Shown piece after piece: positions 1-64,000 of a stretch of 64,000 nt of DNA. Each line of letters starts with the position of its first letter. The stretch's first letter is position 1. The position numbers and the translations under genes are program-made. This stretch comes from an uncultured archaeon (GTDB lineage Archaea; Micrarchaeota; Micrarchaeia; Micrarchaeales; CABMGC01). The stretch spans positions 1-64,000 of the forward strand of contig CAWBCT010000013.1 in assembly GCA_963787445.1 (NCBI GenBank), read 5' to 3'. The notes under the pieces are model-generated. The model searched no databases, had not been told where the DNA came from, and saw only the letters and a program-made list of their open reading frames with translations.

Positions 1-771
1 CCCGGAGGGACAACCCGTTGAAGCGCTCCGCAGTCTCCTTCGGGAGCACGCGCTTCCATGACTTCTCATGGAGGGTCTACTCGCGCATGGTGAACGGCTT
101 CGACGCCATAGCCCTCCTGACCGACGCCGACAAAAGGCTCGCCATCTCGCGCTTCAAGAGCGCCTCAGGAAAGCTGTTCGTGGTGCCTGCAGCCTCTTGC
201 CCTCCAGAGTATCTCCTCAAGAAGCCGGCCGCGGCCTGCGAGGAAGATAAGCACGATACTTTTCATAGGCAACGCCCGCCACGAACCCAACCTGCAGGCG
301 ATGGAGATAATAGAGCAGAGGCTCGCTCCCCGCCTGAAGAACAAGCGCTTCATAATAGTCGGATCAGGCATGGGCCCGAACAACGTCGGGAACGTCGAGT
401 ACAAGGGCTTCGTTTCCGAGGAGGAGAAGTTCAGGATCATCGACGAGGCCGATCTCTGCATCGCGCCTCTCATGAACGGGGCCGGCATCAAGGTGAAGAT
501 GCTCGACTACTTCATGCGCTGCAAGCCTGTCCTCGCAAGTTCTCTAGCCTTTGAGGGGTACGATGTGAAGGACAACGTGAACGGCGTTGTTGAGGATAAT
601 ATCGACGCCTACGTAACACAGATCATGAACCTAGAACGCAGCCCTGAGCTGAGGAACACCCTTGGTCTCAACGCCGGAAAGCTCTGTTCCTACTTCTCCT
701 ATGATGCCATAGGGGATAAATGGGATGCGCTTCTCACCAAACTGGCAAAACGTGGTAATAATGGAAAATAG
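1..771 (+). CDS. Glycosyltransferase family 4 (GT-B), 5'-truncated by window edge, one frameshift near 225-240
   Basis: Frame 3 is open from the window start (..FDAIALLTDADK..). Frame 1 from ~241 reads KISTILFIGNARHEPNLQAME..ADLCIAPLMNGAGIKVKMLDYFMRCKPVLAS, a typical GT4 C-terminal domain. Confidence 0.85.
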
Positions 772-870
772 TCTGTCGTCGGTAGTGTTCGTCTATCGTA
801 GAATGATACTACTGCAAAAGACGTTAACGCCAAACAACGTATAAACAGAATGTTAAATCAAACCCAAGCA

Positions 871-878
871 TTTAAATA
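871..878 (+). promoter_or_regulatory. TATA box of S-layer gene
   Basis: TTTAAATA about 40 nt upstream of ATG 919; GTGA SD-like motif just before the ATG. Confidence 0.6.
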
Positions 879-918
879 CTTTCCTTTCTAACTACTTTCA
901 CAAATATTAAGTGATGTC

Positions 919-3900
919 ATGAAAAGCATAAACGCGAAGCGAATAGCAGCAGTTGCTGCAACTTTGTTAGTAGGTCTTGCAGCTGCAGGACAGGGAGTGA
1001 CCTTTGGTAACATACCAATCATAAACAGCCAGGGTCAACCAGTCGTGCAGATTGTAGTCGGATCTACAGCACAACCAAGCGACGGTGTCGTTGCTGCAAA
1101 CATTGCGGCAGTCATCGGAAGCCTTGCGCACACATCTCAGAACGTTACCGCAACGGTAAACGGGAGGAGCTCTGTGACCTGTGTTGTAACCACACCTACC
1201 TGTACTCTTTCAAACCAGCAGGTCTGGCTAGGAGAGAAGGGAGTAGTAGTTCCTACGGGATCTTACTCATTCCAGGCGTTGATAGGTTCAGTTCTCAACC
1301 CTGGCGTACTGACTTCCGGAACGCTGACGAACACCAAGTCGATTCAGTCGTCCTCAAGCAGCTACGACTACCCGAACCCTAGCTCTGCTCCATACGCAAT
1401 AACGAGCAACCCAACGGCCACATCCGTGTACGCTGGAATAGGCATCTCGCCTGCAACCTCAGTAAGCGCCTCCACAAACGGCGGCGGTGTTGCATTCACG
1501 AGATTCACCTCTTCTGGATACGATAACATCCTGCAGTTGACATCAACGCAGGTACCGGGCCTACAATCAAGCTCTGGAACATATCAGGAAACCGAGTCGC
1601 TTTGGCTGGCTGGATTCCCAGTATACAACCAGAACACAGGCTCGATCTCAGTGCTCGACACGAACGGCGCCTACCAGATAGTATTTGGTAAGCCGATTCC
1701 GGTGACTTCTGGAGGAAGCGCAACAAACGCAAACCTCAAGTTGCTCGGTCAGAACTGGACGGTCTATGGAATGACGCCTCCAACAAGCGGCTACATCGGT
1801 GTAACCTCTGCCAACTTCATAGTTGGTGGTAACGTCACACTCGCACAGGCTTCAACGCCTATCCAGACCGTGTACGTTGGCCACAACGTGACAAGCGGAC
1901 CTTTCACAGTAGTCTTGAACGACCTGTCCTACCCGAACTCTAACGGACTCTCCAACGCTGCTTTGTCTGTATACAACAATGGTGTATTGACAAACGTAAC
2001 GTCCGCAGGGCCTGCATCTAACCAGCAGTCCATAACCGTGAACTCATCTGGAACAAAGCTGTTCATCAAGGTATCCCAGACCTTCCCAGGTTTGTACGCA
2101 TACCAGAAGTGGGCAAAGATCCAGCTGTTCTCAAACACGGTTAACGTGACGAGCGGCAAGAACTTCAACAGCGCCAACGGCAATGGCTGGCTGGCTGCTT
2201 TGAGGTGGACAACGAACCAGTCGACAGCTGCTGTATCACAGCTTGCATTCAATGCGAACGCAGCGCTTCAGGGAATAATCCTGTACTCGAACCAAACGAA
2301 CCAGTTGACTATGACTCCTGGATCGAGCTTTAACTTCGTAACAAGCCCAGCGGCTTGGAAGGTAAGCTTCGCAGGAGACTCTCTGGGAGCGCCTAGCAGC
2401 GGAAACGCGAACTACGACCCTCTGACGTTCACTACGTCATACCAGGCCGGCGTAACGTACTCGAACCCGACAAAGCAGACTGTTGTATCGTCTAACTCTG
2501 TGTCCTTTAACGCACATGGGACAGTTATTGTAACACTAGCGGCAAAAGCTGGTCAACTTGACAACCGTCACAGAGCCTGTTAACTTGCTGACAGTGGCAA
2601 GCACGATACCTACGGCCTTCCAGGTAAGCTCAGGAACGTTGGCTGCACCGACCTCAAACGTTGGTACATTGACGTACAACCTCGACCCTTACCAGTTGGA
2701 CAACGGCTTCATGCCTAACGCCTTGGTATGCAACATCAGACGCATCCAACGTACTTACGTTGGTAAACGGCGGAATAGCTGTTGGACTTTGGGGTAACTC
2801 TGGCCTGCCTGCAAACACGATTTCGACAAACAATCCGTTGAACGTGCAGCTAACTGGTTATAAGTACGGGCAGACTTCTGCTACGACTTACACCGTTACC
2901 TTCAACACTAACGGAATCTCGACCTCGCCTGTTTGGCAGACGATAAACGGCCTAGTGCTTGCAAACCTGACGAACATACAGGTCAGCTATGCGATACCTA
3001 ACCCTGGTGTTTCGGTAGACGTTTGGGACACAGCCAACACAGTTCTGTTCCAATCAGTTGGAGCAAACGGTCTTGCTGGTAACTATCTGACCACAAACGC
3101 CGGCTCTATGTCAGTCCCTCGTATCCGCGAACAGCATTATGTTAGGGCGGCTCACATACGTATCTGCTGCGCCTACACTGTTGTACTCTGTACCTCAGTA
3201 CACCTACAAGGTTGCGCCTACTGTCTCGACCGTAACATACACGGGAGAGCAGAACAACGTCAACTTCGTGATCTCGCCTTCAGTTGCAGGTGCAGGTCCA
3301 AGGAACCAGTACTTCACGTACACGGTTAACGAAATAGACGTACCTGGGCTAACAACGCCGGGCTCAAACGTGATAATAGGTCTCACGAACAGCTCGACAG
3401 TTGACTCAACTCCGTTGTACTGGCTAAACGAAACAGGTCGGCAACAACAACGCTGTGCAGTACCAGTCTTCGCAGGGTAGCATAGTGAAGGCAGTGCAGG
3501 GCTTCAGGACAGAGCGCGGCGGCGAACTAGCCTCGATCTCCACAACTTCGATTGTGTACGACGAGCCTAAGACGATCGACGGCTTGACCTTCGTAATTGG
3601 TCCTGCAAGCACGGCCTCGAACAGCATCTCGACCTCTGCGACAGATGGTCCATACACGGTGGGACAGTCGACAAACATCCCTAACGTGACCATAGCAAAG
3701 GTAAACGCGACATGTGCGTTCTCGACCACAAGCTGCAGTGTCTCCGGATTGAGCAACCTGACTGCTGTTCCGTCAGTGAGCCAGGCAGTGGTCCCAACGA
3801 CCCTGAACACGGCTGTAACGCCTTTGGCAGTGCTAGACTCGAACGCGAACTCGGCATCGACCTTGATCGTAGTTGGAAGCAAGTACGTCAACTCCGTAGC

Positions 3901-4072
3901 AGGACAGATCTTCGGACAGAACCCGTCGTTCAACCAGACATTCGGAACCTCTTCAGTAGTGGTTCAGGCATTTGGTACGAACCGAGTCCTGGTCGCAGGA
4001 TACTCTGCAGCGCAGACCGTACAGGCAGGAAACCAGTTCATACAGGACTTGCTCGCAAACGCGACAGTCTAA
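919..4072 (+). CDS. S-layer protein (~1050 aa), split by about four frameshifts between 2550 and 3460
   Basis: N-terminus MKSINAKRIAAVAA..VQIVVGSTAQPSDGVVAANIAAVIG and C-terminus LIVVGSKYVNSVA..VLVAGYSAAQTVQAGNQFI match the archaeal S_layer_N/S_layer_C pattern. ORFs 919-2583, 2558-2797, 2760-3329, 3139-3480 and 3455-4072 tile one S/T/N/G-rich protein. Confidence 0.9.
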
Positions 4073-4105
4073 GCGGACTAGCAGCCTAACGCGAACCCAG
4101 TTTAT

Positions 4106-4165
4106 TGGCCTTTCTTTTTGGCCTCGTCCTTTTTCTGGGCCCCTCATCGGGGCCCTAATCTTTTA
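4106..4165 (+). terminator. Putative terminator of S-layer gene
   Basis: T tracts plus hairpin GGGCCCC-TCATC-GGGGCCC (4137-4155) followed by TAATCTTTT. Confidence 0.5.
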
Positions 4166-4314
4166 TCCGCCCTTCAGCGTGGAGCATCAGCAAAATCCCC
4201 CATTCCAAATATTTTAGAGATTCCAGTCGACATCTGGAAATTCCCGGTGTCTTTTGACTCCCGCAAAGAAGCGTTGAGTATTTAAATATTACTTGCATAT
4301 TGAATACTGATTTA

Positions 4315-6375
4315 ATGTCGAGTAAAATTACCTCTTTACTCTTTGCTGTCCTGTTTATCGGCGTCCTAAGCGCCTCAAACGCGGGCGTAACCGCACTGCT
4401 GAAGAGCTATAATGTCTCGAGCACCCTGATAAGCGGCGCAACGTTCACCAACATCTCATACGGCAGCCACAGCTACGTTCTGGTCTACAGCGGAAGCTCA
4501 CCAGTATTCCTGATAAACACCTCAACCAGCGACTACCACTTCATCCTCAATGCAGCCACCATAGCAACGATCATAACGCCGACAATACAAGGCGCAAGCC
4601 TGAAGGCCGTCAACTTCGCACCAGCCGCCCAGGCACTAGGCGTCTATCTCAACGGCTCCTCATACAACCTTACCGACTGCCTGATAGAGACGGGAATTGA
4701 CCGCGGCACCTGTACCTACGCCAACCTCTGTCAGTCCTGCGCCTCGGTGCCTTCCTGCAATGAGGCGTTATACGCGACAGACGGCCCCGGGGGCACCCTC
4801 GGCACAGGGATAGCGAGCTTTGAGATCCAGTACAACCAGCTGGAGAGCAACCTAACCATATTCAACAACTACAGCTCTTCCAAGAGCACCGCCAGCCCGT
4901 TCGTCGCAATACAGAAGCTCCTCAACGCGCTCGCCAACGTCTCTACAATAACGCAGACAATTGGCCAGAACCCGATCTTTCCTCCGCTTGCCAGCTCAGA
5001 CCTCTCGCTCTGCGGCGGGCTAGGCGGCAACATAGGCTTCAACCTTTCATCGAGCTCAGGGCCCTGGTACTGCAACGCCATAGGCTACTGCGGACTGCTC
5101 ACATACCAGCCCACGCAGCTTAACAATGTCACTGTGCAGCTTAACGGCATAGCCGCCTCCCTGCCCACCTCTGCGAAGATCGCGGTGCTGGCGCAGAGCG
5201 TCAATGCTTCTGAGAACGCCTACATAGTTCCCACCCTTGTCGCGCAGAAGTCGACCCAGCTTGCAGTTGTACTGAACACCACGCTCAAGGGCCTCTCCAC
5301 GACCACAAACGCAAGCGCCCTGCTTGGTTTGCACATCTCTAACGCCACGCTCCAGACAGAGACCGCCCTTGTGAGCTCTGATTACTCCTACCTGAAGACC
5401 AATTACGCCCAGATAAACATAACCTCATACGCAGCCGCACTGCAGACCTCCCTTGCGCAGCTTAGGGCAACGTACCTTAAGGTCAATGCAACCTATTCCT
5501 CCTTATTGAGCGAGGCCCGCAACAACACGGTGGTGCTGGTAGCAGCGCAGCTCAACGGCGACACCTCAAACAAGACAGCCGCACTCGCATTCCAGGAGGC
5601 ACAGGCCAACGGTCAATTCGGAAGCCAGGTGCAGAACACCACTGCCCTGCTTGCGCAGCTCTTCCAAATAGACAACCTCTTGCCGAACTACGGCCTTACC
5701 ATAGACTTCAGCCTTGAGGGAGTCTCCCGCGCGATAAACGAGCCGTTCGTCTCGTTCATGTCGTCAGTTGAGGGGCTTTCATACCAATCCACGATCGCCT
5801 CCGCCCCGTTCCTCTCCTCCATTCTCTCGCTTATAATCGGCATAATACTGCTGGCACTGCTCTTCTTCTACCACCTGCGCCTTCAGGCGCGCAGGAAGCT
5901 CAAGGTGAGCCACAGGACGAGCCGCGCCTGGCTATGGCTGTTCATAATAGTGATTGCGATAGTGCTGATCTTCGTCTTTGCGACCTATGAGATCGCCTCC
6001 ATCGCGAACTCCAGCGCCCCTGCCAACCTGTTCACCGATGCGGTGCACTCCTCGCGAAGCCTTGTAATTGCGCTGAATGGCACGAGCCCCGCGCTCTCTA
6101 CCTGCGCAAGCGAGATAACAGCCTACGCCACTGCCTACAACTACACTGCCACTACGATCTACACCTCCGGCAACGTCTGCTCCGGACCCGGCATAGTCGA
6201 CATGAACGTCAGCCAGTGCATGACCCAGTACGCGCGCAGCAGGACGCCGGTGGTGGCGCTCAGCATCGCAGGCACGCAGAGCATAAGCGTCTACTCGTTC
6301 TACGGGACGGTGATGACGGCAAACGGCGACTCCGCATTCATCAACGCGTGCTATCCCGCCTTCTTCATAAGGTAA
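4315..6375 (+). CDS. Secreted/membrane-anchored Cys-rich protein with helical stalk, two TM helices and C-terminal extracellular domain
   Basis: Signal peptide, Cys cluster, many NxS/T sequons, two hydrophobic segments around a basic loop; own TTTAAATA box at ~4281. Confidence 0.75.
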   Translation: MSSKITSLLFAVLFIGVLSASNAGVTALLKSYNVSSTLISGATFTNISYGSHSYVLVYSGSSPVFLINTSTSDYHFILNAATIATIITPTIQGASLKAVNFAPAAQALGVYLNGSSYNLTDCLIETGIDRGTCTYANLCQSCASVPSCNEALYATDGPGGTLGTGIASFEIQYNQLESNLTIFNNYSSSKSTASPFVAIQKLLNALANVSTITQTIGQNPIFPPLASSDLSLCGGLGGNIGFNLSSSSGPWYCNAIGYCGLLTYQPTQLNNVTVQLNGIAASLPTSAKIAVLAQSVNASENAYIVPTLVAQKSTQLAVVLNTTLKGLSTTTNASALLGLHISNATLQTETALVSSDYSYLKTNYAQINITSYAAALQTSLAQLRATYLKVNATYSSLLSEARNNTVVLVAAQLNGDTSNKTAALAFQEAQANGQFGSQVQNTTALLAQLFQIDNLLPNYGLTIDFSLEGVSRAINEPFVSFMSSVEGLSYQSTIASAPFLSSILSLIIGIILLALLFFYHLRLQARRKLKVSHRTSRAWLWLFIIVIAIVLIFVFATYEIASIANSSAPANLFTDAVHSSRSLVIALNGTSPALSTCASEITAYATAYNYTATTIYTSGNVCSGPGIVDMNVSQCMTQYARSRTPVVALSIAGTQSISVYSFYGTVMTANGDSAFINACYPAFFIR

Positions 6376-6380
6376 TAATT

Positions 6381-6962
6381 ATGGCATCGGCAAAGAAGGA
6401 ACAGACCACAAAGGCAACCACCAAGGCATCCTCTCAAAAGAGGGCAGCCGGCGAGCCGCAGAAGGCCCCCTCAAGCAGGAATAGGAACCTACTCTTCGTC
6501 GCGGCAGGCATAATCATACTTGCAGCAATAGCGCTTTTCTTTGTGAGCCAGGAGGGTCCTGTCCAGGTAAGCACCGCCTCATTCTCGGCGTTCAAGGCCA
6601 GCCTCTCCGCAGCGCCCCGCATCTCCCTGCTTGTCAATTATAACAACCTGACCCAGTTCAACTCGGAGGAGCCCTGCGTCACATATCTTATTGAGATTCT
6701 CTCCAACCAGCGCAGCCCAAGCACCATAGACTTCTACGAGGCCAACGCCACCAGCTGCACCTACTCGCCCAACGGCCTGGGCCATCAGGTCATCCCGCAG
6801 AATGCCTCGGCGGCAACCTGCACCAGCGAGGCTGGCGCAGAGCCGGGCCTAGTGCTCAATTACAACAATTATAACAGCAGCACGATAAACGCGCAGCAGC
6901 TGTACCAGAACGGAAATGCAAACTACTGGGCACAGTGCCCGCTTGCGGTGGACCTGAGCTAA
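6381..6962 (+). CDS. Single-pass membrane protein with 4-Cys extracellular domain
   Basis: ATG 6381 after GGTAAT; Lys-rich N-tail, one TM helix, then a domain resembling the C-terminus of the upstream protein. Confidence 0.75.
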   Translation: MASAKKEQTTKATTKASSQKRAAGEPQKAPSSRNRNLLFVAAGIIILAAIALFFVSQEGPVQVSTASFSAFKASLSAAPRISLLVNYNNLTQFNSEEPCVTYLIEILSNQRSPSTIDFYEANATSCTYSPNGLGHQVIPQNASAATCTSEAGAEPGLVLNYNNYNSSTINAQQLYQNGNANYWAQCPLAVDLS

Positions 6963-6963
6963 G

Positions 6964-7728
6964 GTGCTTTATTTGGATGAACGACAGATAGAAGTGCAGG
7001 GCAGGCGCTTCGACCTGTTTGTGATACAGGAGAGAAGGAGGACGGCGGTGGCGCGCTTCGACTCGAACAGCGTCACCATACGCCTTCCCAGGTGGATCAG
7101 CCGTTCCACCCGCATCGACCTGATAAACGGCCTGACGCAGAAGGTGGTAAAGAGGCTAGAGAAGCTCTCCCGCGACGGCTTCTCCGCTCTCGACGACAAA
7201 AAGGCTCCGGCGTTCGCGAACGGCGATGTGATCAATATTCTTGGGAGCCCGGTAAGGATAGAAGTCGATGAGCAGAGCCTTGCCCAGCGTTCCACGGTGC
7301 GCCTCGAGCCGGGCCTGCTGAAGATAAGGACCCCTCTTGCCTACGATGAGGATGCGCGCAGGGAAACAATATCAAGGCTCACCACTCTTGGACTGTCAAA
7401 GGCGATGTTGCCGGAAGTGCGCTCCAGGCTTGACGCACTGAACGAGCGGTTCTACGGATTCAAGTTCAACGACCTCAAGATAAAATCGCAGCGAAGGCTC
7501 TGGGGCAGCACTACGCATCCGAGAAAGACTATAAATCTGAACGTTAGACTACTCTTTGCGCCCTACCCGATTCTTGAGTACGTGATGGCGCACGAACTCT
7601 CGCACCTCGGCCAGCACAACCACTCTCCCGCGTTTTGGGCGTTGGTGGCGAAGGCTGTGCCAGACTACAAGGAGAGGCGGAAATGGCTGCGTGAGAACGG
7701 AGGAAAACTCGGAATCACCATAAGATGA
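6964..7728 (+). CDS. YgjP/DUF45-like (M48/SprT-type) zinc metallohydrolase
   Basis: RRLWGS..INLN.RL..EYVMAHELSHL..NHSPAFW..VPDY motif. Confidence 0.88.
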   Translation: MLYLDERQIEVQGRRFDLFVIQERRRTAVARFDSNSVTIRLPRWISRSTRIDLINGLTQKVVKRLEKLSRDGFSALDDKKAPAFANGDVINILGSPVRIEVDEQSLAQRSTVRLEPGLLKIRTPLAYDEDARRETISRLTTLGLSKAMLPEVRSRLDALNERFYGFKFNDLKIKSQRRLWGSTTHPRKTINLNVRLLFAPYPILEYVMAHELSHLGQHNHSPAFWALVAKAVPDYKERRKWLRENGGKLGITIR

Positions 7729-7732
7729 AAAC

Positions 7733-8500
7733 ATGGACTACGCTTCAAAAAAGATAATAATAGCTGACCTCGACGGGACCCTTGCGGAGAGCAAGTCGCC
7801 CATGGATCCGGAGATGGCCGGCATAATCGCGCGCCTGCTCAGGTTCAAGCACTTTGCGGTAATCTCCGGAGGCTCCTACAACCAGTTCCTCACCCAGTTC
7901 GTGAAGTCCATTCCTGCCGATGGCGCCGACCTCTCCCATCTTTACCTCTTCCCGACCTGTGCAACCTCGATGTACGTTAACAACGGCAACGAGTGGCAGA
8001 ACGTCTACACCGAGAGCCTTCCCGATGAAAAGAAGAAGCAGATCTTCGAGGCTTTCGATAAGGCGCTCGCAGATGCGGGGTTCCAGAAACCGGAGAAGAT
8101 ATACGGTGAACTTATCGAGGACAGGGGCACCCAGATAACCTTCTCGGCCAACGGCCAGACCGCGCCATTGGAGATAAAAAGCGCCTATGATCCCGATGCA
8201 AGCAAGCGCCTGAAGATAGTGGAGCACCTCAATAAATATCTGCCGGAGGGGACCCAGGCAAAGATTGGCGGGACCACCTCGATAGACGTAACCCTGGCCG
8301 GAATAGACAAGGCCTACGGGATAAAGAAGATACAGGAGAGGCTCGGCTTCAGCATTGATGAGATGCTCTTCATAGGCGACGCCCTCTTCGAGGGCGGAAA
8401 CGACTATCCCGTCCTGACCCTGCAGGTGGACTGCATAGCGGTCTCAAGCCCGGAGCAGGCAAAAGGGATCCTTCAGGAGATCCTTGACGCGGGAGTATAA
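7733..8500 (+). CDS. HAD-IIB hydrolase, eukaryote-type phosphomannomutase-like
   Basis: DLDGTL, ISGG, IEDRGTQITFS, GGTTSIDV, IDKAYG and GDALFEGGNDY motifs. Confidence 0.88.
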   Translation: MDYASKKIIIADLDGTLAESKSPMDPEMAGIIARLLRFKHFAVISGGSYNQFLTQFVKSIPADGADLSHLYLFPTCATSMYVNNGNEWQNVYTESLPDEKKKQIFEAFDKALADAGFQKPEKIYGELIEDRGTQITFSANGQTAPLEIKSAYDPDASKRLKIVEHLNKYLPEGTQAKIGGTTSIDVTLAGIDKAYGIKKIQERLGFSIDEMLFIGDALFEGGNDYPVLTLQVDCIAVSSPEQAKGILQEILDAGV

Positions 8501-8576
8501 ACTGCTAAAATTATCCCCTAATTATGCAAGTTTTGTATTAAATAGTATTAAATATGTTATTGTTTAATATTTTAAT

Positions 8577-9962
8577 ATGCTTTCGAAGGAAGAAGTACAA
8601 TACCTCCTTTCCCAGGAAGAGGGATCAAGGTTAGAATTCAAGAAGTCTGTCCATTTTGCCGATAGAATTGGACAGACTGTATGTGCCTTCGCCAATGCTG
8701 GAGGCGGACTGTTAGTGCTTGGAATAGAGTCAGTAAACGGAAAAGCAGCCGCTATCGGAATTCAGAAAAAGGATGAAGCTTACCAGAAAATGGCGGCTAT
8801 TCTACCTCAGCTTGAACCAAGGCCATTGGTCAGCTATGAAGAACACAATATAGATGGTAAACTTGTCATCCTTGTTAATATCTCGGCATTATCCCCTGGG
8901 GACGTCTGTTTTTTTGGGAATCGAGTTTACGTAAGACAAGGATCTGTTAACGTGGAAGTCTCCCATAAACAACTTATAGAGTTTCTTAAAGCACGCGGTA
9001 TTATCTCATTTGAGGAAGGCAGATCGGCCGCCAAATTAAAAGATCTTTCTGAAGAGAAGATCGGTAAACATTTAGTTAATCGAACAGACAAAAAACCAAA
9101 GATTGGTGAGGTTCCGGCAGAAGCGCTCCTGCAATCTCTCGGAGTTGCCAATGCAATCGGAGAATTCTATATAAAAAATGTTGGCCTGTTAGCTTTTGCA
9201 AAGGATATTACCCGCTTCTTCTCAAACTGCGAAATACGTATCGTCAAATACAAAGGCCGAACCCCATCAATCGAATCTAGGGAATATGATCAACGCCTAA
9301 TAGATACATGCCCCGAATTGTTAGAAAAAGCATTCTCTATAATCAAAGAAAAGGCAGGAATCGCAGCCCGCATAATCAATGGAAGACGCGTCGAGATGCC
9401 AATGGTTCCAGACAAGGTTTTACGCGAAGCCCTCACCAACGCTGTGGGCCATCGTGATTATTTTGACCCTAACGGAATTTTGGTAGAAATATTTGACGAT
9501 CGCATCACGCTAACTAATCCAGGTACCCTGCTTCCGGGCCAGACGCTCAAAAATTTTGCTGATTTGCGCCGACATCGCAATCCAATACTACATCGCATCC
9601 TAAACGATGCAGGCTGGGGCGATGGGCTCAATCTTGGTGTTAGAGCCATTATCGGAATAATGCGCGATAATGGAATGCCAGACCCTGTATTTGATGATCT
9701 TGGCGGGTTCTTCCGTATAGTACTCTATGGTCCGCTTTCAGATCGAGTAGCAAAGCCCTACGGCAATATTAGCAACATGCAACAAAAAGCATTAGCATAT
9801 CTGGAAAAACACGAATTTCTAACAGCACCACATTATGCCCAAATCATCGGTGTATCCCATCCCACAGCCATAAAGTACTTGAATGATTTAGTTTTGCAAA
9901 TGATTCTCAAGAAAATTGGAAGCGGACGCTCTTCAAAATATACCAAAGATAAGAAAGATTAA
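8577..9962 (+). CDS. AlbA_2 (Schlafen-like) + HATPase_c_4 + C-terminal wHTH protein
   Basis: EGSRLEFK..CAFANAGGGLLVLGI, LREALTNAVGHRDY, NPG, RNP motifs; C-terminal HTH-wing. Confidence 0.88.
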   Translation: MLSKEEVQYLLSQEEGSRLEFKKSVHFADRIGQTVCAFANAGGGLLVLGIESVNGKAAAIGIQKKDEAYQKMAAILPQLEPRPLVSYEEHNIDGKLVILVNISALSPGDVCFFGNRVYVRQGSVNVEVSHKQLIEFLKARGIISFEEGRSAAKLKDLSEEKIGKHLVNRTDKKPKIGEVPAEALLQSLGVANAIGEFYIKNVGLLAFAKDITRFFSNCEIRIVKYKGRTPSIESREYDQRLIDTCPELLEKAFSIIKEKAGIAARIINGRRVEMPMVPDKVLREALTNAVGHRDYFDPNGILVEIFDDRITLTNPGTLLPGQTLKNFADLRRHRNPILHRILNDAGWGDGLNLGVRAIIGIMRDNGMPDPVFDDLGGFFRIVLYGPLSDRVAKPYGNISNMQQKALAYLEKHEFLTAPHYAQIIGVSHPTAIKYLNDLVLQMILKKIGSGRSSKYTKDKKD

Positions 9963-9966
9963 AATA

Positions 9967-10415
9967 TTAAGGACTTAATGATTTAAGATTAGTTAATACA
10001 GATTTTTCGTTCTGCGCCTGTTGTGGTTCTGTCCTAGAGATAACATGTTCGTAAAGGCGGTTTATCTCAAGCGTCCTTATTTTCGTTATGCTGTGATCCT
10101 TTTCTCCGTGCTTTAGCTCATCCAGGGTAACGAAGAACCAACCCTTGTTGTTCATCCTCCAGGCTATATAAGTAGGAAATTTTGTGTTGTCGGCCCACTC
10201 GCGCAGCTTCTGATACGCCTCAAGATCTATGCTCAGCCTGTTCCTCTCCCAGGCCTTGCACTCAAATGCCATGCAGAACTGATCCTTGACAGCGATTATG
10301 TCGGGGCCAAGGCGTTCACGCCGGAGCCTGCAGCACGTATCACAGAGTAGCCATTTTCGTAAAGTCTGTTCAGCAGCTCCCTCTCCGTTCGCGCGCCCTT
10401 GATGTACCTGTGCAG
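9967..10415 (-). CDS. hjc: Archaeal Holliday junction resolvase, one frameshift near 10310, probable CTG start
   Basis: Manual translation gives (M)HRYIKGARTERELLNRLYENGYSVIRAAGSGVNA, then a shift to PDIIAVKDQFCMAFECK, the classic Hjc motifs. Confidence 0.88.
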
Positions 10416-10611
10416 TGAATCGCCAAGCTTACTACTCTGGATAAATATAAAAGGAATTATCTCAAAATCAAACAAGCCGAAAGACGTATATATCTAACTT
10501 TCCCAGACCATATGGTGAAGGTCAAGTCAAAGTCAGAAGGCTGAGAGATTAAGCTATCTTTTTACTGTCGCTCTCAACCCTTTTACTCTCGACAGGACCC
10601 TAAGTGGTAAA

Positions 10612-13600
10612 ATGAAAAACTATGCTCTATTGGCTACATTTGCATTAATTTTGGCAGTCGGACTTGGTACACATATAGTGTCTGCTACGCCAACGGCTCC
10701 GATGGGATACGCCAGCACACCAATTATACAGACTACTTATCAAGTAAGCAACGTCCTAGACGTTGGATACATGCCTAATTCAAGCTCTCCTTGGCAGTTC
10801 TGGGCACTGGACAACTATACTGAGACCTTAACGGTCTGGAGTAACTTGACTGTCCCAGGCACCTACGCAGTCAACGTAACAGACATTGGCCAGTGGTGCA
10901 CTCTCGCTGCGGGCCCAAAAGTCCGAATGGAGGAGTCCAGGAACCGGTTAACGGCTGTGGAACTTTGATTGGAGGGGCGAGCGGATTTCTGACGACCTCA
11001 GACACTTCACCATCAGCAACCAGTTCGGGAAGTATAAACTGCGAAGGTACAATGGCCGACATAGTAAACAATGGTGTGCAGGTAGTATCTCCAAATGTGC
11101 AGGTATGCGGCAACGCCCTTACACACTTTTTCCCAGACACTACACAAACCGAGATAAACAATCTTTACAACACTGAGAACTGGAGTGACACATATACTTA
11201 CGGTAGTTCTCCTTCAACATCATCTAAAACAAAACTGGTCAGTAACTTCTCCTCACCGTCCACCGGAGACATAGTCTTACCTCCTGCAGAAATAATCAAT
11301 GTTACAATGAAAGTAACCAACGATGAAGATAGCGGCAACCTAGGATACTGGGCGCTTGACAACTATCAGAAACACATAACTGTTTGGCAAACAGGTCCTA
11401 ACACTTTTAATGCAAATGTAACCTACGCTGGAACCTGGCAAACATTCGCAGGCACGTTAAGTCCAGGCAATGGTGTAATTGAGCCTGTCAATGGGAATGG
11501 GGTATTTGTCGCAACCTATGATTCAGTATTCACAGGAACTCTGCTCCAAACTCCGATGGAAAGCACAGTTGGTAATCTAGGAACATTTGATTTTGGTGGC
11601 ACTGCAAGCGATATATTGCTTGGTAAGTATCCATCAAATGGTGGCACACAAGTTGGAGATACAAATTTTGTAAATTGGGCATCATTCTATTTTGAGAACC
11701 CAGCTACCATACTTAATGACTTTTATTCTGCACCTTAGAATTTACATACGCTTACATGGGTTCACCAATGGGCACACAGACTTTTGTAAACAGCTTCACA
11801 GCTCCGAGTTCCGGAGACATAATAACTGGGCCTTTGGTCCAAGTAACTTATCAGGTCCGCAATGATTCAGACAGCGGCTATAATGGCTATTGGGCTCTCG
11901 ATAATTACACACAGAAACTAACCATTTGGCAAGTTAGCTCTGATCAATATCAGGTCAATGCAGTAGACAATGGAACTTCTTGCACATTTTCAGGTGCTCC
12001 AAGTCCCAATGCAGGCACTATACAAGTTGCAAACGGATGTGTTTCAATGGTTGGCGGGTACTCTGGTAATCTATTGACAAGTGTTACACCAATTAATACT
12101 ACACGGACAACAATGGGATCTGGAAAACTGCTTTTCGGAGGCACTGAAAATGGAATACTCGCAAACAACCCGACAGACAAACTGGATGCGTATGCAAGCT
12201 GGATAGACTACTTCTTCCCCGGAGCAGTAAACAGCATTGTCAGCACGACTAATCCATTAACACCCGGGTTCTCTTTTGCGAACAGTGGCAATGCCTGGAG
12301 CTGGACGTATACAGACCGTTCAAATGGTCTAAATACGTGGACGGATTCTGGGACAGTTTCTCAAGCTAGTAGCGGAGATATAATCATACCTGCCTTTACA
12401 GTCTCCTCAGTTTCGGCAACGCCAACAACTCTTGACAATGGTCAAACGGCAACAGTATCTGGAACAATAGGCGGCGGAACAGGCCCATTCACCATAAAAC
12501 TTTCGGATGTGGCATCAGGTGTGATCCAAACAGTGTCTCCTGCATCCTATGTTGGGTCATTCTCATTCAACTCTGTCCCGCTTTCAGGAGTTGGATTTGT
12601 AACTATCCCAATCACTTACACTGTGACTGTACAAGACAGTCTTGGCAATTTGGCCTCGGGAACTACCCAACTGGACCTCAACCCTCCACCGACAATAACC
12701 TCAGTAACTCCTCTGCTTTCAACTCTTAACGCTGGCCAGTAACGTTGGTGACGGCAGTTGTATCCTCTATCGGGGCACTGGCGTTCTCAGCTACCAGTGG
12801 CAATTAAATGGTGTGCAACGTTGGCTCTGACCAAACTACCTACCTATTCAATGCGAACTCGACGACCTTGTCAAGCTCTCCGGATGATGTATCCTTTGTG
12901 GTAACAGACTCCACGCCGATGCCTTTCTCAACGGCCCCGTCTTCAACATCCATAACCGTTGATTCTGCGCCGTCGGTGACTCTTACCCCCTTGAGCAACA
13001 GCATAAAAATAGGCCAGCCAATACAATTCACGGCAAATATCCCGGCGAGCTGGGGCGGACCGTTTACTGCAGACTTGATATACAATGGCAATGTCGTTGC
13101 GACGAACAGCTCAACTAGCAGCAATGTGGTAACCTTCTCATACACGCCAAACGATCTTGGCCAACTTTCATTCTCGGCGAGCGCTGTTTACACGAGCCCA
13201 ACTCAGTATTACCTATTTAGCTCGCTGCCAAGCGTCGTAGCAGTAAACCCTGTGCTTACTGGCACAGCAGCTAATGTGGTGGTCAACATACCGTCAAACA
13301 CACCGGTATCGTTCAACTACTCTGAAGCAGATGCCGTATTGACTGTAACTTCATCCAACTCAGTAACTGCGGATGTAAGCATTGCCGATGTAAGCTCGAA
13401 CTTCACATCGCTTCCCACTGCGGCCTTTACCACATTCTCAAAGATAGTGCTGCTTGACTTCAACGTAACGACCAGCAGCGCGACGAATGCCACCTATCAG
13501 GTAACGATAGACGTAGCCTGCGGCTCCAACACAGCCCCGTACGAACTGTTGAACGGGATCTGGACCGCGCTGCCGTACACCACAACAGCGACAAACCCCG

Positions 13601-14262
13601 CTGCCTGCACTGTAAGCTTTGACATACCTGCCGATCCTGTAGTCGGCCTGTTCGCAAGCGCAGTGACATCTACCTCAACTTCTGCAGGCTCCGCTGGCGG
13701 AGGCGGAGGCGGTGGTGGCGGAGGGACTCAGAAGCCGGTGGTCAGCAGGACGGGCAACGGCTACCAGGTCTCCAACCTGGCCCAGCTCAACACCTTCAGC
13801 CTGACCCTCGGCTCTCCGATCAGCGGCGTGGAGAACTTCATAACGCCCACCGGCGCAGGGGTCAGCCTGAACGGCACCTCCTACAGCCTTAGCCTGGACA
13901 CGCCTGTCCAGATAGGCTCAAATGCAACCGCAAACCGCTATGTGAACCTTACTGGCATCTCCTACATACCTCTGCAGCAGACGGTTACGCTTGAGATATA
14001 CTCCGTGCCTTTGATAGCCACGCCAATACAGGCTCCGGTGCAGACAAACTCCACCTCAACCAACTCGACGGTGACCCCCTATGTCCAGCCAACCACAACC
14101 GTGCAGCCTAACAGCACGGTAACTGCGCCCTCCTCTGTTGCGGCAAGCAGCCAGCAGCCTTCCTACCTGATGCCTGCGGTGGCCGTGGTGGCGCTTATCG
14201 TGGTCGCCTGCGGGGTCGGCTACCGGCTCAGGAAGAGGCCAAAGAGCCCCAAAAAGGCCTAA
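10612..14262 (+). CDS. Large cell-surface protein (~1200 aa): signal peptide, three WALDNY repeats, Ig-like domains, poly-Gly linker, C-terminal TM anchor; broken by frameshifts
   Basis: ORFs 10612-10968, 10893-11738, 11756-12742 and 12808-14262 tile one protein. Only the first has a signal peptide; only the last has the TM helix and basic tail. Confidence 0.8.
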
Positions 14263-14316
14263 AGCCAGGGGTAGCACATAAGGTATATTAAGCTACTCTT
14301 CCCTAGTTTATCATAA

Positions 14317-14420
14317 GTCGGGGTTAAGTGGTCCAGATGGCATTCAATACTCATAATACTGTCGTTTTTCTACGTATTCATGAAGATGAAGGCTACCTGG
14401 AGTGCTAAACAGCGGCTTTT
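14317..14420 (+). ncRNA. Putative structured RNA (long imperfect hairpin) or 5' leader with a 23-aa uORF
   Basis: Begins ~25 nt after TATATTAA (14284-14291). TCCAGATGGC (14332-41) pairs with GCTACCTGGA (14392-401) and TCATAATAC (14351-59) with GTATTCATGA (14374-83); ends in TTTT. Confidence 0.4.
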
Positions 14421-14432
14421 CCTGTGATTGGA

Positions 14433-14903
14433 TTGAAGCACTCAAGTACGGAGCATAAACGGCAGAAGGCCCTAAACGGCGTCCTTTCCACGCTATCCGA
14501 GTCCTTTGTGGTAGTTGAGGGGAGGCACGATGTGGCGGCCCTGCGCAGCCTTGGCATAGCCTCGCACACCTACGAGCAGACGATGCGCAGCAGGGCCAAG
14601 CTTCCGGAGATAGTGCATATCCTTACAGACGGCGACCGCAGGGGCATGGAGAAGGCCGAGAGGCTGACTTCCTATCTGATTGAGCGAGGCGTGAGGCCGG
14701 ACCTCCGCACCGGGACCAGGCTGCTGAAGATGGTCGGGGCGAAGCACATAGAGGAGATAGTTCAACCAGTGCAACAGAGATTACAGACAGAGGACGAAAA
14801 CAACAAAACAAAAGGAGATAGATATGGCGAAAACTTATTTGGATATAGTAAAATACATGGTCGAGGCAAAGTTCTCGATCAACGGCATGGTCGACAAGCC
14901 TGA
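14433..14903 (+). CDS. Small TOPRIM-domain protein (RNase M5/primase-like)
   Basis: VVVEGRHDVAAL and ILTDGDRRG TOPRIM motifs; TTG start after GTGA; 3' end overlaps dnaG by 80 nt. Confidence 0.85.
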   Translation: MKHSSTEHKRQKALNGVLSTLSESFVVVEGRHDVAALRSLGIASHTYEQTMRSRAKLPEIVHILTDGDRRGMEKAERLTSYLIERGVRPDLRTGTRLLKMVGAKHIEEIVQPVQQRLQTEDENNKTKGDRYGENLFGYSKIHGRGKVLDQRHGRQA

Positions 14904-16233
14904 CATCATCGGAGCTGTCTTCGGACAGACCGAAGGATTGCTGGGCGACGACCTGGACCTGCGTGAGCTCCAGAAGGGCGGAAAGATAGGCCGCATAGAG
15001 ATAGACCTCTCGCAGACCGGCAACCGTAGCTTCGGAAAGCTGCACCTCCCTGCCTCGCTTGACAGGATAGAGACGTGCATCCTTGCCGCGGCAGTGGAGT
15101 CGGTGGACCGCGTCGGACCCTACGAGGCCCAGTTCTCCGTGGAGAGAGTCGAGGACACCAGGTCGGAGAAGCGCAGGAAGATTCTCATGCGCGCAAAGGA
15201 CCTGCTCAAGCTGCTCATGAGCACCGACATGCCCGACAGCAAGGAGCTCTCCGAGCTCGTGCAGTCCGAGGTGCGCGTAAGCGAGATCGTGGCCTACGGG
15301 CCGGACAAGCTGCCCGCAGGGCCTGATGTGGCAAAGAACCCCGAGCTGATAATAGTCGAGGGACGCGCGGACGTGCTCAACCTGCTGAAGAACGGGATCA
15401 CTAACGTTGTTGCAATAGGCGGCGCCAGCGCTGTACCCAAGTCGATGATAGACCTGTGCAGGGAGAAGGACGTCACGGTCTTCCTTGACGGAGACCGCGG
15501 CGGAGACATGATCCTGCGCAACCTGCTCAACGTCGCCGACGTGGATTTCGTGGCGAGAGCGCCCGATGGAAAGGAGGTGGAGGACCTCATGCAGAAGGAG
15601 ATAATCAAGGCGATCCGCACCAAGGTGCCTCTCGACCAGTACAACTCCGGCTACCGCGGAAGGCAGCCGTTCACGCAAAGGCCGCAGCACGCGCAGAGAA
15701 ACGAGGAGCCGCACCATGATAGCGTGCAGCACCAGCCGCCTCAGGCAGAGCACCGGCCAGAACCCCGCGCGCCGCCTCAGGAGCAATTCTCGAGGAGCGA
15801 GCCGTTCTCAACCAAGAAAGTGATGGACGACCTTTCAGACATTGATGACGACCAACCCGGGAAGATAGAAAGCATAGGCAGCGGACCTGCGAAGGAGCCG
15901 CTCATGCCCCAGTCGCCAAAGCCGGCGCTGGAAAGCATAGTCCTCTCGGAGCTCAACAACGGACTCAACGCGCTCGCCGGCACGCTGCGCAGCCGCCTGT
16001 ATGACAACAGCGGCACAGTGGTGAAGGAGATGCCCATACGCGACCTGCTCCCGATGGTGCAGAACTCGACAGACGTCTACGGCATAGTGCTGGACGGGGT
16101 CATAACCCAGAGGCTTGTGGAGCTCGCGCTGCAGAAGGGGATAAAGGCGATCTACGGACTGCGCTCGAACCCGATGTCCAAGAAGCACACGGGCATAATC
16201 CTCTACACGAAGGAGGGCGGCTCTGAGCAGTAG
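14824..16233 (+). CDS. dnaG: Archaeal DnaG (exosome-associated primase-like protein)
   Basis: VDKPDIIGAVFGQTEGLLGDDLDLRELQK, IIVEGRADVLNL, FLDGDRGG, LDGVITQRL. Confidence 0.96.
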   Translation: MAKTYLDIVKYMVEAKFSINGMVDKPDIIGAVFGQTEGLLGDDLDLRELQKGGKIGRIEIDLSQTGNRSFGKLHLPASLDRIETCILAAAVESVDRVGPYEAQFSVERVEDTRSEKRRKILMRAKDLLKLLMSTDMPDSKELSELVQSEVRVSEIVAYGPDKLPAGPDVAKNPELIIVEGRADVLNLLKNGITNVVAIGGASAVPKSMIDLCREKDVTVFLDGDRGGDMILRNLLNVADVDFVARAPDGKEVEDLMQKEIIKAIRTKVPLDQYNSGYRGRQPFTQRPQHAQRNEEPHHDSVQHQPPQAEHRPEPRAPPQEQFSRSEPFSTKKVMDDLSDIDDDQPGKIESIGSGPAKEPLMPQSPKPALESIVLSELNNGLNALAGTLRSRLYDNSGTVVKEMPIRDLLPMVQNSTDVYGIVLDGVITQRLVELALQKGIKAIYGLRSNPMSKKHTGIILYTKEGGSEQ

Positions 16234-16234
16234 C

Positions 16235-17125
16235 TCAGATCGTAATCCCGAAGACGAAGCGGATAATCAGACCGATGAAAAAGAGTGCCACTGTAGCTCC
16301 CAGCATCACGCCAGCGACTTCGAGGAAGTCCCTTCTCATGTTCCGGTCTGAGATCACCGAGTTGTACCAGCTTACGAAACCGATTAGTACCATGCCCAGC
16401 ACCAGCGAGATGGATATTGCCAGCACCGAATCCTTGGTCAGGAAGTCCGGGAGCGCCATCATCACCGCGCTGAAGAAGTAGGAGAGCCCTGTGTAGGCTG
16501 CCGCAACCTTTGCAGACCCCTCAAACCCCTGCTTTGCCTGGGCGAAGGCCGCCGATGCCATAGAGATGGATGCCGCAGCGCCAGCCACTATTCCCGCGAG
16601 TCCTGTAAGCTCGGTGGAGCTGTAGATTCCCAGCGAGCCTGCGTGTATGCCCGCTATCTCAACCAATGCGTCGGCAAGACCAAGAACTATGAACGACATG
16701 TAGCGCACGTGGCTGCCGCGTATCTTGTCCGCGAACGCCTGCTCATGGCCTGCTTCGTCCCTTATCATGCTTTCGAACGCCTTCTTGCCAGATTGAGGGA
16801 TTACGCCTCTCAAGCGTCCGTATCTTTTTATTGCGTCCTTCTCCCCACCCTCGAGGTACTTGATGACAAAGGAGGGGCCCAAAAGGCGGCGGATCAGAAG
16901 GATGAAGTATATCTTGGCATTGTTAGGATATATTACTGCGCCGCTGCAGTACTGCTTCCAGAAGCGATAGTGCCCGTCCTCCATCTTTGCAAGATTCGAG
17001 AATAGGGTTACCAAGCTGCGCTCCTTCTCGATTTCCGATAGCTTTGTGTAAATAAGATTGTCGGTTAGCTCGTTGTGCGCCTCCTTTGCAGCAATGTGGT
17101 ACAGGTCACGTTTTGGCATGTCCAT
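16235..17125 (-). CDS. Ferritin/rubrerythrin-like domain fused to VIT1/CCC1 membrane domain
   Basis: ExxH motifs (EDGH, DEAGH); IVLGLADALVE..GIVAGAAASISMA VIT1 motif. Confidence 0.88.
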   Translation of the reverse strand: MDMPKRDLYHIAAKEAHNELTDNLIYTKLSEIEKERSLVTLFSNLAKMEDGHYRFWKQYCSGAVIYPNNAKIYFILLIRRLLGPSFVIKYLEGGEKDAIKRYGRLRGVIPQSGKKAFESMIRDEAGHEQAFADKIRGSHVRYMSFIVLGLADALVEIAGIHAGSLGIYSSTELTGLAGIVAGAAASISMASAAFAQAKQGFEGSAKVAAAYTGLSYFFSAVMMALPDFLTKDSVLAISISLVLGMVLIGFVSWYNSVISDRNMRRDFLEVAGVMLGATVALFFIGLIIRFVFGITI

Positions 17126-17131
17126 AATTCT

Positions 17132-17401
17132 ATGCTGGAATTTAAAAGCCTGTCGTCCTTAATCCCTTCTGCCTTCTTTCAAGAGAGCGGCAAGGCAGTA
17201 TTCATAAACTGGTTTGACAAAAGGACCAAAACCCCTGAAGAAGTTCCGCAGTTTGGCGGAAATGTACCAATATCAAAAGAGGTCTTTAGAAAGACATTCG
17301 CCAGCGCCGGCTTTGTCGATATAAAGTTGTCGTATAAAAAGAATACGGCAAGCAGCGAGTTTGCCACAATAATCTATGGGACTGCAAGAAAAAGGAAATA
17401 A
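17132..17401 (+). pseudogene. Probable C-terminal remnant of a class I SAM-dependent methyltransferase
   Basis: SGKAVFINW..F..AGFVDIK resembles MTase C-termini; no GxGxG motif and no room for an N-terminal half. Confidence 0.4.
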
Positions 17402-17455
17402 GGCAGCTAGAAATATCTATGCGCTATTTAGTCTTTGTGTGCTTTATTTACGTTC

Positions 17456-18022
17456 ATGCTGTTTGACAAGAACAAGCCATCGGAGCACCACTCCGGCACC
17501 AACTCCTACTTTCAGGTTGAGAAGCTGATCACTTCGTCAAGGGAGGTGCTGATAGTCTCGCCGTACATAGATGTCCACTACGCCAAGTTCCTTCTCTCGA
17601 ACTCCAGGCACAAGAGGATAAAGGTGATCTCTTCCTCTATTGACAAGGATGCAGAGAGGATTCTCCACCACAAGAGGCACGGCATAACCTTTATCCTGAT
17701 AACTTTGATCGTTGCATTGCTGGCCTGGGCGTATAATGCCGTCGGAGAACTGACCCTGCTTACCGGAGCTGCCGCGCTTTTCGTAGTGGTTGCATCAGGG
17801 GTTCTAATGCTTGGCCCTGGCAACGGCGTGCCAGTCCGGAAGCCAAAGGGCTTCGTCCATACGAAGCTCTACATCGGCGACACTCACGCCATAGAGGGCT
17901 CCGCCAACCTCACCTACAAGGGGATGCATGAAAATACTGAGCACATCTCCGTGATACACGACGAAGAGACGCTCGCAAAGCTGAGGGACGAATTTTATAA
18001 GCTGTGGGACGGAGCTACTTGA
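17456..18022 (+). CDS. Phospholipase D-like (single HKD) protein with inserted TM hairpin
   Basis: IVSPYID, HTKLYIGD, GSANLT..G...N.E motifs; two hydrophobic helices in the middle. Confidence 0.85.
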   Translation: MLFDKNKPSEHHSGTNSYFQVEKLITSSREVLIVSPYIDVHYAKFLLSNSRHKRIKVISSSIDKDAERILHHKRHGITFILITLIVALLAWAYNAVGELTLLTGAAALFVVVASGVLMLGPGNGVPVRKPKGFVHTKLYIGDTHAIEGSANLTYKGMHENTEHISVIHDEETLAKLRDEFYKLWDGAT

Positions 18023-18701
18023 AGATGATTTCCATCTCCCCGGCATAGCTGAAGTCCGGGCACTTTATGAACAGGCTCAGGATGTAGCTGTCCTTCGCGT
18101 CAAGCTTGAACGGTGGCTTCGGATTGCAGTCGGCAATCTCGAAGGGCTTGCTTATCTCCACCTTTTTGACTTCGTCCCCGAAGCTTAGGACCTTGTAGAG
18201 TTGTATGTCCCTCTTGAACACCTGCCCCTTCTTTATGTTCATGTTGAACGCGGAGCTCTCCAGCTCCACCCTCTTTGCGCCGTGCGCGAACAGGATCTTC
18301 GAGACGTTCACGTCTATGTTCTCCTTGCTGCTCGTGTCGAACTTCACCACCATCGGCCCGTTGTAGCTGTAGCTGGGCGCCTTGACCTTCAGCGCGAACC
18401 TCTCCTGGCTCATGTATGGTATATTTATCGGAAGGCTCGGCTTGCATTCTACCAGTTCAAACGGCTTGTCGATCGTTATCTGGCTCACGGTGACGTCCGG
18501 CCCCTTCAGGTTGTCCGGGAGGAGCCCGTTGCCTATCGTGTTCTTGTACGGGATTGTGAGGTCGAACGAGTCGTCCACGTCCCGTCCCGGAAGGCTGTGA
18601 ACGTCACCCCCCAGGCGGATGTTGATGTTTGTTATCGTTGTCCTGGAACCTGCGCTGGGGCTCTCCTTCTTGCCCTTCTTTAAAAAATCGAGAAATGACA
18701 G
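18015..18701 (-). CDS. Hypothetical protein with two tandem beta-rich repeats; probable CTG start
   Basis: AGGTGA-GAAG-CTG start; internal repeat KPFE...P..P....L.[VI]K.P..SY.G.M...F. The longer ORF call overlaps the divergent bcp gene. Confidence 0.7.
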   Translation of the reverse strand: MSFLDFLKKGKKESPSAGSRTTITNINIRLGGDVHSLPGRDVDDSFDLTIPYKNTIGNGLLPDNLKGPDVTVSQITIDKPFELVECKPSLPINIPYMSQERFALKVKAPSYSYNGPMVVKFDTSSKENIDVNVSKILFAHGAKRVELESSAFNMNIKKGQVFKRDIQLYKVLSFGDEVKKVEISKPFEIADCNPKPPFKLDAKDSYILSLFIKCPDFSYAGEMEIIFK

Positions 18702-18774
18702 CTTCTCACCTATGCAGTAACACATCGCAGCAAGCAAATAAATAGCCATTATGTTAGAGTTTATTGGTGAATAC

Positions 18775-19233
18775 ATGGCAACAGAGGGATCAAGGGCTCC
18801 GGAGTTTTCGCTGCAGGGCTCTGACGGCAGGCAGCACACGCTTTCCGAGTTCAGGGGAAAGTACCTCGTGCTTTATTTTTATCCGAAGGACGACACCCCG
18901 GGCTGCACCACCGAGGCGAAGTGCTTCAACGGCAGCCTAACGAGGATACGCGCCCTCGGGGCGGAGATCGTGGGGATAAGCAACGACGGGATAGAGTCCC
19001 ACAACAAGTTCAAGGAGAAGTACAGCTTGGCCTTCCTGCTCCTCTCCGATCCCGAGTCCAGGGTGATCAAAGCCTACGACTCGTTCGGCAACAAGGGAGT
19101 CTTCGGCATGGGCACCCTGAGGAACACCTTCGTGGTGGACAGGGAAGGAAAGATAGCGAAGATCTTCAACAAGGTCAAGCCGGACGGGCACGACCAGGAA
19201 GTGATAGCCTTCCTCGAATCGACAAAGAAGTAG
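18775..19233 (+). CDS. bcp: Peroxiredoxin, Bcp/PrxQ family
   Basis: VLYFYPKDDTPGCTTEAKCF; GGTGA SD before ATG 18775. Confidence 0.95.
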   Translation: MATEGSRAPEFSLQGSDGRQHTLSEFRGKYLVLYFYPKDDTPGCTTEAKCFNGSLTRIRALGAEIVGISNDGIESHNKFKEKYSLAFLLLSDPESRVIKAYDSFGNKGVFGMGTLRNTFVVDREGKIAKIFNKVKPDGHDQEVIAFLESTKK

Positions 19234-19238
19234 TTTAG

Positions 19239-19895
19239 ATGACCCACAGTTTTACCGAGATTGAGCTGCTTGGCTACCGGAACCAGCCAATCCCAAACAC
19301 GTTCATCAGGTCCGAGAAGGAGACGAAGAAGCTTGCGATTATCTTTCCCGGACTCGGCTACACCTGCGCCATGCCCCTCCTCTATTACACCGCGGCTATC
19401 CTCAAGGGCCTGGGCTTTGACGTGTTGCTTGTGGAGTACAAGTACCTCAGGTCGTTTGCCGCACTTTCCGAGGCGGAGCAGCGGGAGTGCATCTCATCCG
19501 ACGCCAAGGCCGCCTACGAAACAGCCATCTCCCAGAGGCGCTACCACGAGGTTGTCCTGGTAGGCAAGTCGATAGGGACGCTGGCGATGTCCTGTGCGCT
19601 GGAGAACCAGACTATTCCCCTGAACACGAAGCTGATCTGGTTCACCCCTCTTCTGAAGGATGAGTACGTTTATGCCAACATAAAGGCCTGCAAGCTGAAG
19701 TCCCTCTTTCTGATCGGAAGCGAGGATCCGCACTTCACAGCCGAGGCCGCGAAGAGCCTCGCAGGAATGAAACAGAACAAGGTCATAGTCGTAGAGGATG
19801 CGAACCACAGCCTGGAGGTTGAGGGCAAGGACGTGGCGCACAACATCTCCATGCTGCACACGATAGTCAAGCACGTTGCTGACTTCCTAGGCTGA
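19239..19895 (+). CDS. Alpha/beta hydrolase
   Basis: PGLGY oxyanion region, GKSIG nucleophile elbow, GSEDP, ANHSL. Confidence 0.88.
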   Translation: MTHSFTEIELLGYRNQPIPNTFIRSEKETKKLAIIFPGLGYTCAMPLLYYTAAILKGLGFDVLLVEYKYLRSFAALSEAEQRECISSDAKAAYETAISQRRYHEVVLVGKSIGTLAMSCALENQTIPLNTKLIWFTPLLKDEYVYANIKACKLKSLFLIGSEDPHFTAEAAKSLAGMKQNKVIVVEDANHSLEVEGKDVAHNISMLHTIVKHVADFLG

Positions 19896-19928
19896 TTACG
19901 CACTTTCTAATCCTTTAATCGTACCTGA

Positions 19929-20477
19929 TTATTTGCCACTTTTCACTATCGAAAGTATCTTGATGGTGAAGACCAGGGTTTTCCCGGCGAGCGGGGGGTT
20001 GAAGTCGACGACGAAGCCCGTTCGGTTGACCGCTGTGACCATCCCCTCTTCCGCCTGCCCGTTCGCTGCCGTTCTGGTGACGACCATCCCAACTGTTGGC
20101 GTCTGGTTTAGGGAGTTTGCCGGCACATTGACGATCAGCGTGGAGTTTACCTCTCCGTAGGCCTGGGTTGGCAGAAGCGTTATGGTTTTCTGCTGACCCA
20201 CCTCCATTCCCACCACTGCCTGGTCAAACCCCTGAATCAGCTGTCCTGAGCCCACGGTGAACTCCAAGGGTGTTTTTCCAACGTTTGAATCAAACACAGT
20301 GCCGTTCGTGAACGTTCCTGTGTAACTTACATTAATCGTATCTCCCACCTTTACCGCCTGGGCTGGCGCATTATTGGTTGCCAAATAAATCACTCCTACT
20401 ATTGCGATAACTGCGATGACTATTCCCAGTATGTATGCCGGCTTCATCCTAAAGCCTGAAGGTTGCGTTGTTTCCAT
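19929..20477 (-). CDS. FKBP-type peptidyl-prolyl isomerase (SlyD-like IF domain) with N-terminal membrane anchor
   Basis: YTGTFTNGTVFDS, GSGQLIQGFD, AYGE, DFNPPLAGKTLVF; hydrophobic N-terminal helix. Confidence 0.93.
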   Translation of the reverse strand: METTQPSGFRMKPAYILGIVIAVIAIVGVIYLATNNAPAQAVKVGDTINVSYTGTFTNGTVFDSNVGKTPLEFTVGSGQLIQGFDQAVVGMEVGQQKTITLLPTQAYGEVNSTLIVNVPANSLNQTPTVGMVVTRTAANGQAEEGMVTAVNRTGFVVDFNPPLAGKTLVFTIKILSIVKSGK

Positions 20478-20677
20478 ATCACCATTCCTGAAGCAGCGGG
20501 CACGGCGGCCAGCCTTGATTATTTTCTGGCAAAGCAGTTATAAATACTCTTTGGATGGCAAGGCTAAATCCTTCTTTCACGTCCTTTTTGACTCCCTATT
20601 TTCCTGCTTCTCAACGCTTAAATATCTGAAAAACTACCTACCTAGTGTACTCTAAGAACAAGTTTGTAGGCGGTGCA

Positions 20678-21541
20678 ATGCCTGAAATGCCCAGAATGAA
20701 CAAAAGACTGCTTTTCAATGCCGTACAGGCCGACACCAGATCCGAGAACGTCCAGACGGGCCTGTTCGGTCCCATCAAAAGGAGACACCACCGCCCCAAG
20801 AGGGAGGAGCTCTTCGAGAGCGCGCTGCGCAAGGCCAACCTATTGGCCCATAACTATGCTGTCCAGCGTTGGGAAAAGAGCGGCCACAGATCAAGCATTG
20901 AAAAAGCCGAGAAGCTCGCATTCGCCCGCCAACTGGCCGCAGTCTACACCTGGCCCGAGCTGTTTGACGGCAGGCGGGGGTTCGTCTCGGTAAAGGATGC
21001 GTACAGGAGGAAGAGCGTGTACAGGAATACCGGCAGGCCAGAATATTACAAGGGGGTTGATTCGGCCCTGTACGGCCTTCTTGCGAAGGCGGACGTAAAC
21101 CTCACAGCGCCGCAGGTCGCGCAGCTTACCCGCGAGCTCCTTTTGAATCATACGGACGAGATAAAGGACCTTGAGATAAACAAGGAGTTTCCAGCTACAA
21201 CCGCCTGCCAGTTTTATGCCCGGTCGATAGAGCCCAGGCTTGGGCTGATGCTCCCCAATGAGGTGCTAGGGGAGGAGGAGAGGGTGGCCAGGCTGGACCA
21301 CCATCTTATATTCATCCTATACGTCGCGATGCGCAGGGAGCTTGCGGAGAGGCAGATACAGGTCTACAGGGACGCGATCAGGGCGGAGAGAGAGGAGAGC
21401 GCAAGACTGAAGACGCTTGACCGCAGGGACATCAGGGAGGAGACTGAGAAGGGGGTCCCGCTGGACCAGCTCCTCGACGCCGTGCGTAGGCCCGAGCCGA
21501 GCAACAAGGAGAGCAAAGGAAAGCAGGTAAACAGGTTCTAG
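20678..21541 (+). CDS. Hypothetical protein
   Basis: Long ORF with GGTG SD and upstream TTAAATA; no recognisable motif. Confidence 0.65.
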   Translation: MPEMPRMNKRLLFNAVQADTRSENVQTGLFGPIKRRHHRPKREELFESALRKANLLAHNYAVQRWEKSGHRSSIEKAEKLAFARQLAAVYTWPELFDGRRGFVSVKDAYRRKSVYRNTGRPEYYKGVDSALYGLLAKADVNLTAPQVAQLTRELLLNHTDEIKDLEINKEFPATTACQFYARSIEPRLGLMLPNEVLGEEERVARLDHHLIFILYVAMRRELAERQIQVYRDAIRAEREESARLKTLDRRDIREETEKGVPLDQLLDAVRRPEPSNKESKGKQVNRF

Positions 21542-21604
21542 GTCAGACCACCCCAACCGCAAAACCTTTAACTACGTCCAGCCATGTTATTTTAAGGTTT
21601 GAGC

Positions 21605-22873
21605 ATGCTGGACACGACCTCGCTGATAAACAACCTCTGGGTCCTCATTGCCGCACTGCTCGTATTCCTGATGACCGTAGCCGTCGGATTCCTTGAAATC
21701 GGCGAGCTCGGCGACCGCTTCTCGAACAGCCTGACAAAGACGATGCTCATAACGGGCACCGCCCTTTTTGTCATGGCCTTCGTAGGGTTCAACATCGCGT
21801 TCGCGCCCACCATCGGCGGCCTGTTCGGCAACCCGTTCTACAATGGCGTGTTCCTGGGCGGCTTCTCGAGCAACATAATGGGCGTCTGGTGGTCCATGAC
21901 CGCCTCATTCTTCAACACCGGCCTGACCACCGCAACCTACTTCCTCTTTGAGACCGCCTTCGCGGCTGTCACGCTCGCCCTTGTAAGCGTCATAGTGCTG
22001 AAGAAGATGAAGCTCAGCGCATTCATGGTCTTCTCCGTGGTGTACTTCCTGATAATCTGGACGCTGCCCGCCGCCTGGATCTGGAACCCGACCGGCTGGC
22101 TGTACCTGATGGGCTTCCGGGACTTTGCCGGAGGACTGGTCGTCCATGGCGCGGCCGCCGCGGCAGGCCTGGGAATACTCTTCCAGATCTGGCAGGAGGA
22201 AAAGAACAAGGGCTTCAAGAAGAGCCCGGCGGTGCCAGTGAAGCTTAACAAGGGATGGCTCACCCTCTCCATACTTCTGCTCTGGATTGGCTGGTTCGGA
22301 TTCAACCCCGGCAGCGTGCTCGCGTTCAATGAGAGTGCGATGACCGTGGTCATAACCACCTTCCTTGCCGCTGCGTCCGCGATGGTCTCCACGCTGCTCT
22401 TCAGGTACATCGAATCCGGCCAGAAGCCGGACCTCTCCTACGACGTCAACGGAGTGCTGATGGGCCTCATAATAATAACTCCGCTCGCAGGCTTTGTCAG
22501 CCCTCTGAGCGCGGTGATACTTGGCGTACTGGGCGGTCCCCTATTCGTATATGGAAGCAAGATAATCTCCAAGGCAAAGTGGTTCACCGATCCGATCGGC
22601 CTGCTTCCGGGCCATATGCTTGGTGGAATCTTCGGAGTGCTGATGATCGCGTTCTTCACTCAGAGCTCCTTTGCTGCAGCCTCTGGAAATTCCAATCTGC
22701 CCAACGGCCTTCTCTTTGGAGGCGGGACAGCCGCATTGTCCCAACTTGGCATAGAAGTTCTTGGAATAGCCGTTGTGATGGTCTTTGTTTTCGTGGTGTC
22801 CTACCTAACCTGTGTTGCAATAGCCTGGCTACTTGACGGAATAACTACAGATTATGGAAAGCACAGTCACTAA
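21605..22873 (+). CDS. amtB: Ammonium transporter
   Basis: FETAFAA, DFAGGLVVH, LWIGWFGFNPGS, TDPIGLLPGH; about 11 TM helices. Confidence 0.95.
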   Translation: MLDTTSLINNLWVLIAALLVFLMTVAVGFLEIGELGDRFSNSLTKTMLITGTALFVMAFVGFNIAFAPTIGGLFGNPFYNGVFLGGFSSNIMGVWWSMTASFFNTGLTTATYFLFETAFAAVTLALVSVIVLKKMKLSAFMVFSVVYFLIIWTLPAAWIWNPTGWLYLMGFRDFAGGLVVHGAAAAAGLGILFQIWQEEKNKGFKKSPAVPVKLNKGWLTLSILLLWIGWFGFNPGSVLAFNESAMTVVITTFLAAASAMVSTLLFRYIESGQKPDLSYDVNGVLMGLIIITPLAGFVSPLSAVILGVLGGPLFVYGSKIISKAKWFTDPIGLLPGHMLGGIFGVLMIAFFTQSSFAAASGNSNLPNGLLFGGGTAALSQLGIEVLGIAVVMVFVFVVSYLTCVAIAWLLDGITTDYGKHSH

Positions 22874-22938
22874 CAAGGTTATATCCTTTTTGAAACCACT
22901 AATTATCCCGCTATATGTCCCATACCAAAGAGTTTAAA

Positions 22939-22964
22939 TAATGTTATGACATGTTATAACATTA
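22939..22964. promoter_or_regulatory. 26-bp palindromic operator adjoining the TATA box of the TauE gene
   Basis: TAATGTTATGACA|TGTTATAACATTA, 12 of 13 positions symmetric, directly after TTTAAATA (22933-40). Confidence 0.65.
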
Positions 22965-22978
22965 AAATATCTGATTAC

Positions 22979-23830
22979 ATGGTAGAAACGAAATCCATAC
23001 TTCGAATAGTCATCCTTGCACTGGTGGTGGTCGTACTTCTTCTCTCCTATACTTACATTTTCAATCAGAAGATCACACTCTCAGTCGTGCTTGTTGCAGT
23101 ATTGGGGTTCGCTCTGGCCTGCGTTGATACGTCCATAGGCATGGGATTTGGTACGCTAGGGTCCCCCATACTGCTGATATTGGGCTATTCCTCGAAGCTT
23201 GCAGTACCTTCTGTGCTGATATCCCAGTGTATCTCAGCTTTTCTCGGCATGATGCTCCACCAGAAGTACAAGAACGTGAACATATTGAAGTTTGACGGCA
23301 TGGACGCGAAAATAGGGTTAAGGCTGGTCGCGTTTGGTGTTGTCGGTGTAATAATTGCCACTTTTCTTGCCCTCAAGCTACCTGCGATCTATCTGAACAG
23401 TTACATAGGACTTTTGGTCATAGCCATGGGAATTATACTCCTAGCGAAGAGGAAGTTGGCGTTCTCCTGGGCCAAGATAAACCTAATCAGCTTCGTAAGC
23501 GGCTTCAACAAGGCGATCTCAGGGGGCGGGTACGGGCCTGTCGCCACAACCGGATTGGTGGTGTCAGGGCATCCTTTGAAGAATTCGATAGGGATAACGC
23601 TGCTTTCCGTCGCAGTGATCAACCTAACCGCGTTTGGAATCTACCTGGCATCGCAGTCAATAACAAACGTTACACTCCCGATCTTCCTCACAATTGGGGC
23701 AATAATAGGGTCGCAATTTGGACCAAAAGTCACAAAACACATGGACAGGAGCTGGATAACAAAGATCTTCGCAGCGGTTGTTATCATCCTTGGGATATTA
23801 ACCCTTGCAATAACTGTATTCAATTGGTAA
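22979..23830 (+). CDS. Sulfite exporter TauE/SafE family membrane protein
   Basis: GMGFGTLGSP and SGGGYGP repeats, GAIIGSQFG; multi-TM. Confidence 0.9.
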   Translation: MVETKSILRIVILALVVVVLLLSYTYIFNQKITLSVVLVAVLGFALACVDTSIGMGFGTLGSPILLILGYSSKLAVPSVLISQCISAFLGMMLHQKYKNVNILKFDGMDAKIGLRLVAFGVVGVIIATFLALKLPAIYLNSYIGLLVIAMGIILLAKRKLAFSWAKINLISFVSGFNKAISGGGYGPVATTGLVVSGHPLKNSIGITLLSVAVINLTAFGIYLASQSITNVTLPIFLTIGAIIGSQFGPKVTKHMDRSWITKIFAAVVIILGILTLAITVFNW

Positions 23831-23847
23831 AATGTACCTCTGTACGG

Positions 23848-24558
23848 TTAAAGGGCTGCGATTGCATCTACAAGTTCCGGGATGCCCTTTATCTTTCCGT
23901 ACGCCATCTCCATCCCGCGTTGGTAGGCCTCTGACCAGCCCTTCCCAACTCTTTCATTAATGTCCGCGTATATCGAAGACACGACGCAGACATTCATCGC
24001 AATCACCTTTATGTTCGCACTAGGCTCCCCAGCCTTTTTGACGAGCTTGTCCAGCCTCTGCAGGTAACCCGACTCCAGATCGGGATGTTCTCCGATAGGT
24101 TTTCTCACAATATTTTCTATAATCTTCCAGTATCGCTCACGTTCCTCGTAGATCCTTTTTGGAAGTGAGAAGAACCTTTGCAGGAAGTCAAGCTGCTTTA
24201 CAAGCCCATTGTCACCTCTGATCTCTGGCTTCTTGCTGAGTATGGTGATGCCCTCCTCATAGGCTTTATCCCAAAACACAGCTCTGTCTTTAGGATCCAT
24301 CTTCTCAAATTCCCTTATATGTATGGTAGCGTCGATCGCGGCGTCTGCAAGTTTTGCTGAGCGTCTGCTTAGGAAAAGAGCCTTTCTCAAGGCTATCTCT
24401 CGCCTAGACATGTCGAAGGTATCGATTAGCCGAAGACCCCTTCCTATGCTTTTGATCAATCTTACGGTATTCAACTGGTTCCTTTCTTGCTGCGTTACTA
24501 TGTGCTCCGTAAAGTCACGCCGCATGTAGAATTCTGCCCTTTTACGACCAGTGGGCAT
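23848..24558 (-). CDS. Hypothetical helical protein
   Basis: 236-aa ORF filling the interval; no motif recognised. Confidence 0.6.
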   Translation of the reverse strand: MPTGRKRAEFYMRRDFTEHIVTQQERNQLNTVRLIKSIGRGLRLIDTFDMSRREIALRKALFLSRRSAKLADAAIDATIHIREFEKMDPKDRAVFWDKAYEEGITILSKKPEIRGDNGLVKQLDFLQRFFSLPKRIYEERERYWKIIENIVRKPIGEHPDLESGYLQRLDKLVKKAGEPSANIKVIAMNVCVVSSIYADINERVGKGWSEAYQRGMEMAYGKIKGIPELVDAIAAL

Positions 24559-24700
24559 GTCGATAGTGATTGTGATGTTATCGTCTCAAAGACTCCTAAT
24601 CATAGCTGGGTCTTATGAGATATATATAAACTACTTTTTCATACGCCTTGGCCGAGCTTCTTTGTAAGGTAATGGGCCTTCTTTAACCTTTTTAGCACCA

Positions 24701-25117
24701 TCAAACAAACTCTTTTATGTGCCTTACGAATTTCAGGTCATTAATCTTTCTCATCAATTTTGCATCGGCAGTGTACATATTACACTCTAGGAACGATGCG
24801 AGTGCTACGTATGAGGCATCATACGAACTTATGTTGTACTCTACGGCTAAATCTGAGGTTAGATCTGCAATATTACCCGCTAGCTCTTCAACCTTGAAAC
24901 CATAATTGTCTATAGCTCGCAATGCCAATTTTATCTCAATAGCAGAGAATTTCTTGTACTTGAGGACATTTATGAATTCATATTTAGTAAGAGAATTTAT
25001 TATGATACCAACATTCCCTGCAAGGTACGAATCCTTTAATTTAAGCGCAAAATCAGAGTACTCTTCTCTGATAAAGAGCTTGATCAGCACATTTGCGTCA
25101 ATGACTACTTGCTCCAT
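24701..25117 (-). CDS. vapC: VapC PIN-domain toxin
   Basis: VVIDANVLIK, YEFIN, SSYDASYVALA, YTAD. Confidence 0.93.
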   Translation of the reverse strand: MEQVVIDANVLIKLFIREEYSDFALKLKDSYLAGNVGIIINSLTKYEFINVLKYKKFSAIEIKLALRAIDNYGFKVEELAGNIADLTSDLAVEYNISSYDASYVALASFLECNMYTADAKLMRKINDLKFVRHIKEFV

Positions 25118-25340
25118 GTCTGGACCCCCTCATCCTCCTAAGGATTTCAACAGACTCTAAACCTTGGGAATCTCTAAACAAAGACTCTCTAATCTTCTCC
25201 GCTTCTTTCCATCTCGCCTTTTTTGCAAGCTCCATCTTTATAAAATCCCTTATTCTGCTAGACCAGTTCACGTCTATGCTATCCATTCTTCTTTTTGTCT
25301 TTTTATCAATTTTTATTAATATGGTGCTTTCATAGCTCAT
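25098..25340 (-). CDS. vapB: VapB-type antitoxin (RHH)
   Basis: Small basic ORF (VNWSSRIRDFI) overlapping the vapC start. Confidence 0.85.
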   Translation of the reverse strand: MSYESTILIKIDKKTKRRMDSIDVNWSSRIRDFIKMELAKKARWKEAEKIRESLFRDSQGLESVEILRRMRGSRHGASSH

Positions 25341-25348
25341 CAAATCAC

Positions 25349-25367
25349 GTATATACTATGTATATAC
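25349..25367. promoter_or_regulatory. Probable vapBC autoregulatory operator
   Basis: Two palindromic GTATATAC boxes (25349-56, 25360-67), 11 bp apart, between TATA box and start. Confidence 0.55.
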
Positions 25368-25398
25368 AAATATAAAAGCCTATCTGAAAGAAGGAATA

Positions 25399-25471
25399 CG
25401 CCTTGGCCGGGATTCGAACCCGGGTCGCAACCGTGACAGGGTCGCATGCTGGACCGCTACACTACCAAGGC
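25399..25471 (-). tRNA. tRNA-Asp(GTC)
   Basis: GCCTTGGTAGTGTAGCGGTCCAGCATGCGACCCTGTCACGGTTGCGACCCGGGTTCGAATCCCGGCCAAGGCG folds as a cloverleaf; CCA not encoded. Confidence 0.97.
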
Positions 25472-25630
25472 ATGTGGTAAGGATAGCCTTCGCAGGTATA
25501 AAAACATATAGTATCCCGGGCCAACAGCATGTTTATTAAACCTTAATGCACAATCAATATGCGTCATATAATAGCCAAGATAGCAACGCCCATCGTGGCG
25601 CTGTTTTACGGCTGTGTTTTAGGTATAATC

Positions 25631-25807
25631 ATGGAGTATACTCGATTCGAAACGGCAAGGATTATTGGAGCGAGAGCGCTCCAGCTCGCCTACGGTGCAC
25701 CGCCTCTGATTGAGGTGCCAAAGGACATCAGCGACCCTCTGGAACTCGCACAGCTTGAGTTCGAGAAGGACGTTATCCCTATTGTCGTCGTAAGGAACAA
25801 GGAATAA
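25631..25807 (+). CDS. rpoK: RNA polymerase subunit Rpo6/K
   Basis: MEYTRFETARIIGARALQLAYGAPPLI. Confidence 0.96.
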   Translation: MEYTRFETARIIGARALQLAYGAPPLIEVPKDISDPLELAQLEFEKDVIPIVVVRNKE

Positions 25808-25818
25808 AAAGGATTTTC

Positions 25819-27258
25819 ATGGAAGAGAACTATGACATCATAGTCGCAGGCGGAGGTATCGCCGGCTCACTGGCTGCGGCCGCGGCCGCAAAGAAGGGCG
25901 CAAAGACCATAGTTCTCGACAGGAATGATCAATTGGTGGTCGGAAAGAAGACAAACTGGGGGTGGGTCTGCGGCGACGCTGTGGCAAAGTCTCATCTTGA
26001 CTTCGTCCAGAAGCAGATAGACATCAAGTTCGGCGACCCTGAACTCGATCTGAAGGTTGACGGCGTTTACGCGTTCAGCCCCGACCTAGAGCACAAGTTC
26101 ATATTTGAGGGAGAGGGCTACAGCCTAGACCGGCCCAAGCTCGCAAAGAAGCTGATCAATTATGCGGTCAAGCAGGGCGCGCAATACACTCCTAACTTCA
26201 CTGTCGAAGGGCCCATAATCGAGAACGGCGCAGTGGTCGGAATCTACGGCCGCAACGAGAAGAAGGAGCAGGTAAAACTGCGCTCCAAGCTCACCATAGA
26301 CACGCTTGGAATAGCGAGCGGCCTGCGCAGGAAGCTACCGCCTAACCATTACATTGAAAATGAGGTAAGCACGGATGACATCGAGTCGACTGGAAGGTAT
26401 ATCTTCAATTTTGAGGCGAAGAAGGAGGATCTCAACTACTACGACCCCAAGAACGCGCTTATTCACTTGAACCAGGTGCTAGCGCCCGGCGGCTACGGCT
26501 GGGTCTTCCCCAAGCGTGGAAACCGGATGAACATCGGCCTGGGCGTGGAGAAGAAGAGCCTGGAGATACGCAACGCAAAGCTTGGCAAGAAGGACACGCT
26601 CCACATGCTCATAGACGAGTACGTCAAGTGGAACCCGATAATCCAGAGCACCCAACTCGACAACACTGACGAGAACGGGAAGGGCTACTGGTCGGTGACC
26701 GTAAGAAGGCAGTTCGACAGCCTTGTCTACCCTGGCTACCTTGGCGCGGGAGACAGCATGGCGATGCCTAACCCGATCAGCGCTGGAGGCATAGGGCCTG
26801 CGATGGTTGCAGGATGCCTTGCAGGAGAAGTTGCAGGAGAGGCAATCGCAAAGAAGGACACAAGCATGGAGTACCTCTGGAATTACAACCTGCGCTACAA
26901 CGAGCACTACGGCTCGAAGACCGCAGGCCTTGAGGTCTTCAGAATCTATCTACAGTCACTCAACAATGAGCTGATCAACTACGGAATGGCACACTTCCTC
27001 ACGCCCGAAGAGGCCGAGGACATAAGCTACGGCAGGATACCCAACCTAACCATTGCAAGCACGTTCCAGAAGGTGCTGAGCGGAATCGCGAACATAAATG
27101 CGTTCAGGAACCTCATCTTCGCTGTAAACAAGATGAAGAAACTGAACCAGCACTACGCAAACTATCCTAAGACCCTGTCTGCATTCGCAGCATGGAAGGA
27201 AATTGCGAACGCAGAGATCCGCGACACAAAGGAGCGCTTCAAGCCTAACCCTGTGTAG
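25819..27258 (+). CDS. Digeranylgeranylglycerophospholipid reductase (geranylgeranyl reductase family)
   Basis: GGGIAG FAD motif, VCGDA, PGGYGWVFP, GDS..NPISAGGI. Confidence 0.9.
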   Translation: MEENYDIIVAGGGIAGSLAAAAAAKKGAKTIVLDRNDQLVVGKKTNWGWVCGDAVAKSHLDFVQKQIDIKFGDPELDLKVDGVYAFSPDLEHKFIFEGEGYSLDRPKLAKKLINYAVKQGAQYTPNFTVEGPIIENGAVVGIYGRNEKKEQVKLRSKLTIDTLGIASGLRRKLPPNHYIENEVSTDDIESTGRYIFNFEAKKEDLNYYDPKNALIHLNQVLAPGGYGWVFPKRGNRMNIGLGVEKKSLEIRNAKLGKKDTLHMLIDEYVKWNPIIQSTQLDNTDENGKGYWSVTVRRQFDSLVYPGYLGAGDSMAMPNPISAGGIGPAMVAGCLAGEVAGEAIAKKDTSMEYLWNYNLRYNEHYGSKTAGLEVFRIYLQSLNNELINYGMAHFLTPEEAEDISYGRIPNLTIASTFQKVLSGIANINAFRNLIFAVNKMKKLNQHYANYPKTLSAFAAWKEIANAEIRDTKERFKPNPV

Positions 27259-27991
27259 TTCTGTTTGCTGCGCTTCTCGCGCTGCCCAGAAGTTTGTTAT
27301 CTAAAGAGTAAACCTTAGCTTTAGCCCAGCTAAAAACTCCTTTCCTAAAAAGAAGAACAGATTTTGAATAGAAGTTGTCCATCAATCTTCCTGGAACCAC
27401 TTGGCTGAAGGCAGGAGCTACGACTAATTTTATCTTCTTATTGTACTTCTTATACCATTTCTTTGCACTCCCACCTGCTTCAGAAGTTATCCATACCTTC
27501 TGGGACTTGCCGTCGACCAATGCCTGCGCATGAAGGTGTGATGTGAACAGGTATCTCTTAGACATCGCCTCTTCCGACGGCATCGCGTTGCCGTGGATGC
27601 ATGCCAAATTCTTGAAGATCAGCTCCTTGCAAATCTGGGCCTTGACTCCAATCCCCAAAAGTATCTCATCAAGGTGTGCATCGTGGTTTCCTTTTGCGAT
27701 GTAAATTTCGAAGCCTTTTAATTCATTGAAGAATTCCTTGAGTAACCTACTTTCAGTGGTATCAGGGTATCCCACGCTCTCCTTGACATCTCCAAGAAAA
27801 ACTATCTTTCTGGCTTTTGTCTCGCGGCACGCTTCAAGAATGGAGTCTGCAAGCCTCTTCGAGGCTCCTGCAAAATGAACTCCTGATCTTGCAAAAGCCG
27901 CCTCCTTGCCTATATGGAGGTCGCCGATAATCAGCATCCGCTCGCCCTTTATGAATGCCGCAGGCCTGCCCTTTAGGAATATGGGATCCAT
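27245..27991 (-). CDS. Calcineurin-like metallophosphoesterase
   Basis: DLHIG, LGDVKE, GNHD, IHG, SHLH, PAFS. Confidence 0.9.
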   Translation of the reverse strand: MDPIFLKGRPAAFIKGERMLIIGDLHIGKEAAFARSGVHFAGASKRLADSILEACRETKARKIVFLGDVKESVGYPDTTESRLLKEFFNELKGFEIYIAKGNHDAHLDEILLGIGVKAQICKELIFKNLACIHGNAMPSEEAMSKRYLFTSHLHAQALVDGKSQKVWITSEAGGSAKKWYKKYNKKIKLVVAPAFSQVVPGRLMDNFYSKSVLLFRKGVFSWAKAKVYSLDNKLLGSARSAANRTTQG

Positions 27992-28054
27992 CAAAATAAT
28001 CTCTTATATAAGCTATTTATACACGGGCTTCCTAGAAGCCTGTTGTGTGAGCTG

Positions 28055-29152
28055 ATGTCTTCAGGCGCCATAAAGATCTGCAGGATCTACGGGATCGACA
28101 TAGAGATACACTGGACGCTACTTCTTCTTCTCGTGCTTGCACTTGTGCTCTCAACCTCCTCCTATCTTCTTTTCCTGATCGTCGTTGCGCTGTTCATCTG
28201 CGTCCTTGTGCACGAGCTTGCCCACTCGATCACCGCGATCAGGAATGGGATACGCGTAAAGGAGATAGTGCTCAACATAATTGGCGGGGCCTCGATAATC
28301 GACGACACGAACATAAGCGCGGATGTCGATTTCAGGATCTCGGTAACCGGTCCCCTCATGAGCTTCTTCCTTGCGGGAATCTTCGGGGTTCTCTCCACGC
28401 TTTCCGGACCTGGCCTGCTGACCTACTTCCTCCAGCTGCTCTTCGAGCTTAACCTGCTCCTCGGAATCTTCAACATACTCCCCGCCTTCCCGATGGACGG
28501 CGGCAGGGTGCTGCGCAGCTACCTCAGGAAGAGCAGGAGCGATTACCAGGCCACGCTGACCACCGTAAAGGTGAGCATGTACGTGCTCGGCCTCTTTGTG
28601 CTTTTCACCATAAGCTATGTCTGGCTGATCAACGGCTCGCTCCTGTACAAGGAGTTCAACGGCCTCATACTCCTGATGATTGTCGTGTTCCTTTACGGCG
28701 GCGCCCAGGCGGAGAAGCAGCGGGCTACCCTGAAGAACGAGACCAGGAACCTGAGCATAGGAAAGCTGGTGAGCACGGGCTTCGTCCTTCTAAGGAAGGA
28801 GGTCGGCATCGCCGAGCTTTATCGCGTCGCGACCGAGAAGCGGGAGCATATAATACTCACCAGGAACGGGAAGCAACTCATGCTTGTCGACCCGTTCAGG
28901 GGCCGGTCTCCATCGGTCAAGAACCTTACCCAACTGGCGATCCCCGTTGCCTCGTTTCCCCCATCCACAACCGTGTTTGATGCCCTCTCGATGATAGAGG
29001 CCACCGGCGCCGGCCTAGGCGTGGTCGTCAGCGGCAACAGGATCCTCGGGGTCGTCAGCACCAGCAGGATTCAGGCGTTCCTCTACCTGCACCTGATGAG
29101 CAAGAGGAAGGCGAAGGGGAAAAGGAATTTAAATCCGAATAGGGAAGGATAG
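28055..29152 (+). CDS. Site-2 protease (M50) with degenerate CBS domains
   Basis: HELAH and FNILPAFPMDGGR. Confidence 0.93.
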   Translation: MSSGAIKICRIYGIDIEIHWTLLLLLVLALVLSTSSYLLFLIVVALFICVLVHELAHSITAIRNGIRVKEIVLNIIGGASIIDDTNISADVDFRISVTGPLMSFFLAGIFGVLSTLSGPGLLTYFLQLLFELNLLLGIFNILPAFPMDGGRVLRSYLRKSRSDYQATLTTVKVSMYVLGLFVLFTISYVWLINGSLLYKEFNGLILLMIVVFLYGGAQAEKQRATLKNETRNLSIGKLVSTGFVLLRKEVGIAELYRVATEKREHIILTRNGKQLMLVDPFRGRSPSVKNLTQLAIPVASFPPSTTVFDALSMIEATGAGLGVVVSGNRILGVVSTSRIQAFLYLHLMSKRKAKGKRNLNPNREG

Positions 29153-29155
29153 ATT

Positions 29156-30484
29156 ATGTATTCTAAAATTATAGAGGAGCACCTAGCCGATAAATCGATA
29201 GCTGTCGGCGACAAGGTGAGCCTCTCGCTGGGCGAGACGAACTACAAGGGCGTCCTCATGCCACGGCCCGAAGCAGGGGACAGCAACATCCTCATACTCA
29301 AGCTGGACAACGGCTACAACGTGGGCATCGCCTGGAAAGATGGGTCCAACATCAAGAAACTTCCATTCGAGCGCGAGAATTTCTCGTTCCCCAGGGCCAA
29401 GCTCTCCCACAACCCCAAGCTAAGCAAGGTCAGCCTGCTTTACACCGGCGGGACCATCGGAAGCAAGGTCGACTACGTTTCCGGCGGAGTGTACATGCTT
29501 ACCAAGCCCGAGGAGCTCATCGCAGACGTCCCGGAACTTGCACAGATTGCGAACCTCGACGTACAGCATCTGATGAGCATTGCAAGCGAGGACATGTCCC
29601 ACACCGAATGGCAGAAGATCGCCACGCATGCGGCCGAGGCGCTCAACAAAGGCTCCAGCGGAGTCGTTATAACCCACGGCACCGACACGATGCATTACAC
29701 TTCTGCAGCACTGAGCTTCATGCTCAAGGACCTCAAGGGGCCCGTGGTTCTCACCGGCGCCCAACGCAGCAGCGACCGCGGCTCCAGCGACGCCTTCATG
29801 AACCTGATCTGCTCCACCCATGTGGCATCATCGTCCAACGTGGGCGAGGTAGGAATCTGCATGCATGCAACCTCCTCCGACGACTACTGCAACTTCATAC
29901 GCGGAAACAAGGTGCGCAAGATGCACACCTCAGGTCGCGACGCCTTTAAGCCCATCAACAGCAAGCCGATACTCAAGGTTGACACCGCCGGAAAGATGGA
30001 GTTCATCTCGGGCTACACCGAGGCGGGCAAGGGAAAGACGACCGTAAACACCGCCTTCGAGCCGAAGGTAGCCCTGGTGATGGCCTATCCCAACTCCGAC
30101 CCGTTTGTGCTCGATTATTATGTCGCAAAGGGCTACAAGGGCATAATCATAGCCGGGACAGGACTCGGCCACGTTCCCTCCTCAACGCCCCACGGCGGAT
30201 ATAACTGGTTAGGCGTAATAAAGGATGCTGTAGCGTCCGGACTTGTTGTGGGAATGACCTCACAGTGCCTGTACGGGCGCGTGAATAGCAAGGTGTACCG
30301 CAACCTCCGCCTCGCAAGCGAGGCGGGCGCGATCTACTGCGAGGACATGCTTCCGGAGGTGGCCTACGTGAAGCTCGGCTGGCTGCTGGGCAGCCACACG
30401 AAGAAGGAGAGCGAGAAGCTGCTAGTCAAGAACCTTGCGGGAGAGATAACCGAGCGTTCCGAGGCGGACTGGTCCGGTGAGTGA
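29156..30484 (+). CDS. gatD: Glu-tRNA(Gln) amidotransferase subunit D
   Basis: KLDNGYNVG, TGGTIGSKVDY, HGTDT, GAQRSSDRGSSD. Confidence 0.97.
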   Translation: MYSKIIEEHLADKSIAVGDKVSLSLGETNYKGVLMPRPEAGDSNILILKLDNGYNVGIAWKDGSNIKKLPFERENFSFPRAKLSHNPKLSKVSLLYTGGTIGSKVDYVSGGVYMLTKPEELIADVPELAQIANLDVQHLMSIASEDMSHTEWQKIATHAAEALNKGSSGVVITHGTDTMHYTSAALSFMLKDLKGPVVLTGAQRSSDRGSSDAFMNLICSTHVASSSNVGEVGICMHATSSDDYCNFIRGNKVRKMHTSGRDAFKPINSKPILKVDTAGKMEFISGYTEAGKGKTTVNTAFEPKVALVMAYPNSDPFVLDYYVAKGYKGIIIAGTGLGHVPSSTPHGGYNWLGVIKDAVASGLVVGMTSQCLYGRVNSKVYRNLRLASEAGAIYCEDMLPEVAYVKLGWLLGSHTKKESEKLLVKNLAGEITERSEADWSGE

Positions 30485-32311
30485 GTGGCTTCAACCCCTG
30501 ATTACAAGAAACTGGGCTTCATGTGCGGCCTCGAGATACACCAGCGCCTGGCGACCCAGCACAAGCTGTTCTGCAGCTGCACCACAAACATGGTTTCTGA
30601 GAAGCAGGTCGGCAAGATAACAAGAAGGCAGCGCGCCGTTGCCGGAGAACTCGGGGTGGTTGACCTCTCTGCAAGCTTTGAGAGCGGAAAAGCCCGAAGC
30701 TTTGTCTACGACCTTTTTAATCCAAGCACTTGTTTAGTTGATTCAGATGAAGAACCGCCGCATTCCCCAAACATTGAGGCCCTGGGCGCCTCTTTCGGCA
30801 TCGCCTACGCGCTGAACACGACGGTCCCGGACGAGATAGAGGTGATGCGCAAGAGCGTAGTTGACGGCAGCGATCCCAGTGCATTTCAGCGTACCATGCT
30901 CATAGGCCACAGCGGCAGCATAACTGTCGACAAAAAAGAGATCCCAATAACCTCAATCTTTCTTGAAGAGGAGTCCAGTGGCATCGTTTCAAGCAGCGGC
31001 GACTCGGTTGAGTACAGCCTTGACCGGCTTGCCATACCCCTCGTTGAGATCGACACCGACCCTGTAATCGAAAACCCGCAGGAGGCAAAGAAGGTTGCTA
31101 TGGCGATAGGCCTTCTTCTGAGACTGACCGGCAAGGCCCAGCGGGGCATCGGCTCAATCCGGCAGGACGTGAACGTCTCCATAAAAGAGGGAGCGCGAGT
31201 GGAGATAAAGGGCTTCCAGGAGCTGGACGTCATGGACACCATAATCGAGGCAGAGATAAACCGACAGCTAGCACTGATAGAGATAAGGAAAGAGCTAACC
31301 GTCCGCAGCGCGTATGTCGGGAAGCCGGTAGAGGTCAGGCACGTGTTTGAACATACCAAGGCGAAGATACTTCACGACCAGCTTTCCACCGGCGGCACAG
31401 TACTCGCAGCAAAGCTGAAGGGCTTTAAGGGGATAATCGGCAAGGAGATAAGCACCGACCTCCGCCTCGGCAGCGAGGTAAGCGACTATGCGAAAGGCGG
31501 AGGCGTACGCGGAATAATACACGGGGACGAGGAGATGGCAAAGTACGGAATAAGCAAGGACGAGCTTGCCGCATTGTCGAAGCTCCTCTCCCTTGAGGAT
31601 AATGACAGCTTCATGATGGTTGCGGAAAAGAAGGAGAGGGCCGAGAGTTCGATGCAGCTTGCGATAAAGAGGGCCGAGATGGCGATGCACAGCATACCCT
31701 CCGAGACCCGCGCCGCAGACGGAAAGCGGCTTACAACCCGCTTCCTGCGCCCGATACCTGGCAAGTCACGAATGTATCCTGAGACGGACATCTTCCCAAT
31801 CTCTTCAGAAGAGATAATAAAAATGGAGAAGCCCCAGTCGGTTGACGTTGACTCTGTCAGGAAAGCCCTGCATCACGAGATTGGAAATCCACAACTCGCC
31901 GATCAGATGCTTTGGTCAAGGGAGCTTCCGCTGTACAGAAAAATAGTCGACAAGACGGGAGCGCAGCCAAGCGTCGTTTCCTCCTTGCTTCTTGAAAAGA
32001 TGAAGGAGCTGAGCAGGAACGGTGTCGAGGTTGGCACCATAACCGAGGAGGCCATGATTGAGATCTTCAGGGAGTTCAAGAAGGACGCAATAACGAAGAG
32101 TGCAATCGGGGAGATACTTTCCAACACCCCGAAGAGCCCCTCAGATGTCAAGAACCTAATAAAGGAGAAGAAGCTCCACCGGATAACCGGCCAGGAGCTG
32201 GCAGAGATAGTTGCGCAGCACAAGTCAGAGAACAAAGGCGCTGCGATGAAGGAGATAATGTCGAAGTACCGCCTCAATATCGACGGCGAGGAGCTTGGCA
32301 AATTGCTTTAG
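30485..32311 (+). CDS. gatE: Glu-tRNA(Gln) amidotransferase subunit E
   Basis: GLEIHQRL..KLFC, DGSDPSAFQRT, RGIGSIRQDVNVS, RMYPETD. Confidence 0.97.
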   Translation: MASTPDYKKLGFMCGLEIHQRLATQHKLFCSCTTNMVSEKQVGKITRRQRAVAGELGVVDLSASFESGKARSFVYDLFNPSTCLVDSDEEPPHSPNIEALGASFGIAYALNTTVPDEIEVMRKSVVDGSDPSAFQRTMLIGHSGSITVDKKEIPITSIFLEEESSGIVSSSGDSVEYSLDRLAIPLVEIDTDPVIENPQEAKKVAMAIGLLLRLTGKAQRGIGSIRQDVNVSIKEGARVEIKGFQELDVMDTIIEAEINRQLALIEIRKELTVRSAYVGKPVEVRHVFEHTKAKILHDQLSTGGTVLAAKLKGFKGIIGKEISTDLRLGSEVSDYAKGGGVRGIIHGDEEMAKYGISKDELAALSKLLSLEDNDSFMMVAEKKERAESSMQLAIKRAEMAMHSIPSETRAADGKRLTTRFLRPIPGKSRMYPETDIFPISSEEIIKMEKPQSVDVDSVRKALHHEIGNPQLADQMLWSRELPLYRKIVDKTGAQPSVVSSLLLEKMKELSRNGVEVGTITEEAMIEIFREFKKDAITKSAIGEILSNTPKSPSDVKNLIKEKKLHRITGQELAEIVAQHKSENKGAAMKEIMSKYRLNIDGEELGKLL

Positions 32312-32318
32312 TGTTTTT

Positions 32319-33011
32319 ATGGAGTATCATATTCTAGGAAGCTCGATGCAGGCCCTCACCATAAACCTCGGCGAGGGCGAGCGCATCTTCGCCGACTCCG
32401 GCAAGCTGGTCAGCAAGAGCGAGAACGTGGTGATGGAGCCGCGACTCGTCGGCGGGCTCGTGGGAGGGATGGAGCGGAAGATCGTCGGCGGGACCGGGAT
32501 GCTTACGCAGTTCAAGTCGCAGGATGGGGAGGGCAGCGTTTCACTTGCCGGTGTCATGCCTGGAAAGATCCGGAGAATCCAGCTCGCCGAAGGGGATATA
32601 GTAGTTGCGGAGGACTACGCTTTCCTCGCCTGCAGCGACTCGGTGAAGTTCACCATGCAGACGGTTAACATAGGGGCGGCGTTCTTCGGAGGCGCAGGCC
32701 TGCTGCTGCAGAGGTTTGTCGGGCCGGGTGAGGTCTTCATACACGTCATCGGCGACGTGCTCGAGTACGAACTTGACGGCACCCTCAAGCTCGAGGTTGA
32801 TCCTGGGCACATCGCTGCCTTCGATGGCACCCTTAACTTCAACATACGATTTGTAGACAACATACGCACCGTCCTCTTCGGCGGCGTAGGGCTGTTCCTG
32901 GCCACTTTCAAGGGAAAGGGTAAGCTGCTGCTCCACAGCGTCTCCAGGTTCAAGTTCTCCTCCGAGGTCTTCATCGAAGGCGTCAGGCAGGAGAAGGGCA
33001 AGAAAGGGTAA
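32319..33011 (+). CDS. AIM24 (TIGR00266-like) family protein
   Basis: ILGSSMQAL.I.L..GE.I.ADSG, FFGG.GL.LQ...G.G.VF, VDPGHIAAFD. Confidence 0.9.
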   Translation: MEYHILGSSMQALTINLGEGERIFADSGKLVSKSENVVMEPRLVGGLVGGMERKIVGGTGMLTQFKSQDGEGSVSLAGVMPGKIRRIQLAEGDIVVAEDYAFLACSDSVKFTMQTVNIGAAFFGGAGLLLQRFVGPGEVFIHVIGDVLEYELDGTLKLEVDPGHIAAFDGTLNFNIRFVDNIRTVLFGGVGLFLATFKGKGKLLLHSVSRFKFSSEVFIEGVRQEKGKKG

Positions 33012-33019
33012 GCCACTCT

Positions 33020-33844
33020 TTATCTGGGGTAGACAAATCTTACGAACAGGTATAGGAAGAACACTATGGTTGTCACGAAGAAGCTTGCAGGATAGGGCAC
33101 GAAAAATGCGACCAGAAGCCCTACCCATGTTGCAAGCAGGGCGATGAGCACCGCCACAATTATTGCGTGCACCGGCTTCTTTGTCAGCCTGACCGCTATG
33201 GCCGCGGGCGTGACCATCAGCGAGAAGATAAGGAGCACTCCCACAACCTGGACCGCGATCGAGACCGAGGCTGCAAGCAAGAGCATGAAGACAATTCCGA
33301 GCAGCATAGTTCTCATGCCCTTGGCCTCCGCAACGTCCTCGTCCAGCGAGGCGAACAAGATCGGCCGGTACACGATTGCGGCGACTGCAAGGATTATCGC
33401 GCTGACCACGAGAGTCAAAAGCACGGCGCTGCTGCTGATGCCCAGGATCTCCCCGAAGAGGATGGAGTAGGCCTCGGTGGCGTAGCCTGTGTACAGGCTG
33501 ATGAACAGCACCCCGAGGCCAAGCGAGAATGCAAGAATTGAGCCCACCTGGACGTCGCTGTATGTTGCGCGCTTGCTGAGCAGGGCCATCCCTGCGCCGC
33601 TCACGCTTGTGAACAACAAAAGGCCAAAGACCGGGTTTATCCCGATTAGCACCGCCCCCGCGGCCCCTGCAAAGCCAATGTCTGCAAGGGCGTGCGCGGC
33701 GAACGCCGTACGGCGAATGACCACAAGGTAGCCGATTATTCCCGCGACGATTGCGGCGATGGTGCCTGCCTCAAACGCGTGCTGCATGAACTGGTACTGA
33801 AAAATCCCCTGAATAACTGAGATTACGTTAATATCAAACAACAT
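33020..33844 (-). CDS. znuB: Metal ABC transporter permease (ABC-3)
   Basis: FAAHALADIGFAG, LFGEIL, VGVLLIFSLMVTPA. Confidence 0.9.
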   Translation of the reverse strand: MLFDINVISVIQGIFQYQFMQHAFEAGTIAAIVAGIIGYLVVIRRTAFAAHALADIGFAGAAGAVLIGINPVFGLLLFTSVSGAGMALLSKRATYSDVQVGSILAFSLGLGVLFISLYTGYATEAYSILFGEILGISSSAVLLTLVVSAIILAVAAIVYRPILFASLDEDVAEAKGMRTMLLGIVFMLLLAASVSIAVQVVGVLLIFSLMVTPAAIAVRLTKKPVHAIIVAVLIALLATWVGLLVAFFVPYPASFFVTTIVFFLYLFVRFVYPR

Positions 33845-34631
33845 AATCCTCGCCCTCGTGGTGCTCTTCAGCACCTACAATCACAATATTGCCCTTCGAA
33901 TCCCTCAGTACCTCAACGTCTGTGCCGTACAGCGCGCTCAGGCGCTTTGATGTTAGTACTTCCTTCGGAGTGCCTGTTGCGACCTTGCCATTGGCCATGT
34001 AGATGACCTTGTCAAGGTACTGTATGAGCGGGTTGATGTCGTGCGCCACCAGGAATGCTGTAACGTTCCTTGACTTGACGACCGAGCTTATCAGCCCGAC
34101 CAGCTCCTTGATGCGCCTGATATCAAGATTCGAGAGCGGCTCGTCGAGCAGCAACATCTCCGGGTTGCTTACCAGAGCCTCCGCCAGGAAGATCCTCTGC
34201 AGCTCGCCCCCTGACAACGAGCCCAGCGGCTTCCTTGCCAGCTCAGTGGCTCCGACCGCCGCCAGCGTATCATAGGCTATCCTCTTCTCCTTGCGCGCGG
34301 AGAGGCTAAAGCCCCACTTGTTGCCCGAGAACGCGAGCCTGACGAGCTCGGCGCACTCGATGCTGGTATCGCTATCGATTGTGTGCCGCTGGGGGATGTA
34401 CCCGATCTTCGGGTTGCCACGCCTTGGGTTTGCATTAAATATGTGTATCGCTCCGCTGATCGGCTGCTGAAGGCCCAGAAGCAGGCGGAACATGGTGGTC
34501 TTGCCTGCCCCATTGGGGCCTATGACCGCCACGAACTCGCCGCGTTTCACGCTAAAGCTCGCGTCCTGCCATACCGGCTTTCCGGCGTAGCCTACCGTCA
34601 GGTTCTTGGCTACAACAATCTCCTGTTGCAT
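33834..34631 (-). CDS. znuC: Metal ABC transporter ATP-binding protein
   Basis: GPNGAGKT, IGYIPQ, LSGGELQR, LLLDEP. Confidence 0.9.
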   Translation of the reverse strand: MQQEIVVAKNLTVGYAGKPVWQDASFSVKRGEFVAVIGPNGAGKTTMFRLLLGLQQPISGAIHIFNANPRRGNPKIGYIPQRHTIDSDTSIECAELVRLAFSGNKWGFSLSARKEKRIAYDTLAAVGATELARKPLGSLSGGELQRIFLAEALVSNPEMLLLDEPLSNLDIRRIKELVGLISSVVKSRNVTAFLVAHDINPLIQYLDKVIYMANGKVATGTPKEVLTSKRLSALYGTDVEVLRDSKGNIVIVGAEEHHEGEDYVV

Positions 34632-34641
34632 TTTATTTCCC

Positions 34642-35598
34642 TTACTGGCCCAGCGCGTTCGCATTCAGCCCGTTCTCCAGCCCGAGCAGCTCCGCGTTCA
34701 TCCAGACCTGGAACGGAACGTCCGACGGCTGGATGGTCTCCGTCACTCCTACTATCGTGACGTTGTACTGCGTGGCTATCTGCTTCATCTGCTGCGTTAA
34801 AGGAGTTACAGTCTGCTCATTATATACCAATAGGGTGACGTTCCCGCTCTTGAGCTGGTTCTGGAACTGTGCAACACTCGCTGCAGGCGGGTCGTTGCCC
34901 TCGGCCACCGCTTCCATGTACGCGGGCGGGGAGATCAGGTCAAGCCCTGTGGCGTTTGCAAGGTACACGAAGATGCTCTCCGTCGATGCAACCTTGGTGC
35001 CTCCAAACTCGTGCTTGATCTGCGTCATTCTGCCGTCAACCTGTGCTAGCGAAGCGGTCACGTTTGCGTACTGCTGCGCGTAATAGCTCGCATGGGCAGG
35101 GTCGATCGATACAAGATCCAGGTACATCTGTTTAACCGTCTCGTTTACGTAGGTCGGGTTATACCAAAGATGTGGGTTTGAGCCGTTAACTACCCCAAGC
35201 AGATTTGCTACGTTTAGTACTGTTTGGTTTGGATTGTTGCTAGCAGAGATTAGTCTGAGCGCCCAATCATCATAGCCCACACCATTTACAATTACCATAT
35301 TGGCATTTGCTATATTTCTGGCATTGGCAGCGCTACTCTCATATTCATGTGGATCAGCATTAGGATCCGTGACAATGCTCGTTACGTTGACATATTTTCC
35401 GCCCACCTGCTGCATCAGACTGCCCCAGAAGTTTTCTGCTGCAACGATCTTTATCTGACCAGAGCTGTTGCTGTAGGTGTAATTGCTAACTTGACCAGTT
35501 GCCTGGCCGCCGCCATACGCAACAAAACCGACAATTGCGACTATTATTAAAACTACGGCTGCGACTCCTGCTAGGGCATATTTATTTGTTTTCTCCAT
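34642..35598 (-). CDS. znuA: Cluster A-I (Zn/Mn) ABC substrate-binding protein, membrane-anchored
   Basis: DPHEYE and NPHLWY motifs; N-terminal TM helix. Confidence 0.9.
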   Translation of the reverse strand: MEKTNKYALAGVAAVVLIIVAIVGFVAYGGGQATGQVSNYTYSNSSGQIKIVAAENFWGSLMQQVGGKYVNVTSIVTDPNADPHEYESSAANARNIANANMVIVNGVGYDDWALRLISASNNPNQTVLNVANLLGVVNGSNPHLWYNPTYVNETVKQMYLDLVSIDPAHASYYAQQYANVTASLAQVDGRMTQIKHEFGGTKVASTESIFVYLANATGLDLISPPAYMEAVAEGNDPPAASVAQFQNQLKSGNVTLLVYNEQTVTPLTQQMKQIATQYNVTIVGVTETIQPSDVPFQVWMNAELLGLENGLNANALGQ

Positions 35599-35606
35599 TC
35601 CACCAC

Positions 35607-35670
35607 TTAATAACTATTTGCAAATATATTAATAACAAAGATTAATAAAGCTTTCTGCCCAAGTTATTAA
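35607..35670. promoter_or_regulatory. Candidate NikR-family operator boxes in the divergent promoter
   Basis: TTAATAAC at 35607 and 35629, TTAATAAA at 35642, inverted GTTATTAA at 35663. Confidence 0.5.
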
Positions 35671-35692
35671 TTAAGAGAACAAAGGCAATATC

Positions 35693-36088
35693 TTGGAAAT
35701 ACTAAGCATCTCGATAGACAAAGAGGCACTGGCGCAGCTCAACGCGATCCAGAAGAAGCTGGGTTTCAAGAGCCGCTCAAAGATGCTAAGAAGCGCCGTC
35801 TTCAACATGCTGAAAGATTACGAGGCGCTTGACTCTCTCAAGGGGGAGGTTGAGAGCGTGTTCGTGCTAACCTACCGGGAGTCGGAGAAGAATCATGTCT
35901 CTGACAATTTGCACAAGTTTGAGGAGTTCATAAAGACCGAACTGCACCAGCATAACAAGGGCGTATGCATAGACATACTGAGCGTCCATACCGATGCCGA
36001 GAATACGCGCAGGATGTTCGGCGTGCTGAAGAAGAACAAGTGCATCTCCTCTGTCACGTGCTCGGTGATAGGCAGTGCTAGAAGCTAA
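35693..36088 (+). CDS. nikR: NikR-family RHH metalloregulator
   Basis: ILSISID..GFKSRSKMLR RHH domain; LH-x10-HQH-x4-C ligand pattern. Confidence 0.85.
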   Translation: MEILSISIDKEALAQLNAIQKKLGFKSRSKMLRSAVFNMLKDYEALDSLKGEVESVFVLTYRESEKNHVSDNLHKFEEFIKTELHQHNKGVCIDILSVHTDAENTRRMFGVLKKNKCISSVTCSVIGSARS

Positions 36089-36137
36089 TTGCCTCACGCA
36101 ACACTACTCTTATATACCTTTTCTGGCAATATAATGC

Positions 36138-36253
36138 TGTCAAACGGCCATAGGGACGGGGAAACGCCCGAACCCATTCCGAACTCGGAAGCTAAGCCTG
36201 TCCACGATGTGAAATACTGCCGTAGCGGTGGGAAGACACATTGCTGTTTGGCA
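36138..36253 (+). rRNA. rrf: 5S rRNA, stand-alone
   Basis: Terminal helix TGTCAAACGGC/GCTGTTTGGCA, conserved CCCATTCCGAAC..GAAGCTAAG; own TATA box and T-tract. Confidence 0.95.
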
Positions 36254-36348
36254 CTTTTTATCCCTTAGCGCAAGCCCTAAACGGCACAATTCAGGTCCAC
36301 CCACAAGGCTTATAAATCAGGCTCGGTCCTATCCTATTGGATGATTGA

Positions 36349-36762
36349 TTGCCGGTATTAGAAATACACCTATCAGGCCACGACGCCTATTTGATGGCTA
36401 CTGCCCAGTACAATGATGCTAAGACCCTTCTAGAGGAGGGAGACAAGGCCGGTGCAGGCACAGTAATACTAAAGAACCTGGACAGGTGGATGGAGATAGG
36501 TTTTCTGCTGGAGCCAGCAAAACTCGCCGAACACGCCGATCGGCCTGATATTGCTGGTGAACTGTTTGAGAAGCATGGCGACACTGAGAAGCACGCTATG
36601 GAGGGAACAAGGGGCAAGTGGCATGCTTACGAGAATGCTCTGAGAAACTATAGAGATGCAGGCGATAGAGCGTCTGTGGGCAGGGTGCTGGATAAATTGA
36701 CACTCGGCACAAGGCCCGTGTCTGGTAGCTCGCCAGCTCCACAACGCGCTCTTAGATCCTAA
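36349..36762 (+). CDS. Hypothetical helical-repeat-like protein
   Basis: 137-aa ORF with TTATAAA promoter, between 5S rRNA and tRNA-Gly. Confidence 0.55.
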   Translation: MPVLEIHLSGHDAYLMATAQYNDAKTLLEEGDKAGAGTVILKNLDRWMEIGFLLEPAKLAEHADRPDIAGELFEKHGDTEKHAMEGTRGKWHAYENALRNYRDAGDRASVGRVLDKLTLGTRPVSGSSPAPQRALRS

Positions 36763-36771
36763 TTTCATAAA

Positions 36772-36847
36772 TGGTGCGAGTGCCGGGATTTGAACCCGGG
36801 TTATTGGGTTGGAAACCCAAAGTTCTACCAGGCTATACTACACTCGC
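36772..36847 (-). tRNA. tRNA-Gly(TCC)
   Basis: GCGAGTGTAGTATAGCCTGGTAGAACTTTGGGTTTCCAACCCAATAACCCGGGTTCAAATCCCGGCACTCGCACCA; CCA encoded. Confidence 0.97.
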
Positions 36848-36961
36848 ATAGAAGCGGATAATACTTCATATCTTAACCAATATAATACTTTTCAGGGCAC
36901 TAAACCGAAGAGCTCAGAAAGCTATTTATTAACCAGCGTGCTTATAGCGTCAAGTGATAGA

Positions 36962-37603
36962 ATGGGACTACTTTTAGACGGTGTAATCGGCGTAGTGCTG
37001 CTGATAATAGTGCTGGCCGTGATAGCGATATACAACGGGCTTATCTCGAAGCGCAACCGCGTCCAGGACGCATGGGCTCAGATAGACGTGCAGCTGAAGA
37101 GAAGGTACGACCTCATTCCTAACCTGCTCGAGACTGTGAAAGGCTACGCCAAGTACGAGAAGGGCGTGCTGACCCAGGTCACAGCACTGCGTTCCTCCAT
37201 AATAACCGGAACACCTGAGCAGAAGGCTGATGCAAACAACAAGCTCAGCGCTGCGTTCAAGAGCATCTTCGCGGTTGCGGAGAACTATCCCGACCTGAAG
37301 GCCTCGCAGAACTTCAGGGACCTGCAGAGCTCCATCCAGGACACGGAGGACAAGATCTCGTTCGTCCGCACATCGTATAACGACTACGTGCTTGACTACA
37401 ACAACGGGCTGCAGCAGTTCCCGAGCAGCATCTTTGCGAACGCGTTCCACTTCCAAAAGTTCGACTACTTCCAGACCGCTGCCGAGGCAGAGCGCGAGCC
37501 CGTGAAGGTGAACTTTGACGACCTGAATGGTGGCGCACCAGCTTCACCTCTTCCTGCCCACAAAAGTGCAGGAAAGGCGGCAAAGGGCAAGAAGGGCTCC
37601 TAA
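36962..37603 (+). CDS. lemA: LemA family protein
   Basis: AWAQIDVQLKRRYDLIPNL.ETVKGY, AVAENYPDLKAS. Confidence 0.96.
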   Translation: MGLLLDGVIGVVLLIIVLAVIAIYNGLISKRNRVQDAWAQIDVQLKRRYDLIPNLLETVKGYAKYEKGVLTQVTALRSSIITGTPEQKADANNKLSAAFKSIFAVAENYPDLKASQNFRDLQSSIQDTEDKISFVRTSYNDYVLDYNNGLQQFPSSIFANAFHFQKFDYFQTAAEAEREPVKVNFDDLNGGAPASPLPAHKSAGKAAKGKKGS

Positions 37604-37616
37604 TCAGGCGTAGCGG

Positions 37617-38522
37617 ATGGCCAGCTTCTTTGACGAGATAGCGCGCAACAAGCTCAAGTCGCTGCTGCTCATGGCCATCTTCATCGCCTTCTTCGCATTC
37701 ATAGTTCGGATTTTCGTCCTGCTTCTCGGAGGCGGGCTCCTGCTCTTCCTCTTCGGCTTTGTGATAATACTCCTCTACGCCGGCTTCGTCTACCTGTACG
37801 GAGACAGCCTCACCCTGAAGATGGCGGGCTCGCAGGAGGCTGATAGAAAGCAATACAGCTCCTTGTATAGCATAGTCGAGGGAATTGCTGCCGCATCGCA
37901 GGTTCCGATGCCCAGGGTCTATCTAGTCAACGATTCTAGCCCCAACGCCTTTGCGACCGGGCGCAACAAGAAGGTGTCGGGCATCTCAGTCACCACCGGT
38001 CTGCTAAACATCATGGACAAGCGCGAGCTTCAGGGAGTGATAGCCCACGAGATGTCCCACATAGCCAACGCTGACGTGCAGTTCATGATGATCGCGATAG
38101 TTTTCGCAGGCGTGATAGGCCTCATAGCCGCCGCCATAAGGCTCAGCTTCTTCTTCGGGGGAATGAGTGGCGGCAGGGGGCGCGGCGAGGGCGGCATTAT
38201 ACTCATACTTATCGGCCTACTTATCGGAATACTTGCTCCCATCTTCGCCCTGCTTATTCGCCTTGCGATCTCAAGGCGCAGGGAGTACGTAGCTGACGCA
38301 AACGGCGCAAGGATAACTCGGGATCCGCAGGGCCTCGCCAGCGCGCTTACTAAGATAAAGGGCTACGCCTCCTCTCCGAACGCGCAGGGCGTAAAAAAGG
38401 CTAACGAAGTTGACGCACCGATGTATTTTGCAAATCCGCTGAGCGGCAAGAACATAGGCAACCTGTTCTCAACACACCCTCCGATAGACGAGCGGATCGC
38501 GCGTTTGAAGAAGATGTACTAA
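37617..38522 (+). CDS. htpX: HtpX zinc metalloprotease (M48)
   Basis: PNAFATG, AHEMSH, ISRRREYVADA, FSTHPP. Confidence 0.96.
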   Translation: MASFFDEIARNKLKSLLLMAIFIAFFAFIVRIFVLLLGGGLLLFLFGFVIILLYAGFVYLYGDSLTLKMAGSQEADRKQYSSLYSIVEGIAAASQVPMPRVYLVNDSSPNAFATGRNKKVSGISVTTGLLNIMDKRELQGVIAHEMSHIANADVQFMMIAIVFAGVIGLIAAAIRLSFFFGGMSGGRGRGEGGIILILIGLLIGILAPIFALLIRLAISRRREYVADANGARITRDPQGLASALTKIKGYASSPNAQGVKKANEVDAPMYFANPLSGKNIGNLFSTHPPIDERIARLKKMY

Positions 38523-38604
38523 ATCAATTAGTGACTGCGCACACTCCTAAGCTCTTAAGCAAATCCATAAATATGTCAAACGCCTGACTATAACTTGTGG
38601 TGAA

Positions 38605-39408
38605 ATGCAAAAAATGAGAAGACTAGCTTCAGCTGCAATTCTTGCCTGCGCTTTAGCTGGGCAAAAGGGATTGCTAGGACAGCCGGAGCAACAAAACCTG
38701 CAAGGTCCTAATTTATCATTTGCAGCCAACGAAACGGTTTCGTCCAGATATGTGAAAAGCACGGGTAGCCCGATAGGCATAGGTCCTGTACAGCAATCCC
38801 AGCTAGATCTTAATCTAGGTAACTATTTCACGGCAACAGGTTGGCAGGATTATGACACTACGCGCAGGGCCATGGATGAAGTGGACGCCTATGTGACGGC
38901 CCACAAGGAGCTCTACGCCATTAAAAATCCATATCTGGCCGGCCGCATATCTGCCAGCATAAGTGCACAGGACTGGCTTTATCCTTCTAAACTGATTAGC
39001 AGCCATGATGACCAAGCCCTTATCTCAACACTGACCTATGCCGGCCCTATAACCCTAAAATTTACTGAGAAGCACATGCTTACTAATGGTTTGACTTGGA
39101 GCAGAAATAATTATGTCTTTGATTTATCAAAAGCGTTTGAGGTAGGTTCATGGGGGAGCTCAAAACTTACTCTAGCTCCTACCTTTAGGGTTGCATACGA
39201 TGACAATTTCTTCGGGTATAACGGCTGGAATATCATGACCCCAGGCGGCTCTCTGAAGTTCTCCACAGACAACATTTCAATAGAGGTATTCGAAAAGAAG
39301 GAATTTAGAATGAATGTCCCACCAACAAAAAGAGGGTTTTCTTACGGGGGCGTGTCGGTGACATTTAATGACTTACCAAGGACTATTAAAGGTCTGAAAA
39401 GGCACTAA
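38605..39408 (+). CDS. Secreted protein with predicted 12-stranded beta-barrel (TorF/Gcw_chp porin-like)
   Basis: Signal peptide; VSSRYV..G....GPVQQ, W..YD...DEVDAY, WLYP and YGGVSVTF; twelve amphipathic strands counted by eye. Confidence 0.6.
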   Translation: MQKMRRLASAAILACALAGQKGLLGQPEQQNLQGPNLSFAANETVSSRYVKSTGSPIGIGPVQQSQLDLNLGNYFTATGWQDYDTTRRAMDEVDAYVTAHKELYAIKNPYLAGRISASISAQDWLYPSKLISSHDDQALISTLTYAGPITLKFTEKHMLTNGLTWSRNNYVFDLSKAFEVGSWGSSKLTLAPTFRVAYDDNFFGYNGWNIMTPGGSLKFSTDNISIEVFEKKEFRMNVPPTKRGFSYGGVSVTFNDLPRTIKGLKRH

Positions 39409-40095
39409 CTTCTTACTAGATATATGAGGACCGACTTGCCTCGTTCTCCTTTCCTTTAACACTCCTTGACTCCCGTGGCTTTCCGCAAACTCCGCGTAGT
39501 ATCTGTCTACTGTGGTCTGAGGATCATCCCTATTTAGCCTTTTAAGTATGCTAACCTTTTTCATCCCGTTGCGACCACGGCCCAGGGCGCTCCTAACCTT
39601 AGGGTCCCTGAAGATTTTTCCAAGAAAACCGACCAGCTCGCGGGAAAGACTCTCGTGATGTCTCTCAAGAATACCTTCTATGGCAATTTCATTTGCGTTT
39701 ATTGGAGAGCTTAACAAATCTATCCTGTTGTCATTAATCAGCCGCTTTGCAACCACGACCTGTGCTATTGCAAGTTTTAAGATCTCAGGCTTTACTTTTG
39801 GCTTTGATAGCAACAGAGCGAGCGCACCCTTCTCGCTTCCCGAGGCGATGTACTCCTCTAGCGTGTTCCCTCCACTGCTCCTCATGGCGAGCGCCTCGTC
39901 GTCTTGCACGGCAACAGCGACATGGTTTTCATCGTTCCTTATCGCAATGAATAAATTGCGGCCATCCGGAGGATTTGGGTTCTTCTTGAATTCCTGTATG
40001 AATCTGAGGGACTCTGCCCTGAGCTGAACTGGTTCTCTCGGAGCCCCGCTGCCCCCTCTCGCTGCGTGCTTTGGAGGAGCTGCGCTTACGATCAT
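39373..40095 (-). CDS. Hypothetical protein
   Basis: 240-aa ORF with TTTAAATA promoter; convergent overlap with the barrel-like gene. Confidence 0.6.
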   Translation of the reverse strand: MIVSAAPPKHAARGGSGAPREPVQLRAESLRFIQEFKKNPNPPDGRNLFIAIRNDENHVAVAVQDDEALAMRSSGGNTLEEYIASGSEKGALALLLSKPKVKPEILKLAIAQVVVAKRLINDNRIDLLSSPINANEIAIEGILERHHESLSRELVGFLGKIFRDPKVRSALGRGRNGMKKVSILKRLNRDDPQTTVDRYYAEFAESHGSQGVLKERRTRQVGPHISSKKLVPFQTFNSPW

Positions 40096-40147
40096 AATAT
40101 CACAACCTAACCCTTGTTGAATGTGATATTTAAATCATTTGTATAGG

Positions 40148-40936
40148 CTAGCCGCCACCGCTTGTGTATTTCCTCATCAGGTAGTAGAAGAGCTTGTAGG
40201 ACACCACGGTTATTGCAGCCGATGCTATCACTGCACCTGCCACGAAGACTGGGTCGAGCCTCCCGAGGAGCGTGTTCACGGAGTAGTAGTATGCGAACCC
40301 TATCGGTATGACCAGGCTGAAGAACACCTTTCCCAGGATGCCGAATATCGTGAGGGGATAGTTGCCCACCGAGGAGGAGAGCATGGCTATCCTGTAGAAG
40401 AACTGGGCGCTCCTGAGCAGGTGGTACGAGAGCACCGTGAGCATGGAGAGGAAGGAGACCAGGGCGATTATCCCAAGGCCGAACAGAAGCGCGAACTCCG
40501 CCAGCGCCGATGCGCCCAGCCCAAGCTGCGACCATGCCAGCAGGAGCACCAGGGCCCCGCCCAGCAGAACGGTGATGGACGAGACGTCAGAGAAGTTTGA
40601 GAGGATGATTGTGAGCTTGCCGTACGGCCTCATGAGATACATGTCCACCGAACCCACCTGCATCGCCTGAACCACCTGCCACCCGCTGATAAGCATGTAA
40701 ACTATGCCCATCATCATGGTGCTCGCTCCCGTGAGGAGCAGCATCTGGTAGTAGCTCCACCCGTTTATGCCGCTCGAGACGGAGTAGATGGCGATAACCG
40801 GGATAATTGCGCTTAGCACGGTGAAGATGCTGTCAAGGGACCAGAGTATCGTCTGCTCCCGGTACGCGAACAGAGACTTGAAGTTGTACTTTTGGGAGGT
40901 CAGGAAGTAGGAGATGTTTTTATTAAGATCTTCCAT
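40148..40936 (-). CDS. ABC-2 type permease (DUF990-like)
   Basis: GWSYYQM, GSVDMYLMRP, YPLTIF, IPIGFAYY. Confidence 0.88.
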   Translation of the reverse strand: MEDLNKNISYFLTSQKYNFKSLFAYREQTILWSLDSIFTVLSAIIPVIAIYSVSSGINGWSYYQMLLLTGASTMMMGIVYMLISGWQVVQAMQVGSVDMYLMRPYGKLTIILSNFSDVSSITVLLGGALVLLLAWSQLGLGASALAEFALLFGLGIIALVSFLSMLTVLSYHLLRSAQFFYRIAMLSSSVGNYPLTIFGILGKVFFSLVIPIGFAYYYSVNTLLGRLDPVFVAGAVIASAAITVVSYKLFYYLMRKYTSGGG

Positions 40937-41740
40937 TCAGCCACCCACCGCCGCCACGCTCCTCTTCACAGAGCGCCACATCAACCCGGCGCACAGGAGC
41001 AGGATTGCGCACCATACCGCCCCGAGCAAAAGCGTTCCCGGGATGTCCGTGTTAACTCCGAGTATCGTGGAGACGGGCACGTACACCATGTACTTGAACG
41101 GCAGCAGGTTGACCAGGGCGCCGACCCATCCCGTAAGGAAGTTAAGCGGCACGATCCCCCCTCCTATCGCGTACTCCAGGGTCCAGGTTATGATTACCAG
41201 TGTCCAGATCTGCGTCATATAAACGGCTGCGCAGCCTATCATGAAGTCTATGCTGCATATTATCACGTAGCCCATCGCGATCTCAACCAGAAGCACGCCT
41301 ATCGTATAATAGCTAATCGGGGCGACGTGGATGAAGAGCAGCGTACCTATGAGTATTGGTAGCGAGACGACGAGAATGGTGCTAAGAAGGCTGCCGAACG
41401 AGCCGAAGACCACCTGGTAGACATACTTTATCGGGCGGGCTAGGGCCACGGCTATGCTCCCGTTCGTTATGTCGGTCTGCATTATGTCGCTGATATTGCT
41501 GCCGAGGAGTTGGCGGATGCCGCTTGCGAGGATGAAGTAGGCGTAGAGCGTTGCCAGGCTTATTCCCGCGATGGTTGTCTGACCGGAGCTTCCGTAAACG
41601 GCTGTCCACGCAAAGATCAGCACCACCGCCATCAGCACCGAGAAGGTGAGAGTAAGCGCGAGGTCGGACCGGTACGCGGTGCTGTTCTTGAAGTTCACCA
41701 CGAACACGGACCAGTACGCGTCAAACGTCTCGAACGTCAG
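40937..41740 (-). CDS. ABC-2 type permease (DUF990-like), probable CTG start
   Basis: DITNGSIAVALARP, GGGIVPL, LLPF..MVYVP; AGGAGGGG-AT-CTG overlaps the upstream TGA. Confidence 0.88.
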   Translation of the reverse strand: MTFETFDAYWSVFVVNFKNSTAYRSDLALTLTFSVLMAVVLIFAWTAVYGSSGQTTIAGISLATLYAYFILASGIRQLLGSNISDIMQTDITNGSIAVALARPIKYVYQVVFGSFGSLLSTILVVSLPILIGTLLFIHVAPISYYTIGVLLVEIAMGYVIICSIDFMIGCAAVYMTQIWTLVIITWTLEYAIGGGIVPLNFLTGWVGALVNLLPFKYMVYVPVSTILGVNTDIPGTLLLGAVWCAILLLCAGLMWRSVKRSVAAVGG

Positions 41741-42741
41741 ATCCCCTCCTTCATGCTCTTGGACTTCTTTCGGGGGCCATAGAACCTGCTGATGATGCTC
41801 GTCAGGCTGGGCTCCGAAACGGTGTAATCCACTACGCTCTTGTCCTCAAGGAGGTCTATGAAGGCCGCGGTCTTTAGCAGCTTCCTCTCAACTTCCAGCT
41901 TTGCGTAGAACTTCCCGCGTTCGATTATCTTGCCGTATCTTTTAAGGTTGAGAAGCTTTGGCTCCGCATCGAAGGAGAGCTCCACCGTCCTCTTGTCCCC
42001 AAAGAAGCGCTCCAGCTTCGACTTGCTCCCGTCGAAGATCACCTTGCCGCCGTCCAGCATTATGATCCTGTTGGCTATCGTTATGTCCTCGATTATGTGG
42101 GTGGTCATGAGGAACGTGGTCCTGTATTTCCTGTTGAGATCCAGTATCGTGTTGCGCAGCGCCGCCTTCGATGGCACGTCCACCCCTATGGTGGGTTCGT
42201 CGAGTATCACGATGTCGGGCATCTGGAGCATTGAGGCCACAAAGTTGCACTTCATCTGCTCCCCGAGCGAGAGCGAGCGCACCTGGCGCGTGTACACCTC
42301 GCGCAGCTCGAGTATGTCCAGGAAGTAGTTGAGGCGCCTCTTGTACTCCCTCTCCGGGATACGGTAGATGCTGCGTATGAAGTTGAACGTGTCGAGCGGC
42401 GGAAGGTTCCAGAAGAGCTGACCGTGCGCGCCCAGGACCACGCCTATGTGCTGCGTGGCCTTCGCCCTCTCCTCCCAGGAATTTAGGTCCATGACCTCGG
42501 TGTGCCCCTTGTCCGGATACACTATCCCGGTTATTATCTTTATCAGCGTGGACTTGCCGCTCCCGTTCTTCCCGAGCAGCGCGACTATCTCCCCCCGCTT
42601 TATCCCAAAGCTTACTCCGTTGAGGGCGTGTTTGGTGTACTTCTTGCGGCTAAGCCATCCGACTATGCCGCTATCCTCAGACTGCTTGTACGTCTTGAAG
42701 CTCTTCGAGACGGCTGACACTAGGATTGCATTTTCCTCCAT
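41737..42741 (-). CDS. ABC transporter ATP-binding protein
   Basis: GKNGSGKST, LSLGEQMK, ILDEPTIGVD. Confidence 0.93.
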   Translation of the reverse strand: MEENAILVSAVSKSFKTYKQSEDSGIVGWLSRKKYTKHALNGVSFGIKRGEIVALLGKNGSGKSTLIKIITGIVYPDKGHTEVMDLNSWEERAKATQHIGVVLGAHGQLFWNLPPLDTFNFIRSIYRIPEREYKRRLNYFLDILELREVYTRQVRSLSLGEQMKCNFVASMLQMPDIVILDEPTIGVDVPSKAALRNTILDLNRKYRTTFLMTTHIIEDITIANRIIMLDGGKVIFDGSKSKLERFFGDKRTVELSFDAEPKLLNLKRYGKIIERGKFYAKLEVERKLLKTAAFIDLLEDKSVVDYTVSEPSLTSIISRFYGPRKKSKSMKEGI

Positions 42742-42809
42742 ATCACTCTGTTTTATTTTAGCTTAAAAGTATTTAAATATCGCTAGCGAATAATTGATGG
42801 GCTTTTTGA

Positions 42810-43400
42810 ATGATAATCTATCTATTACGACACGGCGAAACAACCGGCGATGTAGAAGACAGGTACGGCGGTGATTATGATGACCATTTATCAAACAAAG
42901 GTCTCAAACAATCAGAAAATTTATCAGAAAAGCTCGATAAAAAGGGCATAGAAGTAATTTACGTAAGTCCGCGTATACGCGCCATCGAAACGGCAAAAAT
43001 TATAAACAAGTCACTTGGAGCCAAATTAGAAGTTGTTGATGACCTGAGAGAAAGAAATAACTATGGTGTTCTTACTGGGCTAACCAAATCCGAAGCAAAG
43101 ACAAAACACCCGAAAGAAGTAAGTGAACTGGAGAAAGGAATCCGACACGGTGTAAAAGGTTCTGAAGAATACGAACCCTTTAAAGAAAGAGTAACGAGAG
43201 TTTTTGGGAATATTACAAAAGCCAATCAAAAGACCGTCGCGATTCTCACCCACGGCGGAGTGATCAGGTGCATAATCCGGGAAATACTGAAGTTTGGTGA
43301 ATTGGAGAAACTGGGCGATTGTGCAATAATAGAGTTCAGTAAAGATGGGAATAAATTCTCATTAATAGCCTCCGATGGTGTGGTTTTCAGTAGGGAATAA
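42810..43400 (+). CDS. Histidine phosphatase family protein
   Basis: LLRHGET, SPRIRAIETA, LRE, THGGVI. Confidence 0.93.
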   Translation: MIIYLLRHGETTGDVEDRYGGDYDDHLSNKGLKQSENLSEKLDKKGIEVIYVSPRIRAIETAKIINKSLGAKLEVVDDLRERNNYGVLTGLTKSEAKTKHPKEVSELEKGIRHGVKGSEEYEPFKERVTRVFGNITKANQKTVAILTHGGVIRCIIREILKFGELEKLGDCAIIEFSKDGNKFSLIASDGVVFSRE

Positions 43401-43560
43401 CACACGTCAAACCATCATAACGTATATAAAGCTTCTTACGTATAATATACCTCATCCGCTCTCGAAACGCCTAGGCTTTTCGGAAGGATAATCATGACCA
43501 TGATTGTCGGGCTTCTCGCCCGCTTTGTCGTCGTGATTGGTGAAAATTCCTATTGGAATT

Positions 43561-43600
43561 AGATGTAGTCTTGAGAATGCAAAGAGGCAACAACGCAATT
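43561..43600 (+). other. 5' arm of pre-16S processing stem with bulge-helix-bulge (partner 45151-45188)
   Basis: AGATGTAGTCTTGAG pairs with CTCAAGACTACATCT; 4-bp helix ATGC/GCAT flanked by 3-nt bulges AAA and TAA. Confidence 0.8.
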
Positions 43601-43615
43601 GCAAATTAAGAATCA

Positions 43616-45102
43616 ACTCCAGTCGATGCTGCTGGAGGACACTGCTATCAGATTTCGACAGCCATGCAAGTCAACATCTCGACATGAGGTGTGGCACACG
43701 GCTCAGTAACGCGTGGTCAATCTAACGTAGAGAAGGGCATAACCTTGGGAAACTGAGGCTAATTCCATATAGGCTACGGATGCTGGAAGGCACTGTAGGC
43801 GAAACGGGATGCGAAATGGAGCATTTCCGCTCTACGATGAGACTGCGTCGGATCAGGCAGATGGCGGGGTAACGGCCCACCATACCTTTGACCCGTAGGG
43901 GATATGAGAGTATGAGCCCCGAGAAGGGCACTGAGACAAGGGCCCTAGCGCTACGGCGTGCAGCAGGCGCGCAAACTCCACAATGCGGGAAACCGTGATG
44001 GGGGGAGTCTGAGTGGCAAGCTTTTAGCTTGCCTTTTGCTAAGTTTAGTCAGCTTGGCGAATAAGTGCTGGGTAAGACCGGTGGCAGCCGCCACGGTAAT
44101 ACCGGCGGCACAAGTGGTGTTCACTATTATTGGGTTTAAAGCGTCCGTAGCTGGCCGAAACCGTCTTATGTGAAATGTAGGCGCTCAACGTCTATACGTG
44201 CATAAGATACCTTTCGGCTAGGGAGCGGGAGAGGTTTGGAGTACTTATGGGGTAGTGGTAAAATACTGTAATCCTATAAGGACTACCTGTGGCGAAGGCG
44301 CCAAACCAGAACGCATCCGACAGTGAGTGACGAAGGCTAGGAGAACGAATCGGATTAGATACCCGAGTAGCCCTAGCAGTAAATCATGTAGACATTGGTG
44401 TTGCACCTATCTCGAATAGGTGCAGTACCGTAGGAAAACTGTTAAGTCTACCACCTGGGGAGTACGGCCGCAAGGTTGAAACTTAAAGCAATTGGCGGGG
44501 GAGCACACAAGGGGTGGATGCTACGGTTTAATTGAATTCAACGTCGGGAATTTTACCTGGAGCGACGGCAGGATGAAGGTCAAGCTAAAGACTTTGCCTA
44601 ACGAGCCGAGAGGTGTTGCATGGCGATCGTCAGTTCGTGGTGTGAACTATCAGGTTAAGTCCTGTAACGAACGAGATCCTCGCTGACAGTTGCAACCGGC
44701 GCAGATGTGCGCCGAGCACTCTGTCAGGACCGCCTGCGTTTAAGCAGGAGGAAGGAGAGGGCTACGGTACGTCAGTACGGCCCGAATCTCCAGGGCTACA
44801 CGCGGCATACAAAGGTTGGCACAATGGGTTGCCACTCAGAGATGAGGAGCTAATCCCCTAAAACCAATCTAAGTTCGGATTGAGGGTTGAAACTCACCCT
44901 CATGAAGTTGGAATCCCTAGTAATCGCATGTCACCATCGTGCGGTGAATATGTCCCCGCTCCTTGCACACACCGCCTGCCAAGTCATCCAAGTGGGGTCT
45001 TAGTGACGCCGTATCCTAACAGATGCGGTCGAACTAAGGTTTCGTGAGGGGGGCTAAGGCATAACAAGGTATCCGTAGGGGAACCTGCGGATAGATCACC
45101 TC
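43616..45102 (+). rRNA. rrs: 16S rRNA, unlinked, highly divergent (Micrarchaeota-like)
   Basis: CCATGCAAGTC, GGATTAGATACCC, GAAACTTAAAG, CTTGCACACACCGCC and 3' GATCACCTC landmarks; ~1.49 kb, no intron. Confidence 0.98.
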
Positions 45103-45244
45103 AAAACTTTTTACAAAGTTTTATTATAAACTAGTGTGCGTACAGAACAGAATTGCGTTGCCTCGCATTAATACTCAAGACTACATCTTTCCTTATTTTT
45201 ATGGTTCTTAGCTGAGCCGTATCTTTTTACAGCCCTACGGTACT

Positions 45245-45283
45245 ATTATATATCTATTATACACCAATTATATAATGATTATA
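45245..45283. promoter_or_regulatory. Four ATTATA boxes at exact 11-bp period upstream of the antitoxin
   Basis: ATTATA begins at 45245, 45256, 45267 and 45278. Confidence 0.55.
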
Positions 45284-45519
45284 TGTACACCACAATACAG
45301 ATAACAAAGAACACGCGTGAGAAGCTCAATGGCCTGAAGCTATACCGGAAGGCCACCTACGACGAGATAATTGGGGCGCTGATAGACATGATACCAGAAA
45401 AGGATGAGGAAGGAAGATATACGACCGAATTCAGGGCCTCGCTGCTACGCGGATTTCTTGACATAAAACACGGAAGAACGCACACGCTAAAGGAGATGAA
45501 GGAGCGATTTGGTGCTTGA
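45283..45519 (+). CDS. Antitoxin (RHH-like) of RelE pair
   Basis: MYTTIQI...TREKL..LK...TYDEII..L; abuts relE. Confidence 0.8.
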   Translation: MYTTIQITKNTREKLNGLKLYRKATYDEIIGALIDMIPEKDEEGRYTTEFRASLLRGFLDIKHGRTHTLKEMKERFGA

Positions 45520-45777
45520 TTGGCGTACGAGGTCGAATTCTCAGATGAAGCGGCCATGCAGCTGGAAGGCATTGATAAAAACACGGCAAAACGAATACTC
45601 AAAAAACTAGAGTCTGTAAGGGAGAATCCTGGCGCATTTTTGGAGGGGCTTACGGCGCGACCTCAGCGCAAATTGAGAGTTGGAGACTATAGACTATTAA
45701 TAATCGTTGATAAAAGCAAGCGTAAAATCTTCATAATGTCCTTGGGGCATCGAAAAAACATATACGAAAGGCATTAA
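45520..45777 (+). CDS. relE: RelE/ParE family toxin
   Basis: YEVEFSDEA, RKLRVGDYRL, LGHRKNIY. Confidence 0.93.
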   Translation: MAYEVEFSDEAAMQLEGIDKNTAKRILKKLESVRENPGAFLEGLTARPQRKLRVGDYRLLIIVDKSKRKIFIMSLGHRKNIYERH

Positions 45778-45827
45778 GAAGATCCGAACCGTGAGAACTC
45801 TTTTATATCAGAAAATCTAGAAGAATA

Positions 45828-46472
45828 ATGATGGAGAAGATAGCCACGCTGCCTAGTAGGGCGGAGCTAAAGTTGGTTGCAAGGGATCCCAAAATTACAC
45901 TTGGTCAGGGAGAGCGAGACCGCAGGGATGTGCTCCTTGACCGCTTCTGGATCAGCCATGGCTGGTTTAAAGGTCCGGATTCAGGGAAGGTTCTTATAAA
46001 GCCCAAGTGGAAGGACGACGAAGAGGCACAAGTAGAAGCGGTTAGACTTCTCTGCGAGCAGCTACTTAACAAGAACCCTCGGAATCTTGTGGCAAAGGAC
46101 TTTCACAGGAATAGGCTTGGAGGACTGCTGGCCCATCATTTCAACGGAAGCCCGTTCGCTGCTGCGTCAAAAACCTATCCAAGGGAAAGGATAAGGGAGT
46201 GGGAGATGGTTTCCACCCCGCGCATATTTTTCAAGAAGAAGCAAAATAGGATAGCCGCGGTGGAATGGCTTGTCGACAAGCTAGCGAAGGACCCGCGAGA
46301 GATAAAAAAGACCGATTTCTATGACAACTATCTCGGAGGAATGTTGTGTTACCGCCACCACGATAGTCCCTATTGGGCATTACTCGAAGCCGGCTTTGTA
46401 ACGGAGGAGGATAAGCGATACATGAAGCGCACCGGCATAAGAAGAAAGGATTTATTAGTTCTTTTAAGGTAA
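45828..46472 (+). CDS. Hypothetical protein with two DUF4046-like repeats
   Basis: Repeat A..WL.....K.P......DF..N.LGG[LM]L......SP[FY].A occurs twice. Confidence 0.6.
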   Translation: MMEKIATLPSRAELKLVARDPKITLGQGERDRRDVLLDRFWISHGWFKGPDSGKVLIKPKWKDDEEAQVEAVRLLCEQLLNKNPRNLVAKDFHRNRLGGLLAHHFNGSPFAAASKTYPRERIREWEMVSTPRIFFKKKQNRIAAVEWLVDKLAKDPREIKKTDFYDNYLGGMLCYRHHDSPYWALLEAGFVTEEDKRYMKRTGIRRKDLLVLLR

Positions 46473-46497
46473 AGTGTGATATAGTTAAGGTTTGTCC

Positions 46498-46989
46498 ATG
46501 AAGATCAAGCTCCAGCCCTATTTGTGCTACCTCGCTGGCCTTCAGAGCAGGAGCCGCACCGAGCAGAATGCCATAGGTATCTTCACTCATGATGACGTTT
46601 TCGAGAGCAAATTTGTCAAGATGTGCCTTGACAAGGTAAAGATTGAGCCGAACCGCATAATTATAGAAGAGGGCGCCGGCGGAACACGTCACATCTTCTT
46701 CTATCACTCCAAGCTCGGCGGCCAGCTCCGCAAGATCTCGGAGAACTGCGGCAAGATGTTCCGGGCCCCGACCAATGAGTCAAGAAGCTACCTTGCAGGC
46801 ATCTTCGACGCTGCAGGCCATCTGACTGTAAGCGGTCTTTACATCAGCAAGATAAGCGTTCAGGAGTCGATTATGTTGCAGCAGCTCGGGGTTCACACCC
46901 AGGGCGAGAAAGTACTGAACATCAGCCAGTTCCTGAAGCTCATAGATGGATTCAGTTTCAGGCCGCACGCACTTCCAAAATCGCGCTAA
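46498..46989 (+). CDS. Free-standing degenerate LAGLIDADG-like protein
   Basis: LCYLAGLQS and SYLAGIFDAAG helices. Confidence 0.6.
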   Translation: MKIKLQPYLCYLAGLQSRSRTEQNAIGIFTHDDVFESKFVKMCLDKVKIEPNRIIIEEGAGGTRHIFFYHSKLGGQLRKISENCGKMFRAPTNESRSYLAGIFDAAGHLTVSGLYISKISVQESIMLQQLGVHTQGEKVLNISQFLKLIDGFSFRPHALPKSR

Positions 46990-47056
46990 TTGTTCTATTT
47001 CCGACGAAATCTTCGCAAGCTATATAAACTTCTTTAACTCATATTCATCTGATAAA

Positions 47057-47599
47057 ATGGAGCAGCGAGTCATACTTGTGGACGAGAATGATAATCCACT
47101 TGGAACCGAGGAGAAGATGAAGGCCCACCAGAACGGAGGCAAGCTTCATCGCGCACTTTCGGTGTTCGTGTTCAACAAGAACGGGGAGACGATGCTTCAG
47201 CAGCGCGCCGCCATAAAATACCACACGCAAAATAAGTGGTCAAACACCTGCTGCAGCCATCAGATGGAGGGTGAAGACACCATAACCGCGGCCCATAGGC
47301 GGCTCAAGGAGGAGATGGGTTTCGACTGCCCGCTTAAGGAGGCGTTCAATTTCACTTACCACGCCGAAGTCGGCAACGGGCTCAAGGAAAACGAGTTCGA
47401 CCACATAGTATTTGGCACTTTTGATAAGGTTCCCCGGCCCAATCCAGACGAGGTGCAGGACTGGAAGTGGATTAGCCTGCCTGAACTCAAGGCGCGGATA
47501 AAGTCCGACCCCGGCTCCTTCACTCCCTGGCTCCGCCTTATGATTGACGAGGTAATCAAGAACTACGAAAAGCTGAGTCCGGGCAGAAAAGCCAGCTAG
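47057..47599 (+). CDS. idi: Isopentenyl-diphosphate delta-isomerase, type 1
   Basis: LHRALSVFVFN, WSNTCCSH, RRLKEEMG, ENEFDH, FTPWL. Confidence 0.96.
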   Translation: MEQRVILVDENDNPLGTEEKMKAHQNGGKLHRALSVFVFNKNGETMLQQRAAIKYHTQNKWSNTCCSHQMEGEDTITAAHRRLKEEMGFDCPLKEAFNFTYHAEVGNGLKENEFDHIVFGTFDKVPRPNPDEVQDWKWISLPELKARIKSDPGSFTPWLRLMIDEVIKNYEKLSPGRKAS

Positions 47600-47655
47600 A
47601 ACTTCCTTCACATTCCACTAATACTTATTTAAGCTTAATCGCCCTCTGTGTATCC

Positions 47656-48102
47656 GTGAGTCATGTGATTCTGGGCGTCCGCAGTATCTATGAAAAAGCC
47701 TCTTTTACTGACGGGAAGCGCATCCTTGTAGAGCGTCTCTGGCCGCGAGGCATAAGGCGCAGCACCGCGAACATCGACACCTGGGCGAAGGACATAGCCC
47801 CCACAAACGGCCTCCGCCTGCGGCTTGCCGCGCACAATGAGTGGTGGCCGGTCTTCAAGAAACGCTACCTCAAGGAGCTTGAGGTCAACAAGGCCGTGCC
47901 AAGGCTGCTTAACCGGATCACAAGAGAGGACATAACCCTAGTCTACTCATCAAGGAATGACCGTAACAATAACGCGACCATACTTTACACCTTCCTGAAT
48001 ACGAGGCTCAAGAGACTGCAGAAGCAGCAGGCACTAAAATCCGCGGGCCTTGCCAAGCGCGCTGCAAATCGCGAGAAAATGCTCGGGATCCCAAGTAATT
48101 AG
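47656..48102 (+). CDS. DUF488 (YeaO-like) family protein
   Basis: DGKRILVERLWPRGI, WAKDIAPT..LR, F..RY..EL. Confidence 0.9.
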   Translation: MSHVILGVRSIYEKASFTDGKRILVERLWPRGIRRSTANIDTWAKDIAPTNGLRLRLAAHNEWWPVFKKRYLKELEVNKAVPRLLNRITREDITLVYSSRNDRNNNATILYTFLNTRLKRLQKQQALKSAGLAKRAANREKMLGIPSN

Positions 48103-48141
48103 AGCTAAATATCTGAAAATTGCTTAAATTTTAAGAGATTA

Positions 48142-49044
48142 ATGGCTACTAAATTGTCTGCCAATCGGGCCCAGGCACTGGGTGACACAAGGACCCTCAG
48201 TTCTTTTGATCTAGGGATTCTGCGGCGCGTGTTCGACGAGCACAAGAGCTCTGTAATATGTCCGACGTTGAACGGCAGTTCGAAGTTCGTATATTTACTG
48301 AGGGGCTACTTTGACGGCCGCGGCGCCGAACCTCCTCTTCTTCTCCCGATGAACGTAAAGAGCTTGCGCTACAATCTTTTTGACTTTCTGGCCAACTCCG
48401 ACTTTGTCTATTCACAGGACTTCGAGAAGATGAGGTCCGAGGCAGGCCGACGTGGCTTCGGAGCGGAGATTACCTCATTTATTAGGGCTGCTTTGGAGGA
48501 GCCTGCAAAACGGCTGAAAAAGATTGTCAGGGAGACCGAGACTGCTTCCGCCACTCTAAACTCCAACAGGTTCCTCATACTGGATTGGAGTTATACGCAC
48601 AGTGCCGGACCGGTTACCTGTGTTGGAAACCCGAATCGCTCCACGGTTGACGCCGTCGCAACTGTGCTAAATGCTTTACGAGATAGGCCAGAGATACATC
48701 TGCTCGCGGTAAGCGACTACAGCCCGCTCTTGCCCATAAGCGTCCCGGACAGGTCCCACGCGAGCAATGTAGAATGGCCAGCCCTACGCGACCGCGCAAG
48801 ACTTCCAAACAAGGTTTTCTTGGAGTGCTATGACCTCCTCCAGAGCTGGGCACAAGATAAGTATCTGCCTCAAACAGAGGGGGTTAGAATGCACTTGATG
48901 GACGGTGCGTTCAGAGGATCCGTGCTTGCTGGCGATTTACTCCGCGAGAGCGTAAGAAACGCCGATTTGCTGCTCAGCAAGGGCTTTGAATCGGGCAGTA
49001 AGGATAAGTATGGTTATCCTGAAGAGCGGGACCTGGTTTTCTAG
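48142..49044 (+). CDS. Hypothetical protein
   Basis: 300-aa ORF filling the interval; no motif recognised. Confidence 0.6.
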   Translation: MATKLSANRAQALGDTRTLSSFDLGILRRVFDEHKSSVICPTLNGSSKFVYLLRGYFDGRGAEPPLLLPMNVKSLRYNLFDFLANSDFVYSQDFEKMRSEAGRRGFGAEITSFIRAALEEPAKRLKKIVRETETASATLNSNRFLILDWSYTHSAGPVTCVGNPNRSTVDAVATVLNALRDRPEIHLLAVSDYSPLLPISVPDRSHASNVEWPALRDRARLPNKVFLECYDLLQSWAQDKYLPQTEGVRMHLMDGAFRGSVLAGDLLRESVRNADLLLSKGFESGSKDKYGYPEERDLVF

Positions 49045-49608
49045 TCAGAGCTCGAGCTTCTTGACTTCGAGCCTTCCGATGCTCGCTATGTTGTGTATGC
49101 GCTTGGTTGCCTCGCTCTGCATCGTCCCGTCTATCACGTCCTTCACCACCGCGCTGCTGTCCCTCTCCTTCATGTAGGCCGTCGCGAAGTCCGAGAGCTC
49201 CTTCCTGAGCGCCTTTCTCTTCTTTGTGGTTACTCTTCGCGTGGTTGTCAAAAGAAGCTTAAGTATTACCGTCTTGCCGTTCTTGTCCTTGACCTTGTCG
49301 ACCGTGTACATCGTGCTCGCGTGCCTCTTCACCATCGAGTGCATGTAGCTGTAGGTCTGCTCAAGGTACTTCAGCTCGGTGTGCACAGCGTTGCCATTTA
49401 CGCTGCTGACCCTCAGCCCCACCACCAGGAAGACGTGGTTGGGGTTGTTTGTTATCCAGGACATGCTCACCTTGATCAGCCTGCCGATCGCGTCCTTGTC
49501 CTCGCTTGCCGGCATCTCTCCAATCGTCTGGTTTCCGAGCATCTCCGGAGTGTAGATGTTGAACCACTTCTTTGCCTTCCACTTCTCCATCCCTTTTGTT
49601 ACCGCCAT
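49045..49608 (-). CDS. rps3ae: 30S ribosomal protein S3Ae (eS1)
   Basis: KWKAKKWFNIYTP, GRLIKVS, EVKKLEL; follows S15. Confidence 0.93.
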   Translation of the reverse strand: MAVTKGMEKWKAKKWFNIYTPEMLGNQTIGEMPASEDKDAIGRLIKVSMSWITNNPNHVFLVVGLRVSSVNGNAVHTELKYLEQTYSYMHSMVKRHASTMYTVDKVKDKNGKTVILKLLLTTTRRVTTKKRKALRKELSDFATAYMKERDSSAVVKDVIDGTMQSEATKRIHNIASIGRLEVKKLEL

Positions 49609-49611
49609 CTA

Positions 49612-50073
49612 CTAACCCTTGATGATAAGCGCAGCCTTCTCTGGGTTGTACTTCCAGTCCTCCGGAAGCCTTCCCTCGCGCTTGTAATACTTTGTCAATC
49701 GCCATATCTTCGATTCGGTCCTCTGCAGGCTCGTTTTGTTGTGCATGTCCTTCTTGTTCGTCGCCAGGTGCTTTCTCAGCCCCACTGCCTTCTTCATGAG
49801 GTCGAGCATGTCCTGCGGGAACTCCTGTTTGAAGCCTTTCTCCTTCATCACCACGACCAGGCGCTTGCCCAGCGTGTTCTTTATGTAGTGAACGTTATCC
49901 TTGTCCTTCAGGTACTGCCCTATCAAAGTGGGTCCCAGCCCCTGCTTCATGTACTGGTCGATGGCCTTGCCGATCTCCTCCTTGCTCTTCGCTCCCTCGA
50001 TGGGGGTTATAGCGTCCAGCGCCGGCTTCCTAGACTTGGACTTGCCGTGCTTCTTCGTATGCATTCTTGCCAT
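49612..50073 (-). CDS. rps15: 30S ribosomal protein S15 (uS15)
   Basis: MARMHTKKHGKSKS, LQRTESKIWRLTKYYK. Confidence 0.97.
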   Translation of the reverse strand: MARMHTKKHGKSKSRKPALDAITPIEGAKSKEEIGKAIDQYMKQGLGPTLIGQYLKDKDNVHYIKNTLGKRLVVVMKEKGFKQEFPQDMLDLMKKAVGLRKHLATNKKDMHNKTSLQRTESKIWRLTKYYKREGRLPEDWKYNPEKAALIIKG

Positions 50074-50203
50074 TAGACCACAATATTTTGATACCGTCTT
50101 GAAATGTTAGATGAAAAAGACTAACCTAGTGCAATATCAAGCTATATATTGCTAAGGAATATTTATAAGGGTTATTGTTGGCAACTGCCCTCTAAAATAG
50201 GCC

Positions 50204-52552
50204 CTATTTCAGCACGCTAATCCTCAGTCCGGTCTCAGGAAGTTCGATCTCGCCTTTTCCTTTAGTGATCTTCTTTACTTTCATGGCGCCCTTGATATCC
50301 TCAAGCCCTTCTTTCAGGTCGCCCTCTATGGTCAGTTCTGAGAGATCCGCGTTAAGCGCCATCTTGTTGTCGTGCTTCCAGGACCTTACCGCAGAGATGA
50401 CCTTGCAGATCTTCTCGCCCTGCTCAATGGACTTTTCGTCCACCAGCTTCTTTTCGAATGCAGGCCAAGATGAGATATGTATCGAGCTCTTCCCTACCTC
50501 ATCCCTGTAAAGCTCCTGGTAGATCTCCTCGGTTATGTAGGGAATGAAAGGCGCGAACAGCTTCAGGAGGGTGAGAAAGACCTCATTGAGCGCGTAGTTC
50601 GCGCTGGTGTCCTTGTCATAGATCCGGTATTTGATGAACTCAAGGTAGTTGTCGCAGAAGAACCAGAAGAACTCCTCCACCACGCGCTTCGCGCCCGCGT
50701 AGTTGTACTGCTCGAACTCCTCGGTTGCCTGCTTCACCACCAGCCTCGCCCTGGAAAGTATCCACTTGTCCATGATATTTGTAGGAACCTTGTCCGTGCT
50801 CTTGTTGCTCGAGACAAACCTTGCCACGTTCCAGAGCTTGTTGACAAGCCTTGCCCCTGTGATTACATCCTTGTCCTGGAATGAGGCATCCTCCCCAAGC
50901 CTTGTCGAGCTTGCCCAATACCGAAGTGCGTCGGCTCCGTGTCTTTGGATTATCGGCATTGGCTCTACCGTATTGCCCTGCGACTTATGCATCGGCTTTC
51001 CATGCTGGTCAAGCCCATGGCCCGAGATGATTACATCTTTCCATGGGAGCTTGCCCGTGTGCAGGTAGGACTTTACAACCGTTGTGAAGAGCCAGAAGGA
51101 GATTATGTCGTGCGCCTGTGGCCTAAGCGACATCGGGAAGATCTCCATGCGCTCTCCCTCGAGGCCCCATCTTGCATTTATCAGCGGAGTTAACGATGAG
51201 GTAGCCCAGGTGTCCAGCACGTCCTGCTCAGGCACGTACTCGGTTGAACCACATTTGCCGCACTTCTTGCCCGGCTTTGAGCTCAGCGGGTTGACCGGCA
51301 GTTCTTTCTTGTCTGGGAAGATGGGCTCATCGCACTTCTTGCAATACCAGACCGGGAATGGGATTCCATAGTAGCGCTGCCTGGAGATCCCCCAATCCCA
51401 CTGCAGACCGTTGACCCAGTTATCGTAACGCACCTTCATGTGCTTCGGGGTCCAGTTGATCTGGCCGCCGAGCTCGAGAAGCTTGTCCTTCAGGTCGAGG
51501 TATTTTATGTACCACTGCTTCTTGACCAGGAACTCTATCTCTGTCTTGCAGCGTTCGTGAACATTAACATTGTGCTCAATCTCCTTTTCTGCTATCAAGA
51601 ACCCCTTCTCCTTGAGCTCTGTGATTATCGCCTCCCTGGCCTCTTTGATCTTCATCCCCTTGAAATGGGGGTCTAGCATCCGTCCGTGCCCATCAATGAT
51701 TATCTTGAGGGGGAGGTTGTATGCTTTGTACCATTCTATGTCGGTCAGGTCGCCGAAAGTGCAGCACATAACCACCCCCGTGCCCTTCTCCGGGTCTACG
51801 CGCCTGTCTGCAAGTATCGTAACTTCCTGCTCAAAGATCGGCACCTTCACCTTCTTTCCTACAAGCTTCGCATTCTTTTTATCATCCGGGTTGACGAAAA
51901 TGGCGACGCACGCCGGGAGCATCTCAGGCCTGGTCGTTGCTATCACCACGTCCTTCGAGAACTTCAACGTGACAAATTTTGACTTGAGTAGCTTATCCTC
52001 AAGTTCCATCTGCGAAAGCGAGGTTCCCTCCTTGGCGCACCAAATGGTGGGCGTCTCCTTTCTGTAGGCCCTGCCCATCTTGTTTAGCTCTAGGAATGAG
52101 TACTGGGAGATCTTCTGCACGTCCCTGCTTATCGTAGTGTAAAAGAACTGCCAATCGACAGAGACGCCGACCGTCTTCCAGATGTCAACGTACATCTTTT
52201 CATACTCCTTTATGCTGGTCTCCACCAGCTCAATGAACTTCTCGCGTCCCACCTTTTCCGCAGTCACATTGTTCTGCTTCTCAACAAGAATCTCCGTTGG
52301 CAGCCCATTGTTATCAAGGCCGAACGGATAGAAGACGCTGAAACCATTCATTCGCTTGTAACGAGCTATGAAGTCTGCCTGCGAATAGGAGAAAACGTGG
52401 CCAACGTGAATGAAACCTGAAACTGTCGGAGGCGGTGTGTCTATGGCATAGATCTCGCCGGCCTTCTTGCCCTTGAATTTGTAGATGCCCTCCTTCTCCC
52501 AGAACTCGCGTAGGCGCGGCTCCGCTTCCTTGGGGTCGTATCTATCCTGCAT
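50204..52552 (-). CDS. valS: Valine--tRNA ligase
   Basis: IDTPPPTVSGFIHVGH, GTGVVMCCTFGD, WGISRQR, PMHKSQGN. Confidence 0.97.
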   Translation of the reverse strand: MQDRYDPKEAEPRLREFWEKEGIYKFKGKKAGEIYAIDTPPPTVSGFIHVGHVFSYSQADFIARYKRMNGFSVFYPFGLDNNGLPTEILVEKQNNVTAEKVGREKFIELVETSIKEYEKMYVDIWKTVGVSVDWQFFYTTISRDVQKISQYSFLELNKMGRAYRKETPTIWCAKEGTSLSQMELEDKLLKSKFVTLKFSKDVVIATTRPEMLPACVAIFVNPDDKKNAKLVGKKVKVPIFEQEVTILADRRVDPEKGTGVVMCCTFGDLTDIEWYKAYNLPLKIIIDGHGRMLDPHFKGMKIKEAREAIITELKEKGFLIAEKEIEHNVNVHERCKTEIEFLVKKQWYIKYLDLKDKLLELGGQINWTPKHMKVRYDNWVNGLQWDWGISRQRYYGIPFPVWYCKKCDEPIFPDKKELPVNPLSSKPGKKCGKCGSTEYVPEQDVLDTWATSSLTPLINARWGLEGERMEIFPMSLRPQAHDIISFWLFTTVVKSYLHTGKLPWKDVIISGHGLDQHGKPMHKSQGNTVEPMPIIQRHGADALRYWASSTRLGEDASFQDKDVITGARLVNKLWNVARFVSSNKSTDKVPTNIMDKWILSRARLVVKQATEEFEQYNYAGAKRVVEEFFWFFCDNYLEFIKYRIYDKDTSANYALNEVFLTLLKLFAPFIPYITEEIYQELYRDEVGKSSIHISSWPAFEKKLVDEKSIEQGEKICKVISAVRSWKHDNKMALNADLSELTIEGDLKEGLEDIKGAMKVKKITKGKGEIELPETGLRISVLK

Positions 52553-52603
52553 GTTGTTCTATTAGCGGGAATATGTATAAAAGGATTAGGAATGCCGAGG
52601 AGT

Positions 52604-53317
52604 CTAGCCCCACATCTCTGCGAATATGTGCTTCTCGTCAACGCCCATGGAGATGAGCCCTGTCTTCAGTGCCTTCACGAATTCAGGCGGGCCGCAGATA
52701 TAGCTGACCCTGTCCTTCACATCCGGAACCTCACGAAGTATCATGTTCGTGTCAACGTGGCCCTTCTCTCCATTCCATCCGTCGCCATCGGCTGGCCTGG
52801 TCACCGTCACCACGGTCTTAACCCCGAGCTTCTGTTCTATCTCACCAAGCTCGTCCTTGTTGATAATTTCTGTGGGATACCTCACGCTGTACAGCATCCT
52901 GCCGTCAATCTTCTGGGCCTTCCTCTCTATGTTCCTGAGCATGGAGAGGAATGGCGCAAGCCCTGTGCCGCCTGCGAGGAAGAGGAATTTCTCTCCTGAG
53001 TTTATGTCAAACTTGAATTGTCCATACGGAGCCGAGACAGAGTAAACGTCACCAACTTTTGCTAACGCGAGCTTGCTGGTGAACTTTCCGCCTATCAGTG
53101 CAATAAGAAATTCAAGCGTGCTTGAAGGCGGGGCGTTGGCTATCGAGAATGCCCTGGCTATCTTTTCGCCTGTGGTAGGATCATTGTACTGCAGCATCGC
53201 GAACATCCCCGGGACGAAATCGATCTCAGTGCCGTCCTGCGCCCTGAAGGTGAACTCTGAGACCAGAGGCGTAAGCTTCTTGACTTCTGTAAGGATATAG
53301 GGCTTGTTGGTTATCAT
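52604..53317 (-). CDS. FAD/NAD(P)-binding oxidoreductase, ferredoxin-NADP reductase family
   Basis: RAFSIA, GKFTS, AGGTGLAPF, YICGPP. Confidence 0.92.
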   Translation of the reverse strand: MITNKPYILTEVKKLTPLVSEFTFRAQDGTEIDFVPGMFAMLQYNDPTTGEKIARAFSIANAPPSSTLEFLIALIGGKFTSKLALAKVGDVYSVSAPYGQFKFDINSGEKFLFLAGGTGLAPFLSMLRNIERKAQKIDGRMLYSVRYPTEIINKDELGEIEQKLGVKTVVTVTRPADGDGWNGEKGHVDTNMILREVPDVKDRVSYICGPPEFVKALKTGLISMGVDEKHIFAEMWG

Positions 53318-53337
53318 CGAAAAGCCTGCTTGGAGAG

Positions 53338-53673
53338 CTACTGGCTCTTCATGCTCGTCATGTTCTCTATGGCGCGCTCGTGCTTCTCCATCGCCTTCAC
53401 TATCTCCTTGAGCTTGGGGTTGATGTTGTAGCCGAGGTCGTAGCCGCGCTCTGTCCTGATGTGCGTAGGCTGAAGAACATTGAGTGTCATTGAAAGAGTT
53501 CTAAGGGTGAGTATGAGGGTCTTGCGCGTGAAGCTCTTTCCGAGCTCCAAATACAGCTCGCGCGTGGTTCTTGGCGACTTTATCATGAGGAGTTTCAACA
53601 CCGCATAGTTTGGCTTGCTCATCAGCTTTCGGATAAGCCAAATCTCATCATCATTCTTATCTCTCTTCGCCAT
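53338..53673 (-). CDS. Winged-helix DNA-binding protein (HxlR-like)
   Basis: Basic ORF with helix-turn-helix and wing pattern (PRTTRELY..TRKTL..TLR). Confidence 0.55.
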   Translation of the reverse strand: MAKRDKNDDEIWLIRKLMSKPNYAVLKLLMIKSPRTTRELYLELGKSFTRKTLILTLRTLSMTLNVLQPTHIRTERGYDLGYNINPKLKEIVKAMEKHERAIENMTSMKSQ

Positions 53674-53819
53674 CAATCTCCCAGTCTAATATGAACAAGT
53701 AAGTTTTATAAATACCTTTCCCTCGTTCTCCCCTCCACATCGCTACCGAATCCTAGCCTAATAGAAAGGTATAAAAAGAGTAATGGGTATTACATATACC
53801 AAAGTAATTTTCTGATACT

Positions 53820-55331
53820 ATGCTCCTAGCCAAATTACGTCGACAGATGCTTTTTCACTCTAACAAAAAGCAGGAAATGGTGAGTTCACAAAGATTGAGC
53901 TTCGAGATAGATACGCCCATCTCCGCGCCTCCTGTAAAATCCTTTACAATGGGCACATCCTGCACAATCGTGACTGCGCATGGCACAAATTTCTACAACG
54001 TAGGCGACCATCGCCTCTCAAGGCACGAGCACGAACTCCTGTCGCTTGCCAAATCTTCAGTCATAGAGGCGCTGGCCTCCCTTGATGTCCCGATCTCCAT
54101 GTCCCTGTTTGAGCAGGCACGGGCGATAGCGAACGCGCGCCTTGCGCAAAGCGCTGACCAGCCCACCGCTTCGTACCTTTCGTACCTGGTCGCGCACGAC
54201 ACCGTTGGCTTTGGCCCGATAAGCCTACTGATGGAGAACCGCTCTAACATGGAAGAGATAGAGATCAGCTCTCCCAGCGAGCCCATCTCCGTGTACCTGT
54301 CGGATTTTGGCCGCTGCAAGACAAACCTCTCTTTCAGGGATGAGCAGAGCTTCAGGCAGTACATCAATAAGTTCATCTATGAAAGCGAAAAGGAGCTAGG
54401 CGAAAACATGCCGATCATCGACGCCCAGGTCGGGGAAGCCCGGATTCACGCCCAGATAAGGCCCTATGCGGTCAACGGCGGTGCAGCCTCCATAAGGCTC
54501 GGGCGCGGCAAGCAGATGGGCGCGTACGCGCTTCTAAGGAGCTCGACGCTGTCCCCGGAGATTCTCGCCTACCTGTGGACGGCCCTGGACTCGTCAATGA
54601 ACTTTGTGATCTCCGGCGCTCCCGGGAGCGGGAAAACCACGCTGGTCCACGCGTTGGCGCAGTTCGTCCCGTGGCACAGCAAGCTGGTCACCATAGAGGA
54701 TGATGTCAACGAGCTGAAGCTGGACGGCCCGTCGATGAACACGGTGGCGCTCTACGGGTCCAAGTTCAGCGGGATAAGCGCCAAAGCCCAGGTGATAAAT
54801 GCGCTGAGGATGCGTCCGGACCGAATAGTGATAGGGGAGATAAGGGGCGAGGAGGCGTCGGAGCTGTTTTCCGGCGCAAACCTCGGGACGCCCTTCATGA
54901 CCACCATGCACAGCAGCGAGGAGCCCCTTGGGGTCATAAAGAAACTGCTTGTTAAGCCCATGCGGGTTGAGCCGGGCTCCCTGAGCATGCTTGACTTCTC
55001 GGTTTACATGAAGCAGCAGGACCTGAAGAACAGGACGGTAAACGGAATATCAGAATACAAATGGCTGAGCCGCGCCGAGACCGAGGAGGGGACCGTGGTC
55101 GGCGACTATGACCTGGTGAAACACAGCTGCATCGTTGAAGACTCAAAGCTCGCTTCAGGGTTCATGGAGGTCTCGAAGGTCATCGCTGCAAACGCCAGGA
55201 TAACTGGGCTTTCAGAGGCTGCAGCAAAGAAAGAGTTCGAAAGCCGGGTCTCCATAATCAAAAAGGCCCTATCGTCGTCCAAGAATGAGGATGAGTTCAG
55301 GCAAAACATATGGAAGGCATGGTACTCATGA
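53820..55331 (+). CDS. Type IV pilus / type II secretion assembly ATPase (CpaF/FlaI/VirB11 family)
   Basis: GAPGSGKTT, VTIED, ALRMRPDRIVIGEIRGEE, TTMH. Confidence 0.93.
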   Translation: MLLAKLRRQMLFHSNKKQEMVSSQRLSFEIDTPISAPPVKSFTMGTSCTIVTAHGTNFYNVGDHRLSRHEHELLSLAKSSVIEALASLDVPISMSLFEQARAIANARLAQSADQPTASYLSYLVAHDTVGFGPISLLMENRSNMEEIEISSPSEPISVYLSDFGRCKTNLSFRDEQSFRQYINKFIYESEKELGENMPIIDAQVGEARIHAQIRPYAVNGGAASIRLGRGKQMGAYALLRSSTLSPEILAYLWTALDSSMNFVISGAPGSGKTTLVHALAQFVPWHSKLVTIEDDVNELKLDGPSMNTVALYGSKFSGISAKAQVINALRMRPDRIVIGEIRGEEASELFSGANLGTPFMTTMHSSEEPLGVIKKLLVKPMRVEPGSLSMLDFSVYMKQQDLKNRTVNGISEYKWLSRAETEEGTVVGDYDLVKHSCIVEDSKLASGFMEVSKVIAANARITGLSEAAAKKEFESRVSIIKKALSSSKNEDEFRQNIWKAWYS

Positions 55332-56029
55332 ATAGATTATCGGTTCTGCATACTTCCTGTTTTGTGCTGCTCGGCTCCAGCATTTTTGCTGTTTCCACAA
55401 TAATGGCAGAAGGACTAACCCTCTCTTCGTCCCTGCTCGACCTACTCCTCTCCTTTTCCTCATCGTTCATAATCATCCTTTGCATAAGCATAATAGAAGA
55501 CGCGCAAAAATCAAAGGTCCTGGAAGAGGCCTTTGTAAATTGTCTGCGTTCCACCATTTTTTACAACTCTAACGGAACCCCGCTTGCCCATGCTCTCGAG
55601 CTTTCCCTGACCCCGTCCACCCCGAACCCCATAAAAAGCGAGATAAGACGCACCGCAAGCAGGATCCAACTCGGAATCGACAAACCCGAACTATTCATCT
55701 CCCCGAACCTTCTGAAGTTCTGTAACACCTTCAAAGTCTCTCCGGGCAGGGTCACCGATGTTGGAGGCCTTGGCGCGCTTCTGGAAGCCCACGACCTTCA
55801 TCTCAACGAGCAGCTCTCCTACATCGAGTCTTCAATCCAGAAGTTCGCCACGGCAAACATGTTTTTAGCGGTGATAGCACCATCGTTCATTCTTTTTGCA
55901 TTTATTGGCAACTCCATAATCTCCCAGGGCCAATCTGACCTGCGCTTGCTGTACGTTCTGCTTCTTGGCGTTATCCCGGCTCTGTACGCTCTCTCGAGCC
56001 TGCTCTTCTCAAGGCGAATAAATGCTTAA
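55328..56029 (+). CDS. Pilus platform membrane protein (TadB/C, GspF-like), divergent
   Basis: N-terminal TM helices, helical cytoplasmic domain, two C-terminal TM helices; ATGA overlap with the ATPase. Confidence 0.65.
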   Translation: MNRLSVLHTSCFVLLGSSIFAVSTIMAEGLTLSSSLLDLLLSFSSSFIIILCISIIEDAQKSKVLEEAFVNCLRSTIFYNSNGTPLAHALELSLTPSTPNPIKSEIRRTASRIQLGIDKPELFISPNLLKFCNTFKVSPGRVTDVGGLGALLEAHDLHLNEQLSYIESSIQKFATANMFLAVIAPSFILFAFIGNSIISQGQSDLRLLYVLLLGVIPALYALSSLLFSRRINA

Positions 56030-56777
56030 ACACGTGCCTGAACTGCTTTTTTGCGCCTTGGAAGTGGGTCTGCTTCTCGCTTACCTGTTTTGGGGCTTTG
56101 GTTTGCTGCTTTTCGCCCTGCTGGCAGTTGCAATATCGCACCTTCTTTGGAGGCGAAAGCAAAAAAGGCCCAATGAGGATTGGCTCTCATCCTACTGCCA
56201 CGTGTTAGGTGCCAAATACTCCGCCAGCGGTGCCCTGGTTCATAGCGTTGAAAAGGTTTGCTCAGATCTAGGCTCCTCTCCCTTTTCAGAGATTCCAAGA
56301 CGGTTCCGCCTTGGCGATGATGAACCTTCACGTAATTCGGCGCCCCCTGGCTTCACAAAAAGCTTGTACGAGATGCTTGGGTTCAGCATAAAAACCGGAA
56401 GATCGGTGCGATCATCGGTGGAAAAGCTGCATAGGAGCCTATTGCACGAGACCAAGTCGAAGAACCTGACTTCAGCCAAGGTGGGCACGATGAGCTCCAT
56501 AACCTACCTGGGCTTGGTCTTCTTCCTTCCGATGTTTGGTGCCGTAAGCTCGACCATCTTCTCCACCCTTTCAACATCGGCCGCAGCCTCAGCGGGCTCG
56601 GCCCAGAACCTGGCATTCGCCGTTTTGATCTACATAGCGCTGGGCCTTTACATAACCGCCTATGCCTATGGGGAGCGCAGGAGATTCTCAGAGATGACCT
56701 CTGCCATCCTGCCTCTACTTTCGGTAGCAGCCTTTGTGCTGTTCTTCACCTACACCTACATTTCCACTCTACTATGA
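56022..56777 (+). CDS. Second pilus platform membrane protein (TadB/C-like), divergent
   Basis: Same topology; SIKTG motif; operon context. Confidence 0.65.
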   Translation: MLKHVPELLFCALEVGLLLAYLFWGFGLLLFALLAVAISHLLWRRKQKRPNEDWLSSYCHVLGAKYSASGALVHSVEKVCSDLGSSPFSEIPRRFRLGDDEPSRNSAPPGFTKSLYEMLGFSIKTGRSVRSSVEKLHRSLLHETKSKNLTSAKVGTMSSITYLGLVFFLPMFGAVSSTIFSTLSTSAAASAGSAQNLAFAVLIYIALGLYITAYAYGERRRFSEMTSAILPLLSVAAFVLFFTYTYISTLL

Positions 56778-56786
56778 GGTAATAAT

Positions 56787-57086
56787 ATGAGAAATACGAG
56801 AAGAAATTGGAAGACAAGAACAAACATCGCAGTCCGTTGCGTGACCCGGCTCCTGGTGCCGCCCGAGGCGCGCTCGCTGCTCGCTGTGGCGAGCTCCAGG
56901 AAGGGGCAGGGCTCGCTGGAGTACATCATGATGGTGGCTGCCGCCAGCGTGGTGATCGTGATAGCCCTGGCGATGGTGGTGAAGCTGAAGGGTTCCGCCT
57001 CGAGCACGGTCTTGGTGAACGGGAACTCGATGAGCGTCTCCCAGGCCATTTCGACCGAGCTCGGGAACCTGACCAGCGGAGTCTGA
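56787..57086 (+). CDS. Pilin with class III signal peptide
   Basis: RKG|QGSLEYIMMVAAASVVIVIAL; GAGGTA SD. Confidence 0.85.
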   Translation: MRNTRRNWKTRTNIAVRCVTRLLVPPEARSLLAVASSRKGQGSLEYIMMVAAASVVIVIALAMVVKLKGSASSTVLVNGNSMSVSQAISTELGNLTSGV

Positions 57087-57106
57087 AAACAGCCAGCGGT
57101 GGAGAG

Positions 57107-57466
57107 ATGCATCTGCAGCTATCGGTAGAGTTTCTGATCTACCTCGCCATCTGCGGGGTAGCCCTTCTCGTCTCGGTAGCTGCGCTTTCCACCTACCTGC
57201 GCAGCCTCTCCGGCTCGAGCAGCGCCCAGGCGAACTCGACCTTTGCCTGGCTTCTCTCCTCTGCGGAGTACTCCGGCGTGAGCAACTTCAGCGCCTACGT
57301 CCCAAGCGGGATCTGCGCTTCAGGATCTCCCCCACAGCTGACTCCGGAGAACTCAGGCTATTACCTGCCCGAGGCCGTGGGGCTGGACAGGGCCTCCCTG
57401 TGCCCCTCCGGACGGAGCGAGCAGTTGACGCTGGAGGAGAGCAACGGGAGTGTGGTGCTTAGATGA
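57107..57466 (+). CDS. Minor pilin-like protein
   Basis: MHL|QLSVEFLIYLAI (QxSxE motif). Confidence 0.75.
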   Translation: MHLQLSVEFLIYLAICGVALLVSVAALSTYLRSLSGSSSAQANSTFAWLLSSAEYSGVSNFSAYVPSGICASGSPPQLTPENSGYYLPEAVGLDRASLCPSGRSEQLTLEESNGSVVLR

Positions 57467-57672
57467 GGCTCCAGATCAGCTTCGAGCTCCTGGTCTCGCT
57501 CTCCCTAGCGTTCGCCCTGATGTTCTACCTGGCCGGTGCGCTGCTGGGCCTTGCGCCACGGCTCAGCAACTTGCAGCAGAGCGCCTCATCCCAGGTCGCG
57601 AACTCCGTGAACCTGACGCAAAGCATGGCGCTCCAGGCCGGATGCTTCGAATCAAGCCAGGTGCCAGGATGA
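57463..57672 (+). CDS. Minor pilin-like protein
   Basis: MRL|QISFELLVSL; ATGA overlap. Confidence 0.75.
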   Translation: MRLQISFELLVSLSLAFALMFYLAGALLGLAPRLSNLQQSASSQVANSVNLTQSMALQAGCFESSQVPG

Positions 57673-58007
57673 GGGCCGTGCTGATCTCCCTTGACCTGCT
57701 GATCGCGCTTCCGATACTGTTCACCGCGATCACCCTCTTCCTGGTTTATTCCTACTCTTCGGTTGGGTACCTTTCCTCAAGCTCTTCGGGCGCCTCCGCC
57801 TTGTTTGAGCTTTATCTCCGGTCGGTCCCGTTTTACAACACGCTGAGCTCCTCGCTGGCGTACAACCAGAGTTCCGGCCTACTGTACTCCTCCCCGAACG
57901 AGAGCTTCGCACTCGAACCCCTTGCCATCATTAGCGGTTGCGGATCAGAGTACGCCTGCAGGATAGTTCCGGTGTCTGGAAAACTTGAGGTGTTGGTGGG
58001 AAGATGA
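57669..58007 (+). CDS. Minor pilin-like protein
   Basis: MRAVLISLDLLIALPIL hydrophobic N-helix; ATGA overlap. Confidence 0.65.
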   Translation: MRAVLISLDLLIALPILFTAITLFLVYSYSSVGYLSSSSSGASALFELYLRSVPFYNTLSSSLAYNQSSGLLYSSPNESFALEPLAIISGCGSEYACRIVPVSGKLEVLVGR

Positions 58008-59296
58008 ATAAAAGAATTCAGACGAGCATAGAATTCGTCATACTGCTCACGTGCGTCTCCACGCTTTCCCTCTCGGGGATACTTTTGTTTAAGAGCCTCG
58101 AGACGCAGGGCTCAAGCGCCGTGTCCGCGATTGCGAACAAGACCCTGACCGCCCAAACCAGGTCCTACGTCCCGGTGAGCACAGGATCGCCCTACCTGAA
58201 CATTTATTTTCCGGAAAACTCGACCCTCGGAACCCCAAACCGAATGCAGATAGACGCCTACGGCTGCGATAGCGGCCATGCGCAGATAAACATCTCATCA
58301 AACTCCCTCACCTTTTCAAGGACAAAGATAACCGCGAATCTTACCGGGATCTCTGTCGAAAATGTATCCTTCGAGCCGTTGCAGGCCGGGCCGGCGACAG
58401 GTTCTGTCACGTACACGATGAACTGCGGTTCCACGAATGACTCTGGTTCCTACCCCCTTTGGACATACGCGACCTACAGGCAGCAATCCCCCGGCCAGCA
58501 GGACGATTACGCGGTCATCACCGCAAGAAATGAGAGCCTACTCTACCGCCTGCTGAATCTGGGCGGAATCTACAACTTCACCACCTTCAACCACTGCACC
58601 TTTGTGAACTTTTGGACCGTCCCCTACAGCGCGGACAGGCAATGCTATTATGACACCGGAGCCTCGGATTATCTGGCATTTGATGGCAGTTGCCTGGCCC
58701 CAGACTACCCCTACAGCAGAGCCTACTGCGATGTTCCAGACCTTCTGAATTACAACATCAGCCAGCTCAACTCATCCTACTCTCTAGACTACTCGTTTAA
58801 GCTCACGCTTCAGACCGCCCTTGGGCTTGCCTCAGCAAACCTCACCTCGGCCTCCCAAAACTCTACGGTGTACTCAAACGGGCAGGCGATAGGCACTGCC
58901 AGCGTCTCAGAGTCCTACGCCCCTTCCTATCTGCCGCAGCAGATTATCGTGCAAGGGCCGGGCCAGGCCTACAGCTACGGAAACGCGACCGCCTACTCGC
59001 AGTATGAGCAGGCCTACGACAGCCTCAACGATCTTTTGCAGTTTTACAACAATGCCGAGATATCTGGAGACAGCCAGGCCAGCATACAAGTCTCGCTGTA
59101 CGCGGTCTCAACAAGCTCATCGGCTTTCCTGCGCTCGCTCACCGGCATAACCGGAAGTTCCTGCGAAGTCAATGGGGGAGTATACCGATGCCCTTCCAAG
59201 GTGCCGTTCACCTACCAGATAAACGTGAACCTGCCGGGCCTGGAAGGTCAAAACGAGTCGCTGAACTATGCGGGAACCCTGGTAAGGATAAATTAA
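58004..59296 (+). CDS. Large pilin-like protein, putative adhesin
   Basis: MNKRI|QTSIEFVILL; Ig-like, Cys-containing and sequon-rich extracellular part. Confidence 0.75.
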   Translation: MNKRIQTSIEFVILLTCVSTLSLSGILLFKSLETQGSSAVSAIANKTLTAQTRSYVPVSTGSPYLNIYFPENSTLGTPNRMQIDAYGCDSGHAQINISSNSLTFSRTKITANLTGISVENVSFEPLQAGPATGSVTYTMNCGSTNDSGSYPLWTYATYRQQSPGQQDDYAVITARNESLLYRLLNLGGIYNFTTFNHCTFVNFWTVPYSADRQCYYDTGASDYLAFDGSCLAPDYPYSRAYCDVPDLLNYNISQLNSSYSLDYSFKLTLQTALGLASANLTSASQNSTVYSNGQAIGTASVSESYAPSYLPQQIIVQGPGQAYSYGNATAYSQYEQAYDSLNDLLQFYNNAEISGDSQASIQVSLYAVSTSSSAFLRSLTGITGSSCEVNGGVYRCPSKVPFTYQINVNLPGLEGQNESLNYAGTLVRIN

Positions 59297-59303
59297 TGGT
59301 TTT

Positions 59304-59666
59304 ATGAAGGCACAATTTGCAACATTTGAAGCGCTTGCAGCAGCGTTCGTGATTACTTTGGCGATGGCTTCCGGATCGGCCATCATCGGCTCCTATGCCT
59401 CACGGCAGTACTACTCATCGGAGCACCTCCGCCTGGTGCTTGCCGAACATGACTTCGTGGAATCCTCGCTGGTTAACTATTCCTTGGACTCCTGCATACT
59501 CTCCTATGTGCAAAACAGGAGCAGCTGCATGGGCTATTATTCCTCCTATTTTTCCAAGCTCTATGGCCTGGGCCAGTTCAACATCTCGGCACCTGGAAAC
59601 TTTACCACTGGCGAAAGCTGCTTTCCGGTATTGAATTCGACCCGGCTCCTTTGTTTTGGTGATTGA
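59304..59666 (+). CDS. Minor pilin-like protein
   Basis: MKA|QFATFEALAAAFVI. Confidence 0.7.
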   Translation: MKAQFATFEALAAAFVITLAMASGSAIIGSYASRQYYSSEHLRLVLAEHDFVESSLVNYSLDSCILSYVQNRSSCMGYYSSYFSKLYGLGQFNISAPGNFTTGESCFPVLNSTRLLCFGD

Positions 59667-59945
59667 CTGGCCTTCTATGGAATTGCGATCACGATGACCA
59701 TAGCCCTGTGCGGATTTTATTTGGCGGCGATCAGCAACGCAACCTCTAATCTGGGTCTCATCGGGCTCCAGATGTATAAATTAGCCTCCATCACCGCTCT
59801 CCAAGCAAGCGGCTCCTCAACGGTAGGAAATCCGCCCTATGCTAACTTATCATTAAGAATAAACGGAGTCTATTCAAAGAACCTGAATGGTTCTACGATT
59901 ATGGGCTACGTTGGTTCGGGATTTTACTGCCTATTTCCGTCATAA
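59667..59945 (+). CDS. Small membrane-anchored protein ending the pilus operon; probable CTG start
   Basis: GGTGA-TTGA-CTG in frame with ATG 59694; hydrophobic N-helix. Confidence 0.55.
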   Translation: MAFYGIAITMTIALCGFYLAAISNATSNLGLIGLQMYKLASITALQASGSSTVGNPPYANLSLRINGVYSKNLNGSTIMGYVGSGFYCLFPS

Positions 59946-60033
59946 AAGAACAAAATATGCAATTTTGTAATACCTCTTGTATTCTTATAGTAATACATAT
60001 ATATCTTTGTAACTGTATAATATTGGTGAATTT

Positions 60034-60252
60034 ATGTCAGAAGTTATAACTCTTCGGGTAAGCCATGAGACAAAAAGGCTCATGAATCAGATGGACATAA
60101 ATTGGAGTGAGGAAATCCGGGGATACATAGAAGGAAGAACAAAATCTTTCCACCTGCATGGTCTACTGAATAGGATCAAGAAAAATGCAAAACAAATCAA
60201 AGTCAACACAGACAGCACCCGGCTGGTAAGAGCAGATCGTGATGCCAGATGA
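60034..60252 (+). CDS. vapB: VapB-type antitoxin
   Basis: VITLRV..ETKRLM...INWSEEIR; ATGA overlap with vapC. Confidence 0.88.
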   Translation: MSEVITLRVSHETKRLMNQMDINWSEEIRGYIEGRTKSFHLHGLLNRIKKNAKQIKVNTDSTRLVRADRDAR

Positions 60253-60671
60253 CCGTAATAGACTCAAGCGCCCTCATCAAGCTGCTTATAACTGAAAATG
60301 GCTCTGCCGAAGCCACGAAAGTCTTCTATTCGCTTACCGGCAAAGGCGAACCGCTGATCGCCCCGGATATAATTTTTTCAGAAGTCATGAATGGCCTATG
60401 GAAGCACAATGTCCTGCTGAAGGACATAACTGACAAGAAACTCGGAATGGCCAGGGAGAGCCTGGAGCTGGTGTATGCAGACCTAGAAATATCCAAGGCA
60501 ACAGAACTGGCAGAAGACTCCATTCGGATAGGCATGGCCCACAAGATTACTTTTTATGATTCTTTGTATGTTGCATTGAGCCTTAATACCAACTCTCCGT
60601 TATTCACGTTTGACAAATACCTTAAAAGCAAAGCAGAAGAGATTGGGTTTGAGGTATTAAATTTAAGCTAG
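60249..60671 (+). CDS. vapC: VapC PIN-domain toxin
   Basis: VIDSSALIK, SEVMN, TFYDSLYVAL, FTFD. Confidence 0.93.
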   Translation: MTVIDSSALIKLLITENGSAEATKVFYSLTGKGEPLIAPDIIFSEVMNGLWKHNVLLKDITDKKLGMARESLELVYADLEISKATELAEDSIRIGMAHKITFYDSLYVALSLNTNSPLFTFDKYLKSKAEEIGFEVLNLS

Positions 60672-60702
60672 CTGCTAGGGTCTGTATAGGATTCAGAAAG
60701 AG

Positions 60703-60903
60703 TCATACTTCAGAACGGGCGCTCTTGTACCTGCCGCGCTTCTTAAGGTCGCTCCAGCAGTCCTTGCAGATGAAGGCCTTCTCGGTCTTGCTCACGCGCT
60801 TCGAGCTCTTGAGGCAGTCGTAGCACACCTTTCTGCTGCAGTAGCCGCATACGTTGTACTTGTATGCCTCTCGACCGCATCGCTCACATAACATAGAACT
60901 CAC
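60703..60903 (-). CDS. Small zinc-finger protein
   Basis: Four CxxC motifs in 66 aa. Confidence 0.8.
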   Translation of the reverse strand: MSSMLCERCGREAYKYNVCGYCSRKVCYDCLKSSKRVSKTEKAFICKDCWSDLKKRGRYKSARSEV

Positions 60904-61052
60904 TGTGCTTCTATATTAGGATAACAAATGTATATAAATGGTGCAGAATCAGGCCGGCAAAACCTGCTGCCCAAGAAATTCAGCCGCCATAACGTCAGAA
61001 AGGCTTTAAATACATATCTATTAATAAGATATTGCGACCACAGAGTGTCTTC

Positions 61053-64000
61053 ATGCTTTATCTGAAGTCATTGGCTATAAACAAGTTCAAATCCTTCAAT
61101 CACGCTGAGCTGCTGATCGACAAGGGCTTCACGTGCATAATAGGCCCCAACGGGAGCGGAAAGAGCACCATCTGCGACGCGGCGCTCTTCGCGCTTGGCG
61201 AGAACTCGCTGAAGCGCCTGAGGGTAAACCGCTACGACAACCTAATTAGACAGTCAAAGGATGGGAAGGACAAGCTGAGGACCGCCTACGTCCGCATGGA
61301 GTTCGGCGGCGATCAGGACCTCTCCATAACGCGTTTCACAAGAAGCGACGGAAAGACGAAATACAAGGTTAACGGCAAGAACATGAAGCGCTTCGAGGTT
61401 CTTGAGCTGCTTGCGCAGCACGGGATAAGCACCGACGAGACCAACACGATTGTTCAGGGAGAGATTGCGCAGCTCGGCCAGATGAACCCCTCCCAGCTGC
61501 GCGAACTGATTGACATCGCATCCGGAATCAGGGAGTTCGACGCCAAGAAGAACGAGTCGCTCAAGGAGCTCGACAAGGTAAACCAGAAGATAGGGGAGGC
61601 AAAGATAAGCCTGAGCGAGCGCAGCGGCTTCCTCAACGAGCTTGCGGCGGAGAAGAAGTCGGCGGAGCAGTACCTGCAGATGAGTGCGAGGCTGAAGGCG
61701 CTCACCTACAGCATCCTTCTGGACAAGAGGGAGACCGCGGAGAAGTCCCTCTCGGAGTTCACCTCAAACCTCGCGATTGCGGATTCAAAGCAACAGTCCG
61801 CATCACAGAAACTTATCGCAGTTAATGCCAATCTTGAAAAGCTCACGGCCGAGAGGCAGAGGCTCACGAAGCAGCTCGGGGAGAGCACGGACAGCATGGG
61901 CTCGACCAAGGCGAAGCTCGAGTCGGTCAACATACAGATCGCGAAGAACGAGGCGGAGATGGCCGCGCTGGTCTCATCAGTGGCAGAGACCAAGAAGCTA
62001 ATTGAATCGACGGAGAACGAGGGCCGAGAGAAGGAGGGAGCGATAGTCAACAACAAGGCAAAGATAGCCCAGCTAGAGAAGGAGCTCGCGCCGCTCGAGG
62101 AGGCGATTAAGAAGGCGAAGATTAAGCCGGAGGAGTTCAAGTCGAATCCTGACAGGATAAAGAAACTGAGCGAGGAGGTGCAGAGGCTTGAGCAGCAGCT
62201 CACCGAGGCAAACGAGCAGGTCTCGCAGATAAATGCGGAGCTCTCCATTTCAGGAAACACCAGATCCTCAAAGTCGTTGGAGCTTGATGCGGCCAACGCG
62301 CGGCTCGCGAAGATGCTTGAAGAGACCCAGGCGCTCGAGAAGCAGCACCAGCAGTCGGGTAAGAAGCACAAGGAGCTTGCGCTGGAGTCGGCCGCACTGG
62401 TAAAGGAGATAGACTCGATAACCACGAGCATCTCCAAACTTGATGATGAACACATCGCGCTGATGGAGCAGAAGGCGTACCTTCAGCCGAGGTCCCAGGC
62501 GCTTCAGGACAAGCTCAAGCAGCAATTCGGGGAGTCGAAGGGCTTCTTCGGAAGGGCGTCGGAGCTGTGCACCTACGATGCGAAGTACGCCTTTGCGGCG
62601 GAATCGGCGGGCGGCTCAAGGCTAGAATATCTCGTGGTGGACACGATCGAGACCGCCAACAAGATGATAGACTACATGAAGAAGAGCGGGCTCGGCAGGG
62701 CGACCTTCATCCCGCTAAGGGACGTCAGCGAACCGCGAGAATCCACTGCACCGAAAGGAGTGCAGCCGGTTCTAAAGTTTGTGAATTATGATTCAAAGTA
62801 TGTGAAGGCGTTCGCCTACATCTTCAGCAACACTTACCTGATCGACAATGTGGCAGATGCGAAGAGTCACGGGATCGGTCGCTACCGCTACGTTACGCTC
62901 GACGGCGACATAGTCGAGCCCGCCGGCGTGGTTTCCGGAGGCTCGATGGGCAAGCGCCAGTCAATGGCATCGCTTACTGCTCGTATGAGCACTGTTCTTG
63001 CTGAAAAGACCAAACTAAAGTCCTCGCTCGAGTCAAAGAACGTTGAACTAGCATCCACAAGAAAGGGCGAGGCCTACGCTGAGATGGAGGTCAAGAGCGC
63101 GCAGTCCCAACTGGACGCCTCATCATCGCAGCTTACGCTTACAAAGAAGGAGATAGCAGAGGCGAGCAAGGCGATAGAGCAGCTGAACAAGAAGGAAGCC
63201 GAGCTCGTCAAGAGCCACACCCAACTGGTGTCGGGTAGGGAGAAGCTTGACAAGTCGCACATCGAGAGGCAGAAGGAGCTCGACGACGCGGTGAGCGAGA
63301 CCGTAGAGCTATCAAAGAAGATGGCGGCGGGAGGGATCACCAAGGAGGAACTTGAGGAGCTTGAGGCGAAGAGGAAGAGCGCCGAGAACCTGCGAATAGG
63401 AAGGGCCTCATCGGAGAAGGAGAACACGATGCTGAATGTGAGGATAACCGAGCTGCAGAAGGAGGCGGGCGACAGGAGGGCAGCGCTCAAGGCGACGGAG
63501 AAGACGATCAAGGCGAAGAACGAGGCGCAGTCCGCGCTGGCGGTGTCAAGGAACTCAATCGAACTTCAGATTTCAAACGCGAACGGGGAGAGCAAGAAGG
63601 TGTTCGAGAAGTTGAGCACGCTCGACAAGGAGCTCGAGAAGGTCGGGATGGAGAAGGGCAAGTTCAGCGCAGAGCTCAACACCCACGAGCGCCAGGTCGG
63701 CGAGCTGAAGATAAGGAGAAGCCAGGTCGAGACGACGCTCAAGGACCTCATCGCGGAACTTTCCATGTACAAGGAGGCGATCGAGCCGGTAAGGCAGCCG
63801 ATCACCGAGATGGAGAACGAGTCGGTGGTGATAAGCTCAAAGCTTAGGGAGATGGGCAACGTCAACCTGAAGGCGCCGGAGCTCTACGCAGAGAAGTCAA
63901 AGGACGTGGAGGAGGCGCGCGGCAAGGTGGAGACGCTTGAAACCGAGCAGCTCGCCATAAGGCGCATGCTCGAGGAGATAGAGTCCAAGAAGCTGCAGAC
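61053..64000 (+). CDS. smc: Chromosome segregation protein SMC, runs off the window (absent from ORF track)
   Basis: Manual translation: MLYLKSLAINKFKSF..IIGPNGSGKST, Q-loop IVQGEI, hinge GRATFIPL and VTLDGD..GVVSGG, GNVNLKA. Confidence 0.96.
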   Translation, partial: MLYLKSLAINKFKSFNHAELLIDKGFTCIIGPNGSGKSTICDAALFALGENSLKRLRVNRYDNLIRQSKDGKDKLRTAYVRMEFGGDQDLSITRFTRSDGKTKYKVNGKNMKRFEVLELLAQHGISTDETNTIVQGEIAQLGQMNPSQLRELIDIASGIREFDAKKNESLKELDKVNQKIGEAKISLSERSGFLNELAAEKKSAEQYLQMSARLKALTYSILLDKRETAEKSLSEFTSNLAIADSKQQSASQKLIAVNANLEKLTAERQRLTKQLGESTDSMGSTKAKLESVNIQIAKNEAEMAALVSSVAETKKLIESTENEGREKEGAIVNNKAKIAQLEKELAPLEEAIKKAKIKPEEFKSNPDRIKKLSEEVQRLEQQLTEANEQVSQINAELSISGNTRSSKSLELDAANARLAKMLEETQALEKQHQQSGKKHKELALESAALVKEIDSITTSISKLDDEHIALMEQKAYLQPRSQALQDKLKQQFGESKGFFGRASELCTYDAKYAFAAESAGGSRLEYLVVDTIETANKMIDYMKKSGLGRATFIPLRDVSEPRESTAPKGVQPVLKFVNYDSKYVKAFAYIFSNTYLIDNVADAKSHGIGRYRYVTLDGDIVEPAGVVSGGSMGKRQSMASLTARMSTVLAEKTKLKSSLESKNVELASTRKGEAYAEMEVKSAQSQLDASSSQLTLTKKEIAEASKAIEQLNKKEAELVKSHTQLVSGREKLDKSHIERQKELDDAVSETVELSKKMAAGGITKEELEELEAKRKSAENLRIGRASSEKENTMLNVRITELQKEAGDRRAALKATEKTIKAKNEAQSALAVSRNSIELQISNANGESKKVFEKLSTLDKELEKVGMEKGKFSAELNTHERQVGELKIRRSQVETTLKDLIAELSMYKEAIEPVRQPITEMENESVVISSKLREMGNVNLKAPELYAEKSKDVEEARGKVETLETEQLAIRRMLEEIESKKLQ

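Follow-up and report, generated by a model that had tools for sequence, protein, structure and literature searches.

A predicted 12-stranded β-barrel of bacterial outer-membrane type in Micrarchaeota and Woesearchaeota-type archaea, and its kinship with the Gcw_chp/TorF putative porins

The open reading frame at 38605-39408 on the forward strand of the 64-kb window (the whole stretch of archaeal DNA analysed here) exists as the first-pass annotation had described it, encoding 267 residues with a putative Sec-type signal peptide, a predicted β-barrel domain and a short basic tail. The features of the locus to which we refer are the following.

38567..38574, + strand: TATA-like box ATAAATAT, candidate archaeal promoter some 25-30 nt before the Shine-Dalgarno-like motif/start
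38599..38603, + strand: GGTGA Shine-Dalgarno-like motif, complementary to the genome's own 16S 3' end, ...GATCACCTC
38605..39408, + strand: barrel gene, stop codon included; ATG 38605 gives 267 aa, the probable true start ATG 38614 gives 264 aa
38605..38658, + strand: Sec-type signal peptide, residues 1-18 (n-region with K3, R5 and R6, h-region, A-L-A)
38713..39366, + strand: predicted 12-stranded β-barrel domain, residues 37-254, from the AlphaFold2 model, its structural neighbours, two-faced strands and conservation
39343..39366, + strand: last strand YGGVSVTF, residues 247-254; β-signal-like, with alternating hydrophobics ending in Phe
39367..39405, + strand: 13-residue basic C-terminal tail NDLPRTIKGLKRH, with a predicted short helix (257-266) of lower confidence; present in part of the family
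21599..22873, + strand: Amt gene (PF00909, 196.9 bits), 16 kb upstream of the barrel gene

The GGTGA motif lies 10 nt from ATG 38614 (Met4), where the public gene call P0002 also begins, and 1 nt from ATG 38605; on this spacing, the real translation start is probably ATG 38614, giving a product of 264 residues. The Shine-Dalgarno sequence assigned in the first-pass annotation is present and is complementary to the 16S 3' end. In the 64 kb, GGTGA-N4-11-ATG occurs 16 times; the expectation is 11.9 ± 3.0, and a count of 16 was reached in 14 of 100 shuffles, so the motif is no more frequent than chance would have it and was rejected as evidence on its own. The ATAAATAT box may act as the promoter. 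The signal peptide, as read from the sequence, comprises K3/R5/R6, the hydrophobic stretch LASAAILACALAG and A-L-A at residues 16-18, with a putative cleavage site, and it appears in the AlphaFold2 model as a helix (residues 2-17). By a crude heuristic, an N-terminal hydrophobic segment following Lys/Arg is present in 89/103 family members and in 17 of the 19 that are anchored in genomes. A lipoprotein reading was rejected, Cys15 falling within the signal peptide and being unconserved.

AlphaFold2, whose predictions for amphipathic β sequences possibly favour barrels, returns a confident model of a closed 12-stranded barrel (pLDDT 90.0, pTM 0.82). The strands assigned by DSSP span residues 37-46, 62-71, 75-84, 89-106, 113-125 and 136-146 (strands 1-6) and 150-158, 168-183 (with a bulge), 186-202, 205-221, 224-235 and 244-254 (strands 7-12), and all twelve segments that had been picked out from the sequence in the first reading fall inside them. 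The earlier statement that there is no helical anchor is likewise borne out by the model, in which helices are limited to the signal peptide and a short C-terminal segment (257-266). Across the family, all 12 strands are two-faced, with a mean KD of +0.64 to +1.94 on the hydrophobic face and of -0.64 to -1.64 on the polar face; that the hydrophobic face points outwards, together with belt thickness, aromatic girdles and pore radius, rests on this dyad pattern and on the fold matches, not on geometry.

The solved structures nearest to the model are outer-membrane porins, consistent with the porin-like fold proposed from the sequence. Foldseek gave 85 PDB matches at E ≤ 1e-3, and among the approximately 40 matches listed almost all are outer-membrane barrels or derivatives of them. 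The structural neighbours include KdgM (Z 16.3), PcoB (15.9), FapF (15.8), VhGalP (15.6) and NanC (14.3), as well as autotransporter barrels and a designed 12-strand barrel (Z 13.6). Among the best 50 neighbours, ranks 1-49 are membrane-embedded barrels, the soluble protein LolA standing alone at rank 50 (Z 8.3). The nearest solved folds, the KdgM/NanC-type porins (PDB 4pr7, 8xua and 2wjr), are small, monomeric and 12-stranded, and their loops are short; KdgM superposes with an rmsd of 2.7 Å over 168 residues. The likeness is nonetheless one of fold only, with 7-11% identity in the structural alignments and no Pfam or PDB match at the sequence level. The lumen of KdgM and NanC is basic and conducts acidic sugars. 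In contrast, the conserved residues predicted to face the lumen of the archaeal barrel are acidic.

The conserved loop 1, YVKSTGSPIGxGPVQQ (residues 49-64), forms a small hairpin in the model and contains G54, which is invariant, and Q64, which like W80, E92 and D94 is conserved in at least 90% of the family. W80, E92 and D94 lie on the lumen side of the predicted barrel, the polar face holding the most conserved charges, E92 and D94. The motifs S.Y..G...P..Q, E.D.Y and YP, which the first-pass annotation had likened to those of bacterial putative porins, are real: they coincide with the family's most conserved positions and align with bacterial Gcw_chp sequences. At the other end of the protein, the final strand YGGVSVTF closes with F254, which is followed by 13 further residues as had been noted, and the protein therefore has no canonical β-signal at its very C terminus. 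A canonical C-terminal aromatic β-signal is found in 69/103 family members (Phe in 66) and in 10/19 genome-anchored members; family-wide, positions -2, -4 and -6 are hydrophobic in 90, 91 and 87% and Gly is present at -7 in 70%.

The kinship with the bacterial Gcw_chp/TorF putative porins that had been proposed in the first-pass annotation is supported, but remote. The protein matches nothing in Pfam or NCBIfam at E ≤ 1, and PF09694 (cut-off 24 bits) is over its cut-off in none of the 23 carrier genomes, the best score being 23.1 bits in G511. TIGR02001, which matches 9/9 bacterial relatives, gives weak matches, below its curated threshold, in 5 of the 19 DPANN members (E ≤ 0.01, the strongest being 2.7e-5), the protein studied here not among them, and bacterial Gcw_chp proteins match the DPANN branch weakly. 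Profile-profile comparison is much clearer: hhalign of an archaea-only alignment (A5) against a bacteria-only Gcw_chp alignment (A6) yields a probability of 98.1% (E 8.9e-14, 174 columns). By this comparison, the protein is a member of a divergent DPANN-type branch of the uncharacterised Gcw_chp/TorF putative-porin superfamily. The A5 HMM also finds 12/12 bacterial open reading frames at 25-63 bits, nine of which match PF09694 above the cut-off, and the archaeal HMM outscores the bacterial HMM for all 103 family members. Feature matches in the Atlas point to bacterial OMP-like clusters (TorF set 4/30), which we take as a lead only.

The two branches are alike in size (226-261 residues for Gcw_chp/TorF, PF09694 and TIGR02001), in having a signal peptide, in the motifs S-x-Y-V-x-x-G, P-x-x-Q, W, E-x-D and Y-P and in that most members end in a hydrophobic or aromatic residue. 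They are also alike in predicted structure, a bacterial member giving on modelling the same 12-strand barrel with the loop 1 hairpin and, as its best PDB match, KdgM (Z 18.2). They differ in that the bacterial hosts are diderms, whereas the archaeal hosts have no detected Omp85/BamA, in that bacterial genes adjoin amt/glnK and archaeal ones do not, and in that the subgroup of the protein studied here has an additional basic C-terminal tail. A PDB sequence search with the family profile gave no match at E ≤ 10 and one with the bacterial Gcw_chp profile gave a single meaningless match (E 0.81), i.e. neither identified a solved structure of the family; almost no literature on the bacterial Gcw_chp family turned up in our searches.

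The archaeal origin of the genome is genuine. The contig also carries a 5S rRNA gene and, 4.2 kb from the barrel gene, an archaeal 16S rRNA gene (1391 bits), and separately assembled Logan contigs from four runs bridge both ends of the gene with 0-2 differences and no joints, although all four runs belong to one study, which possibly includes the source sample. A chimeric assembly at this locus, against which the first-pass annotation had proposed a check on read continuity, was rejected on the lack of joints. Homologues occur in archaeal context at 18 other loci: those in Micrarchaeota are on contigs of 92.6 and 83 kb, and those in the Woesearchaeota-holding phylum, where the longest contig measures 660 kb, are flanked by genes for S28e, aIF5A, ATP-dependent DNA ligase, Hef and aaRS. 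The carriers are metagenome-assembled genomes of Micrarchaeota and Woesearchaeota, unlike the diderm-bacterial hosts of Gcw_chp.

The suggested search for DPANN homologues located the branch in 2/201 genomes of the Micrarchaeota phylum and in 22/401 of the Woesearchaeota-holding phylum; four other archaeal phyla gave 0/574. Neither of the two other genomes of the same genus has the barrel, and a search of these relatives for a remnant of the gene gave a best tblastn E value of 0.95; they retain LemA-M48 without the barrel, and the three Micrarchaeota loci are non-syntenic. A core role in the envelope is not supported by this distribution, the gene being rare and accessory. The family is large, its members falling into approximately 107 clusters at 50% identity. 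None of the 19 genome-anchored copies is disrupted, their reading frames encoding 213-331 residues. Identity between its subgroups is 13-26%, a depth of divergence that implies long retention. In an unrooted tree, 19 archaeal sequences are parted from 14 bacterial/CPR sequences by one branch with an SH-aLRT of 94, below the 95 that we take as strong, and the Micrarchaeota trio (99) is nested within a clade (98) of Woesearchaeota-type sequences. In the simplest history, the gene would have been transferred once from bacteria, have diversified in a lineage of Woesearchaeota type and have moved on from there to a few Micrarchaeota, the direction of transfer being read from the distribution alone.

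Membrane β-barrels are a hallmark of diderm bacteria and of the organelles descended from bacteria, and their assembly depends on Omp85 proteins. The BamA/TamA search that had been suggested found no Omp85 over the cut-off in the 23 carrier genomes: Omp85 (PF01103) gave no match at E ≤ 1 in the genome studied here (G000, completeness 82%) and was over the cut-off in 0/22 other carriers, with one sub-threshold match of 14.6 bits; in incomplete genomes, a negative result of this kind is no proof of absence. In the control, 7 of 14 named genomes were matched, all seven over the cut-off (E. coli, Caulobacter, Synechococcus, Thermus, Deinococcus, Bacteroides and Thermotoga). The first-pass annotation had also leaned on an interpretation of ARMAN cells as having two membranes. 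That premise is weakened by a cultured Micrarchaeon: the outer layer of Ca. Micrarchaeum harzensis is described (bioRxiv 10.1101/2021.04.28.441871) as a proteinaceous S-layer on a single membrane, which supersedes the two-membrane reading in that organism.

The surroundings of the gene give some indication of its regulation. When the neighbours were compared all-against-all over the 19 loci in a search for a conserved operon partner or assembly factor, only three families recurred: a TrmB-like subfamily no more than three genes from the barrel in 5/19 loci and in both phyla, an ABC ATPase family in four loci at varying distance and a membrane protein of approximately 200 residues with six hydrophobic segments in 3/19, with no plausible insertase among them. 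The downstream convergent open reading frame at 39373-40095 was considered as a partner and rejected, belonging to no family and not being conserved beside the barrel. The barrel gene would be an accessory gene that stands alone and is controlled independently, with a dedicated TrmB-like regulator adjoining it in several genomes. The earlier suggestion of an undescribed system gives way to a simpler description, that of a stand-alone single gene which belongs to a known, if uncharacterised, superfamily of bacteria and whose neighbourhood holds no conserved machinery.

A possible functional partner is Amt. In bacteria other than CPR, amt adjoins the barrel gene at 4/8 loci, with glnK in one, and glutamine synthetase adjoins it at a fifth, whereas amt is adjacent at 0/19 DPANN loci. 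In Micrarchaeota, an Amt gene is present in 3/3 barrel-positive genomes compared with 1/20 barrel-negative ones, although the comparison is imperfect: the latter all belong to one family, whereas the genomes G202 and possibly G203 belong to others, and related genomes are not independent observations. Amt was found in 0/20 barrel-positive genomes of the Woesearchaeota-holding phylum. We infer from co-occurrence alone that Amt is a candidate partner of the barrel.

Our main reading, to which we assign a probability of roughly 0.6, is that the gene encodes a Sec-exported, closed 12-stranded transmembrane β-barrel of the bacterial outer-membrane type, from a DPANN-specific branch of Gcw_chp/TorF. 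After export and removal of its signal peptide, such a barrel would enter a lipid layer unaided by BAM, a step of which small OMPs are capable in vitro; spontaneous insertion into archaeal isoprenoid lipids is not known for any OMP. Once inserted, the barrel could form a narrow channel, filled with water and acidic in its lining (E92, D94, W80), with loop 1 folded at the mouth, through which small polar or cationic solutes might pass; in Micrarchaeota, ammonium would be the best candidate, to be passed on to Amt. In Micrarchaeota, no membrane suited to such a barrel is known. An open pore in the carrier's own energised membrane would presumably be harmful, and an outer lipid layer of the carrier, or the membrane of a partner cell, is the more plausible site. 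The fuller proposal, that DPANN archaea possess a family of true transmembrane β-barrel channels that assemble without BAM in an unseen outer lipid layer of some Woesearchaeota and Micrarchaeota or in a partner membrane, there gating the uptake of nutrients (in Micrarchaeota, of ammonium towards Amt), is made tentatively, and we would sooner doubt it than build on it.

If the barrel does work in a membrane, that membrane may belong to another cell, the exported protein inserting at points of contact and drawing off small nutrients in the manner of a weapon or feeding tube. Genes for host interaction typically show such a patchy, accessory distribution, and DPANN archaea are described as episymbionts with reduced metabolism. 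No BAM was detected in the carriers, an open pore would be expected to harm a cell whose only membrane it crossed, and the cultured Micrarchaeon is described with no outer membrane for a barrel, all of which fits a pore directed at a host. On the other hand, the gene is accompanied at the 19 loci by neither a secretion or delivery system nor a toxin-like partner, the closest bacterial relatives resemble housekeeping nutrient channels beside amt, the joint presence of barrel and Amt in Micrarchaeota fits uptake across the carrier's own envelope better, and our literature searches returned no experimental archaeal precedent; we consider a host-directed pore unlikely, if worth keeping in view. 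Somewhat further from the evidence, and in our judgement improbable, is a barrel that has left the membrane altogether, being secreted or associated with an S-layer or pseudoperiplasm and either binding a hydrophobic or small ligand or oligomerising with its hydrophobic face buried. The cultured relative has no known second membrane, the outward orientation of the hydrophobic face is deduced from the dyad pattern and fold matches, and the subgroup studied here has gained a basic C-terminal helical tail that bacterial relatives lack. Against this stand the ranking of the structural neighbours, in which LolA is the sole soluble fold, the established geometry of barrels, by which 12 strands enclose too wide a space to be filled by a hydrophobic core, the conserved E92 and D94 on the polar face, as in a water-filled lumen, and the C-terminal β-signal pattern kept in two-thirds of the family (69/103).

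The remaining explanations would deprive the gene of function or of its archaeal setting. The rarity and patchiness of the gene and the missing assembly machinery could mark a decaying or neutral leftover of a bacterial transfer that now has no function, but intact copies at all genome-anchored loci, approximately 107 clusters in which the motifs, the signal peptide and the two-faced strands are kept, a divergence that implies long retention and a specific regulator recurring alongside the barrel make such a leftover very improbable. That the gene entered the bin through a chimeric assembly or as a bacterial contaminant, which might be suspected from a contamination estimate of 5.4% and from a protein family bacterial in type, is scarcely credible in view of the archaeal 16S gene 4.2 kb away on the same contig, the contigs from four runs of one study that cross both junctions without joints and the 18 other loci in archaeal context.

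The carriers in two DPANN phyla harbour a coherent, long-retained barrel family in ordinary chromosomal context, with no Omp85 detected. This raises questions on the envelope make-up of uncultured DPANN archaea and on whether BAM is dispensable for the assembly of an OMP in a membrane or for its delivery to one. If the BAM-free channel reading is true, the family would be the first porin-type β-barrel membrane protein family native to Archaea; if the barrel is soluble or an inactive leftover, the finding reduces to an unusual interdomain gene transfer. In our literature searches, no paper on β-barrel porins in Micrarchaeota or Woesearchaeota was found. Ihomp1/Imp1227 of Ignicoccus hospitalis is a small α-helical oligomer, not a β-barrel. 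It is likewise an archaeal pore protein, without sequence or fold relation to the present barrel, and according to work cited in PMC4243693 is proposed to form pores in a second, outer membrane. As regards OMP-type barrels in DPANN archaea, the only printed hint that our searches brought up is a one-sentence mention, within a report on the PopA superfamily, of a possible distal relative in Altiarchaeales (Parr et al. 2025, PMC12228718). As described there, PopA proteins differ from the present family in having 16 strands, a plug and radial oligomers, and Altiarchaeales differ as another archaeal lineage with a reported double membrane. For the bacterial Gcw_chp/TorF proteins, the linkage to amt provides a first functional lead, suggesting them as putative outer-membrane partners of the ammonium transporter.

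An open reading frame is present at 38605-39408 (plus strand), and its translation is a 267-residue protein with all three parts of a predicted Sec signal peptide at its N terminus. The twelve alternating segments listed in the first-pass annotation all lie inside the twelve strands of an AlphaFold2 model, 13 residues follow the terminal Phe254, and the observation as a whole is confirmed. The interpretation placed on it, a porin-like outer-membrane barrel, is partly supported, with the barrel fold and the family link being solid as predictions. The proposed GGTGA Shine-Dalgarno motif (38599-38603) is complementary to the 3' terminus of the 16S rRNA of this organism, but the motif followed by ATG is not enriched in the window (16 observed vs 11.9 +/- 3.0 expected), and it is therefore compatible with the barrel gene rather than evidence for it; the spacing is correct (10 nt) solely for the second ATG, at 38614, which is used by the public gene call P0002 (264 residues).

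The barrel gene is archaeal and its locus is sound. Contig C13, the source of the window, is one of the 19 contigs of a 1.05-Mb genome (82% complete, 5.4% contamination). Besides two tRNA genes, the window carries the following features.

Features around the barrel gene
36140-36252, 5S rRNA gene
36772-36847, minus strand, tRNA-Gly gene
36809-37603, plus strand, longest LemA ORF (TTG start)
37617-38522, M48 (HtpX-like) peptidase gene
39373-40095, minus strand, convergent ORF with no family, overlapping the 3' end of the barrel gene
43616-45104, archaeal 16S rRNA gene (1391 bits)

Separate assemblies of four soil-metagenome runs, all from one study, yield contigs that contain 54-81% of the sampled words and bridge both ends of the barrel gene without joints; the source sample may be among these runs, so that the support is not fully independent. 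Named members of the closest clusters come from Candidatus Micrarchaeota or Micrarchaeaceae and carry the label 'hypothetical protein'.

Contigs bridging the ends of the barrel gene
X1 record 4, 37977-38712, 5' junction with the M48 peptidase gene, 0 differences
X2 record 11, 38354-39154, the same 5' junction, 0 differences
X3 record 21, 38327-38882, the same 5' junction, 0 differences
X1 record 6, 38869-40161, 3' junction, 2 differences and 1 gap

Some details of the surrounding annotation merit comment. Protein genes separate the 5S rRNA gene from the 16S rRNA gene, 7 kb away, and no 23S rRNA gene is reported across the 64-kb window, implying that the rRNA genes are unlinked. The longest LemA ORF shares its first 13 codons with the tRNA-Gly gene, and its Pfam match starts only at residue 88; the true LemA start is thus probably farther downstream. 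One base, at 39439 or 39442, is missing in contigs of several runs, which would frameshift the last ~22 codons of the convergent ORF; the end of this ORF, or the whole of it, is doubtful.

The AlphaFold2 model of the query, built from a 103-sequence family alignment (mean pLDDT 90.0, pTM 0.82), begins with a predicted signal-peptide helix, continues through twelve long antiparallel strands and closes with a short helix at the C terminus. Foldseek returned 85 PDB matches at E<=1e-3 and, among the matches listed (~40 of the 85), nearly all are outer-membrane barrels or proteins built on these. A second, Foldseek-independent structural search gave the leading matches below, with the first clearly soluble neighbour, LolA, at rank 50 (Z 8.3).

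Structural neighbours of the query model
KdgM, Z 16.3 (rmsd 2.7 A, 168 residues)
PcoB, Z 15.9
FapF, Z 15.8
VhGalP, Z 15.6
COG4313 channel, Z 14.9
Autotransporter barrels BrkA and NalP, Z 14.5
NanC, Z 14.3
Designed 12-strand barrel, Z 13.6

The putative lipid-facing belt, a criterion set in the first-pass annotation, was assessed from sequence, face by face, using Kyte-Doolittle means across the family; all 12 strands are two-faced, with hydrophobic means of +0.64 to +1.94 and polar means of -0.64 to -1.64, and the most conserved charged residues, E92 and D94, are on the polar face. A barrel as wide as this is expected, from its geometry, to turn the polar face towards a water-filled lumen.

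No Pfam or NCBIfam model matches the query at E<=1, and no PDB sequence matches the family profile. When 1.84 billion cluster representatives were searched exhaustively with phmmer, 107 relatives passed E<=1e-3 (43 at E<=1e-10, 9 at E<=1e-30), mostly of 220-310 residues; 99 of these (8 fragments being dropped), the query and three close homologues make up the family alignment. Scanned singly, the 103 members gave a few weak matches, in distant members and mostly to outer-membrane barrel families (Autotransporter 3, Gcw_chp 2, OMP_b-brl 1, DUF481 1, YaiO 1; non-barrel, DUF6805 1, DUF6434 1). The family profile has weaker matches in 29/251 Bacteroidota (<=61 bits) and 11/251 Pseudomonadota genomes (<=44 bits); of the 12 bacterial ORFs recovered, 9 score 47-171 bits as genuine Gcw_chp members (PF09694), and 9/9 bacterial ORFs tested match TIGR02001, 'TorF family putative porin'. 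As a guard against circularity, alignments of 19 genome-anchored archaeal ORFs and of 9 bacterial ORFs were built separately; hhalign aligned them over 174 columns (98.1% probability, E 8.9e-14), with the S-x-Y-V-x-x-G, P-x-x-Q, W, E-x-D and Y-P motifs coinciding. A bacterial member modelled likewise has 12 predicted strands, including a small loop 1 hairpin (pLDDT 83, pTM 0.78), and its best solved match is also KdgM (Z 18.2). The profile alignment, shared motifs and same predicted architecture imply that the TorF/Gcw_chp resemblance, noted in the first-pass annotation, is correct as remote homology, but below curated thresholds: the PF09694 cut-off (24 bits) is passed in 0/23 carrier genomes. 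Each of the 103 members scores well above its bacterial-HMM value (-1 to 57 bits) when the archaeal HMM is used (78-244 bits).

Two unusual members were also encountered. A 234-residue ORF in the phylum that holds Woesearchaeota (G511:C15:1903-2418, minus strand) matches the DPANN family profile at E 3e-12 and reaches 23.1 bits with Pfam Gcw_chp, against the cut-off of 24; these scores make it an intermediate bridging the two groups. The metagenomic protein P0087 (582 residues), twice the usual length, matches the barrel over residues 369-550 and may represent a fusion carrying about 360 extra N-terminal residues.

The label of an undescribed system, first suggested, is weakened: the barrel is rated as the archaeal form of a known, uncharacterised bacterial kind. 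In the literature searched, beta-barrel porins are nowhere described for Micrarchaeota or Woesearchaeota, and the term 'TorF family' occurs in one paper; the nearest statement, one sentence in PMC12228718, concerns a possible distal PopA relative in DPANN Altiarchaeales. We rate the archaeal occurrence as new, and the bacterial family, itself uncharacterised, as already known.

Relatives of the barrel in DPANN were found in the window's own phylum and in the Woesearchaeota-holding phylum, using the family profile on genome samples of which many members are incomplete.

Genomes matching the family profile
Window's own phylum, own genome included, 2/201 (same genus as the window, 0/2)
Phylum of the Woesearchaeota MAG G201, 22/401 (up to 261 bits; contigs up to 660 kb)
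Thermoplasmatota, 0/151
Aenigmatarchaeota phylum, 0/151
Halobacteriota, 0/151
Thermoproteota, 0/121
CPR/Patescibacteria, 2/181 (24-29 bits)

In a quick, unrooted maximum-likelihood tree of 33 genome-anchored sequences, one branch (SH-aLRT 94) parts all 19 archaeal from all 14 bacterial/CPR rows, and the Micrarchaeota trio forms a clade (99) nested inside a well-supported Woesearchaeota-type clade (98). Because the bacterial range is wide and the archaeal range narrow, we infer that a single interdomain transfer reached DPANN and that another followed between DPANN phyla; the tree, being unrooted, does not give the direction. The weak CPR relatives (L298 1078-1806 and L299 1126-1845, both minus strand) are proteins of 243 and 240 residues with a signal peptide and a terminal Phe. 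CPR/Patescibacteria are generally regarded as lacking a classical outer membrane; these relatives would give ultra-small episymbionts a second example of this type of barrel.

Assembly proteins of the BamA/TamA type (Omp85, PF01103) were not found at E<=1 in the barrel's own genome, nor over the cut-off in any of 22 other carrier genomes; the control search placed Omp85 over the cut-off in seven named bacterial genomes. An aromatic C-terminal residue is present in 69/103 family members (66 Phe), in which hydrophobic residues occupy positions -2, -4 and -6 in 90%, 91% and 87%, and Gly occupies position -7 in 70%; at position -9, 81% have a hydrophobic or aromatic residue (Tyr 36, Trp 8 of 69). 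This pattern is the C-terminal signal of bacterial outer-membrane proteins. About one-third of the family has no aromatic terminus, and some of these members, those of the query's subgroup among them, have gained a short basic tail beyond the last strand. Such a tail would be unusual in a BAM substrate, and would fit a relaxed constraint at the very C terminus in hosts without BAM.

The premise that ARMAN cells have two membranes traces to Comolli et al. 2009, as cited in PMC4243693; it is weakened by cultured Ca. Micrarchaeum harzensis, the outer layer of which was shown to be an S-layer (bioRxiv 10.1101/2021.04.28.441871). So rare a gene is also hard to square with a core function in the envelope. 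An open porin across a single energised membrane would be harmful. Together, these considerations leave three options: the barrel could be in a second lipid layer of particular uncultured lineages, it could be in the membrane of a partner cell, or it could have a non-membrane role. The two membrane options, taken jointly, rank above the non-membrane role because of the fold neighbours, the alternating dyad pattern and the beta-signal that has been retained.

With respect to function, the barrel gene is often linked to nitrogen-assimilation genes in bacterial relatives (8 loci examined): it is directly beside an ammonium transporter gene, on the same strand, at L166, L167 and L169, and adjoins amt-glnK at L174 and a glutamine synthetase gene at L177. 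Amt is present in only 4/63 DPANN genomes tested, among them 3/3 barrel-positive Micrarchaeota (G000, the window's own genome, with its Amt gene inside the window at 21599-22873; G202; G203), and in 1/20 barrel-negative genomes of the window's family; both same-genus relatives are without barrel and without Amt. By chance, all three carriers would be among the four genomes with Amt, out of 23, with a probability of 4/1771 (about 0.002), a figure for which kin are not independent and all negatives come from one family. In the Woesearchaeota-holding phylum, Amt was found in 0/20 barrel-positive and 0/20 barrel-negative genomes, and ammonium thus cannot be the general substrate. The conserved acidic residues of the predicted lumen would fit a cation-preferring channel.

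The three Micrarchaeota barrel loci have no synteny. In the window the gene comes after LemA and the M48 peptidase; at L004 (4649-8211; a Micrarchaeaceae MAG) it lies between E2 (2-oxoacid_dh) and E3 (Pyr_redox_2) on the same strand, in what looks like an insertion into a 2-oxoacid dehydrogenase operon; at L005 it is near secY, adjoining a divergent TrmB-like regulator. At 16 loci of the Woesearchaeota-holding phylum the ORF is intact (213-331 residues) and has archaeal housekeeping genes on its flanks. Nothing resembling an insertase or a chaperone recurs beside the barrel at the 19 loci. The sole recurrent neighbour is one subfamily of soluble TrmB-like regulators (212-267 residues), <=3 genes off in 5/19 loci across both phyla and often divergent, which makes it a candidate dedicated regulator of the barrel; none adjoins the barrel in the window.

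TrmB-like regulators near the barrel gene
L005, 5152-5871
L033, 4317-5054
L034, 6847-7650
L037, 3271-3909
L044, 5806-6543

A membrane protein family of about 200 residues with six hydrophobic segments, with no Pfam match at E<=1e-5, lies <=3 genes from the barrel in 3/19 loci (L031 7999-8643; L033 1178-1801; L034 4761-5348). An M48 peptidase gene adjoins the barrel not only in the window but at two Bacteroidota loci (L166 2-1396; L167 3-1442). This shared adjacency is probably a coincidence, since LemA-M48 is kept (68-77% identity) in two same-genus archaeal genomes in which neither the barrel nor a remnant of it was found.
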